From Candidatus Hydrogenedentota bacterium (GTDB taxonomy: Bacteria; Hydrogenedentota; Hydrogenedentia; Hydrogenedentales; SLHB01), in contig JAWXCN010000113.1 of assembly GCA_034408725.1 (NCBI GenBank), forward strand, positions 1 to 55,065: a stretch of 55,065 nucleotides of DNA. Reading direction: 5' to 3'. Shown in pieces: positions 1 through 55,065 of the stretch; the stretch's first letter is position 1, and every line of letters begins with the position of its first letter. The notes beneath the pieces are model-generated. The model was not told the DNA's origin. It searched no databases and saw only the letters and a program-made list of their open reading frames with translations. A program made the position numbers and the translations under genes.

Positions 1-375
1 GCGCAGGGCCATCTCGAACGCCCGGTATCGCTTGGCACATTCGCGAAAACGGTGAGGCGCGCTCTGGGCGCGCGATTCGTTCGCGTGGTCGGCGCGCAAG
101 ACACGCGGGTACACACGGTCGGCGTAATCGGCGGTTCGGGTGGCGGCGAAATCGCGCATGTGCCACACGCCGTGGACGTGCTGGTCACCGGCGACGTCGG
201 GTACCACGATGCGCTTGCCGCGCAGGAACGCGGGCTTGCCGTAATCGATGCCGGCCACGCCGCGGCGGAGAAATGGATCGTACCGGCCGTCGCCGCACAC
301 CTCAAGGCGCAGTTCAAAAAACTGCGCGTCACCACCTATATCGAGCCCGAATTGTTCCGGGCAGTTACGGAGTAG
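1..375 (+). CDS. Nif3-like dinuclear metal-centre protein (YqfO/YbgI family), 5'-truncated by the window edge
   Basis: Open frame from base 1; motifs GGSGG, LVTGDVGYHDA and IDAGHAAAE are typical of the NIF3 C-terminus. Confidence 0.88.
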   Translation, partial: AQGHLERPVSLGTFAKTVRRALGARFVRVVGAQDTRVHTVGVIGGSGGGEIAHVPHAVDVLVTGDVGYHDALAAQERGLAVIDAGHAAAEKWIVPAVAAHLKAQFKKLRVTTYIEPELFRAVTE

Positions 376-383
376 TTTCAATC

Positions 384-1847
384 ATGGCGAGTCCGTTAAA
401 AATTTTGTTTGTGACTTCCGAAGCCGCGCCGCTCGTCAAGACCGGTGGCCTTGGCGACGTTTCGCGCGCGCTGCCCAGCGCGTTACGCGCGCTCGGTCAC
501 GATTGCCGCATCGCAATGCCGGGATACGGCACTATTCCAGAAAGCGCCTGGGGCGAACAGGTCGCCACCTGCACGGCAATGCTCGACATACCGATTCACG
601 GCGCTGTCCGGCGCACAATGCTACCCACGACAGATATCCCCGTTTATCTCATCGAACACAATGACTTTTTCAACCGCGAACATCCCTACGTCACAGCCGG
701 CAAGGAATACCCCGACAACGTGCAGCGCTTCTGCTTTTTTTGCCTGGCGGCACTGGATGGCGTTCACAACGCCGGCTGGATTCCGGATATCGTGCATTGT
801 CACGACTGGCATACCGCGCCCATTCCCGCGTATATAAAAACGCGCTGCATCGATCATCCGACATGGAGCAACAAGCCCTCCGTGTTCACGATTCACAACA
901 TGGCGTACCAGGGCCGCTATTCATCCACGCTGATGCCGAAAACCGGTCTCGGCTGGGAGTTGTTTACCCCGAAATACCTCGAATTCTACGGCGACATAAA
1001 CCTGATGAAAGCCGGCATTATCTTCGCGTCCAAGATCAACACCGTTAGCATGACCTATGCGAAGGAAATCCAGACGGACGTCGCTGGCCACGGGCTCGAA
1101 GGCGTTTTGCGCACGCGCGCGCTGGACCTCAGCGGGATTCCGAATGGCGTTGATTCTTCCATCTGGGACCCCGGCAACGACCCGCGCATTCCCGCGAGTT
1201 TTAACGCGACCACCCTCGCGGGGAAACAGGTTTGTAAGGAAGCACTGCAACGCCGCATGCATTTGCCCGTTGGCAACACCCCTGTCTTCGGAATGGTCAC
1301 GCGGCTTGTCTGGGACAAGGGCATCGATCTGTTGCTCTCCTGCCTCGATGATTTCCTGCGACGCGACGTGCAGTTGGTTATTCTCGGGTCAGGCGACCCT
1401 GTTTTCGAAGATGCCTTGGCCGCGGCACAGGCCCGCTACACCGACAAGATGGCCGTGTGCCTCGGATACAATGAAGACCTCGCCCATCAGATTTACGCGG
1501 GCTCGGATTTCTACCTCATGCCGTCGCATACGGAACCCTGCGGATTGAGCCAGATGTATGCCATGCTCTACGGCGCGCTCCCGGTCGTGCATCGCACCGG
1601 CGGCCTCGCCGACACCGTCACCGACGCGTTGCCGTCGAATACTGATCGAAACCGCGCGACTGGCCTTGTCTTTGCAAGCTGGAGCGAACGCGCGTTTCAG
1701 AACGTGATTGCGCGCGCGCTCAAACTGTACGAGGAGCCAGCGAAACTGCGGGCCGTACAGCGTGTGGCGATGGGGCAGGATTTTTCGTGGGAGCGTTCTG
1801 CCAACGCCTATGTGGACCTGTTCCGCCAGGCCATCGCGCAACCGTGA
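384..1847 (+). CDS. glgA: Glycogen synthase (GT5)
   Basis: ATG at 384 (MASPLKILFVTSE); KTGGLGDV, HCHDWH, TIHN and EPCGLSQ motifs. Confidence 0.96.
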   Translation: MASPLKILFVTSEAAPLVKTGGLGDVSRALPSALRALGHDCRIAMPGYGTIPESAWGEQVATCTAMLDIPIHGAVRRTMLPTTDIPVYLIEHNDFFNREHPYVTAGKEYPDNVQRFCFFCLAALDGVHNAGWIPDIVHCHDWHTAPIPAYIKTRCIDHPTWSNKPSVFTIHNMAYQGRYSSTLMPKTGLGWELFTPKYLEFYGDINLMKAGIIFASKINTVSMTYAKEIQTDVAGHGLEGVLRTRALDLSGIPNGVDSSIWDPGNDPRIPASFNATTLAGKQVCKEALQRRMHLPVGNTPVFGMVTRLVWDKGIDLLLSCLDDFLRRDVQLVILGSGDPVFEDALAAAQARYTDKMAVCLGYNEDLAHQIYAGSDFYLMPSHTEPCGLSQMYAMLYGALPVVHRTGGLADTVTDALPSNTDRNRATGLVFASWSERAFQNVIARALKLYEEPAKLRAVQRVAMGQDFSWERSANAYVDLFRQAIAQP

Positions 1848-2305
1848 GCAAAGACTCATTGACCATCGAAACGGTCTCGCCCGAAGAGACAGAACGGCTC
1901 GGGCGCGCGATAGCGGCGCTGATGCCGCGCGGCGTTGTCGCGTTGCGCGGCGATCTCGCTTCGGGCAAAACTTGCTTTGTGCGCGGCATGGCGCAGCATC
2001 TGGGCGCGCCGCTGGCCGTACACAGTCCCACGTTCACATTGATCAATGAATACGGCAACGAACGAAAACTCTACCACTTCGATTTATATCGTTTGCGCGG
2101 CCCCTACGACGTCGAAGACCTTGGCAGCACGGAATTGTTCGAGGCCGACGCCCTCTGCGCAGTGGAATGGGCCGAACGCGCCGAAGGCCTCCTGCCCGAC
2201 ACCCGCGTAGACATCTCGTTCCAACACGCCGGCGACGACCGCCGCCGAATCACCATCACCAATCACGGCTTGCTGGACCCCGGCTGGCCAAACGCCTTTG
2301 GATAG
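1844..2305 (+). CDS. tsaE: tRNA t6A biosynthesis ATPase TsaE
   Basis: GTG overlaps the glgA stop (GTGA); GDLASGKT, SPTFTL, HFDLYRL and VEWAE motifs. Confidence 0.95.
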   Translation: MSKDSLTIETVSPEETERLGRAIAALMPRGVVALRGDLASGKTCFVRGMAQHLGAPLAVHSPTFTLINEYGNERKLYHFDLYRLRGPYDVEDLGSTELFEADALCAVEWAERAEGLLPDTRVDISFQHAGDDRRRITITNHGLLDPGWPNAFG

Positions 2306-2307
2306 CC

Positions 2308-2485
2308 GCGCCTTGGACTACGGCGTGTCAGCACCACTTTCACTTCGGGGTACTCGAAATCCTCGAATAAATTTGAAGGCTTCAGGCGCCCGCGAATCGA
2401 AGCCAGCGCGATCTCGCTTAATTGCGAAGCAATCTTGCCCAGGAAATGGAAAGCGGGAGATACCCGCTGCCGCACTCCAAGGCGC
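2308..2485. repeat. REPIN-like element, GGAG/GGAC-TGCGG family (degenerate)
   Basis: Terminal inverted repeat gcgccttgga...tccaaggcgc; internal ctttcacttc and aaagcgg segments match the other copies. Confidence 0.7.
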
Positions 2486-2549
2486 TCCGCGCGAGCCAAT
2501 CTCATTTTGAATTGCGCAGCTGGACCGTACTTCTGAATCGCCACACGCC

Positions 2550-5282
2550 TCAGCCGCCCGCGATCGATTTCAGTTGCTCCGTGTTCACCGTACTCACCGC
2601 CTCATCGAAGTATTGCATGTCTCGCATCGCAATCGTAGAATCCCCAATCGTAACTTTCCGCGTATTGACTCCGCGCGCCCGCGCCTCGCGATCCGATCCA
2701 AACGTAACGCAGAGCAGTTCCCCATTCAGCACGATACTGCGCTCCGGCATCGCGATGGGAGCGCCACCTGCACTGTTGAACAACAATACATCGGTGTCGC
2801 CATCCGCTCGATCTATCTCAATTCCAACAACCGAATCTGGAGCTGCGCTGCCATTTAACTCGACATCAACCCGCCGCATCCCCTTAATCTTCGACACCCC
2901 ATCATGCGGCTCAATCACACTCACAAATGTCGATTCCAATGGCGCCGCTGTCGTCTTCCGCCGCACCATCACGCGCGGAATCCATTCCGTTTCCTCGCCG
3001 CCGTAAATGCCCGTATCCACCCACGCCTCACACACCGACGCCTCCGCATCGGTCGTGAAATCGGTATAGTTCAAATAGACCTTCCGATTATCCGCGATAT
3101 AGTCATACTTGTCCTCCAGCGTCCACGCGACACTCCACCCCGGTTTCGCGTCTGCATCCGTTTTGAACGCGCGCATCTGTGTGTTCCCGTCAAAATCAAC
3201 GCCATCCGCAAGCGTCAACCCGTTCGTCTCGATAGTGCCGAAAAACGATCCAAAAAATTTCGCGTGATCCCCGCCGCCTTTCACGCGAAATACATCCACG
3301 ATGTACGAATCGCGCCCATCCAAATCTACCATCGCGAGCGTGCGCTCGTACGTCTCCCCGCCGATCATTTCGGGGGATGATACGCGGATCGCATGAAAGT
3401 CTTTGCCATCGGCCCACAACCCCGTTGTGCCCTGCGCGGCCTTCTGGTTCTGGCCATCGACAACAACAGTCGCGTGCGACGCAGTCTTCATATACCACGT
3501 CGCGCGTGGCGCGCCCCATCCGCCATAGCCTACGGGCGGGTAACCAAAATCGGGAATGAGATCGAGACCCTTTGCAAACAGTCCAATGTTCATTCCGTCC
3601 CAGTGCCCGTGTCCGCCGCCTGAATCGTAATCAATCCAAAGCGCGCGGCGGTTCTCGCCCGTGCCCGCGCGAAGCAATGCCACGCGCCAAATCTCCTTGT
3701 TGACGCTCGCGGTATTGATCTCTGCGCCATGCGTGTCGATCACGTTTTGTACCCCAGCCTGGATCGCCGCCGGATTCTCCGCAAACAGATCGTGCGGAAG
3801 CCCTTCGACTGTTTTGCGGTTCTCCAGAAAAATTACCTGCAGAAACGCGGGTGAAAAAGCAGGATCGTCTGTGATGCGATACAGGTCCCACAAAAACGAG
3901 TACACCGACCCCTCCGCGCCCGTGTTCGGCGTCATCACCGTGCTACCATACGCGGCTGATTTTTTGCCAAACGCGTTCGCATCGCCAATCCGCGGATACC
4001 ACTCTTCCATGCACCAGATGTCGATGTAAAAACGAAACGCATCAACCACTTTCGGTTTCCGCGCAATGGTCGTCTTCAAAAAGTCGGGTTCCAACCGCGA
4101 CATCTGAATCAGGATTTCCGCCAGCGCGCTCGGCGCAACGCTCGAATATCCCCCGATGCCCTTCTCGCCGCTCATGCCGTCCACCGCGGTTGATTTGTCA
4201 ATGATCGCGTCAAGCTGCTGCATCACTTCCTCGCGGTTTTCCGGCCAACGCAGCACCGCGTGAATCACCAAGTTCGTCATGTCCGTGCGCGGATAATTCG
4301 ATTCGATGCGTTCCCGATGCGCAAGCGTGTCTTCGAAAATCCCGGACTCGATGTTCCGCTGAATATCCGCCCACGACGTTTTTGCATTCGCAAGTTTGTG
4401 TTCCCCAGCCTTGCGCGAAAGCAACGCGACAAGCTCCGCCTCCTGCGCCTTCGCACCGTCAAATACCCGGTCATACGCATACGCCAGCGCCCGCACTTCT
4501 TCGCATGCATCATGCCACGTCGAGACCTGCCCCCGCGTGCCGTTCGTCGTTTCGTACACCCAACCGCCCTGCGTATGAAAATCGAAACTCGGATACAAAT
4601 CCGCCACGCGGTCCAGCAAGAGCGCCGCCTTATGCGCATACCGCGGATCGCCCGTTACCGCGTACGCCGCGCTCAGGCTCACAATCCCCTCGTGTACCAG
4701 CTTCTTCCAATGCCCGAAGATCACGTAGTACCCGATAAACCGCCAACGATGTTCATCAGCCACATAACCGTCGCCGTCCTCCACGCCAAACGTGTGCAGC
4801 GGATCCGCGGGATCGGGATGCTCCGCGTTGAATAACAACGCCTTGTCCGCGAGACCAGGCTGAAACACGCCATGCTCGTCAAAACCCGATCGGTGATACT
4901 TCTCAAAATCGTTTTTCGGAAACAGCTCGCTGCACTTCGGACACTTCAACTTCCACGGATGCGCAAACGGGTCCGCGACCCATTCATACATCCGAACATC
5001 CGCCTTGCAGGAAGGACAATACCCATCCGACCACACATGCCAAGTTCGCGGAATGTTCGGGCCCATCATCATGTCCCACAGCGCGTCATCGCTGAACCCC
5101 ATCCAAGGTTCCGCGCGCTTCACCACATCATCGCGAATCGCCCGCGCCCAGTCGTGCGCCTCTGCGTTCGCCCGCGCCCGCGCAAGAATCTCCGTCGAAT
5201 AAAACACGCTACCCGTCTTCACCGGTCCTTGTGAAACCGCCGCCAAACACGGCAACAAACAGACAAACACCATACGCAGCAT
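2550..5282 (-). CDS. Secreted heparinase II/III-like polysaccharide lyase
   Basis: ATG 5282 with GGGGAG RBS; signal peptide; GHGHWDGMNIGL and SHATVVVDG motifs; N-terminal CPSC...CPKC. Confidence 0.75.
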   Translation of the reverse strand: MLRMVFVCLLPCLAAVSQGPVKTGSVFYSTEILARARANAEAHDWARAIRDDVVKRAEPWMGFSDDALWDMMMGPNIPRTWHVWSDGYCPSCKADVRMYEWVADPFAHPWKLKCPKCSELFPKNDFEKYHRSGFDEHGVFQPGLADKALLFNAEHPDPADPLHTFGVEDGDGYVADEHRWRFIGYYVIFGHWKKLVHEGIVSLSAAYAVTGDPRYAHKAALLLDRVADLYPSFDFHTQGGWVYETTNGTRGQVSTWHDACEEVRALAYAYDRVFDGAKAQEAELVALLSRKAGEHKLANAKTSWADIQRNIESGIFEDTLAHRERIESNYPRTDMTNLVIHAVLRWPENREEVMQQLDAIIDKSTAVDGMSGEKGIGGYSSVAPSALAEILIQMSRLEPDFLKTTIARKPKVVDAFRFYIDIWCMEEWYPRIGDANAFGKKSAAYGSTVMTPNTGAEGSVYSFLWDLYRITDDPAFSPAFLQVIFLENRKTVEGLPHDLFAENPAAIQAGVQNVIDTHGAEINTASVNKEIWRVALLRAGTGENRRALWIDYDSGGGHGHWDGMNIGLFAKGLDLIPDFGYPPVGYGGWGAPRATWYMKTASHATVVVDGQNQKAAQGTTGLWADGKDFHAIRVSSPEMIGGETYERTLAMVDLDGRDSYIVDVFRVKGGGDHAKFFGSFFGTIETNGLTLADGVDFDGNTQMRAFKTDADAKPGWSVAWTLEDKYDYIADNRKVYLNYTDFTTDAEASVCEAWVDTGIYGGEETEWIPRVMVRRKTTAAPLESTFVSVIEPHDGVSKIKGMRRVDVELNGSAAPDSVVGIEIDRADGDTDVLLFNSAGGAPIAMPERSIVLNGELLCVTFGSDREARARGVNTRKVTIGDSTIAMRDMQYFDEAVSTVNTEQLKSIAGG

Positions 5283-5381
5283 CAGCAACTCCCCGTATAA
5301 ATTCCAGCGATGGCACGCATCATATCCCAACCTGCGCGCGCTTTGTCGTTGCGCAACCAACACGATGTATTATGGGAGGGC

Positions 5382-5469
5382 GCGCGTCCTCGCGCGCTTG
5401 CGATCATTGCGGTACGCCCAAACGTGAAGTTGCCCCTTTGTTTGCGCGTCCTCGCGCGCTTGCGATCAT
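5382..5469. repeat. 26-bp direct repeat; first copy is a GGAG-led REP-like palindrome
   Basis: gcgcgtcctcgcgcgcttgcgatcat at 5382-5407 and 5444-5469; first copy preceded by GGAGGGC. Confidence 0.7.
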
Positions 5470-5699
5470 CGAAGGCTTTGTGGGCTGTCCGCCGCAGGAG
5501 CGACTCCGGGTTCTATGCTTGGTTGCCTGGTTCCAATCTTCTCATTGTTTCCAAGTTGTACTATGTTGTACTTGGGCGCGACAATGGCAGGTGCGGTGTT
5601 TCTGATCGGGTCGCACCCGGCCTTAAAATCTTTGCACGTGGGTTCGAATCGCTGAATCAGCGATGGAACATTTTTAATCAAGGAATTGGAAGTGCCGCG

Positions 5700-6425
5700 T
5701 TGAATAAGACACAACAATCCCGGAGTTTGGCAGCGTCACTACGCCATTCTCAGAATAACGTCTACACCATCAAACCCGCGACCGCGCGACCGCACCTCGA
5801 CGGACAATGGGACAGCCCGATCTGGCAGGCGGCGGAAACCGCGCACATCGCGTGGTTCCATCCGATGAGCAGCGACCACCACCCCGACGCGCGAGCGCGC
5901 GTCCTGTACAGCGATGAAGGCTTGCACATAATCTTCCGCGTGCTTGACCGTTATGTGCGCAGCATCACCACCGATTACATGGGTCCCGTGTACAAGGATG
6001 CCTGCGTAGAATTTTTCGTCCAACCACGTGCCGGCAAAGGCTACTTCAATTTTGAAATGAACTGCGGCGGCACGCTGCTGTTAAGTTACGTGACTGAAGT
6101 CGAGGTCGAGGGGAAGAAGAAAAAAAACTACGAGGAAATGCCCTGGGAGTACGGAAAACAGGTTGAAGTCTTTCATTCCATGCCCAAGACCGTCGAGCCG
6201 GAGCACACGGAAGCCGTCGAATGGCGCATCGAATATCGAATTCCCTTCGGCATATTCGAGAAGTATCTCGGACCGCTGGGCAACGTGGCCGGCCAGGAAT
6301 GGCGAGGCAACTTCTACAAGTGCGCGGAAAACAATTCGCACCCGCACTGGGGCGCGTGGTCGCCAGTTGGCGAACAATTGAACTTTCACCAACCCGATAA
6401 ATTCGGGGTGATCAAGTTCGCGTGA
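5700..6425 (+). CDS. Carbohydrate-binding family 9-like (CBM9/DOMON-like) protein; start uncertain
   Basis: LDGQWDSPIW, VYKDACVEFF, YFNFEMN, WRGNFYKC and FHQPDKFG motifs; TTG at 5700 after a purine-rich tract (ORF open from 5310). Confidence 0.75.
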   Translation: MNKTQQSRSLAASLRHSQNNVYTIKPATARPHLDGQWDSPIWQAAETAHIAWFHPMSSDHHPDARARVLYSDEGLHIIFRVLDRYVRSITTDYMGPVYKDACVEFFVQPRAGKGYFNFEMNCGGTLLLSYVTEVEVEGKKKKNYEEMPWEYGKQVEVFHSMPKTVEPEHTEAVEWRIEYRIPFGIFEKYLGPLGNVAGQEWRGNFYKCAENNSHPHWGAWSPVGEQLNFHQPDKFGVIKFA

Positions 6426-6437
6426 CCACAAGCTGCG

Positions 6438-7178
6438 CTATCCTGCGCGCAGCACCATCGTGATCCCCTCGCGCAAGCCCGCCGGAAGATTCCGGTACAC
6501 GATATTTTTCAGTCCGCCCAGCGCGCTGTGGCGCACCAGCCTTCCCCGAGAATCGTGTACGTGGCGCGCATCGAAATAAAATCCGGTTTCGCAACGCTCG
6601 ACCACGAATCCCAACTCGCGCGCGATCACATGCAATTCCGCCGCGGTGTATTCGCGATAATGGCCGGGGTTCATGGGATCAGTCCGAATCATCTCATACG
6701 GATTCCGGCCCAGCAGCAGTTTTACACGTTTTGTCAACGACGCGGCGTTCGGCGTCTGAACGATCAAGCGCCCGTCCGCCGTGAGCAAGGTCTTCACGAA
6801 TCCCAGTACAAGCTGCGGCGCAACGTACAAATGCTCCAACACTTCCGCCATGATGACAAAGCTGTACCGCGGCAAATTCGCGCGCCACTCGATCGGATGC
6901 TGCGCATCGTTCAGATTAAACGCGTAGTGGTTGCCGCGTTCGCCGCGCGAATCCTCGCCAAAGCCCAGCGTATCTACCCGCGCGTCAATCTCGTTGCGCA
7001 ACAATTCCGTCAAATGCGATGGGCCAATATCCAATATCGACGAGTCCCGACCCGCACCCAGTTCCCTTAGCAGACCGAGGACAAACGCATACCGCGGCGC
7101 GTGAAATGATTTGTAGCCGGCGGCGTCGTCCGCGGCCGATTCCGGGAGAATCGGCTCAGTTCCGGCTTTTTGCGTCAT
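6438..7178 (-). CDS. Class I SAM-dependent methyltransferase-like protein
   Basis: ILDIGP, AEVLEHL, VQTPN and HYREYT motifs; overlaps the carA 3' end. Confidence 0.8.
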
Positions 7179-8256
7179 CCATCATCTTTACAAACCGCCC
7201 GAACAGGTAGCGGCTGTCGTGCGGTCCTGGCGATGATTCGGGATGATACTGCACGCTGAAGATCGGCAGTTCCTTGTGCTCCAGCCCTTCTACAGAGCCG
7301 TCATTCAGATTTACGTGCGTCACGCGCACTTTGGACTCGTCCAGCGAATCAGCGTCCACCGCAAACCCGTGGTTCTGCGCGCTGATTTCCACTTTGCCGG
7401 TGTGATGATCCATGACCGGCTGGTTGCCGCCGCGATGCCCAAACTTGAGTTTGAACGTTGTGCCGCCAAGTGCGTGGCCGAGAATTTGATGGCCGAGGCA
7501 AATGCCAAATATCGGTTTCACTCCCATCAAGCCCTGCACCGCGGGATAGATATACGAAAGCGCCGCGGGATCGCCGGGGCCGTTCGACAGAAAGATGCCG
7601 TCCGGCTTATGCGCAAGCGCCTCGTCCGCGGTCGCGGTCGCCGGCATTACGATCACGCTGCAACCGTGCGCCTCAAGCAAACGCAGGATGTTGTACTTGA
7701 TGCCGTAATCGAAGGCCACCACCCGGTACTTGCCCTTGAATTCAGGATTCCAGGTATAAGGCTCGGTCACGCTCACGGCCTTCACATAGTCGCTGCCCGC
7801 CATGTCCTGGGAGTTGATGGCCTTTTGCACGAGACTCGCGTGATCAAAATCCGCTGTGCTCAAAACCGACTTCTTCGCGCCTTCGGTCCGCAATAGCTTC
7901 GTGATTTTGCGGGTATCCACGCCCTCGATCCCGATAATATTATGTTCTTTCAAATATTCGGGCAAAGTCTGTTTCGACCGCCAGTTACTCGGTTCATGGC
8001 AGCATTCGCGCATGACGAAGCCTTCGACAAATGGTTTGCGCGACTCGGCATCATCGGGATTCACGCCATAGTTGCCGATCAACGGGTAGGTCATGGTAAC
8101 GATCTGCCCGGCATACGACGGATCGGTGAGAATTTCCTGATAGCCCGTCATGCTCGTGTTGAACACGAGTTCGCCGGACGATTCACCCTCCGCGCCAACC
8201 GCCCGGCCCTCGAATACCTCTCCCGTTTCCAGCGCAAGAACTGCTTTCACCTGCAA
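7156..8256 (-). CDS. carA: Carbamoyl-phosphate synthase small subunit
   Basis: [28 protein letters not shown] and [12 protein letters not shown] motifs. Confidence 0.97.
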
Positions 8257-8323
8257 TATTCCCTTTTCAACTACTTCAAACCGATCAGGATATTCTACCT
8301 CAACACCCCGTGTGGGGACAAAA

Positions 8324-8640
8324 CGCCTTGGAGTGCGGCGGCGGTAGCCGCCGCTTTTACTTCAAGACACCAGCAGCGCCATGTACCGTCTCCAGACCAC
8401 GTGCAAGCCGAAGTGAAAGCGGTAGCTGCGTCTGAAGCGGACTCCGCTACCGCAGTCCAAATAGTCCTCATCCCAAACGGCAAGTTTTAGGAAGTAGCCT
8501 ATTTGGACTGCGGCGGCCCCCAAGGCGCCGCTTTGGCTGTTTATCACAGTCGACCTACCCTCACCCTGCGCGCACAAAGCCCTCGCCTCGAAACAGCCAA
8601 AGCGGCATCTGCGCACCCGCTCCGCTACCGCAGTCCAAAC
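8324..8640. repeat. Two adjacent REPIN-like elements (type I 8324-8460, type II about 8500-8640)
   Basis: ttggagtgcggcggcggtagccgccgcttt...aaagcggtagc...ccgcagtccaa, then ttggactgcggcggcccccaaggcgccgctttggctgttt...aaacagccaaagcgg...ccgcagtccaaa. Confidence 0.9.
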
Positions 8641-8668
8641 GGCGTTCGGCGCAAATGTGGCGGTATGG

Positions 8669-9547
8669 CTAATGCCCGTGCCCGTCCCCGTGCGCGAGTT
8701 CGTGAAACAGTATCCCGGCCTCGTTCGCGGGAAAATCGTTGCCCGGCCCCGAAGCGTAACGCAAAAACGAGACATGCCCGTCCATGTACAGCACATTTGA
8801 TCCACCGGGCGCATGATTGAAATGAGTCGCGTCGTCACTTAACACGTCCCACATCACCGCGATACTCGATTCCGACGTCGAGCTTCGCACGGGATCGTTG
8901 ATGTCGGAGATGAAAAACCGCTCAATACCATCAACCAATCGGAACACCCGGTCGTGCCCACCCATGAAATGATGGTCCAACTCCCAATCCAAGTCGACCA
9001 ATCCCGGATCGTCCTCGAGCGCTTCTGCGAAGTGCGGGCCTTCATGCTCGATTGAGGTCAGATCGTCGTCCGTCAAGAACATGCCGCTCATGAACGCATA
9101 TCCGAGGTACGCGTACGGATGGTCGGTCAATTCGCAAGGTTCGACGATTCCGTTGTGCGATGTCGGGCCTTCGTCCCAATGCGCGGATTGATTGTTTCCT
9201 TCGTCCCACACTTCAATTGCTGAAGAACCACCGATCGCGCTTGGGCACAACAGCACGTTCAGATCAGTGAGGTATTCGGGATACACCATCGCGCCGTCGA
9301 AGATGGACGAAAACGGCACGACCTCGTCCGCGCAATTGAAGATTTGCATCGGCGGGTACTTGTGCCCCTTGCTTCCGCTTGAATACATCTTGAATACAAA
9401 ACCGAGTTGTTTGAGATTACTTTGGCAGCTTGCGCGCCGCGCCGCTTCGCGCGCACGGGCGAGCGCCGGTAACAGTATCGCGGCAAGGATGCCGATGATG
9501 GCAATGACCACCAGAAGTTCAATCAATGTAAAACCACGTTTCCTCAC
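8669..9547 (-). CDS. DUF1559 / prepilin-type N-terminal cleavage-methylation protein with H-X9-DG C-terminal motif, His-rich
   Basis: GTG 9547 with AGGAG RBS gives [50 protein letters not shown]; tail [12 protein letters not shown]. Confidence 0.9.
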
Positions 9548-9652
9548 GGAACATACTCCTAACAAAACGGGGCGATTCGCCACCGGGTTTAATGACAATT
9601 GGGTGCGCGCGCGACTACACGCACGGCGCGCAACAGGAATTAAAACGCAGGA

Positions 9653-10060
9653 TCAGGAAAAGATTGGAAAAACAGGAGGATCGCGCGGGCGCGCGGAGTG
9701 GCGGGATTCCGTCGAAAGGAATTCTTCCACGGATCCGGGATTGGATAATTCCGCGACAGATGCGGGGTGATCGCAATAGACGTAGCTCTGGACGTCAATG
9801 AACCCTTTGACAAGATGGCAGAAAGCGCACGCGGGATGTTTGTCGCCGTTCGGCCGCATCTCGCGATCAGCGCCAGTCTCCTTCGCCTGCGGCGAGCATT
9901 GTGTCGCGCAGCACGAAGCCTGTGCTTCGCCACTCTTCGCGGCCGCGAGTGTCGCGCACATGCCCGGCACGAGTCCGCGGGCATTGCTCAACACGCAAAA
10001 CGCCAACATCGCTAACGCGATGATGCGAAAATTCGTTCTGTGCCGTGTTTGCCAGTACAT
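9653..10060 (-). CDS. DUF2946/CruR-like leader protein (hydrophobic N-terminus, CxxC, C-terminal RxPP)
   Basis: Hydrophobic IIALAMLAFCVL segment, GMC, CCATQC, HPACAFCH, and RPRDPP six residues before the stop. Confidence 0.65.
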   Translation of the reverse strand: MYWQTRHRTNFRIIALAMLAFCVLSNARGLVPGMCATLAAAKSGEAQASCCATQCSPQAKETGADREMRPNGDKHPACAFCHLVKGFIDVQSYVYCDHPASVAELSNPGSVEEFLSTESRHSARPRDPPVFPIFS

Positions 10061-10203
10061 GCGAATAGAATCCTGGTGGCAACCCCGGATACAAGCTCCA
10101 TAGTGTACGCGACGAATGGCGGGTTCGCAATCTTCGCGCCCTCCATCCCCATCGGTGCGCCGCTTCTGCTATAGTCGCCCGATTCATTACTTCGCAGGCG
10201 GGC

Positions 10204-11589
10204 ATGAAACCTTTTGACGAACAACTTGTCTCCGGAAACATCGTCCGGAGTGTCTGGAAACTGGCTTGGCCCATCGTGCTGATGAACCTCATCAACGGTG
10301 TCCACGGCATGGTCGATCAGAGTCTCATTGGCCACACGGTCGAGCGCGACGCCGCCAATGCCGCCGTCGGCATCTCCTGGAACCTGTTCCTCGTGGTTGT
10401 CGTGTCGCTCGCGTCCCTGTTTCATGGAATGGGCGTGCTAATCGCCCAGGCAGCGGGCCGTCAGGATCGCGCGCGCATGAATCGCGTGCTGTACCACAGC
10501 GGGCTGCTTACATCATACGTCGTGTTGGTCGTGGTCACTCCCCTGGGCTATCTGCTGGCGCCATACTTGCTCCAGACTGCCAAGCCATCCCCGGAAGTGG
10601 CATCGTATGCGCTGCCTTATCTCCGGATGCTGTTTCTATTCACCATTACCTTGTCGCTAAATTTTCTCTTTGGCATTGCCATGCAGACCTCGGGCGATGC
10701 GAAGCGCCCGCTGATGTTGGTTGTGCTCACCACGGGCCTGCACGTTGTCCTGAGTGCCGTGTTCATAACAGGTTTTGGCCCGTTCCCCAAACTCGGCGTA
10801 ACGGGCGCCGCACTCGGCGCGGGCCTCGCCCCGATACCCTCATTGTGCATTGCGCTCTGGCTTATCGTAACCAAGCGGACAATTCTCGGGCTGCCCGACG
10901 CGTTTCCCCTCAAACCAGACTGGGAAGTCATTCGCGCGGTGATGCGCATCGGGGTTCCCAGCGGCGTACACGCGGTAGCACTGAACATTGGCGGCATCAT
11001 GTTGTATCGCTACATCGGCTTGCTGGCGGACAGTGCCGCCGCGCAGGCCGCGTACACCCTGTGCTACGCGCAACTCTTTTCGTTCGTTACGTGGGCGGCG
11101 CTCGGATTGCGCGGGTCCGCATCCGCGCTCATGGGACAAAACATCGGCGCCGGCAAAGCCGAACGTGGCCGCCGCGGCGTACACGTTGCTGCAATCATGG
11201 GCGGGGCGTGGGCGATTGTTTGGGGAGTGGCGGTATGGCTATGGCCGATCCAGTTCCTCGGCGTTTTCTATCCCGCGCAGAACGCCCACAGCCTTGTCTT
11301 AGAATTTGGCCAGTCGCTGCTAAAATACCTATCCATATCGGGACTGTTCCTCGCTGTTGCGCTTGTGCTGACCGGCGGCCTCATGGGCGCCGGAGACACC
11401 AAGAAACCCATGTACATCGCCATCCTTACGCAAATTATAATTCTGCTGAGCATCTGCGAAATCTATTACCGGTTAGATATGCTCACCACCAACGCAATTT
11501 GGTCGGCAATTCTTATTAGCCACGTCAGCCGATACGTCTTAACCCACATCGTCTTCCACAACGCGCGCCTTAAGCCAAACGCACTCTGA
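10204..11589 (+). CDS. MATE family efflux transporter
   Basis: About 12 hydrophobic segments; KLAWPIVL, GDAKRP, LGVTGAALG, GQNIGAG and GAGDTKKP motifs. Confidence 0.92.
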   Translation: MKPFDEQLVSGNIVRSVWKLAWPIVLMNLINGVHGMVDQSLIGHTVERDAANAAVGISWNLFLVVVVSLASLFHGMGVLIAQAAGRQDRARMNRVLYHSGLLTSYVVLVVVTPLGYLLAPYLLQTAKPSPEVASYALPYLRMLFLFTITLSLNFLFGIAMQTSGDAKRPLMLVVLTTGLHVVLSAVFITGFGPFPKLGVTGAALGAGLAPIPSLCIALWLIVTKRTILGLPDAFPLKPDWEVIRAVMRIGVPSGVHAVALNIGGIMLYRYIGLLADSAAAQAAYTLCYAQLFSFVTWAALGLRGSASALMGQNIGAGKAERGRRGVHVAAIMGGAWAIVWGVAVWLWPIQFLGVFYPAQNAHSLVLEFGQSLLKYLSISGLFLAVALVLTGGLMGAGDTKKPMYIAILTQIIILLSICEIYYRLDMLTTNAIWSAILISHVSRYVLTHIVFHNARLKPNAL

Positions 11590-11632
11590 TCTGTCGTTAG
11601 GAAGTGTGGCTCCACTCATGATTTCACAAGCA

Positions 11633-11915
11633 GCCTATTTGGACTGTTTATGACAAATGGTCTACCCCTTGCTGGGGTGCGCACGAGGCCCTCTCCCCTA
11701 AACAGCCAAAGCGGTGTCTCCGCTACCCGCTTCGCCACCGCAGTCCAAAATAGTCCCTTCCGAAAACCACGTCCTATCAAAAAGCCTATTTGGACTGCGG
11801 CAGCCCCCAAAGGCGCCGCTTTGGCTGTTTATCAGTCGACCTACCCCTTACAGCGCGCACCCAAAGCCGTCTGAGCATGCCAGCAAAATCGAAAGCTACC
11901 GCGTCCTCGCTCCAA
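11633..11915. repeat. REPIN-like cluster (type II, one arm internally deleted)
   Basis: atttggactgttt (collapsed arm), aaacagccaaagcggtgtctccgctacccgcttcgccaccgcagtccaaa and tttggactgcggcagcccccaaaggcgccgctttggctgttt. Confidence 0.85.
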
Positions 11916-11927
11916 GACAAAACCTTA

Positions 11928-12971
11928 CTACTTCTCCTCCAAACGCCCCACCGGGTAGCCATCGGCGTAGGAAATTACATGAGCGCCGGTTCCGGTTTTG
12001 TACCGGACCATTTCATCGCGGAGCTCGAAGTCGGTTTTTCCCGCTCGCACACGATGACTTGCCGAATCCGGTGAGAGATACTCGTCGGCAAACCGGAACA
12101 GCAGCGCCGTGCGATCTCCAATCGAGTGGCCGGTGTCTTTGATTGCCGTGCCGTCGATATCGCGCTTGAAGATAAAGTGCGGTACAGCGTCGATCCTCGC
12201 CCGCTTCATATTGGCCACCATTTTCCGTACGTCCGCGGTTGGACATACACTATCCGTCGCGCCATGAACGACAACGACTGTCGCCCTGTTGCCCAAATGC
12301 TTCATCGTCCGCAAATGTTCCGGACGCCCGATGAAACGCAGCTCCTGCGCGGCGCACGACAGATACGTGGGCGATACTGCGTCGCGCGAATATCCCGCGT
12401 TGAGTTCGCTGCCTCCAGGCACGCCAAACGCAATGTCGTCCGAAAGTTCTGCCATGCCGCTGATGTCTACAATGCAAGCAAACGTGCGCGGAGCGAGTTT
12501 GTTCGACATAAGCGCGACGTTTCCGCCGCCCGAACCGCCCGCGGCATAGATGCGCCCGCGCGCGAATGGCCGGTGCGCTTCATCTAACGAATAAAAAACA
12601 TAGTGCAGCGCGCGCAACGCGTCCAACGCTTGCAGATACCCGTAGTCATACGGAATGCCATCAGCGGCGTCCCACCTACCGCTTTGAAGATAGTCCACGG
12701 AAATCGCAACCACGTCGTAGCGGTTGGCAACTTGCACCGGGTCCGGAGCGCCGATGGCGCCCGTGCCGCCCCAGTTGTGCAGGCACAACATCAGCCCCGT
12801 GGATTCGTGAACGTTCTTCAAATCACCGCCGGGATAAAAGACGTAGGCGGTGATTGCGCGCGGCCCCGGCGCGTGCGGCCACTCCTGCGCGGGCAGTGTC
12901 ACGCGGCCGTCCTGCGCGGGCAACGGCGGATAGAGGGCCGCCGCGATGGAGCACAACAAAAGCGCGATCAT
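11928..12971 (-). CDS. Secreted alpha/beta-hydrolase-fold protein (DUF2920-like)
   Basis: LCLHNWGG, nucleophile elbow GGSGGG, VVHGATD; signal peptide. Confidence 0.7.
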   Translation of the reverse strand: MIALLLCSIAAALYPPLPAQDGRVTLPAQEWPHAPGPRAITAYVFYPGGDLKNVHESTGLMLCLHNWGGTGAIGAPDPVQVANRYDVVAISVDYLQSGRWDAADGIPYDYGYLQALDALRALHYVFYSLDEAHRPFARGRIYAAGGSGGGNVALMSNKLAPRTFACIVDISGMAELSDDIAFGVPGGSELNAGYSRDAVSPTYLSCAAQELRFIGRPEHLRTMKHLGNRATVVVVHGATDSVCPTADVRKMVANMKRARIDAVPHFIFKRDIDGTAIKDTGHSIGDRTALLFRFADEYLSPDSASHRVRAGKTDFELRDEMVRYKTGTGAHVISYADGYPVGRLEEK

Positions 12972-14326
12972 TACTTCTGAACGCTCAACGCTTCCGCCAT
13001 GGCGTTTCGCAGCGCCGCTTCAGCGTTCGGCGCGACCCAGCACCAGTCGTGGGCATCATTGAAGCCCTCGCTCGACGCGAATGCTGTTGGAATATAACCG
13101 GGCGCGCACTCGCCGTATCCAGCGGTGACGACAAAGTGCGTCGGGTCCAGGCGCTGCGCCATCATCTGATATCCGACAAAAGATTCACCTGGCATTAGCA
13201 GAAACTTCGCATATCCAAAATCGACCGCGGGCACATCAATGAGCTGACCCGCCGCAACGCGCGCGCGCCAGCTCAAGCCCATCGCCGCGAGTATGCGTTG
13301 AAACGTTTTCTGCGATGTATCCGCGAGGATGGCGTTCATGTCTGCTTCCGTAAACCCTGCCGAAGATTTCGGTTCGAGTTGCAACGCCGCGACGCGAATT
13401 CCAATTCTCTCCATCGGATATTTCTTTGTGTTGTCCCACGCCTTCACCATCGCCGCGTGCAACTTGCCGGCCAACACGGGCCGGTTCGCCGGATCGCCAT
13501 CGTTCCATTTGCCCGCAATGGTGTCGCCGCTACACCCGGAAAAATACACCTGCACTACGCCGGGCAATTCCCCCTCGCGCTTCTGCCGCGCCATCCCAAC
13601 AAAATCGGCGGACACACCGCCCTTGCCGTAATAGCTCATCGGGTGGATCGAGAAAGCGTGCAACGCCGCCACAGGCTCGTCGCCATTCCAAAAGCTCAGC
13701 GTGCGCAACACGGGATCGTGATCGCCCACTTCCGCCGCGCGCAACGCAGCATCGGCCGTCGCGCTGGTGCGGTTGTAATGCACGGCGCCGTCTGCATTCT
13801 TCACGCGCCGGTTCGATGCAAGTTCGACAGCTTCGCCCATGCCCGTGCCGTAATGCGTGATCGGCTTCGCCGCGGTCAACCCTTCCCGCACCGCCGCGGC
13901 AACTTTCTGAAACTGCTCCTCCGCGAACGCGCTGTCACACAGCGCCTTGGGCAGGTTCTGCGCATCAAGCAGCTTCTGCGCGGCAAAATCCACCACTGGC
14001 GCATCGTGAACGTGTACACTCGAAATCAGCACGCACTCGCGCGACGTGCCCGCGGCCTCCGCGACAACCTCGCGAAACCGGTCATACGCATCATTCCGGA
14101 TTTCGCACCAATCGATGGACAACAACACGACCGGCTTTGCGCCGCCGATCAACACCACGCCTCTCGCGTACAACGGATCGACAACCTCTGCCGCGGGCGC
14201 AATGCCTCCACCCATCAACGCGTGACCAATCGGGACCGTAACATCGGCGTTAAACGTCGCAAGTTGAAATTCCTCCGATGCAGCGCACGCCACGAAAACG
14301 GCTATTGTCAAAAATCGCGTGATCAT
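12971..14326 (-). CDS. Secreted neutral/alkaline ceramidase-like metallo-amidohydrolase
   Basis: ATG 14326 overlaps the upstream stop (ATGA); DPLYARG, SVHVHDAP, SIHP, GCSGD, PGE and GYIPT motifs. Confidence 0.65.
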   Translation of the reverse strand: MITRFLTIAVFVACAASEEFQLATFNADVTVPIGHALMGGGIAPAAEVVDPLYARGVVLIGGAKPVVLLSIDWCEIRNDAYDRFREVVAEAAGTSRECVLISSVHVHDAPVVDFAAQKLLDAQNLPKALCDSAFAEEQFQKVAAAVREGLTAAKPITHYGTGMGEAVELASNRRVKNADGAVHYNRTSATADAALRAAEVGDHDPVLRTLSFWNGDEPVAALHAFSIHPMSYYGKGGVSADFVGMARQKREGELPGVVQVYFSGCSGDTIAGKWNDGDPANRPVLAGKLHAAMVKAWDNTKKYPMERIGIRVAALQLEPKSSAGFTEADMNAILADTSQKTFQRILAAMGLSWRARVAAGQLIDVPAVDFGYAKFLLMPGESFVGYQMMAQRLDPTHFVVTAGYGECAPGYIPTAFASSEGFNDAHDWCWVAPNAEAALRNAMAEALSVQK

Positions 14327-14715
14327 CTCTTTGTTTCCTCCACCGGCTCCGTACTGACAAGTGCAGCCTTGCGGCCGCGCCACCACGCCACACTCAACAC
14401 AAGCATCCAGATCGCGCACAGAAACAGACCGATATCCTCGCGCACTTCTTCTACCCCCTTTTCGTGCATGCGCATATCCAGCAAAATATTGGACGGATGT
14501 TCCACCATCTCCTTTGGCATCCAGTACAGCGCGGCAGCGAGATACCCGGCGAACCCAATCACCGCGGCAAACGTATACCGCTTCGCAATTGCGAACGCGG
14601 TCACCACCGTGCCGTATCCATAAATCAACATCCAAATCCAACCATCGGGATCATTCCACTGCACCACCACGCACAACAACAGCAACACAAACATAATGAT
14701 CGAAACTATACGCAT
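14323..14715 (-). CDS. Transmembrane 220 family membrane protein
   Basis: VQWNDPDGWIW and EEVREDIGL motifs; four hydrophobic segments. Confidence 0.8.
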   Translation of the reverse strand: MRIVSIIMFVLLLLCVVVQWNDPDGWIWMLIYGYGTVVTAFAIAKRYTFAAVIGFAGYLAAALYWMPKEMVEHPSNILLDMRMHEKGVEEVREDIGLFLCAIWMLVLSVAWWRGRKAALVSTEPVEETKR

Positions 14716-14738
14716 TCCAACCCCTTCACTATCCCGCA

Positions 14739-14940
14739 GCCTTGGAGTGCGGTAGCGGTAGCTACCGCTTTCACTTCAAGTAACCCGCAGCGCAACGCAA
14801 AATTATAATACCTTTACAGCATTATGAAAAGCGGGAGCTACCGCTTTCACTTCGGATTGCAGTTAGTCCCAACTCATTGCAACTCGCCACTGCTCCCTCG
14901 AAGTCAAAGCGGCAGCTACCGCCGCCGCATTCCAAGGCGC
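14739..14940. repeat. REPIN-like cluster (type I)
   Basis: gccttggagtgcggtagcggtagctaccgctttcacttc...aaagcgggagctaccgcttt...aaagcggcagctaccgccgccgcattccaaggcgc. Confidence 0.85.
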
Positions 14941-15067
14941 TTCGCGCGGCGAGCACTTGAATGTTCAATCCTAGACACAATCCCGCGCAGCCTCAAGCGG
15001 GCATACTTGCTTGCGCAGCGGGACGCGCCTGTGCAAGAGTCTTCGACAACCCGGAGCCCGAATCTCC

Positions 15068-16576
15068 ATGCACATTTCACGACGCCAATTTCTCAAGCGC
15101 GGATCAGGCGCGCTTGCCCTAGCTTCGCTGCCGCTGATCACCGGGTGCCCACTCGCGGGCCTCATTCGCACCGTCGAATCGCGCCGCTCCGTTGACGGTA
15201 TTCTCGAAACGGACCTGTGTGTCTGCTTCGCCCGCAATCGCATTGATGAGACGTGGCTGCGATCAAGGACGTACGAAGGTCGCATCCCCGGGCCTACGTT
15301 GCGCGCGAAACCGGGCGATACCCTACGCATTCATATCCAAAACGCACTCCCTAACGAAAACGATGATGACGGTCACACGCACAGCCACAAAGGCGGACAT
15401 AACCACAACATTCCCGGCGGATTCAACATCACGAATTTTCATTCGCATGGACTTCACGTTTCACCAAAGGGCAATGCTGACAACCCGTATCGCATGTTCA
15501 TGCCCGGCGACACTAATATTGTCCAGATCGACATTCCCGGCGACCATCCCGCCGGAACGTTCTGGTATCACCCGCACCACCACGGCGCAGTCACCGCGCA
15601 GCTCATGGGCGGCATGGCGGGCGCGCTAATTGTCGAAGGCGACATTGATGACGTGCCCGAAATCGCGGAAGCGCGCGAACACATTCTAGTTATTCAAGAG
15701 CTGCGCATAAACGAAGACGGCGAAACCCCGCTGATGGACGAACACACGTTTCATGACGGCCACCACGCGGACTTCGCAGGAAGCGTGTTGAAGCGCACGA
15801 TCAACGGACAAGTGAATCCCACGATTACCATGCGCCCCGGCGAAGTGCAGCGCTGGCGGTTCATCCAGGCAGGCGTCGAACAAATCACACCCATCGCATT
15901 GGACAATCACGCATTTCACCACATCGCAATGGACGGCATTTCCTTCAAGAAGCCCGATGAAGTAGACAGCGTCGTTCTCGCGCCGGGCAACCGCGCGGAT
16001 GTGCTCGTGAAAGCGGGCGCGCCAGGCACTTACTACCTCCGCAAACACGCATACGATCAGGGCGCCGGCGAAGTCGACGAAGACATCCTCGCCACCGTGA
16101 AAGTGCAGGGCTCCCCACTCGACATGCCGTTGCCAACCGGCTTGCCCACGCCGTCATCGCTCCAGTTCATCGCCGACGACGAAGTAGAAACCATCCGGCA
16201 GGTGTCGTTCAGCGTCGACGCGGCAGGACCCGGCGAAATGTTTCCACGCTTCACGATCAACGGCCAACTCTTCGACCCAGACCGCATTGATGAAGCGATC
16301 CCGCTCGGCGCCGTTGAAGAATGGATCATCACCAGCGCAACAACCGACGAACACCCGTTTCACATCCACACACACTCATTTCAGGTGTCCGAAATCGAAA
16401 ACGAACCCGTGCGTCCAAAACGCTGGCAGGACACGGTCATTGTGCCCGGCTTCGGAATCGTGCGCGTTCGAATCCGGTTCAACGACTTCGTTGGAAAATC
16501 CGTCTACCATTGCCACATCGTCACGCACGAAGACCTCGGCATGATGGCAAACTTCAAAGTAGCCGGCCAATCCTAG
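15068..16576 (+). CDS. Multicopper oxidase (CueO/laccase-like), predicted Tat lipoprotein
   Basis: SRRQFLK Tat motif and LITGC lipobox; copper motifs HSHG, WYHPHHHG, HPFHIH and HCHIVTHEDLGMM. Confidence 0.93.
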   Translation: MHISRRQFLKRGSGALALASLPLITGCPLAGLIRTVESRRSVDGILETDLCVCFARNRIDETWLRSRTYEGRIPGPTLRAKPGDTLRIHIQNALPNENDDDGHTHSHKGGHNHNIPGGFNITNFHSHGLHVSPKGNADNPYRMFMPGDTNIVQIDIPGDHPAGTFWYHPHHHGAVTAQLMGGMAGALIVEGDIDDVPEIAEAREHILVIQELRINEDGETPLMDEHTFHDGHHADFAGSVLKRTINGQVNPTITMRPGEVQRWRFIQAGVEQITPIALDNHAFHHIAMDGISFKKPDEVDSVVLAPGNRADVLVKAGAPGTYYLRKHAYDQGAGEVDEDILATVKVQGSPLDMPLPTGLPTPSSLQFIADDEVETIRQVSFSVDAAGPGEMFPRFTINGQLFDPDRIDEAIPLGAVEEWIITSATTDEHPFHIHTHSFQVSEIENEPVRPKRWQDTVIVPGFGIVRVRIRFNDFVGKSVYHCHIVTHEDLGMMANFKVAGQS

Positions 16577-16599
16577 ATTTCATTGATCCGCGCGAAGCA

Positions 16600-16747
16600 C
16601 CTTGGACTGCGGTGGCGGAGCTACCGCTTTCACTTCGGCTCGTATCAGGTCCGCGGTACACGCCACAAAGACCATCGACTGTTTGATCAGATCGAAGCCC
16701 AGCGCGTATCTGAAGAGAAAGCGGCAGCTTTGCGGCCGCAATTACGC
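16600..16747. repeat. REPIN-like element (type I, degenerate)
   Basis: cttggactgcggtggcggagctaccgctttcacttc...gaaagcggcagctttgcggccgcaatt. Confidence 0.75.
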
Positions 16748-17422
16748 GACTGCTCCGCCGGCTTCCCCGGCATCACTTCCGAAGTACGTGCGAATCCCCT
16801 CGGGCCCAAGCGTCAAATGAAACTGCGATGGCGCATTCTGTCCGCTCAGCAGCGTGCCGAACTGGTTCACCGCCGTCTGTGGATTTCCGAAATAGCGCAT
16901 GCCCGTGGGAAACGTATCGAGACCCGTCTCGATCATGCTCGCGCTCGAGGCCAACCGCGCGAACCCGTAGCGCAACATCGGATGCGCCATGAACAACGCC
17001 TCGATGTTCTCCGCGTCAGGGTGATCATTCGCGACGGTTACGTTCCCATTCGCGTCCATGGTCAGATCGAGTTCGTGCGTGGTATCGATCATGCTGTTCG
17101 AGAACGCGCCCCCAATCTGCTCGCGCAACCCGGCAAGTTCTGCCTCGAACTGGGCAATAAGTTCGTTGATCCGCCCGCGAATCGGGCCGACCGGCGGCAT
17201 GCCGGTGGACGTGGATTCGCCGGCTTTCGGCGCAACCGCCAACTGCGTCGCGGCCTTGTTCTGCAACTGCGCGCGCAACAATTCGGCGAACGCTGTATTG
17301 GGGATTTGGCCCGTTTTCGCGGGGGATTGCGCTTTCGCGGCGTGACTCTTCCCCCGAATCTCCTGGATCAAACCCCGCGCGGCATTGAACAACTGAATGC
17401 CTTCCATGATCGGAATCGGCAT
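16742..17422 (-). CDS. Hypothetical protein, probably sigma54-dependent
   Basis: 226-aa ORF with AGGAGG RBS (17431-17436) and an upstream sigma54 consensus. Confidence 0.7.
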   Translation of the reverse strand: MPIPIMEGIQLFNAARGLIQEIRGKSHAAKAQSPAKTGQIPNTAFAELLRAQLQNKAATQLAVAPKAGESTSTGMPPVGPIRGRINELIAQFEAELAGLREQIGGAFSNSMIDTTHELDLTMDANGNVTVANDHPDAENIEALFMAHPMLRYGFARLASSASMIETGLDTFPTGMRYFGNPQTAVNQFGTLLSGQNAPSQFHLTLGPEGIRTYFGSDAGEAGGAVA

Positions 17423-17455
17423 GGCACGAACCTCCTAATAGTCCATCGAGGTGGG

Positions 17456-17471
17456 AGCAAGCGACGTGCCA
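17456..17471 (-). promoter_or_regulatory. Sigma54 (-24/-12) promoter
   Basis: Minus strand reads TGGCACG-TCGC-TTGCT, an exact match to TGGCACG-N4-TTGCW. Confidence 0.75.
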
Positions 17472-17477
17472 GGGAAC

Positions 17478-17790
17478 GCGCCTTGGAGTGCGGTCGCGGT
17501 AGCTACCGCTTTGGGGAAGCTGTGAGCCTTGTCCTGTCCGCGCGATACGAAGGGCTGAAAGTCTCCGAATAGAAAGCGGTAGCTGCCCGCTAACGCACTC
17601 CAAATAGTCCTCCACCGAAAACCACGTTCTAGGAAGAAACCTATTTGGACTGCGGCGGCCCCCAAGGCGCCGCTTTGGCTGTTTACCACAGTTGGCCTAC
17701 CCTTACCCTGCGCGCACGAAGCCCTCCCCCGTAAACAGCCAAAGCGGTGTCTCCGCTACCCACTTTGCTACCGCAGTCCAAATAGTCCTC
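17478..17790. repeat. Two adjacent REPIN-like elements (type I and type II)
   Basis: gccttggagtgcggtcgcggtagctaccgcttt...aaagcggtagc...cgcactccaa, then tttggactgcggcggcccccaaggcgccgctttggctgttt...aaacagccaaagcgg...ccgcagtccaaa. Confidence 0.9.
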
Positions 17791-17903
17791 CGCCCAAAAA
17801 CGACGACCCATGAAAAAACGGCGACCACCACGCTAATGGGGTCCACCACATGACAAACTCGCCCCGTTTTGCTAGGCTGAATCCCGAGAATAAGGAATGC
17901 TGA

Positions 17904-20180
17904 ATGCGTATTCCCTGCGCCATAGCCCTTCTCGCGCTTGCCGCGCTCGCGTCTACCGCCGAAGACGCCGCGGCGCACTGGTCATTCATCGCGCCGGCGC
18001 GGACCAACCCACCTGCTACGTCCAACCCCGCGTGGATCCGCAATCCGATTGACGCGTTCGTGCTACACCGGCTGGATGTCGAGGGTCTTGCGTATTCGCG
18101 GGAAGCGCCGCGCGAAACTTTGCTCCGGCGCCTATCGCTTGACCTCGTAGGCCTGCCGCCCGCGCTCGAAGACCTCGATGCGTATCTCGACGACACCGCG
18201 CCAGACGCCTACGAAAAGCAGATCGATCTCCTGCTCGCCTCGCCGCATTTCGGCGAGAAGTGGGCGCGGTGGTGGCTCGACCTCTCTGGCTACGCCGACA
18301 GCGACGGCTACCTCTCCGACTTTCTGCGGCCCAACGCCTGGCACTATCGGCAATGGGTCGTCGATGCATTCAACGCAAACATGCCCTTCGATCAGTTCAC
18401 CGCCGAACAACTCGCAGGCGATTTGATCCCCAACGCGACCACGCGCCAGCGCATCGGCACGGGCATGTTGCGCAACACCATGAACAACCGCGAAGGCGGC
18501 GCGGACCTCGAAGAATTCCGGGTGAAACAAATCGTCGCGCGCGCCAACATGGTTGGCACGGCGTGGCTCGGACTCACCATCGGTTGCGCGCAATGCCACG
18601 ATCACAAATTCGATCCGATATCCCAGCGCGACTACTTTGCAATGTACGCCTTCTTCAATAACGGCGACGAAGTCAACGTGAATACACCCATCGGCGACGA
18701 ACAGACAAAGCACGACGTGGCGCGTCCCACGTACGACGCAAAACGCGCGGAAATTCTCGCGCCGGTGCTCGTCGACGTCGAAATGCTCCAGGCAGAGTGG
18801 GAACGCAAGATGCTCGACGCCGCGAACAATCCCGGTACGGCCGATTCAACTTGGGCGCGGCAATGGGAAGTGCTTGCGCTGGTGTGGGGACAGAACTACG
18901 GCGAAGGCCAGCACGAAGGCAGTCAGATCGTAAAAATTCCGGTGGCCGAACGCACGAAGGACCAGAAAGATCGGTTGCTGGACTATTTCATTCAGAACGG
19001 CTCGCTGGTTAACGAAGCCAAGTGGGCGGAACTGAAACTGAATGATATTCGGAAGCAACTCGATGAACTGGCGAAAACGCTGCCGCTGCTTAGTCGCGCG
19101 CCAACGATGATGGAGAGCCGCGAACGCCGCGTGACGCATCTTCACAAACGCGGCGATTTCCGCGCGCCCGGCGATGAAGTGCAACCAAACACGCCCGCAG
19201 TCGTGCCTGCGTCGCTCGTGACGGAAACGCCCACGCGCCTCGATCTTGCGCAATGGCTCACGCGCCGCGACAACCCGCTCACCGCGCGCGTGTTCGTGAA
19301 CCGCGTGTGGCATGACCTGTTTGGCCGCGGCCTTGTGCACACCACCGAAGACTTCGGAACGCGCGGCGCAAAACCGTCGCACCCCGAGTTGCTCGACTGG
19401 CTTGCGGTCGAGTTCATGGATTCCGGCTGGGATGTGAAGCACCTCATTAATACAATCGTGATCTCATCCACGTATCGGCAATCGTCGAATCGGCGGCCGG
19501 AATTAAATGAACGCGATCCAAACAATGAATTGCTCGCGCGACAATCGCGGAACCGTCTTAGCGCGGAACTGGTGCGCGACAATGCGCTCGCGGCCAGCGG
19601 ACTGTTGAACGCAACCATTGGCGGACCCAGCGTGCGCCCGCCGCAACCCGACAGCGTGAGCAAGGAAGGGTTCGACAACAAATGGGTCGTCAGCGAAGGC
19701 GCACACAAATATCGCCGCGGCATTTACACATTCATTCAACGCACATCGCCGTTTGGTCAATCGGTTACATTTGATCTGCCCGACCCCGGCCAACCCTGCA
19801 CCCGCCGCGAACGATCGAACACCCCGTTGCAGGCGCTGAACCTGCTGAACGATCCCATGTTCGTCGAGTGCGCGCAATCGCTCGCGCAACGAATCGAATC
19901 GTTCATTCTCCGCCGCATGCGCGAAGGCAATCCCGCAACCGTCGAGGACTGCATCAATCACGCGTTTCGCATAGCCCTCACGCGCAACGCATCACCCGAA
20001 GAACGCGCGCGCCTCGCCGCATACCTCCCACAACAAGCCGCAATCTACGAAACCGATCCCAGCGCAGCATCCGCCCTGCTAGCCTCGCGCAGCAATGACG
20101 ACGAAAACATCGATGCAGCCGCCTGGACCGCAGTGTGCAGCGTGATTCTCAATCTCGACGAGTTTATAACAAGGGAGTAA
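17904..20180 (+). CDS. DUF1549/DUF1553 (PSD1, planctomycete-type) protein
   Basis: NPIDAFV, RRLSLDLVGLPP, GCAQCHDHKFDP, PSHPELLDWLA and NTPLQAL motifs. Confidence 0.93.
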   Translation: MRIPCAIALLALAALASTAEDAAAHWSFIAPARTNPPATSNPAWIRNPIDAFVLHRLDVEGLAYSREAPRETLLRRLSLDLVGLPPALEDLDAYLDDTAPDAYEKQIDLLLASPHFGEKWARWWLDLSGYADSDGYLSDFLRPNAWHYRQWVVDAFNANMPFDQFTAEQLAGDLIPNATTRQRIGTGMLRNTMNNREGGADLEEFRVKQIVARANMVGTAWLGLTIGCAQCHDHKFDPISQRDYFAMYAFFNNGDEVNVNTPIGDEQTKHDVARPTYDAKRAEILAPVLVDVEMLQAEWERKMLDAANNPGTADSTWARQWEVLALVWGQNYGEGQHEGSQIVKIPVAERTKDQKDRLLDYFIQNGSLVNEAKWAELKLNDIRKQLDELAKTLPLLSRAPTMMESRERRVTHLHKRGDFRAPGDEVQPNTPAVVPASLVTETPTRLDLAQWLTRRDNPLTARVFVNRVWHDLFGRGLVHTTEDFGTRGAKPSHPELLDWLAVEFMDSGWDVKHLINTIVISSTYRQSSNRRPELNERDPNNELLARQSRNRLSAELVRDNALAASGLLNATIGGPSVRPPQPDSVSKEGFDNKWVVSEGAHKYRRGIYTFIQRTSPFGQSVTFDLPDPGQPCTRRERSNTPLQALNLLNDPMFVECAQSLAQRIESFILRRMREGNPATVEDCINHAFRIALTRNASPEERARLAAYLPQQAAIYETDPSAASALLASRSNDDENIDAAAWTAVCSVILNLDEFITRE

Positions 20181-20181
20181 C

Positions 20182-20253
20182 GGAGGGCGGGTTTTCCAAC
20201 CCGCCATTGATTTGTCTAATTAACTGAATGTCGGGTTGGAAAACCCGCCCTCC
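20182..20253. repeat. REP doublet: perfect 22-bp inverted pair, GGAG-led
   Basis: ggagggcgggttttccaacccg (20182-20203) / cgggttggaaaacccgccctcc (20232-20253). Confidence 0.85.
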
Positions 20254-20398
20254 TACTTGCCGCGCGCGGTAAGCCGGTGATATAACAGCCTGTCTTGCGC
20301 ACTGCGGAGCGCGGACATAAATGCTGTGACTTCAAACCAACTGTACTGTTTTTCCGGGCGCGACGGTTTCGCCCGGTTTCGGAAGGAGAATTGCGCGA

Positions 20399-21640
20399 AT
20401 GACCACCATTTCCGGGGACAAGGCGGGTACGGCAGCGAAATCCGCGCTGGAAACCAATGAGGGATTGCTTCGGCTCGCGCCGACGTGGGTGCCGCGGTCG
20501 TTCCTCCAGCCCGGCCGGCGTTTGAAGCTGCATCCGGAAGATTATTATGCGCTGGGGAAGAACCGGGGCGGCATTGATGAGCGCTGGTTCGGCTCCACCA
20601 CCGCCGCGGACAACGAAGGCGCTCCGCCCGACGAAGGTCTGAGCTATGTCGTACACGATCGCGCACGCTTCACTTTGCGCGATGCTGTCGAAAATCTGGG
20701 CGCGGATATTATCGGCACGTCGATCTGGAACAAATATAAGCGCTGGCCAGTCTATTCGAAATTTTTCGACAACATGGGCCCCATTCCGCACCACCACCAC
20801 CAAAGCGCGGAACAGGCCGCGCTGGTCGGCCGCGAGGGCAAACCGGAATCGTATTATTTCCCGCCGCAGCTCAATACCATCGGCAACAACTTTCCGCACA
20901 CATTCTTCGGGCTTGAACCGGGTACGACGAAAGAAGACGTCATCAAGTGTCTCGATAAATGGAATTGCGGCGATAACGGCATCCTCGATCTCTCGAAAGC
21001 CTATCGGCTGAAGCCGGGCACCGGCTGGCTCGTAGGGCCATGCATCTTGCACGCGCCAGGTTCGTTGTTGACCTATGAGCCGCAATGGGGCAGCGACGTG
21101 TTCTCCATGTTCCAGTCGCTGGTCGAAGGGCGCGAAGTGTGGAAACATCTCCTCGTGAAAGATATTCCGAAGGACAAGCAGGACGACAACGAATACATCG
21201 TGGAACAGCTCGATTGGGAAGCGAACGTCAATCCGAATTTCAAGGACAGCCATTACCTCGAACCCATCCCCGACGGCGATACGGAAAGTTCGGGATACGT
21301 CGATCGCTGGGTGGTCTACGGCGAAGTGCGCGGCGAACAATTGTTCAGCGCGAAGGAACTGACCGTCGCTCCCGGCGCAAAGGTAACGATCAAAGACAAC
21401 GGCGCGTCTGGCGTTATCCTCATGCAGGGCCGCGGGAAGATCGGCAACCTGCCGTTCGAATGCCCGCAGTTAATCCGATTCGGCGAACTGACCGAAGACG
21501 AGATATTCATCACCGAGAAGCGCGCGAAGGCAGGCTATACCGTCGAGAACCTCGGCAAGGAATGTCCGCTGGTAATGCTGCGGTATTTCGGTCCCGGCGT
21601 GCATCCAAAGTTGCCAAAGGTGGGCGAACACAAGAAATAG
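20399..21640 (+). CDS. Cupin-fold protein, mannose-6-phosphate isomerase-like
   Basis: ERW, PHHHHQ, KPESYY, LHAPG and EPQWGSD resemble class I PMI metal motifs; AAGGAG RBS. Confidence 0.65.
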   Translation: MTTISGDKAGTAAKSALETNEGLLRLAPTWVPRSFLQPGRRLKLHPEDYYALGKNRGGIDERWFGSTTAADNEGAPPDEGLSYVVHDRARFTLRDAVENLGADIIGTSIWNKYKRWPVYSKFFDNMGPIPHHHHQSAEQAALVGREGKPESYYFPPQLNTIGNNFPHTFFGLEPGTTKEDVIKCLDKWNCGDNGILDLSKAYRLKPGTGWLVGPCILHAPGSLLTYEPQWGSDVFSMFQSLVEGREVWKHLLVKDIPKDKQDDNEYIVEQLDWEANVNPNFKDSHYLEPIPDGDTESSGYVDRWVVYGEVRGEQLFSAKELTVAPGAKVTIKDNGASGVILMQGRGKIGNLPFECPQLIRFGELTEDEIFITEKRAKAGYTVENLGKECPLVMLRYFGPGVHPKLPKVGEHKK

Positions 21641-21701
21641 AAATGGGCGTACCCCCAAGCTCACAAAAGGCGGTCTTGGAGGCACGATGGAGGATTGACA
21701 C

Positions 21702-21926
21702 ATGCGATTTAAGGTCAGTGTCATGATCGAAAAAGACGATAACGGGTACTACGCGTGGTGTCCGGACCTTGAGGGTTGTCATTCCCAGGGCGATACGTTC
21801 GAGGAGATTGTTGCCAATATTAAGGAAGCCATCGAGGCGTACATTGAGGCATCGACTCCCGAGGAAAGAGAAGAGTATCGACAGAAAGAGATATTTACAA
21901 CGGCGATCGAGGTAGAGGTTGCCTAA
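21702..21926 (+). CDS. hicB: HicB family antitoxin (short, no DNA-binding domain)
   Basis: YYAWCPDLEGCHSQGDTFEEIVANIKEAIEAY; GGAGG RBS. Confidence 0.9.
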   Translation: MRFKVSVMIEKDDNGYYAWCPDLEGCHSQGDTFEEIVANIKEAIEAYIEASTPEEREEYRQKEIFTTAIEVEVA

Positions 21927-22143
21927 ACAGTCTCGAATCACGGCGGCGGAAGCTGAACGTCTTTTGCTTAAGGCAGGGTTCAGTATGACATGCGGCAAAG
22001 GCAGCCACCGGGTTTACAGAAAGGGTCGAACGAAAGTGGTAGTCCCGTTCCACGGAAACCGAACGCTGCACCCGGGTATTGCCGCGCAAATATTCGCTGC
22101 TATCCGCGAAGACGTCGAAGCAGACGAAACCGGTAAGACTTGA
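21919..22143 (+). CDS. hicA: HicA family mRNA interferase toxin
   Basis: LLKAGF...KGSH...VVVPFHG...LHPG motifs; overlaps hicB. Confidence 0.88.
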   Translation: MPKQSRITAAEAERLLLKAGFSMTCGKGSHRVYRKGRTKVVVPFHGNRTLHPGIAAQIFAAIREDVEADETGKT

Positions 22144-22155
22144 GGTATTCGGAAC

Positions 22156-22620
22156 GTGCATGACGTTGCCTTTCAAGATGCGATTCCCGGCAACCACTGC
22201 TACGGCTGCGGGCCGGAGAATCCCAAAGGCTTGCAAATCAAAAGCTATTGGGACGGCGACGAATCGATATGCGAGTTCCAGCCGCGCCCGGAGCATTCCG
22301 CGGGACCGGCGCAGTACCTCAACGGCGGCATCATCGCGACACTGATTGACTGCCATTGCATCTGCACGGCTATCGCGAATGCTTATCGCGCGGAGGGTCG
22401 TGACTTCGGCGCCGCGCCGGAGATCTGGTACGTCACCGGCACGCTGAATGTAAGTTATTCGAAACCAACGCCGATTGATTGCCCGGTCACCCTGCGCGCA
22501 CGAATCATCGAAGAAAAACCGAAGAAGACGGTGCTGCATTGCTCGCTGCTGTCGGACGGCGTGGAATGTGCGAAGGGAGAAGTCATCGCCGTGCGCGTTC
22601 CGGATGATTGGCGCGTATGA
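22156..22620 (+). CDS. PaaI-family hotdog-fold thioesterase
   Basis: CYGCGPENPKGL, LNGGIIATLID and VTGTLNVSYSKPTP motifs. Confidence 0.85.
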   Translation: MHDVAFQDAIPGNHCYGCGPENPKGLQIKSYWDGDESICEFQPRPEHSAGPAQYLNGGIIATLIDCHCICTAIANAYRAEGRDFGAAPEIWYVTGTLNVSYSKPTPIDCPVTLRARIIEEKPKKTVLHCSLLSDGVECAKGEVIAVRVPDDWRV

Positions 22621-22642
22621 TGAATTTTTTTTGGGATCGTTT

Positions 22643-22819
22643 ATGAAGCGGCAATTGACAGCGGGCGTATGGCAGGAATGCGAATGGTTTGTCGCTCAGT
22701 GCATGGAAGTCGACGTCGCCAGCCAGGGCGAATCCGACGACGAAGCGATAGCGAATCTGCGCGAAGCCATAGAACTGCATTTTACGCCGCCAGTCGCAAC
22801 CGATATAGTCAAAACGTAA
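22643..22819 (+). pseudogene. Orphan, probably truncated HicB-family antitoxin
   Basis: WFVAQCMEVDVASQGESDDEAIANLREAIELH in only 58 aa; no partner toxin follows. Confidence 0.7.
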
Positions 22820-22926
22820 AAGCGAAAATCATATGTCCCATTACGTCCTATAATTCCCATGAACCATGAAACTCACTTGGGCTAAGTAGCGCGCCGTTAG
22901 GCGAATTTTCGAAAAGGAGAATTTTA

Positions 22927-23973
<1,047 letters not shown>

Positions 23974-23980
23974 GAGGTGC

Positions 23981-24694
23981 GTCCACAGATTACACAGATT
24001 TGCACAGATTAAATTCAGGAGAGTTACGGAAATTCTTTCGCTAGAAGCTTCTTCACAAAACAAATTATATATTCTTAAATCTGTATGTATTAATCTTAAA
24101 ATCTGTGTAATCTGTGGACACAATTTTAGAAAGCAGAAAATGAGTGAAGAGCGCGACCCGCAGACTTACGCAATACTCGGTGCTTGCTATGCCGTTCACG
24201 GAGAAAAGGCATGTGGCTTTTTCGAACCTGTTTATCACGAATGTCTGGAGATCGAGTTCAACCACTGCGGAATTCCGTTCGTGCATGAATGCCCGTTTCC
24301 CTTGGACTATCGAAATATGCCGTTGCAATCAAAGTATTTCGCGGGTTTCGTTTGTTATTCGGAAGTGATTGTGGAATTAAAGGCGGTCGATAAACTAACG
24401 GATAAGCACGTTGCTCAGACAATAAACTATTTGAAGGCTTCGGGACTTCGCCGTGCATTGCTCGTAAACTTCGGAACTACGAGCTTGGAGTTTAAGCGGA
24501 TCGTCCGCTAATACATTTGTCCACAGATTACGCATTCACACAGATTGAATTCAGAAGAATTCTTGAACTTGTCCGTTACTCCTTCTTCTTGGATGGAAAT
24601 AGTGTGCTCTTAAATCTGTGCAATCTGTGGACAGAACTTTTTTGAATTGCAATTAATTGCTTAAAATCTGTGTAAATCTGCGTAATCTGTGGAC
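23981..24694. mobile_element. AT-rich cassette bounded by 30-bp imperfect terminal inverted repeats (CACAGATT-type repeats), carrying a GxxExxY gene
   Basis: gtccacagattacacagatttgcacagatt (23981-24010) matches the reverse complement of 24665-24694 at 28/30; inner copies at about 24100-24120, 24519-24546 and 24612-24632. Confidence 0.65.
24140..24511 (+). CDS. GxxExxY protein (PD-(D/E)XK nuclease fold)
   Basis: GFFEPVY, VIVELKAV, AQTINYLKASG and LLVNFG motifs. Confidence 0.92.
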   Translation: MSEERDPQTYAILGACYAVHGEKACGFFEPVYHECLEIEFNHCGIPFVHECPFPLDYRNMPLQSKYFAGFVCYSEVIVELKAVDKLTDKHVAQTINYLKASGLRRALLVNFGTTSLEFKRIVR

Positions 24695-26156
24695 AGCGCT
24701 CTTATTGCTTTTGTTCGCCGGCACGCTGTTTTGGAACTTGGGTGGTCGGCTGCTGTGGGGCGACGAAGCCGAGACCGCCGTGCTTGCCGTCAACATTACC
24801 AAGTTTGGCGTCCCGAAGGCATTCGACGGAGTCAATTACATAACGCTGATAGGTCCGGGCAAGGACACCAACAGCGATCATATCTGGATATGGTCGCCGT
24901 GGCTCGATGAGTATTTTGCCGCGGCGTCGTTCGCGATACTTGGAGACACACCATTCGCGGCGCGTTTGCCGTTTGCATTGATTGGCCTTGCCGCTTCAAT
25001 CTTCTTCGCATTCGTTACACAACAACTGTTCAAGCGTCCCGAAGCAACCCTGTTCGCGACACTGCTGTTTGTGACCAACGCATCCCTCATTCTTCACTTT
25101 CGCCAATGCCGCTATTACTCAATCGTTGTCCTCGCCCAGTTGGCGCTGATATACGGCTACTATCTCGTTTATAACCGGCGCGCAAAGCCCGGCGTTGCAC
25201 TGTTGGTGGCCGCCTTGGTCGCGCAGTGGTATTGCAATTACATTCTCTCCGCGTGCAACGCTTTCGCGCTCGTTTTGTCGATCTTCGCGTTTCGCTCCTA
25301 TGCGCCGTGGCTGACGAAACCTTTGTTGTTTGCTCTCGTCGTCTTCGTAACGCTGGCCGCGCCGTGGTTGCTCTATGCGCGGCCAAGCCAGCAGGCCAGC
25401 CTCATTGGGTTCGAGGATTTCGGAAAGAAGTGCGTCTTCTACGCCGAATATGTGTCTTCGTACGTTGCGCCGATCCTCATCGGCATCGGCCTTATCAGAG
25501 CGCAGTCCAGGAAGACAAACAAGCAGACAGTACAGTTGCTCGATGACGAACGTTTAGGGCTTTACTTCTTCCTGCTGCCTCTATTTGTCGCGCACGCGAC
25601 GGTGCTCCTCATTACGCCCGGCTACTTCTATCGCTACCTCGTCCCCCTGATCCCGATACTGATTCTCTACCTTGCGCATATGACAAGTCTTATTGTAGAC
25701 CGTCGCATCCGGTACGGCGTCATGGCCGCAATTTTCGCGCTATACAACCTCTACCCTTTTGTGCGCGTGGTGCAGGACATCGCCACCCCATATCAAAACG
25801 CGTTGACCCCACTCATCGCATACCTTAATACCCATGCAAGGCCTGGTGACTCCCTTTACGTTCAGGACCCGGCGTTACCGATTATTTTCCACACCGATCT
25901 GAAAGTGATTGACGGCAGACTGACCCGGCGCCTTGATATGAACGATTTGCCAGACTGGATTCTCCCCGATAGTCCCACGGCCATCGGTCCCGTCAAGCCC
26001 CTGACCCTGCCACCGCAGCTTGCATCGCGCTACGAAACCGTCATACTCCAGGTGCCCGATAGTCCGAAGGGAGATAGCCGACCGGACCCGGCATTTCACC
26101 AATGGCTAACGAATCCTGCCGTGCGAGACTTGGTTATCCATAAGAGAAAAAGCTAG
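24657..26156 (+). CDS. GT39/ArnT-like membrane glycosyltransferase; start uncertain
   Basis: LWGDEAE, FAARLPF and RQCRYYS motifs; many TM segments. Confidence 0.8.
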   Translation: MLKICVNLRNLWTALLLLLFAGTLFWNLGGRLLWGDEAETAVLAVNITKFGVPKAFDGVNYITLIGPGKDTNSDHIWIWSPWLDEYFAAASFAILGDTPFAARLPFALIGLAASIFFAFVTQQLFKRPEATLFATLLFVTNASLILHFRQCRYYSIVVLAQLALIYGYYLVYNRRAKPGVALLVAALVAQWYCNYILSACNAFALVLSIFAFRSYAPWLTKPLLFALVVFVTLAAPWLLYARPSQQASLIGFEDFGKKCVFYAEYVSSYVAPILIGIGLIRAQSRKTNKQTVQLLDDERLGLYFFLLPLFVAHATVLLITPGYFYRYLVPLIPILILYLAHMTSLIVDRRIRYGVMAAIFALYNLYPFVRVVQDIATPYQNALTPLIAYLNTHARPGDSLYVQDPALPIIFHTDLKVIDGRLTRRLDMNDLPDWILPDSPTAIGPVKPLTLPPQLASRYETVILQVPDSPKGDSRPDPAFHQWLTNPAVRDLVIHKRKS

Positions 26157-26209
26157 CGCGTATTTGGCACAATGGCGGCCAATGTTAATCGCGAGGGAGG
26201 AGTTCTGAT

Positions 26210-27358
26210 ATGGCGAAGAAAAAACTGAACGTCGGAATGATTGGTTACGGCTTCATGGGCCGCGCGCATTCAAATGGTTTCCGCCGTGTAGGAAACTTTT
26301 TCGATCTGGAATATGAACCCGTGTTGAAAGCGGCGTGTGCCCGCGACTCCGAAAAAATTAAAACATTCGCGGACACCTGGGGCTACGAGTCAACCGAGAC
26401 CGATTGGCGCAAGTTGATCGAACGCAAGGACATCGACTGCATCGACATCGCTTGCCCGAACAACCTGCACCACGACATCGCCATCGCCGCCGCCGAAGCC
26501 GGCAAGATGATCCTCTGCGAAAAACCTCTCGCGATGAACGGCAAGGAAGGCGAGGCGATGTGCAAGGCCGTCGAAAAGGCCGGCACAATCAACAGCGTTT
26601 GGTACAACTACCGGCGCGTGCCCGCGGTTTCGCTCGCAAAGAAACTCATCGACGAAGGACGACTCGGGAAAATCTTTCATTACCGCGCAGTCTTTCTACA
26701 GGACTGGACCATCTCCGAGGACTTGCCGCAAGGCGGTCAAGGTCTTTGGCGGCTCGACGCGGCGGCAGCAGGCAGCGGCGTCACGGGCGATTTGCTGGCG
26801 CACTGCATCGACACGGCCATCTGGCTCAATGGATCGTTCGCCGACGTTACAGCGATGACGGAAACATTCATCAAGGAACGCACGCACACTGAGACGGGCA
26901 AAAAACAGGCGGTGAAAATCGACGACGCCTGCGCATTTCTCGCGCACTTCAAGAATGGTTCACTCGCGACTTTCGAATCCACCCGGTACGCACGCGGCCA
27001 CAAGGCGCTCTACACATTCGAGATCAATGGCGAGCATGCTTCGATCCAATGGGACCTGCACGACCTCCATCGTCTGAACTGGTTTGATCATCGCGACGAA
27101 TCCATCGTGCGCGGGTGGCGCTCAATCCACGTCACCGACGGCGACATGCCGTACATGGATAAGTGGTGGGTGCCGGGCCTGCAAATCGGCTACGAGCATA
27201 CTTTCGTGCATCAGGTCGCGGACTTTCTCGAAAACGCCGCGAAAGGCCAATCCACCGCGCCTACGTTCCGCGACGCGCTCGAAACCCAGTACGTTTGCGA
27301 CGCAGTGCTCGATTCCGCTAAATCCGGCAAGTGGGAAAACGTCGCAGCCGTGAGGTAA
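26210..27358 (+). CDS. Gfo/Idh/MocA family oxidoreductase
   Basis: [15 protein letters not shown] and DLLAH motifs; GGAGGAG RBS. Confidence 0.92.
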
Positions 27359-27380
27359 GCGTATTACGCTAGTTTGTCGC

Positions 27381-27416
27381 GCCTGCCGGTCGCATGCCCG
27401 GCGGGCCTTTCATTTT
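27381..27416. terminator. Hairpin terminator between convergent genes
   Basis: gcctgccgg-loop-ccggcgggc followed by ctttcatttt. Confidence 0.55.
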
Positions 27417-28935
27417 ACTTGACGCGATGAAACAAACGCACGGGCGGCGTACCTTCCGGTGTGACGAAATAGTGTTCACGCACGTCTTCACGATTCTCGT
27501 AAGGCAGATCGGGAGCATCAAGCGGTATCATCTCGAACCTGTCTGTCGTGATAATGGTCTGCATAAATTTATACAGCTCCGCTTTCGTATGGCCCATTGG
27601 CGTGTTTCGCGGAACGCACCAAGTCGCATTCCCCGCCCCCCGAAGCGTTTCTTCCGTCAGTCCTACTCCGTACACGCGCAGTTCAGGCAGATAAAACTTC
27701 ACCGGCATGTCGCCGTAGGTGATGAATACAATGTCACCGGATTCTCCATGTTCCCGCAGGTGCTCGACGATGCCTCGGATCGGCCCGTTGTGCGGTTGCA
27801 GCAATTCGGCCGGCAGTTTTGCGAGGCCCATGGGAATGAGATACCAAATGCCGAGCGCGAGCGCCGCGAGTGTGCCCAGTTCGCGCGATGTACGAAACAC
27901 GCTAATCAGGATGGGCGCTCCTATAACCGCGGCCAGCGGCGGAAATGGCGCAAGATAGCGGAAGAACGTGTACGGCGCGCGCGCAGCCAACAATGCCAAT
28001 CCAATCGCGACAAGCAGCGCGATCAGGTAGGCGCCCGCGCGCTGGTCGCGCTCAAGCGTGACAATCGCAATACCTTTTCGCTTACGCGCCACCGCCAAGG
28101 CAAATGCCGCGACAATGATTACTGGCGTGAACACATGTGCCACCATGCGCCACGCAAACCACAACCCAAAACCCAGCATGCGCTCCACCGTCGCGGCATG
28201 CCCGTACTCGATCACCGCTGAAATCCATATCACCCACGGAATATGAATCACGGCTACTGCAACCGCCGGAATCATCACCTGCTTCCACAACGCCCGTTCC
28301 CAGATCGCCATGTGTACAACTACCGCCGCGAGAAAAACCGCCGCATACAAATGCAGCGTGTGCATCAACAAAGTCGCGACAATGGCCAAGGCATAGGGCG
28401 CCCACTTTTTCCCGCGCACCAGTTCGACGTACACCCACACACCCAGCAACAGAAAAAATGCCAACGGACTGTAATACCGGCATTGACGCACCAATAGCAG
28501 ATACGGAACTGAAAATGTCAGCATGCCCGCCGCGATCACTGCTGTCGAACGGCATCGCCACAGCGATAGCGACAACAGATACGTCGCCACCACGGTTGCG
28601 ATTCCTATTACTACGAACGGAAACCGCGCGGTCCACGTCGATTCGCCGAGCGTGGCAAACGCGCCGGCGCTGATGTAGAACGGCAACCAGGGATGGTACC
28701 GGAAGGTGTCGTCCGGGCCGACGTCGTGACCCTGCTCCTGCGACGTCGAATTGAGCCCGTCCCTCCCCATCGGCACGCCGTGCGAGAGAATGGTTCGCGA
28801 CAGCAGCGCGTGCTGCGCCTCATCCTGCCAGAGATAAGATCGATCCAGATTAGGCAAAAGTAGTAATGAAGCGACAACCGCGACGCCAAGTGGTATCAAC
28901 AAACCGCCGACGCCTGAGTTTGCCAATCGTTGCAC
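27415..28935 (-). CDS. GT39/ArnT-like membrane glycosyltransferase; start uncertain
   Basis: LWQDEAQ, WTARFPF and RQCRYYS motifs, shared with 24657-26156; GTG 28935 after GGGGA (ORF open to 29007). Confidence 0.8.
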   Translation of the reverse strand: MQRLANSGVGGLLIPLGVAVVASLLLLPNLDRSYLWQDEAQHALLSRTILSHGVPMGRDGLNSTSQEQGHDVGPDDTFRYHPWLPFYISAGAFATLGESTWTARFPFVVIGIATVVATYLLSLSLWRCRSTAVIAAGMLTFSVPYLLLVRQCRYYSPLAFFLLLGVWVYVELVRGKKWAPYALAIVATLLMHTLHLYAAVFLAAVVVHMAIWERALWKQVMIPAVAVAVIHIPWVIWISAVIEYGHAATVERMLGFGLWFAWRMVAHVFTPVIIVAAFALAVARKRKGIAIVTLERDQRAGAYLIALLVAIGLALLAARAPYTFFRYLAPFPPLAAVIGAPILISVFRTSRELGTLAALALGIWYLIPMGLAKLPAELLQPHNGPIRGIVEHLREHGESGDIVFITYGDMPVKFYLPELRVYGVGLTEETLRGAGNATWCVPRNTPMGHTKAELYKFMQTIITTDRFEMIPLDAPDLPYENREDVREHYFVTPEGTPPVRLFHRVK

Positions 28936-29013
28936 TCGATTCCCCGCTGCGGCAATCCGCGTTTCACGCCCTGCCGGATTATAGGGTCGCGCGCTGCGCC
29001 CGGCCAAATAACG

Positions 29014-29620
29014 GCCTTGGAGTGCGGTAGCGGGTAGCTACCGCTTTTACTTCAAGCGACCAGCAGCGCCAAGCTTCCAGTCCAGACCACGCGCAATCCG
29101 AATTGAAAGCGATAGCTGCGTCCGAAGCGGCCTCCGCTACCGCAGTCCAAGGCGCTGGAGTTTGCTGAGAAGCCTATTTGGACTGCGGTGGCCCCCAAGG
29201 CGCCGCTTTGGCTGTTTATCACAGTTGGCCTACCCTTGCAGTGCGCGTACGACGTCGTCGCCCCTAAACAGCCAAAGCGGTGTCTGCGCTACCCGCTTCG
29301 CCACCGCAGTCCAAATAGCGCACTTTCCAACTCAACGGTCAGTCCATTTTGGAGTGCGGTAGCGGGTAGCTACCGCTTTCACTTCAAGCGACCAGCAGCG
29401 CCACGCCGCATCAGTCCAGACCACGCGCAATCCGAATTGAAAGCGGTAGCTGCGTCCGAAGGCGGACTCCGCTACCGCAGTCCAAGGCCGTGGAGTGCGG
29501 TAGCGGTAGCTACCGCTTTCACTTCAAGCGACCAGCAGCGCCACGCATCAGTCCAGACCACGCGCAAACCGAAGCGAAAGCGATAGCTGCGTCCGAAGCG
29601 GACTGCACTACCGCAATCAA
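29014..29620. repeat. Array of four REPIN-like elements (type I, II, I, I)
   Basis: Three near-identical ~135-bp units (ggagtgcggtagcgg(g)tagctaccgcttt-cacttcaagcgaccagcagcgcca...cagtccagaccacgcgcaa...aaagcg...ccgca) starting near 29016, 29349 and 29490, plus one type II unit at about 29177-29314. Confidence 0.93.
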
Positions 29621-29831
29621 CGGCCTAGCCTCTATTGTCTGGGATTGGCCCCACCCCCCCCCTCCTATGGAAGATCCCATTCTTCCTATAGGTCCCATTC
29701 GTCCCATACTCGTGGGATACCCCCAAACCCCGGTTTCCCGCCCGAGGCTATGCTGGATCGAACCCCCAATTGCGCGGTACACTTTCGCGCATTCTGTGTA
29801 TTTCCTGCATACTGCGGAGTTTTTGGGGCGT

Positions 29832-31313
29832 ATGGATACCTCGCATTACCGTGATTTGTTGTCGCGCTTCCCGAAGGCGCGGGTGTTGGTGGTCGGCGAT
29901 ATATATCTGGATGAAAACGTGTACGGCGCGGTCACGGGTATTAGTCTCGAAGCGCCGATCCCGATTTACGAAGTCCACGAGCGCCGGCATAACCCGGGCG
30001 CCGCGGGCAACGCGGCGTGCAACGCCGCGGCGTTAGGCGCGAAGACCTATATGATTGGCTATGTTGGAAACGACATGAACGCGGACGTCGTGCGCAAAGA
30101 ATTCGCCGCGCGCAACGTTGATACTACCGGGGTGGTGGTGCATCCCACGCGCGCGACGAACACCTACGGCAAATTACGCGCGGGCGGGTTCAACATTCCC
30201 GCGCAGGAAATTCTGCGCACGGACACGCCGGCGCCGGTGTTCGTTGAAGGCGACGTCGAAGACCAGATTATCGCAAACATCTGGCAGCGCGCGCCGGAAA
30301 TCGACGCAATCATTGTTACCGATCAAGTAAAGTCCGTGGCTACGCGGCGCGTGCTCGACGCAGTCGTGAAATGCGCGGAAAAATACAAGATCATCACCGT
30401 CGGCGATTCGCGGTCACGCGCGGGAGAGTTCCACGGGTTCGACGTGATGGTGCCGAACGATCGCGAGGCGGGCATTGGCACGGGCATTGACGTGCGCGAT
30501 GAGGCGACCTTGAACTCCGCCGGCGCCGCGTTGCTGAAAATCTGCAAAAACGCGCTCGTCACGCGAGGCCAGCACGGCATTCGTGTGTTCGCGTCGGATG
30601 GCGCGGTAGACGATTTTCCCACCACCGTTGATCCGGGATCAGTTATCGATGTCACCGGCGCGGGTGATACGGTCACGGCCGCGGTGGCGGTTTCGCTCGT
30701 GGCCGGCGCCACGCTCAAAGATGCGGCGGTCATCGGCAATTACGCGGCGGGTGTGGCGGTGGCCCAACTCGGCGTCGTGACGGTGCCACTCGGCCAACTC
30801 GAACGCGTAATGTTTAGCGCGTCCGTGCCTGCAAAGCTGAAACCGCTCGATGCGTTGCAAGGCGAACTCGATCGCCTGCGGCGCGAAGGCAAGCGCGTCG
30901 TGTGGACCAACGGATGTTTTGACATTTTGCACGTTGGGCACATTACGTATTTGCAGAAGGCCGCCGCGCTGGGCGACGTGCTGGTCGTCGGACTGAACAG
31001 TGACGCATCCGTGCGCAAAGTGAAAGGCCCCGAACGCCCGATCATCAACGAAATTGACCGCGCGTTCGTGTTGTCAGCGCTCGAATGTGTCGGGCTGGTG
31101 ACAATCTTCGACGAAGACTCGCCGCTCGAAATTCTGAAAACGCTTAAGCCCGACGTCTACGCCAAAGGCGGCGACTACACGCTCGACACCATCGTCCAAC
31201 CCGAACGGCGCGCGGTCGAGGCCTACGGCGGAAAAATCGCGATTCTCCCAGGCGTCGAAGGGCGCTCGACGACGAACATCATCGCGCGTATCAGCAAAGA
31301 CGCGGGGAAATAG
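29832..31313 (+). CDS. hldE: Bifunctional heptose 7-phosphate kinase / heptose 1-phosphate adenylyltransferase
   Basis: VLVVGDIYLD, ISLEAPIP, DVTGAGDT, TNGCFDILHVGH, GLNSDAS and KGGDY motifs. Confidence 0.92.
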   Translation: MDTSHYRDLLSRFPKARVLVVGDIYLDENVYGAVTGISLEAPIPIYEVHERRHNPGAAGNAACNAAALGAKTYMIGYVGNDMNADVVRKEFAARNVDTTGVVVHPTRATNTYGKLRAGGFNIPAQEILRTDTPAPVFVEGDVEDQIIANIWQRAPEIDAIIVTDQVKSVATRRVLDAVVKCAEKYKIITVGDSRSRAGEFHGFDVMVPNDREAGIGTGIDVRDEATLNSAGAALLKICKNALVTRGQHGIRVFASDGAVDDFPTTVDPGSVIDVTGAGDTVTAAVAVSLVAGATLKDAAVIGNYAAGVAVAQLGVVTVPLGQLERVMFSASVPAKLKPLDALQGELDRLRREGKRVVWTNGCFDILHVGHITYLQKAAALGDVLVVGLNSDASVRKVKGPERPIINEIDRAFVLSALECVGLVTIFDEDSPLEILKTLKPDVYAKGGDYTLDTIVQPERRAVEAYGGKIAILPGVEGRSTTNIIARISKDAGK

Positions 31314-31346
31314 GCCGGCTCCCCCGGACCAACTTCATTGCGGTAT

Positions 31347-31385
31347 AAAAAACCGGCCCCGCGCATGCTTCAATGAGCGGGGCCG
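31347..31385 (-). terminator. Rho-independent terminator
   Basis: aaaaaa-ccggccccgc...gcggggccg, i.e. a hairpin plus U-tract on the minus strand. Confidence 0.65.
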
Positions 31386-31405
31386 ATTGGTATAGCTTTC
31401 GCAGC

Positions 31406-32653
31406 TTATGCCGGTTTGGTTCCCGGCACGGGGACCGGACTGGCTGGATACGATTTCTTAAAATCCAGCTCCGCGGGAACGATGCTCAAATCCGATTTCA
31501 TCGCGTCTTCCCACGTAAGCTTTTTGCCGGTATACGCCGACATGCGGCCCATGATCGCCATCATCGTGCTCTCTGCGACCTGCACGCCTTCGTTGATATA
31601 GGGAATCACGCCGCGCACGCTGTTCACACAATCGACGTGCTCCTGCTCATACGGGTCGATCATATTTTCCGGCCGCGTCATCTCGCGGAAATCGACTTTC
31701 CCTTTTGTGCCGAATGCTTGCTCGTACACACCTCCGTCCGCGCCGCCCCAGTGCCGCGAATAGCTGGACACCATCGCGCCATTCGCGTACTCGTAATCAC
31801 AGGAGAAGTTGTCCCACATGTCGCCGTACTTCGGGTCATCGGTTTTCCATGCGCGGCCGCCGGACGCAAACACCGAAACCGGATTCGCCTGCAAAACCCA
31901 GTGCGCGACATCGAGATTGTGGACGTGCTGCTCGACGATATTGTCGCCGCAAATCCAGTTGTACGCGTACCAGTTGCGGATGCAGTTTTCGAGATCGCTC
32001 CATTCGGGCTTGCGCGGATGGCAGAACGGAAGTTCGCCACACCAGTACACGCGCATGGCGACGACGTCGCCAATGGACCCGGCGTGGATGTTTTTGATGG
32101 CTTCCAGGTAGTCGGCGCTGTGACGGCGTTGTGTGCCGGCAACCAGCGTCAGGTTCTTTTCCTTGGCCTTTTCCGCCGCTGCGATAAACTGTCGTATGCC
32201 CGTCGGGTCCACCGCCGCCGGTTTCTCCGTGAACACGTGTTTGCCCGCGTTGATCGCCGCTTCAACGTGCTTCGGGCGCGAATACGGCAGCGTGCCCTCG
32301 ATCAGAATATCGATGTCGGTTTCGAGAATCCCCTTGTAGGCATCCAGTCCGACAAAAATATTCTTCTTCTTGACGTCTACCTTGTTCGAGACCAGTTTAT
32401 TGCCCTTGATATTGTTCAGCGAACCGTTCAACCGATCTTCAAACACATCCGCCATCGCGACCAGTTTGACATTTTCGTTGGCCTTCAGACATTGCGTCGC
32501 CGCGCCTGTCCCGCGGCCACCGCAACCGAGCAGCCCAATCTTCAACGGCTTCGTTTTCGCGGCCTCCGCCGGGTCGGCCAAGAATGCCGCCAACCCAGCC
32601 GCTGCCGTTAACCTCGTGAAATCGCGCCGTGTCATTCCGATTCCCTCGCTCAT
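31406..32653 (-). CDS. Tat-exported Gfo/Idh/MocA oxidoreductase
   Basis: TRRDF Tat motif; GLLGCGGRGTGA, EKP and EQHVHNLD motifs; AGGAGG RBS. Confidence 0.9.
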   Translation of the reverse strand: MSEGIGMTRRDFTRLTAAAGLAAFLADPAEAAKTKPLKIGLLGCGGRGTGAATQCLKANENVKLVAMADVFEDRLNGSLNNIKGNKLVSNKVDVKKKNIFVGLDAYKGILETDIDILIEGTLPYSRPKHVEAAINAGKHVFTEKPAAVDPTGIRQFIAAAEKAKEKNLTLVAGTQRRHSADYLEAIKNIHAGSIGDVVAMRVYWCGELPFCHPRKPEWSDLENCIRNWYAYNWICGDNIVEQHVHNLDVAHWVLQANPVSVFASGGRAWKTDDPKYGDMWDNFSCDYEYANGAMVSSYSRHWGGADGGVYEQAFGTKGKVDFREMTRPENMIDPYEQEHVDCVNSVRGVIPYINEGVQVAESTMMAIMGRMSAYTGKKLTWEDAMKSDLSIVPAELDFKKSYPASPVPVPGTKPA

Positions 32654-32820
32654 AAATGCCTCCTGCATAGTTCCCGGTTGAGAATAGCCCCGCGTTGAAA
32701 TCACACCCAGTGAATCGTGGCAGAATAGCACAAGCCCAGGAACGTTGGCATCCCCTGCGCGTCCCCAATCGTGATAGGGTCTCTGGAATCCAAAATCCAG
32801 AAACCGAATTCGGAGGTTAC

Positions 32821-33216
32821 ATGGAAATCTCTATTGAAAGCGCCAACGCGATGGTCAACGCGTATTTTCCCGGTCTCATCGGTGTGGAATTCACCGAGAC
32901 GGCGCCGGGCCGTTCGGTATGCCGCGCCACGGTCAACACCAAAATGCACAATCCCGGCGGCATACTTCACGGCGGCGTGCCCTACACCCTCGCGGACACC
33001 GGCATGGCCATTGCCCTCATGCAAATGCTCGACGAGGGCCAACGGCTATCAACCCTTGAAATCAAAATGACGTATTTCAAACCTGTCGTGGAAGGCGACA
33101 TCATCTGCACCACGACCGTCGTCAACAAGGGCAAAAGAATCGCGTTTCTCGAATCCGAAGTGACCGATGGCGCGCGCATCGTCGCCAAGGCCACCGGCAC
33201 GTATTACATCGCATAA
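32821..33216 (+). CDS. PaaI-family thioesterase
   Basis: NPGGILHGGVPYTLADT and TLEIKMTYFKP motifs; GGAGG RBS. Confidence 0.9.
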   Translation: MEISIESANAMVNAYFPGLIGVEFTETAPGRSVCRATVNTKMHNPGGILHGGVPYTLADTGMAIALMQMLDEGQRLSTLEIKMTYFKPVVEGDIICTTTVVNKGKRIAFLESEVTDGARIVAKATGTYYIA

Positions 33217-33289
33217 GCGGCGCATTGACAGCATCCCCGTGCGCGCCTAAAATAACGCCTTGCCTCTCCAACCCATAAAGGTGACGACC

Positions 33290-34180
33290 ATGATAGTGCG
33301 AGCATTGACCGTGCTGAGCGTGTGTATTGCGGCCATTTCAGCGCCGGCCTTCGCGGCCGAGGGAAAAACCAAGGTCCTGTTCATTGCGGGAAATCCCAGC
33401 CACGCTCCGGGAGACCACGAACACCGCGCAGGGTGCATGCTCCTCGCCAAGAAACTCGAAGAGGGATTGCCAAACATAGATGCAGAAGTCACCTACTACG
33501 GTTGGCCCAAGGATGAAAAATTGTTCGATGGCGTTGCCGCGGTAGTCATGTACTGCGACGGCGGCGATGGTCATTATGTCAACCAGCACCTCGACTTCAC
33601 GCAGGCGTTAATGGACAAGGGCGTTGGCCTCGTGTGCATTCACTATGGCGTCGAAGTTCCCGCCGAACCCACTGGCGCAAAATTCCTGGACTGGATCGGC
33701 GGATACTTCGAAGCGAACTGGTCCGTGAATCCGCACTGGGACGCCACCTTCAAAAAATTGCCCGATCACCCCATCACGCAAGGCGTCAGCGCGCCGTTTA
33801 CCGTAAACGACGAATGGTACTACCACATGCGGTTTCCAAAGGACATGAAGAACGTCACCCCAATACTCACTGCAAACCCTGGCCCGGACACCCTCACGCG
33901 TCCTGACGGCCCGCATAGCGGAAATCCGCACGCACGCGAAGCCATCGCAAAAGGTGAACCCCAACACGTCGCCTGGGCCATCCAACGCCCGGACGGCGGT
34001 CGCGGCTTCGGATTCACTGGGGGCCACTTCCATCGTAACTGGAAAGACGACAACTTCCGCAAAATCATGCTGAACGCCATCGCATGGTGCGCCAAGCTGG
34101 AAGTTCCCGCCGAGGGCGTGAGCACCAAGACCCCAACCGGCGAGGAAATGAAGGCGAATCTGGACGAGAAAAAGAAATAG
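33290..34180 (+). CDS. Secreted ThuA (class I GATase-like) domain protein
   Basis: Signal peptide; SHAPGDHEH, HPITQGV, DEWYY and RGFGFTGGH motifs. Confidence 0.87.
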   Translation: MIVRALTVLSVCIAAISAPAFAAEGKTKVLFIAGNPSHAPGDHEHRAGCMLLAKKLEEGLPNIDAEVTYYGWPKDEKLFDGVAAVVMYCDGGDGHYVNQHLDFTQALMDKGVGLVCIHYGVEVPAEPTGAKFLDWIGGYFEANWSVNPHWDATFKKLPDHPITQGVSAPFTVNDEWYYHMRFPKDMKNVTPILTANPGPDTLTRPDGPHSGNPHAREAIAKGEPQHVAWAIQRPDGGRGFGFTGGHFHRNWKDDNFRKIMLNAIAWCAKLEVPAEGVSTKTPTGEEMKANLDEKKK

Positions 34181-34244
34181 CCTGCAATCATTTCATTGTG
34201 TTGTTCTGATGGGGGGTGCATTGCGCGCACAAAGTCGTCGTACC

Positions 34245-34395
34245 TAAACAGCCAAAGCGGTGCCTACGCTACCCGCTCCGCCACCGCAGTCCAAATAGTC
34301 CCTCCCCTTACCAGGAAGACTATTTGGACTGCGGCGGCCCCCAAGGCACCGCTTTGGCTGTTTATTACCGATGGCCTACCCCTGCCCTGCGCGCA
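34245..34395. repeat. REPIN-like type II arms arranged back-to-back
   Basis: aaacagccaaagcggtg...ccgcagtccaaatagtc-loop-gactatttggactgcggcggcccccaaggcaccgctttggctgttt. Confidence 0.88.
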
Positions 34396-34409
34396 TAAAC
34401 AGTTATCGG

Positions 34410-36590
34410 TTAAGACGTTTGTTTCCGTGCGTGCGAGAGCACTTTCTTCAGCGCGTCGACTACGTCCTTCACATTCTTGTCCGTCAACCTCGGATGGAGT
34501 GGCAACGACAAAATTGAATCCGATGCGGCGGATGCATTCGGCAAATCGGCGTCCTTCACGCCGAGCTTTTCGCGGTAGTATTTGTGTTTATGGATCGCGG
34601 TGAAGTGAACGCCGGTCCCAATGTTTTCCTGCCGCAACGCGGCCGCGATTTCGTCGCGTGTTGCCTTCAACAGTTCCACCCGCAATTTGACGATCAGCAA
34701 ATGCCAGGCATGCTCTGCGCCTTCGATGATTCGTGGCAGTTCAATTTCCTCGACATCTGACAGCACCGAGTAATACATCCGCGCGATGCGCCGCCGCGCA
34801 GCGATGAACCCTTCCAGTTTCTTCAACTGTTCGATCCCCATTGCCGCGCTGACATTGGTCATGTTGTACTTAAAACCGGGCCGCACCACTTCGGGCGATG
34901 ACGGGGCCACGTCGCCGCTGTAACGGTTCCACGCGAGCGTGCCGAGTCCGTTGTGCGCGAGCAAACGCACAGTGTGCGCCTGATTTTCATCGCGCAATGA
35001 AATCATTCCTCCCTCGATCGTCGTAATGTTCTTCACGGGATAAAAACTAAAACACGTCTGCCCGCCGCAGTTGCCAATCTTCTTACCCTTGTACGTCGCG
35101 CCCAACGCATGCGCGGCGTCTTCGATCACCGCGACGCCATGCTTCTGTCCTATCGCGTAGATCGCGTCAAGATCGCAGGGCTGGCCAGCGAGATGCACAG
35201 GCATGATCGCCTTCGTGCGCGGCGTGATCGCGCGTTCGATGGCCACGGGGTCGATGTTCAATGTGTCCTGCAAGACATCCGCGAGCACGAGTTTCGCCCC
35301 CATGTTTACGACCGTGTTCGCGGTCGATACCCACGTTATCGGCGATGTGATAACCTCGTCGCCCGCCTTAATGCCGGCTTCCACCAACGATACATGCAGC
35401 GCCGCGGTACACGACGACACTGCCACCGCGTGCGGCGCGCCGACGGTATCCGCAAAAGCTTTCTCGAATTCCGTCACCTTGGCGCCGGTGGTGAGCCAGC
35501 CACTGCGCAACACGTTGAAAACGGCCAGCTCTTCTTCCTCGCCGATCGATGGCGGCGATAGTGGAATGAAGCGTGGCGCGACCGGTTCACCGCCGATGGA
35601 CACTGGGAGGCTGAGCAGTTCCTTCATTCGCCGCACGTTGAAATGGATCGTCGAGAACGGATCAATGGTTTCATCGCGCAACCAGCCACGGATTTCGAGC
35701 GCACCGCGTTCCGCGCTCCACTCCGGCTCGAAGCCCAGCACCCGCTGGATTTTTCCGAACTGAACATTGTAGCTGCGCAGGTCTTCGTCTTCCTTGACGA
35801 CGTCCACATTTACATTGTCAACCAGTCCGGAGATCAATTGCGCAAGATCAATGATCCGGTAATTGTTCCGGTCAGACCCCAGATTAAAGATTTGTCCGCC
35901 CACGTCCTTCGCGGGCGCATCGATCATGTCCGAAAACGCGCGCGCCGCATCGCGCACGTGCACAAACGGCCGCCACTGGCTTCCGCCGCCATAGACGTTG
36001 ATAACCCGATTGCGCGAGGCCGTCGCGACCATAAGATTGATTGCGAGATCGAACCGCATCCGCGGCGACCACCCGAACAACGTCGCGGGCCGTGCGATCA
36101 CGGGTTGAAACGTGTCGCTAGCCAGCGCGAGCAGCGCGTGTTCGGATTCCAATTTGCTTTGCGCGTACACCGACACAGGGTTCGTCGGGCTGTGCTCATC
36201 CAACATTTCGAACACGCCCTTGCCATACACGCTGCACGACGACGCAAATGCGAACCGCCGCGCGCCCGCTTCAATGGCCCGCAACGCCAGCAACTTGGTG
36301 CCTTCGAGGTTCACGTCCAAAGCCATCAGCGGGTCCAGGTCGCAGGACGGGTCGTTCGCCAAACCCGCCAGATGCACAACCCCCTCGACGCCGTCGAGCA
36401 ATTTCGGGGCGGCATCCAGATGCCGGATGTCGCCGGTGACCATCTCGACGCCCAAATTCACCAATTCTTTAGCGGGCGCATCCCCGAAGCACAGCCGGTC
36501 GAAAACCCGCACCCGATGTCCTCGTTCGAGCAACAGCCGAACCACATGATTCCCAAGGTACCCCGCACCGCCCGTGACTAAAACCAACAT
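34410..36590 (-). CDS. Fusion of NAD-dependent epimerase/dehydratase (extended SDR) and DegT/DnrJ/ArnB-type PLP sugar aminotransferase
   Basis: TGGAGYLG, YAQSK and RPFVHVRD in the N-half; SSCTAALH, EDAAHA and SFYPVKNITTIEGG in the C-half. Confidence 0.9.
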   Translation of the reverse strand: MLVLVTGGAGYLGNHVVRLLLERGHRVRVFDRLCFGDAPAKELVNLGVEMVTGDIRHLDAAPKLLDGVEGVVHLAGLANDPSCDLDPLMALDVNLEGTKLLALRAIEAGARRFAFASSCSVYGKGVFEMLDEHSPTNPVSVYAQSKLESEHALLALASDTFQPVIARPATLFGWSPRMRFDLAINLMVATASRNRVINVYGGGSQWRPFVHVRDAARAFSDMIDAPAKDVGGQIFNLGSDRNNYRIIDLAQLISGLVDNVNVDVVKEDEDLRSYNVQFGKIQRVLGFEPEWSAERGALEIRGWLRDETIDPFSTIHFNVRRMKELLSLPVSIGGEPVAPRFIPLSPPSIGEEEELAVFNVLRSGWLTTGAKVTEFEKAFADTVGAPHAVAVSSCTAALHVSLVEAGIKAGDEVITSPITWVSTANTVVNMGAKLVLADVLQDTLNIDPVAIERAITPRTKAIMPVHLAGQPCDLDAIYAIGQKHGVAVIEDAAHALGATYKGKKIGNCGGQTCFSFYPVKNITTIEGGMISLRDENQAHTVRLLAHNGLGTLAWNRYSGDVAPSSPEVVRPGFKYNMTNVSAAMGIEQLKKLEGFIAARRRIARMYYSVLSDVEEIELPRIIEGAEHAWHLLIVKLRVELLKATRDEIAAALRQENIGTGVHFTAIHKHKYYREKLGVKDADLPNASAASDSILSLPLHPRLTDKNVKDVVDALKKVLSHARKQTS

Positions 36591-36752
36591 GAAACGACCC
36601 CTCTGCACCGCCTGAAACCCGTAATGGACACGGAGTATATCAAGTTCAAGAAACGTTTTATCTGAATAGTCAGGACAGCAGCATCACGGCTTACTATTGA
36701 CAAATAGTGCTAAACAGGCATACGGTATCGCCATAAGTAAGGATAATTGGAA

Positions 36753-37322
36753 ATGTCGCATCGATTGCTTTCTCTAAGTTTCGTTGCCTTCGCCGTATTT
36801 GCACTTCCCGCGACCATCGCCGAGGAAGGCGCCGGGTACACGCTGATGAACGGGTTCGATGAGGGGCGCTGGCGCGTCGAAGCTGGCGCGTCGACCGGGG
36901 TCCGTTCCGGCAACCGCTCCCGCACCAATGACATCCTCGCGACGGGCAATGTGGAATATGAATGGCCCATCTATGCGCGATGCACGCTTGGGCTTCGCGC
37001 CTACCCGCTATTTCTGTACAAGCAAGACGACCCCGATGAAACTTTGTGGGGCGGCGGCGTGGGCGCGGTTGGCCGCGTGTACCAACACGCAGGGGTGCGC
37101 AACGGCTGGTTTGGTGAAGCCGGCGCGGGCATGATCTGGCATTCGAATCACATCGAAGGAAATTCCGCTTCGATGGATTTCCTGCTCGAAACGGGCGTCG
37201 GATACCAGTTTCAGAACAACTGGCACGTTACGCTGCAGTTTTCGCATATCTCGAACGGCGGGCTGGGCGATACGAATGCCGGCGCGAACAGTCTCGGGTT
37301 GGCCGTCGGATATACTTTTTAA
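36753..37322 (+). CDS. Acyloxyacyl hydrolase / PagL-like outer-membrane beta-barrel
   Basis: Signal peptide; HISNG catalytic motif; C-terminal Phe (GYTF). Confidence 0.8.
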   Translation: MSHRLLSLSFVAFAVFALPATIAEEGAGYTLMNGFDEGRWRVEAGASTGVRSGNRSRTNDILATGNVEYEWPIYARCTLGLRAYPLFLYKQDDPDETLWGGGVGAVGRVYQHAGVRNGWFGEAGAGMIWHSNHIEGNSASMDFLLETGVGYQFQNNWHVTLQFSHISNGGLGDTNAGANSLGLAVGYTF

Positions 37323-37331
37323 CCGACAAGC

Positions 37332-39173
37332 CTACTTCTTCGGTTTGCTCTTCCCTGCCTTCGATCCCGATGGCAATTGCGCGACGTATCCCGCCGCGGC
37401 GGCGTTTGACGTTTTCGCGGGCGTGCCGGAGTAGGTATTCGCATCATCGGCGGCCGATGCGCGCGCGCCTTCAAACGATACAATGCTGATCGCCAAATTC
37501 TCCTTCGAGGCGTTCGGCGTCGTTTCTACCTGCCACAGCATGGGCGCGGGCGATGCAAGGTCCAGTGGCCGCGCGAAGAAATCCCTGCGCGCCACGGCAT
37601 CGGCGACCGCCTTCCGCGCGCCGGCGGAAGGACTGCCGATTACTTCCACGGGCGCGCCACAAAACGCGATGGCCGTTGCCGTTTCATCGCTGATATCTTT
37701 TCCGCGCGCCGCGTCAAACCGGATGGGTGCAGTCACGACGTTGTACTCACCCAACCGTGCAGTGGCCGCGGCCGCGGCAAGCCATTCGTCACGTCCGCCA
37801 CCCAACGCGCCTTGCGATGCGGCGAAGACAGGCGCGCCGCCCGAGGCGGCGATCATCATGTCCATCGCAAGCGCATCGGCGCGCGCGCGCGTGATATTGA
37901 AATTTTTCAAGACTTCGTTGGGAATACGCGATGGCGAAACGGCGTAGAAATCAAAGCCCCACCCGGCAATTTTCTTCATGCGGGCCACTCCGTGGGCCAT
38001 GCCCTCGGGGACCGCGGGATTCACCCATATTTGGCCGTCTTCCGATTTCGCCGACCAGGCATCATTCATTTCCGCTATTGCGAGCGGATCAACCGTAATA
38101 CCCGCCGCCCCGCCTTGACGAAGCTGCGAAGCGACGCCACGCATCTCCCGCGGCCATGCGGGGGCCGCGCCGTCCTGAGAACCTCCCCGCGCCTCCCAGG
38201 TCACCGGCACAAGTGCCGCGCCAATACCGCCCCAGTCCGTCCGGGCAGCCTGCAAATCTGCAAAGGATTCACCATCCGGCACAGTCACCCAAGCGTTCGG
38301 TACGGAATCCGGCTGGGCGGGCTTCGGGAAATTCTTACAAGCGTGGGCGTAGAACAGATCGACGTCTTTTTGGGTCGGCGTAATAAAACTGATCCACGTG
38401 GCGTCGCCCTTGATGGTCTGACCCGGCTCGACGCGCACCGGAGGGTCGAAAACACTGGTGACAGAACCCTGCCACGCGCCGGAAAACGGTTGAAGTTCCA
38501 CCGTCGTTTTGGACTGTCCGTTGGACAACGATCCCATACCCAGCAGCAGGCCGGTGGCCGGGTCGTGAATGAACGTCGCGTAAGGCGCGGCATCAGGCGA
38601 ATACACCGGACAGGGACCCTGCATGGTGAATCGCCGATGCGAGACCGTTGTTTGAGTGCCCAGCGATTTCAGGCTACCCGGCGGAATAATCACTGAACTG
38701 ATCTTTGCGACCTCGATCGGGGCCGTGCCCACGTTTTTTACTTCCAGCCGCAACAGGTAAAAAGGATGTTCGCTGTGATACGCGACGGAATGGCGCAACG
38801 AAATCCCATCTTTCGGCGGGATATTCACGATGTACTCGATGCCCGGTCCCAACTCACCGGTGTAAGCGTTCCGATTGGTCACGCCCACGCCGTGCAAGGC
38901 GGATTCGATGGTTTTACCATCGGCGAACGTTACGGACGAATTCACCTTGTCCATGAGCAGGTCGTCGGCTTTGGTTAGCGACCACTGCCCATTATCACCG
39001 CCATAAATAAATTGAAACCCTTCCGGCGCGAAGGTGTAATGGTCCCGCAATTTCCAAGGCAACAGCCGCGGTTCCGGTGCTCCGCCGTCTTTAGCCGCTC
39101 CGGCGGCTGCGAACAAAGGCGTGGCGAGGACACACAGGTACGCGCAAACGAGCAGGCGGGAAAGTTGCAGCAT
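37332..39173 (-). CDS. Secreted hypothetical protein resembling a degenerate GH36/GH27 alpha-galactosidase
   Basis: Signal peptide; VNPAVPEG...KKIAGWGFDFY resembles the LDPT-P...WGFDYxKxD region of clan GH-D. Confidence 0.5.
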   Translation of the reverse strand: MLQLSRLLVCAYLCVLATPLFAAAGAAKDGGAPEPRLLPWKLRDHYTFAPEGFQFIYGGDNGQWSLTKADDLLMDKVNSSVTFADGKTIESALHGVGVTNRNAYTGELGPGIEYIVNIPPKDGISLRHSVAYHSEHPFYLLRLEVKNVGTAPIEVAKISSVIIPPGSLKSLGTQTTVSHRRFTMQGPCPVYSPDAAPYATFIHDPATGLLLGMGSLSNGQSKTTVELQPFSGAWQGSVTSVFDPPVRVEPGQTIKGDATWISFITPTQKDVDLFYAHACKNFPKPAQPDSVPNAWVTVPDGESFADLQAARTDWGGIGAALVPVTWEARGGSQDGAAPAWPREMRGVASQLRQGGAAGITVDPLAIAEMNDAWSAKSEDGQIWVNPAVPEGMAHGVARMKKIAGWGFDFYAVSPSRIPNEVLKNFNITRARADALAMDMMIAASGGAPVFAASQGALGGGRDEWLAAAAATARLGEYNVVTAPIRFDAARGKDISDETATAIAFCGAPVEVIGSPSAGARKAVADAVARRDFFARPLDLASPAPMLWQVETTPNASKENLAISIVSFEGARASAADDANTYSGTPAKTSNAAAAGYVAQLPSGSKAGKSKPKK

Positions 39174-39288
39174 GAAGAATTCTCCAAAAAATACGGGCTT
39201 GCGGCAGAGTATAGCAGAACTGCGCGAAGCCGCCCTTGATTGCGCGCCGCGCCGCTCCTACAATCACCTTTCATTGGAGACTGTGTCA

Positions 39289-40389
39289 ATGTCAGCAGCA
39301 AATGAGATGTTTGAACGCCTCGAATCCGTGCTCGAAGATTGGGCGGCGGACGTCTCGTCCACCCATCAACAGCTTGCCGGCCGGGTTGATTCCGTCAGGG
39401 CCCGGCTGGAAGAAACGCCTGAGAGGTCGTTCGAACTCGAGCAGGTTTCCGCGGCGTTGCAGTCGAGCAAGGCGCATTTCGCAACCCTGCAAGAAACCCT
39501 GCGTCAATGCGCGGATGCATCGCGCCAGGCCGTCGACCGCACCGAAGCATTGGAAAAGGCCCTCGAAATCCTCGACGAAGACGTGCGCGGTCTCAAGAAC
39601 GCGGCGTTGCACGCGAGCGGCGAACAGGGTTCGTTTGAAGGACTCGAACCCGTGTCCCTTACGGATGCCGTAAACGAATTGCGCGCCGCAGTCGATGATC
39701 AGGCCACCCAACTCGCGCGGCTCGAACAGCAACTCGCAACTTCGGTCAACAGTGCTGGACCATCCCAACAACAATGGTCGCGGCTGGAACGCGATCTCGC
39801 CAGGCTCCGGGGCGAAATGCATCGCCTTCGCGGCATCTCGGCGGGTACGGCATCCGCCCAACCCGCCGCGTTCTCCGGCACGTTTGACGAGGTTGCCACG
39901 GCGGAAGAGTCCGTCGATCTCGATATAACAGGTTTCGACAATGCGGGCCGCCGCCGCCGCATGGGTGAGATTCTCGTGGAAGCCGGCGTGCTAACCCCGC
40001 AACAGCTCGAACGCGCGCTAACAATTCAACAGGAACAACCCCAGCGGCGGCTCGGGTCGATCCTAATCGAATTGGGATATACCGAGGCCAACGCAGTGGC
40101 GCAAGTTCTGGCAAGCCAGGCGCGAGTGCCGTTTGTGCGCCTGGATCGCGATGAACCTGACCCCACCGCGGTGCGTCTCGTGAGCGAACGGCTTGCGGCG
40201 CACCACATCTGCATTCCGTTGCGGCTTGATGACGAGCGCATCGTGCTGGCAATGGCGAACCCGATGGACCTCATCGCGATTGAAGATATCGAGCACGCCA
40301 CGGGTCGCGGCGTGGATGCTACCGCGGCCAGCGCGGAAGGAATTCAGCAAGCGATTAAGGCCTATTACAGCGGCGAGGGTCGCGGATGA
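39289..40389 (+). CDS. Coiled-coil protein with C-terminal MshEN/GspE-N domain and no ATPase
   Basis: RMGEILVEAGVLTPQQLERALTIQ and RLGSILIELGY; LAMANPMD; no Walker A motif. Confidence 0.85.
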   Translation: MSAANEMFERLESVLEDWAADVSSTHQQLAGRVDSVRARLEETPERSFELEQVSAALQSSKAHFATLQETLRQCADASRQAVDRTEALEKALEILDEDVRGLKNAALHASGEQGSFEGLEPVSLTDAVNELRAAVDDQATQLARLEQQLATSVNSAGPSQQQWSRLERDLARLRGEMHRLRGISAGTASAQPAAFSGTFDEVATAEESVDLDITGFDNAGRRRRMGEILVEAGVLTPQQLERALTIQQEQPQRRLGSILIELGYTEANAVAQVLASQARVPFVRLDRDEPDPTAVRLVSERLAAHHICIPLRLDDERIVLAMANPMDLIAIEDIEHATGRGVDATAASAEGIQQAIKAYYSGEGRG

Positions 40390-40628
40390 ATTCGTTAATC
40401 ATTGCGGGACTGTGTCTCGCGCCGATCTTGCTCTATCTGCTGCACAGGCTTTTGCTGTGGATGGAACAGAAAGGCTGGATTTACTATTGGCACAAGAGCG
40501 GCTCGGGAGGCATCGGCAACGCAATAATGCCGATCCAGGCGATATTTCAACCCGAAATACGTTACACGCTCGAAGAACAGACCAGACAACACGTTGAGAA
40601 CGAAGACGCGGGCGACCCATTACGTTAG
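40386..40628 (+). CDS. Small membrane hypothetical protein
   Basis: ATGA overlap with the upstream gene; N-terminal TM segment; LWMEQKGWIYY. Confidence 0.6.
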   Translation: MNSLIIAGLCLAPILLYLLHRLLLWMEQKGWIYYWHKSGSGGIGNAIMPIQAIFQPEIRYTLEEQTRQHVENEDAGDPLR

Positions 40629-40680
40629 TGTCATGAATCCCAAATCCTTGGCAAAAGTCACACGCATAATCCGATCTTCA

Positions 40681-40715
40681 AAGTCCCCCTTTGAAGGGGG
40701 ATTTAGGGGGATGTA
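40681..40715. repeat. CCCCCTT/AAGGGGG-type REP, single copy
   Basis: aagtccccctttgaagggggatttagggggatgta is identical to 45000-45034. Confidence 0.88.
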
Positions 40716-40824
40716 AAGTCAGATTTCCAAACTTCATATCGAACGAATCTCAAATTCAGGACGTTAGGCGGTTGCGCGCTTCGTAGCGCCCCGGTCGCCC
40801 GCCGTCGCTTGGGAACGAGGAAGC

Positions 40825-41784
40825 ATGAGTATGAATCGCAGACAATTTATTCAATCCGGCGCACTTGCCGGTGGCGCGCTTGCGGCGTCCACTGCGGCGG
40901 CTGCCAAGGAACCGAAAAAAACATATCAGGACAAACAGAGCCCGTGGCCGGTTGTGCTCAACGCCAGTACCATTCGCAAGTCGCCCGGCGTTGATCAAAC
41001 CCCCGCGCTCGATAAAATCCGCATTGCCGCGGAAGCGGGTTACGACGGCATCGAGTTGTGGATGAACGATCTCGAGGAACTCGAGAAAAACGGCAACAAA
41101 CTTACCGATGTCGCAAAAGAAATTAAAGACCGCGGGCTATTTGTGCCCAACGTCATTGGGCTGTGGGACGGGATGCCACCCACGCAGGAAGAATGGGAGA
41201 AATCGCTGACGGTCACGCGCGACCGGATGCGAATGGTTTCCGAAGTCGGTTCACGCCACGTCGCCGCATTGCCATTTCCAGATCGCGAAAACTTTGACCT
41301 TCGCTGGGGCACGGACCGGTACCGCGATCTTCTGCACATTGGCCGCGACGACTATAACATCGCGGTAACAATGGAGTTCATTGGTTTCCTAAAGGGACTT
41401 AACCGTCTCGGGCAGGCCTGCTGTATCGCTATCGATTGTGACGAACCGACTGCAACTGTGCTGCCCGACACCTTTCATCTCTATCGCGGCGGGTCAGGTT
41501 TTACCGGCATCAAACATTTGCAGCCGGAGCTCATCGCCGACTTTCATTGGAACGACGTGCCCGCGTCGCCCGCGCAATATGAACTTCGCGACCGCGACCG
41601 CGTGATGCCGGGCGACGGCATTCTCCCGTTGACGCAATGCCTGAAAGACCTCCACGAAATCGGCTATACCGGTCCGCTGTCGCTAGAATTGTTCAACGAA
41701 CAATATTGGGCGCTCGATCCAAAAGAAACCGCGCGCATCGGTCTGGAAAAGATGCGGTCCAATATCGCCACCGCGTTCGCATAA
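40825..41784 (+). CDS. Tat-exported sugar phosphate isomerase/epimerase (TIM barrel)
   Basis: NRRQFI Tat motif; GYDGIELW, EF, DTFH, HWND, DRVMPGDG and SLELFN motifs. Confidence 0.88.
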   Translation: MSMNRRQFIQSGALAGGALAASTAAAAKEPKKTYQDKQSPWPVVLNASTIRKSPGVDQTPALDKIRIAAEAGYDGIELWMNDLEELEKNGNKLTDVAKEIKDRGLFVPNVIGLWDGMPPTQEEWEKSLTVTRDRMRMVSEVGSRHVAALPFPDRENFDLRWGTDRYRDLLHIGRDDYNIAVTMEFIGFLKGLNRLGQACCIAIDCDEPTATVLPDTFHLYRGGSGFTGIKHLQPELIADFHWNDVPASPAQYELRDRDRVMPGDGILPLTQCLKDLHEIGYTGPLSLELFNEQYWALDPKETARIGLEKMRSNIATAFA

Positions 41785-41805
41785 CGCAGCAAACCGCGCC
41801 CGCGC

Positions 41806-42573
41806 ATGAGCACAATTACCGTCCTCGTTCTCATTCCAAACGCGGGCGATCGGTTGCCGCGTTGCCTCGAAAGCGTAGCGTGGGCGGACGACGTGTTTTG
41901 TGTCGTCGATCCAAACACGGTTGATGGGTCGGACGCCGTGGCGCGGCAGTTCTCGAACCATGTGGTCGTGCACGAATATGAGAACAAAGCCGCGCAGTGC
42001 AACTGGGCGATTCCGCAAATCGAGACGGAGTGGACCCTCGTGCTCGACGCAGACGAATGGCTCTCCCCGGAGTTGACCGCGCGCATTCAGAAGGTCATCG
42101 CTGACCCGTCCAGCAGCGACGGCTTCAAAGTCAAGCGCATGTCCTACTTCTTCGGCAAGCTCATCCAACACTGCGGCTGGGACCGCGACTACAACGTCCG
42201 CCTGTTCCGCACAAAGAAAGGCCGCTACCGCGACCAGCGCGTCCACGCCACCATCGACATCGACGGCTCCATGGGCCGCATCGACGACGTCATGTACCAC
42301 GACGACAAACGCAACTTCGAAGAATACTTCGCCACCTTCCAGCGCTTCACCACCTGGTCCGCCCAAGACCTCTACGACAAAGGCAAACGCGCCACCCTCA
42401 CCCACATCCTCCTCCGCCCCCTAACCCGATTCATCAAAATGTACGTCCTCCGCCGCGGCTTCCAGGACGGCTACCACGGCGCGGTACTCTGCGGGCTGGC
42501 TGCTTTCAGCGTATTCACAAAATACGCAAAACTGTGGAATCTGCAGAGGGGTGGTGGAGTCGGCAAGCGATGA
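41806..42573 (+). CDS. GT2 glycosyltransferase (WaaE/KdtX-like, LPS core)
   Basis: CLESVAWADD, LVLDADE, RLFR, VHA and GFQDGYHG motifs. Confidence 0.88.
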   Translation: MSTITVLVLIPNAGDRLPRCLESVAWADDVFCVVDPNTVDGSDAVARQFSNHVVVHEYENKAAQCNWAIPQIETEWTLVLDADEWLSPELTARIQKVIADPSSSDGFKVKRMSYFFGKLIQHCGWDRDYNVRLFRTKKGRYRDQRVHATIDIDGSMGRIDDVMYHDDKRNFEEYFATFQRFTTWSAQDLYDKGKRATLTHILLRPLTRFIKMYVLRRGFQDGYHGAVLCGLAAFSVFTKYAKLWNLQRGGGVGKR

Positions 42574-42652
42574 CAAATTTAAATGATGCTAAGAATAGCT
42601 TCAGTAAATTGGAAAACTGCACTTATCAGTCTAGCTTTGGTATGTTTTACCT

Positions 42653-43537
42653 ATGAGCACAAGTGAACTCTCAGAAAAAATGAAAATCCCGACATTTGAT
42701 TCCCTAATGGCGCCACTCCTACAAGCTTTGCTGGATCTTGGCGGATCGGGTTCAGTCGATGAAATATATGAGAGAGTAATCGAAAATGAAAAAATCCCGG
42801 AGGTTGTTCTTGAAAAGCTTCACGATCCTGAGAAAAGCAATCAAACAGAAGTAGGCTATCGGCTGGCGTGGGCGAGAACGTATTTAAAGAAGTATGGACT
42901 TCTCGAAAACTCTGCCCGTGGCGTTTGGACACTTACTCCTAAGGCGAACACGCTCGGCAAAGTAGAACCTCGTGAAGTGGTCCGGTTTGTCCAAGGACTT
43001 GACAAGAAGCTAAAAGAGAAGAGGCTAGAAACAACTATCGAACCCGCAAACCACGGCGCTACAACCAATAGTGAGGAGTGGCGCGAGAAGCTTCACCACA
43101 TACTGACCAAAGAGCTTTCGCCTTCAGCATTTGAGCGCCTAACTCAAAGGGTCCTACGCGAATCAGGCTTCATTCAGGTCGAGGTAACCGGCCGATCTGG
43201 TGACGGAGGCATCGACGGAAAAGGTATAGCGCGCATTCACGGATTCATGAGTTTCCATGTTATTTTTCAATGCAAGAAGTATCAGAACTCAATCGGCGCA
43301 TCCGAGATACGAGACTTTCGCGGTACGATGGTAGGACGCGCAGACAAAGGACTTTTCATCACGACAAGCACTTTCACTCCAGCAGCCATCAAGGAAGCAA
43401 CTCGTGACGGCGCCCCACCGATTGATCTGGTCGATGGTGAGCAACTGGCGGAGAAGCTGAAGGAGTTAGGTTTGGGAGTGAAGACCGAGTTGGTCGAAAC
43501 GGCTATAGTCGAAACCGACTGGTTCGCTAACCTATAG
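42653..43537 (+). CDS. mrr: Mrr-family type IV restriction endonuclease
   Basis: Mrr_N region (LAWARTYLKKYG...RGVWTLT); GDGGIDG, QCKKY, IRDFRG and IDLVDG; lower GC than flanks. Confidence 0.93.
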   Translation: MSTSELSEKMKIPTFDSLMAPLLQALLDLGGSGSVDEIYERVIENEKIPEVVLEKLHDPEKSNQTEVGYRLAWARTYLKKYGLLENSARGVWTLTPKANTLGKVEPREVVRFVQGLDKKLKEKRLETTIEPANHGATTNSEEWREKLHHILTKELSPSAFERLTQRVLRESGFIQVEVTGRSGDGGIDGKGIARIHGFMSFHVIFQCKKYQNSIGASEIRDFRGTMVGRADKGLFITTSTFTPAAIKEATRDGAPPIDLVDGEQLAEKLKELGLGVKTELVETAIVETDWFANL

Positions 43538-44070
43538 ATATTCGCGAGCGACTTATGCTTCACCGGATGGTTTTCTCAATCCCGGCGTAGCGGACTACGC
43601 TCAAAAGCTCCGAGCTTAAATTGCTCACGCCGCCTCCGCCCTCCTTATCCCGAAGGGATTACAGCGCGCAGCCCAGGGTTGACGCGCCGGAGTCGCTTCG
43701 ACGCAGGCGCGTCTACCCTGGGTAGCCATACGCCCCGCCTCCGCCTCCTCAACCCTGTAGGGGTTGCAGCCGTCTGCGTCCGATGCGATTGTGTTGGCTA
43801 TAGCGTTTTAAGAAGGCACGTTGGCGAAGCCATGTGCGTTTATAGGAATTGAAGCCGAGTATCCGATTGCGATCCTCCCTCACCTCCGACTTCGGTGGAC
43901 ACCTTACGAGGATGGTTATGTTTCGAATGTTCGGTCGCGTCGTTCGTCGAATTGCTTTACGATCTCCAACAAAACTGCCGTAACCCTTTCAGGGTACATT
44001 TAATGTGGGAACTGTACCTGGGGTAGGTCCGCCTTTGTCGAAGCGACTGCGGCGGCCCAACCCCAGGCTG

Positions 44071-44262
44071 TGCGCCGTAATCCCTTCGGGATAAAGAGCC
44101 AGGGTAAACCTGAGTCCGCACATCGTTGAGTTGAAAGGTGTCGGTCGTGAAACTGCGCCGTAATCCCGTCGGGATAAAGAGCCGGGATAAACCTGGGTCC
44201 GCACATCGTTGGGTTGAATGGTGTCGGTCGTCAGACTGCGCGCCGCAATCCCTTCGGGATAT
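44071..44262. repeat. Tandem 83-bp repeats, each carrying an ATCCCnTCGGGAT hairpin
   Basis: Units 44071-44153 and 44154-44236, plus a partial third copy from 44237. Confidence 0.85.
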
Positions 44263-44320
44263 AACGGCACACGACAGGTCAGGGTGCTTCGGTTCGCCAC
44301 AACCCCGGAAGGAGACAATC

Positions 44321-44776
44321 GTGTCGCAATCGCTTTCCGCCATCTACCTTCACACGACGTGGTCGACGAAAGAGCGTTTCCCATTTCTCCGGGATGCGGG
44401 ATTGCGCGCGCACATGCACGAGTACATAGGCGGCGTGTCGAACAACCTCGGATGCACGCCGATTATCGTGGGCGGTGTCGAGGATCATGTGCACATCCTT
44501 GCGCGGTTCGCGCGCACTACGACCACCGCGGATTGGATCAAGGAAATGAAGCGTGCGTCGAGCGCGTGGGTGAAGGGGATCGACACGAGCGCCCGCAAAT
44601 TCCAGTGGCAGGCGGGGTATGGGGCGTTCTCTGTGAGTTATTCAAATATCGGGCGGGTCGAGCGGTACATCGCAAACCAGGAGGAGCACCACCGCAAACT
44701 GACGTTTCAGGAGGAGTTCCGGCAGTTTATGCGCAAGCATGGCGTGGAGTGGGACGAACGATATGTGTGGGATTGA
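44321..44776 (+). CDS. tnpA: IS200/IS605-family HUH Y1 transposase (REP-associated type)
   Basis: GTG with GGAAGGAG RBS; HTTWSTKER, DHVH (HUH), WQAGYGAFSVS and YIANQ motifs. Confidence 0.92.
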   Translation: MSQSLSAIYLHTTWSTKERFPFLRDAGLRAHMHEYIGGVSNNLGCTPIIVGGVEDHVHILARFARTTTTADWIKEMKRASSAWVKGIDTSARKFQWQAGYGAFSVSYSNIGRVERYIANQEEHHRKLTFQEEFRQFMRKHGVEWDERYVWD

Positions 44777-44837
44777 GCCTGCAACCCACGCCCGATGCGA
44801 CCCTTTGTCAACATTCGGCGCGGGGAGGAGAAAAATC

Positions 44838-44930
44838 ATGCCGCAATCGTTGTTCGCCAGTTTCATTCACGCGACTTGGTCGACGCAGGAACGCTTCCCA
44901 TTTCTCCGCGACGCCGAACTGCGCGCGTAA
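44838..44930 (+). pseudogene. 5' fragment of a second tnpA copy
   Basis: MPQSLFASFIHATWSTQERFPFLRDAELRA* parallels the N-terminus of 44321; GGAGGAG RBS. Confidence 0.8.
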
Positions 44931-45034
44931 CATCCCCCTAAATCCCCCTTCAAAGGGGGACTTACTTCCATTCAAAATGACGTTGTATTGCGATTCTTAA
45001 AGTCCCCCTTTGAAGGGGGATTTAGGGGGATGTA
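44930..45034. repeat. REPIN of the CCCCCTT/AAGGGGG family (34-bp inverted pair)
   Basis: acatccccctaaatcccccttcaaagggggactt (44930-44963) / aagtccccctttgaagggggatttagggggatgt (45000-45033). Confidence 0.9.
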
Positions 45035-45711
45035 CATCTGAGGTACATTTCACCGCCGCATCGTCTTTGCCGTGTGTCTATATCGGGTCAACCCTGGGCT
45101 GCGCGCTGTAATCCCTTCGGGATAATTTCAATCGGATGTTGTTAGCCGCTCGTTATCCTCCTTAATACATTCGGCCATGAAGTGGCGGCGACCGTAGGAT
45201 GTTATTAGCCTCTCGTTTTCCCTTTCCTCATATCCATTGCGGAACGCACTCCGCCGTCCCCTCGTTCCACAATTTCCATTGTGGAACGTACTCTTGAAAA
45301 ACCTGCTTTGCGTTTGCCTCACGCGAAAACCTCGTGTGAGTGCAACACGCCGTGCATATATATAGATGCAGTGATCAGCGGGCGCTGCCCAACCACGTTC
45401 AACATGCCCTGGAAGCTGGTGCTTCGCTCATGAATGCCTCCTCACATCCATACGCAAAACAACACCTTCCCTCCGACCGCCACCCCTTACACCCCCTTGT
45501 TCCGTCAAAAAAATGTATGCACCCCCCCCTCACACAACATGCGTTCATCAGTGAAATCTGTGGACAACATCCTCGATTCCCCGTGACCCCGTGGTCATCG
45601 CCACAACGACCAGTGCAACATCCCGTGCATATATGATGAACGCACGTTAAGCGACGGAGCTGCCCCCTGTGGGTGTGTTTCCCCTGCCGGCAACAGTCGC
45701 CCAGCGGGTGT

Positions 45712-45741
45712 TTGACATGCAACGCAGAAATACGCTAAAGT
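45712..45741 (+). promoter_or_regulatory. Putative sigma70 promoter of rpsD
   Basis: TTGACA (45712-45717), 18-bp spacer, TAAAGT. Confidence 0.5.
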
Positions 45742-45854
45742 ACCCGACTTGGCGACCGCCGCATTTGGGTTGACCTGTGTCTATTCTGGCGGTCCAAGCA
45801 CAAAAATGCCCATTTATGGGCAAAGACCGCCAACTAAAGGAAAAGTCAAGGTTT

Positions 45855-46463
45855 ATGGCCAAGTACACCGGTCCGAGACACAAGTTATGCCGCAGATTGG
45901 GCTCGTGCATTTGGGGCAGCCCCAAGTGCCCGTCAATCCGCCGCGCTTACGCGCCTGGCCAGCATGGACAGAGCATGCGCAAGAAATCGTCGGTTTACGG
46001 TCAACAACTTCTCGACAAGCAGAAAATTCGAATGCACTACGGCTTGCTCGAACGCCAGATGCGGAATACCTTCGAGAAAGCGCAGCGCATGGGCGGCGTC
46101 ACCGGCACAAACCTCTTGATGCTGCTGGAATCGCGCCTGGACTGCATCGTATACCGCTTCGGCTTTGCGAACACGATTCCCGGCGCCCGCCAGTTAGTGG
46201 TACATGGCCACATTCGCGTGGATGGAAAGAAAGTCGACAAGCCGTCGTTCCTGGTGAAATCCGGAATGACGATTTCAGTACGGGAAAGCAGCCGCAAGAT
46301 TCCGGGCATCGCCGCGGGTGTTGACAGCCCGCCGTCGTTCATGCCGGAATACCTCAATCGGGCGGCAAATGCTTTTGAAGGCAGTATGACGGCCACGCCG
46401 AACATTGAAACCATTCCGTTCAAAGCGGAGACGGCGGGTGTGATTGGCTTTTACTCGCGCTAA
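45855..46463 (+). CDS. rpsD: 30S ribosomal protein S4
   Basis: MAKYTGPRHKLCRRLG, PGQHG, ESRLD, ARQLVVHGH and FYSR motifs. Confidence 0.97.
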   Translation: MAKYTGPRHKLCRRLGSCIWGSPKCPSIRRAYAPGQHGQSMRKKSSVYGQQLLDKQKIRMHYGLLERQMRNTFEKAQRMGGVTGTNLLMLLESRLDCIVYRFGFANTIPGARQLVVHGHIRVDGKKVDKPSFLVKSGMTISVRESSRKIPGIAAGVDSPPSFMPEYLNRAANAFEGSMTATPNIETIPFKAETAGVIGFYSR

Positions 46464-46485
46464 CCCTGGCGCTGGTTCTTTGCAA

Positions 46486-46517
46486 GGGCGGATCCGCGAG
46501 GATCCGCCCATTTTTTT
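46486..46517 (+). terminator. Rho-independent terminator
   Basis: gggcggatcc-gcga-ggatccgccc followed by attttttt. Confidence 0.9.
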
Positions 46518-46630
46518 GTTTTAATGTTTAGTCGTGCTCGTAGAGGTTTTTACGATTACGAGCACGAGCACGAAGCAAGGCGACTCGTTAATTTTGAACG
46601 GGCCGCAGTGAATTAAAGTATAGAAACCCC

Positions 46631-49600
46631 ATGCCCCTCACGAAACTCCTACCCAAACTCGCCGGACTCGATCTCAAACTCACGCCCGGTTCGTGTACCG
46701 ACATCATCGGACCTTGGAGTAGCGGCAAAGCCTTGGTGGCGCTGCATGCCGCGGGTGATCGGTCCATCCTGATTATTACGCATGGACGCGCGGAAGCCGA
46801 GGCCGTGTTCGAAGACCTGCTCACCTTCGATCACCCTGATCGCTGCATGCATTTCCCCGCCTGGGAAGTCCTGCCCACGGACGCGATGACACCCGCGGAC
46901 GATATCGTCGCGGAGCGCATGAACGCGTTGAAGCGCATTCTTGCGGCGCGCGCAGCGGGCGAACCGGTGCGCGTGGTCGCCCCGGTACGTTCGCTATCTC
47001 AATACGTTGTTGCGAGCGCGACACTCGCGAAGCGGACGATCACGCTCGCGACCGGCGAAGAACATGATCTCGAAAACCTCGTCGTGCGCTTTTCGGAACT
47101 TGGCTATGACCGTGAGCTGATGGTCGAGCAACGCGGCCAGATGAGTGTGCGCGGCGGCATTCTGGACGTGTTCCCGATATCGAGCGAGCTACCGTACCGC
47201 ATCGAATTTTTTGGCGACGAGATCGAGTCCATTCGCCGCTTCGAACCGGAAACCCAGCGCAGCGTGGGACAGGAAAAATCGGTCACCATCCTGCCGCGCT
47301 CGGAAAAAGCTCAACTCGCAACCGACACGCTCGTTCCATTGACGGACTATCTCCCCCGCGATGCAGTTATCGTGCTTGACGAGCCATTGGCCATCCGGGA
47401 AGAGGCCAAGAAAATTGGCGCGCAACTCGGCGAGAACCCTTACATCATTCCATGGGCCAAAGCCGAAACCTTCCTCGAAAAGTTCGCGCGGTTGCGTATC
47501 GCCCAGGTGCCGTTCACCGCCGAACCCGGCGTTCCGCGCATTCAACTCAACATGGGCGCAATCACCGGGTGGCAAGGACAGAACGAAGCGTTCTGGAAAC
47601 AGATCGAGCAGTGGGACCGCGAAAAATACACCGTCGTACTCTTGTGCGCGACGAGTGGCGAGCGCAAACGGCTCTTTGAACTGCTTGAAGAACGCGGCTA
47701 CCGGCCCGGGCAAGATGCGTTCGATCTGCGCGTCGACCTCGGGCGCTTGCGGGGCGGGTTCGTCGTGCCGCAGACGAAGCTCGCAGTGCTCAGCGAGCAC
47801 GAGATGTTCGGACGTCACTATGTCCGGCGCACGCGCCGAAGGTTTGAAGCAGGCGCCGCGCTCACCGCGTTCAGCGATCTCAAATCCGGTGATTACATCG
47901 TACACGATCAACACGGCGTCGGACGCTACCTTGGTTTAAAACGATTTGAGGGAAAGGCCGGCGATTTCCTCGCGCTCCAGTACACCGGTGGCGACAAACT
48001 GTATGTGCCCGTAACGCACATCGACATGATCCAGAAGTTCACCGGCGGCGACGGAGCGATGCCAAAGGTCGACAAGCTCGGCGGCTCGACTTGGGCCCGC
48101 ACAAAGTCGCGCGTGAAAAAAGCCGTCCGCGACATGACGGAAGAACTTCTGAAACTTTATGCGCAACGGGAGAGCCGCGAGGGACACTCGTATCCCGCCG
48201 ATACGCCGTGGCAGACGGAATTCGAGGACGCATTCGAATATGACGAAACGCCAGACCAGATGCGCGCCATCGTCGATGTAAAGCGCGACATGCAATCCGT
48301 GAAACCGATGGACCGCCTCATCTGCGGCGACGTGGGCTACGGCAAAACGGAAGTCGCCATGCGCGCCGCCTTCAAGGCCGTGATGGACGGCCGGCAGGTC
48401 GCCATACTCGTGCCCACGACGGTGCTCGCCGAACAGCACTACCTCAACTTTGAGGAGCGGTTCGCGGATTATCCCATCAAGGTGGAAATGCTCAGCCGGT
48501 TCCGCAACGCCAAACAACAAAAGACCGTCGTGGAACAAATGAAAGCTGGTGAAGTCGACGTCGTTATCGGCACGCACCGCATTATCTCGAAAGATGTCCA
48601 ATTCAAGAATCTCGGCCTCGTTGTCATCGACGAAGAGCAGCGCTTCGGCGTTGCGCACAAGGAACGTCTGAAACATCTCCGCGCCACGGTGGACGTGCTC
48701 ACGCTCAGCGCGACGCCTATCCCGCGCACCTTGAACATGTCGCTCATGGGCGTGCGCGACATGAGCGTGATCAATACCGCGCCGAATGATCGCTTGCCGA
48801 TTCACACCTGTATCGCGGAGTTTGACGAGGGGCTAATTCAGGAGGCAATTCAGCGCGAGATCGCGCGCGAAGGCCAGGTGTTCTACGTGCACAACCGCGT
48901 GCAGACCATCGATCGCGCGGCAACATTGGTGCAGCGGCTCGTGCCCACGGCGCGCATCGGCATCGGCCACGGCCAGATGAACGAAAAAGAACTCGAACGT
49001 GTCATGACCGGATTCATTCACAAACAATTTGACGTGTTGGTATGCACGACGATTATCGGTTCCGGCATCGACATTCCCAACGCCAACACGATCATCATCG
49101 ACCAGGCTGACCACTTCGGGCTCGCGGAACTGTACCAACTGCGCGGCCGCGTGGGCCGGTACAAGCATCGCGCGTTCGCGTACCTGCTGATTCCCGGCAA
49201 CCGCGCGCTCAGCGAAGACGCGCAAAAACGCCTGAAGGCGCTTGAAGAATTCTCGACACTTGGCGCGGGCTTCCGGATCGCAATGCGCGACATGGAAATT
49301 CGCGGCGCGGGAAACCTGCTCGGCGGCGATCAACACGGCCATATCTCAACGGTTGGGTTTGACACCTACGCGCAGCTCGTCGCCGAAGCCGTCGCGGAAA
49401 TCAAGGGCTATCCCGTGCGCGCGCGGCGCTTGCCGCTTTTCGAGATCGCGTCGGAAGCGTTTATCCCCGAGGGTTACGTCACATCCGAATCCCAAAAGAT
49501 TACGTTGTACAAACGCATCGCCGGGCTGCAAAATGAAGAAGAAGTGGGGGACATGCAGGCCGAACTGAAAGACCGCTTTGGCGAACCGCCCGCGCCGGTC

Positions 49601-49882
49601 CGGCGCTTGCTCGATGTCATGCGCGTGCGCGCGCTCGGCGCGGATGCTGGGGCGCGGCGCATCGTGGGCGGAAAGCTCGGCGTCACCGTCGAACTCGGCG
49701 TTGGCAGACAACTCGAACGCGGGCGGCGCGAAATGATCGTACAGGCCTTCGGAAATCGCGTGTCATTCGCGTGGAAGGAGACGCCGTCCATTACGTGTGC
49801 GTTGGAAGAAGGGGCGGATGAGCATACGGTCATCACTACGGCGCAACAACTGCTGCGCGCCTTAATTGAAGATGAGGACTAG
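46631..49882 (+). CDS. mfd: Transcription-repair coupling factor
   Basis: RGGILDVF, CarD-like RID (HGVGRY), GDVGYGKT, DEEQRFG, SATPIPRT, QLRGRVGR and TRCF C-terminus. Confidence 0.97.
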   Translation: MPLTKLLPKLAGLDLKLTPGSCTDIIGPWSSGKALVALHAAGDRSILIITHGRAEAEAVFEDLLTFDHPDRCMHFPAWEVLPTDAMTPADDIVAERMNALKRILAARAAGEPVRVVAPVRSLSQYVVASATLAKRTITLATGEEHDLENLVVRFSELGYDRELMVEQRGQMSVRGGILDVFPISSELPYRIEFFGDEIESIRRFEPETQRSVGQEKSVTILPRSEKAQLATDTLVPLTDYLPRDAVIVLDEPLAIREEAKKIGAQLGENPYIIPWAKAETFLEKFARLRIAQVPFTAEPGVPRIQLNMGAITGWQGQNEAFWKQIEQWDREKYTVVLLCATSGERKRLFELLEERGYRPGQDAFDLRVDLGRLRGGFVVPQTKLAVLSEHEMFGRHYVRRTRRRFEAGAALTAFSDLKSGDYIVHDQHGVGRYLGLKRFEGKAGDFLALQYTGGDKLYVPVTHIDMIQKFTGGDGAMPKVDKLGGSTWARTKSRVKKAVRDMTEELLKLYAQRESREGHSYPADTPWQTEFEDAFEYDETPDQMRAIVDVKRDMQSVKPMDRLICGDVGYGKTEVAMRAAFKAVMDGRQVAILVPTTVLAEQHYLNFEERFADYPIKVEMLSRFRNAKQQKTVVEQMKAGEVDVVIGTHRIISKDVQFKNLGLVVIDEEQRFGVAHKERLKHLRATVDVLTLSATPIPRTLNMSLMGVRDMSVINTAPNDRLPIHTCIAEFDEGLIQEAIQREIAREGQVFYVHNRVQTIDRAATLVQRLVPTARIGIGHGQMNEKELERVMTGFIHKQFDVLVCTTIIGSGIDIPNANTIIIDQADHFGLAELYQLRGRVGRYKHRAFAYLLIPGNRALSEDAQKRLKALEEFSTLGAGFRIAMRDMEIRGAGNLLGGDQHGHISTVGFDTYAQLVAEAVAEIKGYPVRARRLPLFEIASEAFIPEGYVTSESQKITLYKRIAGLQNEEEVGDMQAELKDRFGEPPAPVRRLLDVMRVRALGADAGARRIVGGKLGVTVELGVGRQLERGRREMIVQAFGNRVSFAWKETPSITCALEEGADEHTVITTAQQLLRALIEDED

Positions 49883-49883
49883 A

Positions 49884-50564
49884 CTATTCCGGTTTCGGTT
49901 TGTCAGGCGCGGGTTTCCCGGGGCCGGTTTCTTCGTCCCGCGATTTCAGAAGCTGCTTCACAGGGTCCTTGTTACCTTCACCCATATCGCGGCCCCATTC
50001 GTCGCGCATTTTCTTGAGTTCGTCGTCGCTCATTTCTTTTACGCGTTGGACCAGGCGGCGCATCTGCCACTCGAATTCCTGCAACGTGACATACAGTTTC
50101 GCCTTCTGCCTCACCGTCATTTTTTCAGACGCTCTATCGAACACGTCACTCTTGGCTTGCGACCGTTTTTCATCCAGCAACCGGAGCTCGCCCAGTTTGC
50201 CGGTGAGTTCCGCGTCGGTGGCTTCAGGTTTCCCGGCGAGTTCTTTCATCTCCTTGAAAACATGATCGCGCTCGCGAAAGAGCGTATGCATTTCGTCGCG
50301 CATTTCCTGAAGGTGCCGCACCAGCAGGACGGTTTGCTCGTCGTTCAATTTGAGATCGCGCGATATCCGCACCATCATGATAGTGCTGACAAACTCCCGG
50401 ATTTCTTCGTCGCTCATCGAATTCGAATCGGATCGTTCGCGGCGGGAATTCTCCTCGTATTGTGGCGTATCCGGCTTGGGACGCTGCTCGGGGTCTGCAA
50501 ACGCAGTCGCCGTCATCACGCATAGGCCGGCCAATGCGAGTCGAACGCAGGCGATCACCTTCAT
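49884..50564 (-). CDS. Secreted helical protein (Spy/CpxP-like periplasmic accessory of the ECF operon)
   Basis: Signal peptide; LKLNDEQ and MTVRQKAK LTxxQ-like motifs; overlaps the anti-sigma stop. Confidence 0.55.
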   Translation of the reverse strand: MKVIACVRLALAGLCVMTATAFADPEQRPKPDTPQYEENSRRERSDSNSMSDEEIREFVSTIMMVRISRDLKLNDEQTVLLVRHLQEMRDEMHTLFRERDHVFKEMKELAGKPEATDAELTGKLGELRLLDEKRSQAKSDVFDRASEKMTVRQKAKLYVTLQEFEWQMRRLVQRVKEMSDDELKKMRDEWGRDMGEGNKDPVKQLLKSRDEETGPGKPAPDKPKPE

Positions 50565-51250
50565 AGTAATTGCGAACCCCCTTCGGAATACTCAGCCAAC
50601 AATGATTGAAGCGCGCGGCGCTGATCATCCGTCAATTGTTCCATTGCGGCATACACGTCACCGTCATCGTCGAACGCGACGTCATCGGATGTCAGCGCGG
50701 CAAATGTCGAAACCACGTCGGCGTACTTTTGATCAAGTGCGTCATCCGGCGCCAATTCCGTCAATGCATATCCCGACTCGAGCCATTCACCAGTGATTGC
50801 CGCTTCCGGCATCGCCCCATCCAATCCGGTAAGCAGCGCGTGATCGGGCTGGTTGCGTAATTCGAGGACCTGTGCCACTTGCCCATCATACGGCGCCTTT
50901 GTCGTCGGTAATGCTTGCGGCGCGTAGAACATCTCGGAGGCAATATAGGCGATGCACAGGCCGGCCGCCGCCGCCATGCTCAGTCTGGCGAACGTCCAGC
51001 GCCGGCTCCGGTCCAACTTTGGCGCGCGTTCGTCACGGACCTGCGCCATCACCCGCGTGGTAAACGCCGGATGCACATCCGGCGCAGCCAACGACTTGAG
51101 TTGCGCGGACGCCACCGACATCTCAGCGTAAAGTTTCGCCGCCCCGGCATCGCGCGCGATCAAGTCTTTGATCGCGTCCGTGTTTTCGGCCTCTCCGTCA
51201 AGAAAGGCAGACAGCTCGTCGTGCATCCGGTTCATATCTCGTTCATTCAT
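50561..51250 (-). CDS. Anti-sigma factor (RseA-like N-terminus, single TM)
   Basis: ELSAFLDGE motif; TM segment AAAAGLCIAYI; coupled to the sigma gene. Confidence 0.78.
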   Translation of the reverse strand: MNERDMNRMHDELSAFLDGEAENTDAIKDLIARDAGAAKLYAEMSVASAQLKSLAAPDVHPAFTTRVMAQVRDERAPKLDRSRRWTFARLSMAAAAGLCIAYIASEMFYAPQALPTTKAPYDGQVAQVLELRNQPDHALLTGLDGAMPEAAITGEWLESGYALTELAPDDALDQKYADVVSTFAALTSDDVAFDDDGDVYAAMEQLTDDQRRALQSLLAEYSEGGSQLL

Positions 51251-51825
51251 AAAAATTCACCACCAAGCTCAATGAGCTTTATCCGTAATTGTTCGCGCGC
51301 CCGCGCGATCCGGCTTTTAACCGTGCCAGACGGGCACTCAATTATCTCGCCAATCGACTCGTAGTCCATGCCCTGGAGCTCCCGCAGCACAAGCACTTCG
51401 CGGTGCTCGGCGGACAACTCGTCCAGCGCGGCGCCGATTAAACTTTCGATCTCCCGAATCCGCGCCGACTCGTCGGGCCTCGCGGTGGAATCCTCGACAA
51501 CATGCTCGGATTCGTCGTCTCTCGTGAGCGACATCGTAATACCACGGCCACGGCGCTTCGAGTCCCGCAGGAAGTTTAGCGTCAGGTTGCGCGCCATGCC
51601 AAAGAGCACGGTCGAGAACTTCGCATCCGGGCGCAACCGGTCAATGTACCGGTAGACCCGGACAAAACTGTCCTGGGCAATATCCTGGGCATCTTCGAGC
51701 GAACCGGCCATCCGGAAACAGAAGTGGATGAGCGGAGACTGGTAGCGCCGCACCAGGAGTGCAAACGCATCCGTGTCACCCGCGCGCGCGCGTGCGACGA
51801 GATCCCAATCGGAGAGGTCGCTCAT
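51247..51825 (-). CDS. ECF RNA polymerase sigma factor (RpoE/SigW-like)
   Basis: DAQDIAQDSF region 2; YESIGEIIECPSGTVKSRIARAR region 4. Confidence 0.93.
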   Translation of the reverse strand: MSDLSDWDLVARARAGDTDAFALLVRRYQSPLIHFCFRMAGSLEDAQDIAQDSFVRVYRYIDRLRPDAKFSTVLFGMARNLTLNFLRDSKRRGRGITMSLTRDDESEHVVEDSTARPDESARIREIESLIGAALDELSAEHREVLVLRELQGMDYESIGEIIECPSGTVKSRIARAREQLRIKLIELGGEFL

Positions 51826-51852
51826 GCGCGCCGAATCCTCAAGCACAATGGA

Positions 51853-51880
51853 TGTAACACCCGAACTGGCACGAGGTTCC
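51853..51880 (-). promoter_or_regulatory. Putative autoregulatory ECF promoter
   Basis: Minus strand reads GGAACC-N16-GTTACA, about 30 nt upstream of the sigma start. Confidence 0.55.
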
Positions 51881-51940
51881 CTAAAATGTTGGACAGGCCG
51901 GCGAAAGGCGCCTCGCGCGAAATGAGACTAACTCCTTGCT

Positions 51941-52333
51941 CTAGCGGAACTTGGATGTCTCGACCCGTTGCCGGGCGCGGGCTGTTGCCGCTTTGAGCGC
52001 AGTGGTGAGGTCCGCGGCCGCCTTGATGAGCGAGTCCAGGTTCGGACTGCATGTGGGCGCTGAAGCGTGTACCAACTTCAACCAGTAGGTTGCCTGCCGC
52101 GCCGCCTGACGCGCCGAGGCATAGCTTTGAATCTGGCCCGAAGGCGCGGCGTGCGCCTCCAACACATTCGCCCCGATATTCGCACCATGCTCCGCGAGCG
52201 CATTTGTTACAGGGTCAGGAAGCTGCCCCTTAAGCCGCTGCGCCAGACCCAACATACCGACCCCAAATCCAAAGGCCTTTGACTCTAGTTCGGCTGTCTC
52301 GTTCTCTTTGCTCGTAGCCCGCGACGATCGCAT
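51941..52333 (-). CDS. Four-helix-bundle protein (23S rRNA IVS-protein-like), divergent
   Basis: GANIGANVLEA and ATYWLKL resemble the family SIGANxxEA/ETxYWL pattern. Confidence 0.65.
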   Translation of the reverse strand: MRSSRATSKENETAELESKAFGFGVGMLGLAQRLKGQLPDPVTNALAEHGANIGANVLEAHAAPSGQIQSYASARQAARQATYWLKLVHASAPTCSPNLDSLIKAAADLTTALKAATARARQRVETSKFR

Positions 52334-52426
52334 ACCTAACCCTTCCCATGGCCCAGAGTTTCACTATAACACACGATCCGTCAGGCCAAACGTAGCGCCG
52401 TACTCCGATTCGGCGAGTCACGAACC

Positions 52427-53395
52427 CTACCCACCGGAATTTCCCGCGCCTTTCTTGTCCCACTCCGCCTCGAGCCGTGGACGGGTTTTCCAACGCCGGT
52501 GCAGCCAAAGCCATTGCTCGGGATGCGCGCGAATATGTTCCTCGAGAATGTCCTGCGAGCGTTGTGTAATTGCCAAAAGGTCCGCGCGGAAATCCCCGGT
52601 GCGTTCCACCGTTACTTCCGGGGAAATTCGGAGTGTGTACCTGTCATCGAGGTTGCGCGTCATCGTGACGACGTGCATCGGCACGCGCAGCCTTAGAGTG
52701 ACCATCGCGGGGGCCACGGTCGCCCAGCAGGGTCTTCCAAAAAACGTTACCGGCGCCGCGCTATCGCGTGGGCTTTGATCGGCGAGCACGCCAGCCACCC
52801 AGCCGTCCTTCAGCAGCCGCATCAGCTCTTGGCCGCCGCCAGTTTTGTCGATCGTGCGGACGCCGAGGCTCGTCCTCTCACGTTCCACAAAAGCGTTCAG
52901 CGCGGGTGCATCCAGCGGGCGGACAACCTCGGCCACGTCGAACCCCAGGCTTTTTACGACGGTCGCCATCCACTCCCAATTGCCGAGGTGCGCCCCCACG
53001 AGGAAAAAACCCTTGCGCGACCGGTCAAGATGTTCCGCGCCTTCGACAGTCGTCCAACGCGCAATGTTGTCCGGTGTGAGCCGGCGCAAGTGCGCAAATT
53101 CCGCAGCAACAATTCCCACGTTCATCGCCGCCCCGCGCGCGATGCTTCGCAACTCGCCCTCGCTGAGGGTCTCGCCGTAGGCTGCGCGCAGGTTCTCGAG
53201 CGCCACGCGCCGGACGCGCGGTACGACAGCATAAAGCGCGATCCCCAGTGCGCGGCCCACGAAACGGCATGCCGGGAGGGGTAGAATGCTCATAATCGCG
53301 CAGAATGCGATGGACACCGTCGAAACAATCCATGCAACCAATGGGTTCCGGCGCCGCGCCATCGGGCTACGATTCGAGCGGAAGGGTTTCGCCAA
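52427..53395 (-). CDS. Lipid A lauroyl/myristoyl acyltransferase (LpxL/HtrB family)
   Basis: AHLGNWE, LADQ, VTFFG and PEQWLWLHRRWK motifs. Confidence 0.92.
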   Translation of the reverse strand: MAKPFRSNRSPMARRRNPLVAWIVSTVSIAFCAIMSILPLPACRFVGRALGIALYAVVPRVRRVALENLRAAYGETLSEGELRSIARGAAMNVGIVAAEFAHLRRLTPDNIARWTTVEGAEHLDRSRKGFFLVGAHLGNWEWMATVVKSLGFDVAEVVRPLDAPALNAFVERERTSLGVRTIDKTGGGQELMRLLKDGWVAGVLADQSPRDSAAPVTFFGRPCWATVAPAMVTLRLRVPMHVVTMTRNLDDRYTLRISPEVTVERTGDFRADLLAITQRSQDILEEHIRAHPEQWLWLHRRWKTRPRLEAEWDKKGAGNSGG

Positions 53396-54734
53396 TGGAC
53401 GGAATGAATTTCCGGTAGACCGAGCTCGTGTTCTCTTTCATCCACGCCGTCGCATCGGGATCGCCATGTACGAAGATCAGGTTCTTCGGCGCGATATGAT
53501 CGATAAGCCGCACCAGGTCTTCGCGATGCGCGTGCGCGCTGAAGTTAAACGATTTCCGGTTCATCGTCTTAATCGTAACCGGGGGGCCGTCCCGCTCGAA
53601 GGACAACGCGTCTCCCAAGTCCGCGCGCATGAGTTTTGCCCCCAGCGTGTCTGGATCGAGGTATCCGACAAAAAATATGGCGTGCCTCGGATCGCGCACC
53701 ATCTCCATTGCTATCAGCGCCGAAGGCGTGTTCTCGACCATCATCCCCGACGTCGCGACTATGATGCAGGGCCTGCGCAACAACTCGCGCCGGACCCCGC
53801 CGTCCCAGACATCGCCAATGCGATTGAATTCCTGCAAGGGCCGTAACACGCTTTCGGGGCGGAGCAGATCGGAAAATTTCGAGTAAATTTCGTACATCGC
53901 GCGGCCCAATCCCGACGAATATACGGGCACGTCCGGGATGCGCCCCTGCCCTTGAAGCCGGCTGATTACGTTGAGCATTTCCTGCGTCCGGCCCAATGCG
54001 AATGATGGAACCAGCACCGAGCCGCCCAGCGTCAAGACGGCGGTGGCGTTTTCAGCAAACCGTTCTACCTCTCCCTCGAAGGTAATCGTATGGCCGATTT
54101 CATGGGTCGCGCGTGTACACTCGATCATCAGGGAATCGACGGCGATTTTCTTGTCCAGCAGTGTCATGCCCGCCATCAGTTCTTGGTGCGTCATGCAGAC
54201 ATCGCCCGAGTACAGGAGCGTGTGCCCTTCATTGCGCAGCAGCACGCTCGCGCTTCCGAGCACGTGGCCGCTGTGGTGGAAACTCGCGCGAAATGGACTA
54301 TCCCAGGTCAGGTCGAACTCGCGTTCATAATGAAGCCCATGACACCGGCGTAGCGCGGAGTCCACGTCGCTGTGTGTATAAAGCGGGTACTCGCGGATGC
54401 CCCGTTCCGTCCCCAACGTGCCCATCACGGAAACGCTATTGTGCAGCATCCTGTCCATGATGCTGACCGTGGGGTGCGTCGTGTAACACGGGGTCGCGGG
54501 AAAATCACGCATCACATACGGCACCGCGCCGCAATGATCGATATGTCCATGCGACACCAGGATGGCTTCCGGCGCGCGTTCGAGCAACCCGAATTCGGGT
54601 AGAGCGTCAAGCCCCTCTTTTTTGGGATGCAGCCCGCAATCAAGCAGGACGTCATGGCCGCCGGCGCTGATCACATACGAATTTGCACCGATCTCCGCAC
54701 CGCCACCGATGGCCTTAAACGTAATGGTACTCAA
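53367..54734 (-). CDS. Metallo-beta-lactamase beta-CASP family ribonuclease
   Basis: LDCG, SHGHIDH, GHVLGS, SGD, FALGRTQE, SAHA and VHGD motifs. Confidence 0.9.
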   Translation of the reverse strand: MSTITFKAIGGGAEIGANSYVISAGGHDVLLDCGLHPKKEGLDALPEFGLLERAPEAILVSHGHIDHCGAVPYVMRDFPATPCYTTHPTVSIMDRMLHNSVSVMGTLGTERGIREYPLYTHSDVDSALRRCHGLHYEREFDLTWDSPFRASFHHSGHVLGSASVLLRNEGHTLLYSGDVCMTHQELMAGMTLLDKKIAVDSLMIECTRATHEIGHTITFEGEVERFAENATAVLTLGGSVLVPSFALGRTQEMLNVISRLQGQGRIPDVPVYSSGLGRAMYEIYSKFSDLLRPESVLRPLQEFNRIGDVWDGGVRRELLRRPCIIVATSGMMVENTPSALIAMEMVRDPRHAIFFVGYLDPDTLGAKLMRADLGDALSFERDGPPVTIKTMNRKSFNFSAHAHREDLVRLIDHIAPKNLIFVHGDPDATAWMKENTSSVYRKFIPSIGETLPLES

Positions 54735-54805
54735 CGCGTTCTCCGGGTTCCGCTATTTCTGGAAGTGGCAGGAGATTGTATCAAAAAACGGTGGAGAGAC
54801 GAAGC

Positions 54806-55020
54806 ACACGGACGACACGGACGACACAGACGACACGGACGACACGGACGACACAGACGAACACGGACGAACACGGACGAACACGGACGAACACGGACGA
54901 ACACACGGACCTACACGGACCTACACGGACCTACACGGACCTACACGGACAGGGCAGAGGGAGTTGGTCTATTCTTGGGTTCGTCCGTGTTCGTCAGTGT
55001 TAGTCCGTGAAAGTCCATGT
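54806..55020. repeat. ACAC(G/A)GAC tandem array (15 units) with a downstream inverted array
   Basis: 6 x 9-mer, 4 x ACACGGACGA and 5 x ACACGGAC(CT) at 54806-54950; four degenerate GTCCGTGT units at 10-bp period at 54981-55020. Confidence 0.92.
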
Positions 55021-55065
55021 TTGTCCCGTCCCTGTTTATTTTCCGGCCAAAGCCCTCATCGCCAC

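Follow-up and report, generated by a model that had tools for sequence, protein, structure and literature searches.

A candidate DUF2946-type arrest leader upstream of a putative metal-binding pilin-like protein in Hydrogenedentota

The window analysed here, a stretch of 55,065 nucleotides from a Candidatus Hydrogenedentota bacterium (contig JAWXCN010000113.1), carries on its minus strand a small Cys-containing reading frame followed by a gene for a prepilin-type protein. We consider it probable that the small frame encodes an exported arrest leader of the DUF2946 type, from a divergent Hydrogenedentota subfamily, and that this leader gates the pilin-like protein, itself putatively metal-binding. 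Is the small frame a gene? What would it sense, and how would a stalled ribosome pass the signal on to a pilin? Conserved motifs settle the first question; for the others, CruR and CutF offer an analogy.

The leader and its family

The leader is laid out as follows.

9653-10060, minus strand: leader ORF of 135 aa, candidate divergent DUF2946 (CruR/CutF-like) nascent-chain sensor
9986..10024, minus strand: N-terminal hydrophobic segment IIALAMLAFCVLS, residues 13-25, with Arg-rich residues before it; putative export signal or signal anchor
9947..9979, minus strand: conserved block R28-GLVPGMC35-ATL, in which R28, P32, G33 and C35 are nearly invariant (alignments A1 and A2)
9908..9913, minus strand: Cys-Cys pair C50 and C51, nearly invariant in A2
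9818..9829, minus strand: CAFC (C78-x-x-C81), candidate metal-binding motif, invariant in 27 of 27 sequences (A2)
9686..9817, minus strand: 44-residue linker from C81 to R126, gapless and fixed in length, unconserved in sequence (A2)
9674..9685, minus strand: RDPP (R126-P129), candidate arrest motif with R and both P invariant (A2)

The 135-residue frame, its hydrophobic segment, the CAFC and the RDPP lie exactly where the preliminary description of this DNA had placed them, and the 44 residues it had counted between CxxC and RDPP are those separating C81 from R126. The RDPP is followed by six codons and a TGA stop (9655-9653); its Pro-Pro codons read CCUCCU (9679-9674, minus strand). The upstream neighbour of the leader in the window is a MatE gene, divergently oriented.

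Homologues of the leader occur in 51 of the 135 genomes of the phylum (probably Hydrogenedentota), and those named at NCBI are annotated as ‘hypothetical protein’. A chance open reading frame is ruled out, because the homologues carry the same motifs. In alignment A2, which holds 27 leader sequences, C78, C81, R126, P128 and P129 are invariant, and the leader has five conserved Cys residues; CxxC and RxPP are both present in 146 of 152 family proteins. Within these 146 relatives the CxxC is CAFC in 86, CALC in 25, CPFC in 20 and something else in 15, and the arrest motif is RAPP in 75, RGPP in 36, RDPP in 31 and RSPP in 4, so that the RDPP proposed earlier as a variant motif is one of four natural forms. 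The residues between the PP and the C-terminus number 1-10 in 145 of the 146 (six in the window leader). A putative export signal, judged by hydrophobicity alone (a 13-mer with a mean Kyte-Doolittle value of at least 1.8 located before the CxxC), is found in 138 of the 146, with R or K just before it in 133 of these; the mean for IIALAMLAFCVLS in the window leader is 2.8.

The distance between the two motifs is held as tightly as the motifs. From the first Cys to the Arg it measures 48 aa in 130 of the 146 relatives, the window leader included, 47 in 8 and 49 in 8, and across 74 genome loci the same spacing is 48 aa in 61, 47 in 3 and 49 in 10. The preliminary description had made its reading depend on conservation of CxxC and RxPP in homologues; they are invariant in the aligned leaders, and 47-49 aa covers all cases. 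Scanning the genome for CxxC-(42-47 aa)-RxPP near a stop codon returned 9 frames in 5.17 Mb, of which 2 look like real leaders, both preceding pilin-like genes. A related-locus search with a 5-sequence leader alignment returned 3 loci.

How does this family relate to DUF2946? The Pfam model PF11162 aligns with the window leader from end to end (positions 3-117 of 117) at 17.8 bits and an E-value of 0.0059. This is below the gathering cut-off of 23.7 bits, and for that reason the leader is filed as a divergent DUF2946 relative resembling the CruR/CutF type and not as a formal Pfam member. The link drawn in the preliminary description thus holds as a distant relationship. In a six-frame search of the leader's own genome PF11162 gives two matches only, and these are the two leaders (17.3 bits for this one and 17.7 for the second). 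It matches 15 of the 27 relatives at E<=1, the best at 1.3e-5; at this threshold 9 of 14 control genomes yield a match to the model too. The traits of the type are present: a CXXC, a C-terminal RxPP, a constrained spacing, a putative export signal and a long spacer. Judged from sequence, the family would be a divergent DUF2946 subfamily found in Hydrogenedentota.

The likeness to CruR of Bordetella pertussis (Bp2923) is considerable. Both are small exported peptides (putatively so here) encoded by the first gene of their unit, with an invariant CxxC, an R-x-P-P near the stop and a long spacer behind. In CruR the CXXC occupies residues 90-93 and the RAPP residues 139-142, three residues before the end, giving a Cys-to-Arg spacing of 49 aa against 48 aa in the leader, and the authors showed that this spacing matters (PMC9426467). 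More than 95% of DUF2946 family members carry an N-terminal export signal (PMC9426467). In vitro, CruR stalls the ribosome when its two Pro codons occupy the P and A sites, and RAPP and RGPP are strong arrest motifs, whereas RDPP and RSPP are partially permissive in ApdA/ApdP (PMC12992588), which fits RDPP as a variant arrest motif. Unlike CruR, the window leader scores below the PF11162 cut-off, has an additional LVPGxC block and a CC pair, and carries RDPP in place of RAPP. It comes from Hydrogenedentota and not Proteobacteria, and it precedes a DUF1559 pilin-like gene, whereas the targets of CruR are a TonB-dependent transporter and a PepSY protein (PMC9426467). ApdA/ApdP and SecM resemble the leader in being small exported proteins, encoded ahead of the gene they regulate, with an R-x-P-P core close to the C-terminus; as described in PMC10951233 and PMC12992588, they monitor Sec/YidC activity and are without a CxxC sensor at a fixed distance.

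The pilin-like partner and its His/Met tail

Downstream of the leader, on the same strand, the pilin-like gene shows these features.

8669..9547, minus strand: prepilin-type DUF1559/H-X9-DG protein of 292 aa with a GTG start (Pfam and NCBIfam)
9556-9560, minus strand: Shine-Dalgarno sequence AGGAG of the pilin-like gene, 8 nt upstream of the GTG
9506..9535, minus strand: prepilin cleavage/methylation motif (Pfam and NCBIfam), invariant in alignment A3
8774..8815, minus strand: H-X9-DG region, H245 ... D256 G257 H258 (TIGR04294), invariant in 55 of 55 sequences (A3)
8672..8722, minus strand: C-terminal helix with H282-E-L-A-H286 and disordered tail GDGHGH, candidate metal-binding end (AlphaFold2 and A3)

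The gene most plausibly starts at the GTG at 9547-9545; the TTG at 9598, where the longest frame opens, is probably not the real start. The spacer behind the leader is then 105 nt long, as the preliminary description had estimated, and its assignment of the gene to the prepilin-type DUF1559 proteins is borne out by PF07963 (N_methyl; 37.1 bits, cut-off 21.2), TIGR02532 (37.4, cut-off 16.3), TIGR04294 (H-X9-DG; 24.4, cut-off 19) and PF07596 (SBP_bac_10/DUF1559; 41.8 bits, cut-off 23.3, over profile positions 2-38 only). To our knowledge, no function has been established for the DUF1559/H-X9-DG family. The AlphaFold2 model has a pLDDT of 88.7, with a helix at residues 276-286 and a pLDDT below 50 at residues 289-292. 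In a wide search with VIA-align the best matches of this model were all pilins or pseudopilins, and all weak (Z of at most 4.6): PilA4 at Z 4.6 (rmsd 3.7, 121 residues aligned) and EpsG at Z 4.4 (rmsd 3.1, 95 residues aligned). A Foldseek search of the model against the PDB gave nothing at E<=0.001, and a PDB sequence search with the protein matched the N-terminal pilin helix alone.

The pairing of leader and pilin is a family trait. Complete leaders with 700 nt or more of sequence behind them number 71, and in 65 of these a same-strand ORF with a prepilin motif follows within 700 nt, so that the gene pair whose loss would have spoken against the preliminary description is conserved; the leaders are phylogenetically related, however, and p-values therefore overstate the evidence. 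The pairing is also selective. A motif scan of the leader's own genome finds 14 prepilin-motif genes of at least 200 aa, exactly 2 of them with leaders, and in each genome 2-3 out of about 20-45 DUF1559 matches have a leader attached, mainly paralogues with a His/Met tail. What sets these paralogues apart from other DUF1559 proteins? Leaderless paralogues keep the same fold, and the leader-associated clade adds to it a C-terminal helix with H-x3-[H/M] and a His/Met-rich tail. In a control within one genus, 12 leader-associated genes have a mean of 4.0 His plus Met in the last 15 aa against 0.25 in 16 leaderless paralogues, and H-x3-[HM] occurs in 10 of the 12 against 0 of the 16. The correlation between leaders and His-rich tails suggested in the preliminary description is thus found in this control (at least three His or Met in 9 of 12 against 0 of 16), though it is largely that of one clade, and 11 leader-associated pilin-like proteins are without the tail. 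In a quick tree, a clade of 45 leader-associated proteins excludes the leaderless paralogues of the leader's own genome (SH-aLRT 98).

Which residues could bind a metal? In alignment A3, which comprises 55 pilin-like relatives, H282 is present in 40, residue 286 is His in 27 and Met in 12, and His and Met likewise replace one another at position 242. The His clusters that first drew attention to the protein are all present in the translation; the C-terminal His/Met region among them is conserved, and the two internal clusters are ruled out as conserved metal sites because they are unconserved among the 55 relatives. Four Cys residues are also well kept (C41 in 55, C72 in 46, C101 in 53 and C138 in 44).

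A conserved third gene of the unit is ruled out: the genes 3' of the pilin-like gene vary (G6PD, PSCyt, S41 peptidase, GT4 and others), and the surrounding genes therefore do not pin down a function. In one relative the leader heads an operon of OEP and CusB/HlyD_D23, that is, a CusC/CusB-like efflux operon, and one pilin-like gene of the family is followed by a YHS-domain gene. Like the His/Met-rich tails and the His/Met interchange, these two neighbourhoods are indirect hints of a metal. The window's multicopper oxidase gene lies 5 kb away; a search for a CutF-like leader in front of it found none.

The spacer and the proposed control

Between the two genes lie three RNA elements.

9548..9652, minus strand: structured spacer of 105 nt between leader and pilin-like gene (predicted fold)
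9606..9632, minus strand: GC-rich hairpin, tgcgcgc (9632-9626) with gcgcgca (9612-9606), in the minimum-free-energy fold and absent from the centroid
9561..9584, minus strand: small hairpin GGUGGCGAAUCGCC followed by CCGUUUUGUU, a terminator-like pattern (pattern scan; the hairpin is also in the centroid fold)

From CruR and CutF, we infer arrest, its metal ligand, the regulatory polarity and metal binding by the pilin-like protein, in the following order of events. The leader peptide would be exported during its synthesis by way of the N-terminal signal. Once the ribosome reaches R126-D-P-P129, peptide-bond formation would become slow; at that moment the CAFC, 48 residues back, and the conserved Cys residues upstream of it would just have emerged from the exit tunnel. 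Binding of metal by these Cys residues, or disulfide formation between them, would decide how long the stall lasts, and the length of the stall would set the expression of the next gene. The most likely output, weakly supported, is that the ribosome, when halted at the Pro-Pro codons, sits over a C/U-rich sequence which otherwise pairs with the Shine-Dalgarno sequence, so that stalling would switch translation of the pilin-like gene on, as in CutF. The C-terminal helix of the pilin-like protein and its tail (H-x3-[H/M] and a His/Met-rich stretch) may then bind the same metal, in the periplasm or in a pseudopilus. This metal is probably copper, given the analogy with known leaders and the His/Met chemistry of the tail; the signal may instead be nickel, zinc, silver or redox state.

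CutF of Rhodobacter capsulatus is the model for this output. It is likewise of the DUF2946 type, with a signal sequence, a Cys motif with upstream Cys and a C-terminal Pro-rich stall site, and its stalling opens an mRNA structure that hides the next ribosome-binding site (10.1101/2025.02.05.636593), a pairing which here is only predicted, and at the level of the family. Unlike the leader, CutF has a CxxxC and a PPP, depends on EF-P and targets a multicopper oxidase (10.1101/2025.02.05.636593).

Does the RNA of the leader family behave in the same way? Spacers have a median length of 134 nt (range 41-319), and in predicted ensembles the Shine-Dalgarno sequence is 81% paired across the family and 86% in the window. 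In the family its pairing partner is concentrated from -6 to +18 nt of the end of the Pro-Pro codons: the share of pairing at the stall site is 0.44 against 0.195 with that segment shuffled, and 41 of 62 pairs are above their shuffled value. CCU serves as the first Pro codon in 24 of the 62 pairs against a background of 12%. When a stalled ribosome is imposed as a mask, the Shine-Dalgarno sequence of the family goes from 0.19 to 0.31 unpaired (0.20 with a control mask 45 nt upstream), and only 12 of the 62 pairs gain more than 0.3 in accessibility. The preliminary description had proposed that the Pro-Pro codons pair with the ribosome-binding site, and as a tendency of the family this stands. 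It does not carry over to the window, in whose ensemble only 0.24 of the Shine-Dalgarno pairing falls on the Pro-Pro region and 0.47 on the first part of the pilin ORF, and where the mask leaves accessibility unchanged (0.14 to 0.14), so that the unmasking effect of CutF is absent from this prediction; the second leader pair of the same genome shows no change under the mask either. That the Pro-Pro region masks the ribosome-binding site is therefore, as modelled, weakly supported, by the family and not by the window's own fold. The GC hairpin noted earlier between the two genes is present in the sequence and forms in the predicted minimum-free-energy fold. RNAalifold on nine related spacers, diverged and poorly aligned by MAFFT, found 0 pairs and no consensus structure, and there is thus no covariation support for the structure of the spacer. 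Rfam, over 8200-10400, gave no family for the spacer; its only two hits, both to microRNA models, are chance matches on a repeat hairpin.

A possible, though doubtful, alternative keeps the sensor and gives it a CruR-like output: the stalled ribosome would block Rho or an attenuator hairpin in the spacer, so that transcriptional read-through, rather than exposure of the ribosome-binding site, would be what is controlled. CruR itself works in this way, with a Rho-dependent output over a 162-bp spacer and with copper relieving the stall (PMC9426467). Rho is encoded in this genome, the spacers are long with C exceeding G in 44 of 62, and the GGUGGCGAAUCGCC/CCGUUUUGUU element, a small hairpin and a U-run, lies directly before the Shine-Dalgarno sequence of the pilin-like gene, which the stalled-ribosome mask does not free. 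Yet the excess of C over G in the spacers is slight (mean +0.07, below the +0.115 of the leader coding region), their predicted high degree of structure is unfavourable for Rho loading, and the clustering of the Shine-Dalgarno partner on the stall site across the family points to the ribosome-binding site.

Might the leader instead report on export, or do its work as a protein? A Sec/Dsb export or oxidative-folding monitor of the SecM/VemP kind, reporting disulfides on behalf of a Cys-containing pilin-like protein, seems unlikely to us. Arrest peptides of the RAPP type are classically secretion monitors (PMC10987492, PMC7897499), disulfide formation is part of stall relief in the CutF model (10.1101/2025.02.05.636593), and both the leader, with its putative export signal and five conserved Cys, and the pilin-like proteins, with four well-conserved Cys, would suit such a role. 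Against it, leaders sit mainly on the His/Met-tail paralogues although the leaderless ones keep the same fold, a leader of the same family heads the efflux operon described above, and the CxxC and its spacing match those of the copper-responsive CruR. Less likely still is a stable, exported, Cys-rich partner of the pilin-like protein, a metallochaperone or assembly factor in which RxPP would be incidental or structural. The strict co-occurrence of the two genes would fit a two-protein machine as well, and arrest alone would not call for the conservation of the RxLVPGLCAT block and the CC pair; however, the region from CxxC to RxPP is conserved in length alone, as is not typical of folded domains, the long, structured spacers do not have the look of tight translational coupling, and RxPP is strongly avoided in proteomes except in arrest peptides (PMC12992588). 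CruR, moreover, reportedly has little structure and could not be detected as a protein (PMC9426467). An arrest leader that senses metal thus remains the preferred explanation.

Implications for the DUF1559 family

Nascent-chain copper sensing by DUF2946 leaders such as CruR and CutF has been recognised only recently, and the locus would extend the principle to a poorly known phylum, to a subfamily missed by standard annotation, to an RDPP variant and to a new class of target. The words ‘prepilin’, ‘pilin’ and ‘DUF1559’ are absent from the main text of PMC12992588, whose Fig. 4, on downstream gene classes, may list them; prepilin/DUF1559 targets are likewise absent from the synteny section of PMC9426467, whose Table S1 and Fig. 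7 may list them. The ruler of about 48 residues from sensor to stall has been kept in over 140 diverged sequences, and it offers a natural data set for the question of how a ligand bound outside the tunnel makes itself felt at the peptidyl-transferase centre.

For the DUF1559/H-X9-DG proteins, present here in dozens of copies per genome, the pairing gives a hypothesis, namely metal binding by a C-terminal His/Met module. Conserved in one phylum, it would be the first functional clue for this large family, probably pointing to copper. Tentatively, the clade could even form a copper-binding (pseudo)pilin fibre, periplasmic or on the surface, that buffers or scavenges the metal, its subunits being made under the co-translational control of an exported nascent-chain copper sensor. 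If true, a copper-binding pilin would give the very large DUF1559 family its first functional assignment, and the leader would be the first arrest-peptide metal sensor to control a pilus-type structural protein and not a transporter or an oxidase.

Leader and DUF2946

The leader ORF and the pilin-like gene downstream of it carry the following features.

Features of the leader-pilin pair, from the sequence
10060-9653, minus strand: leader ORF, 135 aa
Leader residues 13-25, minus strand: hydrophobic stretch IIALAMLAFCVLS following an Arg-rich start, mean Kyte-Doolittle 2.8
Within the leader ORF, minus strand: block RGLVPGMCATL
Leader residues 50-51, minus strand: Cys-Cys pair
Leader residues 78-81, minus strand: CAFC
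Leader residues 126-129 (9685-9674), minus strand: RDPP, codons CGC GAU CCU CCU
9560-9556, minus strand: AGGAG, Shine-Dalgarno of the pilin-like gene
9547, minus strand: GTG start of the pilin-like gene, 292 aa, with Pfam N_methyl and DUF1559 and NCBIfam matches

The leader runs six codons past RDPP to a TGA, leaving a 105-nt spacer before the pilin-like gene. All features named in the preliminary description are present, including its GC hairpin (9632-9606), and only the start codon of the pilin-like gene had to be adjusted: TTG 9598, from an extended frame in the ORF listing, is unlikely, and GTG 9547 is preferred.

How widespread is this leader? A word-indexed search returned four homologues (55-32% identity), and a profile search against 1.84 billion representatives returned 204 clusters with E<=0.001, 136 of them with E<=1e-10. 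NCBI annotates the named members as 'hypothetical protein', and by their record names the relatives belong to Candidatus Hydrogenedentota. In an alignment of 27 leaders M1, C78, C81, R126, P128 and P129 are invariant, R28, P32, G33, C35, C50 and C51 are nearly so, and the 44-residue linker between CxxC and RxPP is free of gaps and unconserved in sequence. Both motifs occur in 146 of 152 family proteins, with 48 aa from the first Cys to the Arg in 130 of these (47 in 8, 49 in 8) and 1-10 residues after PP in 145. A hydrophobic N-terminal 13-mer is found in 138 of the 146, directly preceded by R/K in 133. The arrest-type motif is RAPP in 75, RGPP in 36, RDPP in 31 and RSPP in 4.

These are the hallmarks of the CruR-type DUF2946 (PF11162) leaders. 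As listed by the CruR authors (PMC9426467), they comprise CXXC, RAPP near the C-terminus, a constrained distance between the two, an export signal, operon-first position and a long spacer. In the CruR of Bordetella pertussis (Bp2923) residues 90-93 and 139-142 hold the two motifs, 49 aa apart. CruR arrests in vitro when its two Pro codons occupy the P and A sites, and in ApdA/ApdP RAPP and RGPP are strong motifs whereas RDPP and RSPP are partially arrest-permissive (PMC12992588, main text). RDPP is one of four natural variants in the leader family, and arrest at it is predicted by analogy. PF11162 aligns to the leader over its full length with 17.8 bits, below the cut-off of 23.7, and at E<=1 it matches 15 of the 27 relatives. 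Searched in six frames, the entire 5.17-Mb genome containing the window gave matches to this leader and a second one only; the same lax threshold yielded some match in 9 of the 14 control genomes, which makes the Pfam evidence weak on its own. Because the CruR hallmarks are shared but the PF11162 match is sub-threshold, we treat the leader gene as a putative divergent sister subfamily of DUF2946.

A two-gene cassette and its surroundings

The pilin-like protein matches TIGR02532 (prepilin) and TIGR04294 (H-X9-DG), both above cut-off. Is its position behind a leader conserved? The leader profile matched in 17 of 61 close genomes and in 51 of 135 genomes of the phylum. The 94 loci collected, one own-genome slice included, reduce to 82 distinct leader ORF matches; 74 are complete with both motifs, one of the other eight is frameshifted, and the rest are cut off by the end of a contig. 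Downstream sequence extends for 700 nt or more at 71 of the 74, and 65 of these 71 precede a prepilin-motif ORF on the same strand within 700 nt (median 155 nt from leader stop to prepilin motif), so the pairing described for the window holds across the family. Gene abundance as its source is ruled out, since only two of the 14 own-genome prepilin-motif ORFs of at least 200 aa carry leaders in a motif scan. As the genes beyond the pilin-like gene differ among loci, leader and pilin-like gene form a two-gene cassette. Some loci hold tandems (leader-leader-pilin or leader-pilin-leader-pilin).

The second own-genome pair (contig C15, about 460-1700, minus strand; loci L097/L103) has a leader ending in RRGPPSL and a pilin-like protein with the tail LHEASHGHEH. 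This leader is of a different subtype, in which a His-rich N-terminal part (EGHEALLGPHHAAAHADAESHQSHETNHE) replaces LVPGxC and CC and is followed by CALC. At two loci in other genomes (L006, G002:C80; L014, G033:C8) two cassettes face away from each other on opposite strands, and these divergent pairs suggest whole-cassette duplication. The frameshifted leader (L018/L028, G036:C8), whose two ORFs cover positions 4-33 and 21-133 of the profile, may represent a pseudogene, or the split may stem from misassembly.

Six of the 71 leaders are without a prepilin-motif partner. One (L090, G068:C574, 147-3276, minus strand) stands ahead of genes for an outer-membrane efflux protein (OEP, PF02321) and then a CusB/HlyD_D23 membrane-fusion protein, a set that looks like a heavy-metal efflux operon; this leader is a short member of the family with a hydrophobic stretch within its CxxC-RxPP linker. 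Another heads an ABC/MacB-type exporter, three near-identical ones precede a gene for a secreted protein that shows weak cytochrome c signatures, and one heads a protein without a family match. The only copper-type neighbour seen 3' of a pilin-like gene is a 175-aa protein with a YHS domain, a metal-binding domain, whose gene overlaps the end of the leader-associated pilin-like gene (L063:4459-4983, plus strand).

In the window, 5 kb from the pair, 15011-16576 (plus strand) encodes a multicopper oxidase of three domains whose start, RRQFLKRG, is twin-arginine-like; no CutF/CruR-like small ORF lies ahead of this gene. A dispersed intergenic repeat family (8321-8640, 11617-11834, 14739-14942; direct copies 60-97% identical, inverted arms up to 107 nt) fills the gaps 3' of the pilin-like gene, 3' of the MatE gene and 5' of that for the multicopper oxidase; the family resembles REP or MITE elements and yields spurious ORFs with similar peptides. 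The window also encodes a PSCyt2/PSD1 (DUF1549/DUF1553) protein (17904-20180, plus strand) and an MshEN-domain protein (39121-40389, plus strand), gene types usually discussed for Planctomycetes and type II/IV secretion ATPases.

The C-terminal tail of the pilin-like proteins

The leader-associated pilin-like proteins (n=55) are 40-78% identical to that of the window. H245, D256, G257 and H258 are invariant among them and also common to leaderless paralogues. Specific to the group are H282 (40/55), a His or Met at position 286 (27 and 12 proteins, respectively) and at position 242 (28 and 14), and C-terminal ends like GTMGMMGGGMGHP; copper sites typically show such His/Met interchange. The internal His clusters initially singled out are not conserved among the 55. 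A confident AlphaFold2 model (pLDDT 88.7, pTM 0.84) shows a C-terminal helix that bears H282-E-L-A-H286 and, beyond it, a disordered tail; the structural neighbours of the model are all pilins or pseudopilins, as weak matches (Z <=4.6).

Does the tail go with the leader? The 30 best-scoring DUF1559 genes of five genomes served as a genus control, in which genes counted as leaderless only with at least 600 nt visible upstream. The last 15 residues hold on average 4.0 His+Met with a leader (n=12) vs 0.25 without (n=16); at least three occur in 9/12 vs 0/16, and H-x3-[HM] in 10/12 vs 0/16, which bears out the proposed correlation. The 12 leader-bearing genes are also the 12 top scorers, a ranking that is partly circular because leader-associated proteins supplied the search profile. 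In a quick maximum-likelihood tree, 43 leader-associated proteins and both own-genome ones form a clade (SH-aLRT 98) that excludes the own-genome leaderless paralogues. Since 11 leader-associated proteins without such tails fall elsewhere in this tree, the correlation is real, yet largely that of one clade.

Read-out of the predicted stall

How would arrest reach the pilin-like gene? In the CutF model (Rhodobacter capsulatus), the stalled ribosome opens a stem-loop. Likewise, arrest with the Pro codons occupying the P and A sites would here place the ribosome over the stretch that pairs with the Shine-Dalgarno. Across 62 leader-pilin pairs this Shine-Dalgarno is predicted to be 81% paired, with its partner concentrated at -6 to +18 nt relative to where the Pro-Pro codons end. 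The stall region takes a 0.44 share of the pairing vs 0.195 when the 36-nt segment is shuffled, and exceeds the shuffled value in 41 pairs (Wilcoxon p 1.3e-4, on sequences that are not independent); the mid-spacer share is 0.03. At the first Pro position 24 of the 62 pairs use CCU, which makes up 12% of the Pro codons of these genes; the result is CCUCC, the complement of GGAGG. Masking a 29-nt footprint raises the mean unpaired Shine-Dalgarno probability from 0.19 to 0.31 (0.20 with a control mask 45 nt upstream), by more than 0.3 in 12 pairs.

The complementarity between the Pro-Pro codons and the Shine-Dalgarno, pointed out in the preliminary description, is therefore reflected in a family-level pairing bias but not in the window itself: there the Shine-Dalgarno pairs more with the pilin ORF start (0.47) than with the stall region (0.24), and the mask leaves accessibility unchanged (0.14 to 0.14), as it does in the C15 pair. 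The minimum-free-energy fold there has a z-score of only -1.9 and a frequency of 0.005, and RNAalifold found no consensus structure. Unmasking of the ribosome-binding site is, from these models, a tentative reading with modest support, for which reason we retain a CruR-like read-out by Rho-dependent transcription termination. This rival is held slightly less likely than unmasking, with neither reaching even odds, and it would fit with a Rho encoded in the own genome, long spacers with a slight excess of C over G and, in the window, a small hairpin and then a U-run directly 5' of the Shine-Dalgarno.

DUF1559 is rarely mentioned in the literature searched. Pilin-like targets do not appear in the synteny section of the CruR paper, which notes 'a few' Planctomycetes DUF2946 genes (PMC9426467), and the main text of the 2025 survey of RAPP/RGPP upstream ORFs contains neither prepilin, pilin nor DUF1559 (PMC12992588). 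As far as that section and that main text go, the pairing of such a leader with DUF1559 would be new. The core proposal stands: an arrest-type CxxC...RxPP leader is coupled to the gene of a DUF1559 pilin-like protein whose tail is a candidate metal-binding site. Neither the computable tests nor the literature searched contradict it. By analogy with the known leaders, the 135-aa ORF is very probably an arrest-type regulatory leader, and on balance its signal would be a metal, with copper as the first candidate.
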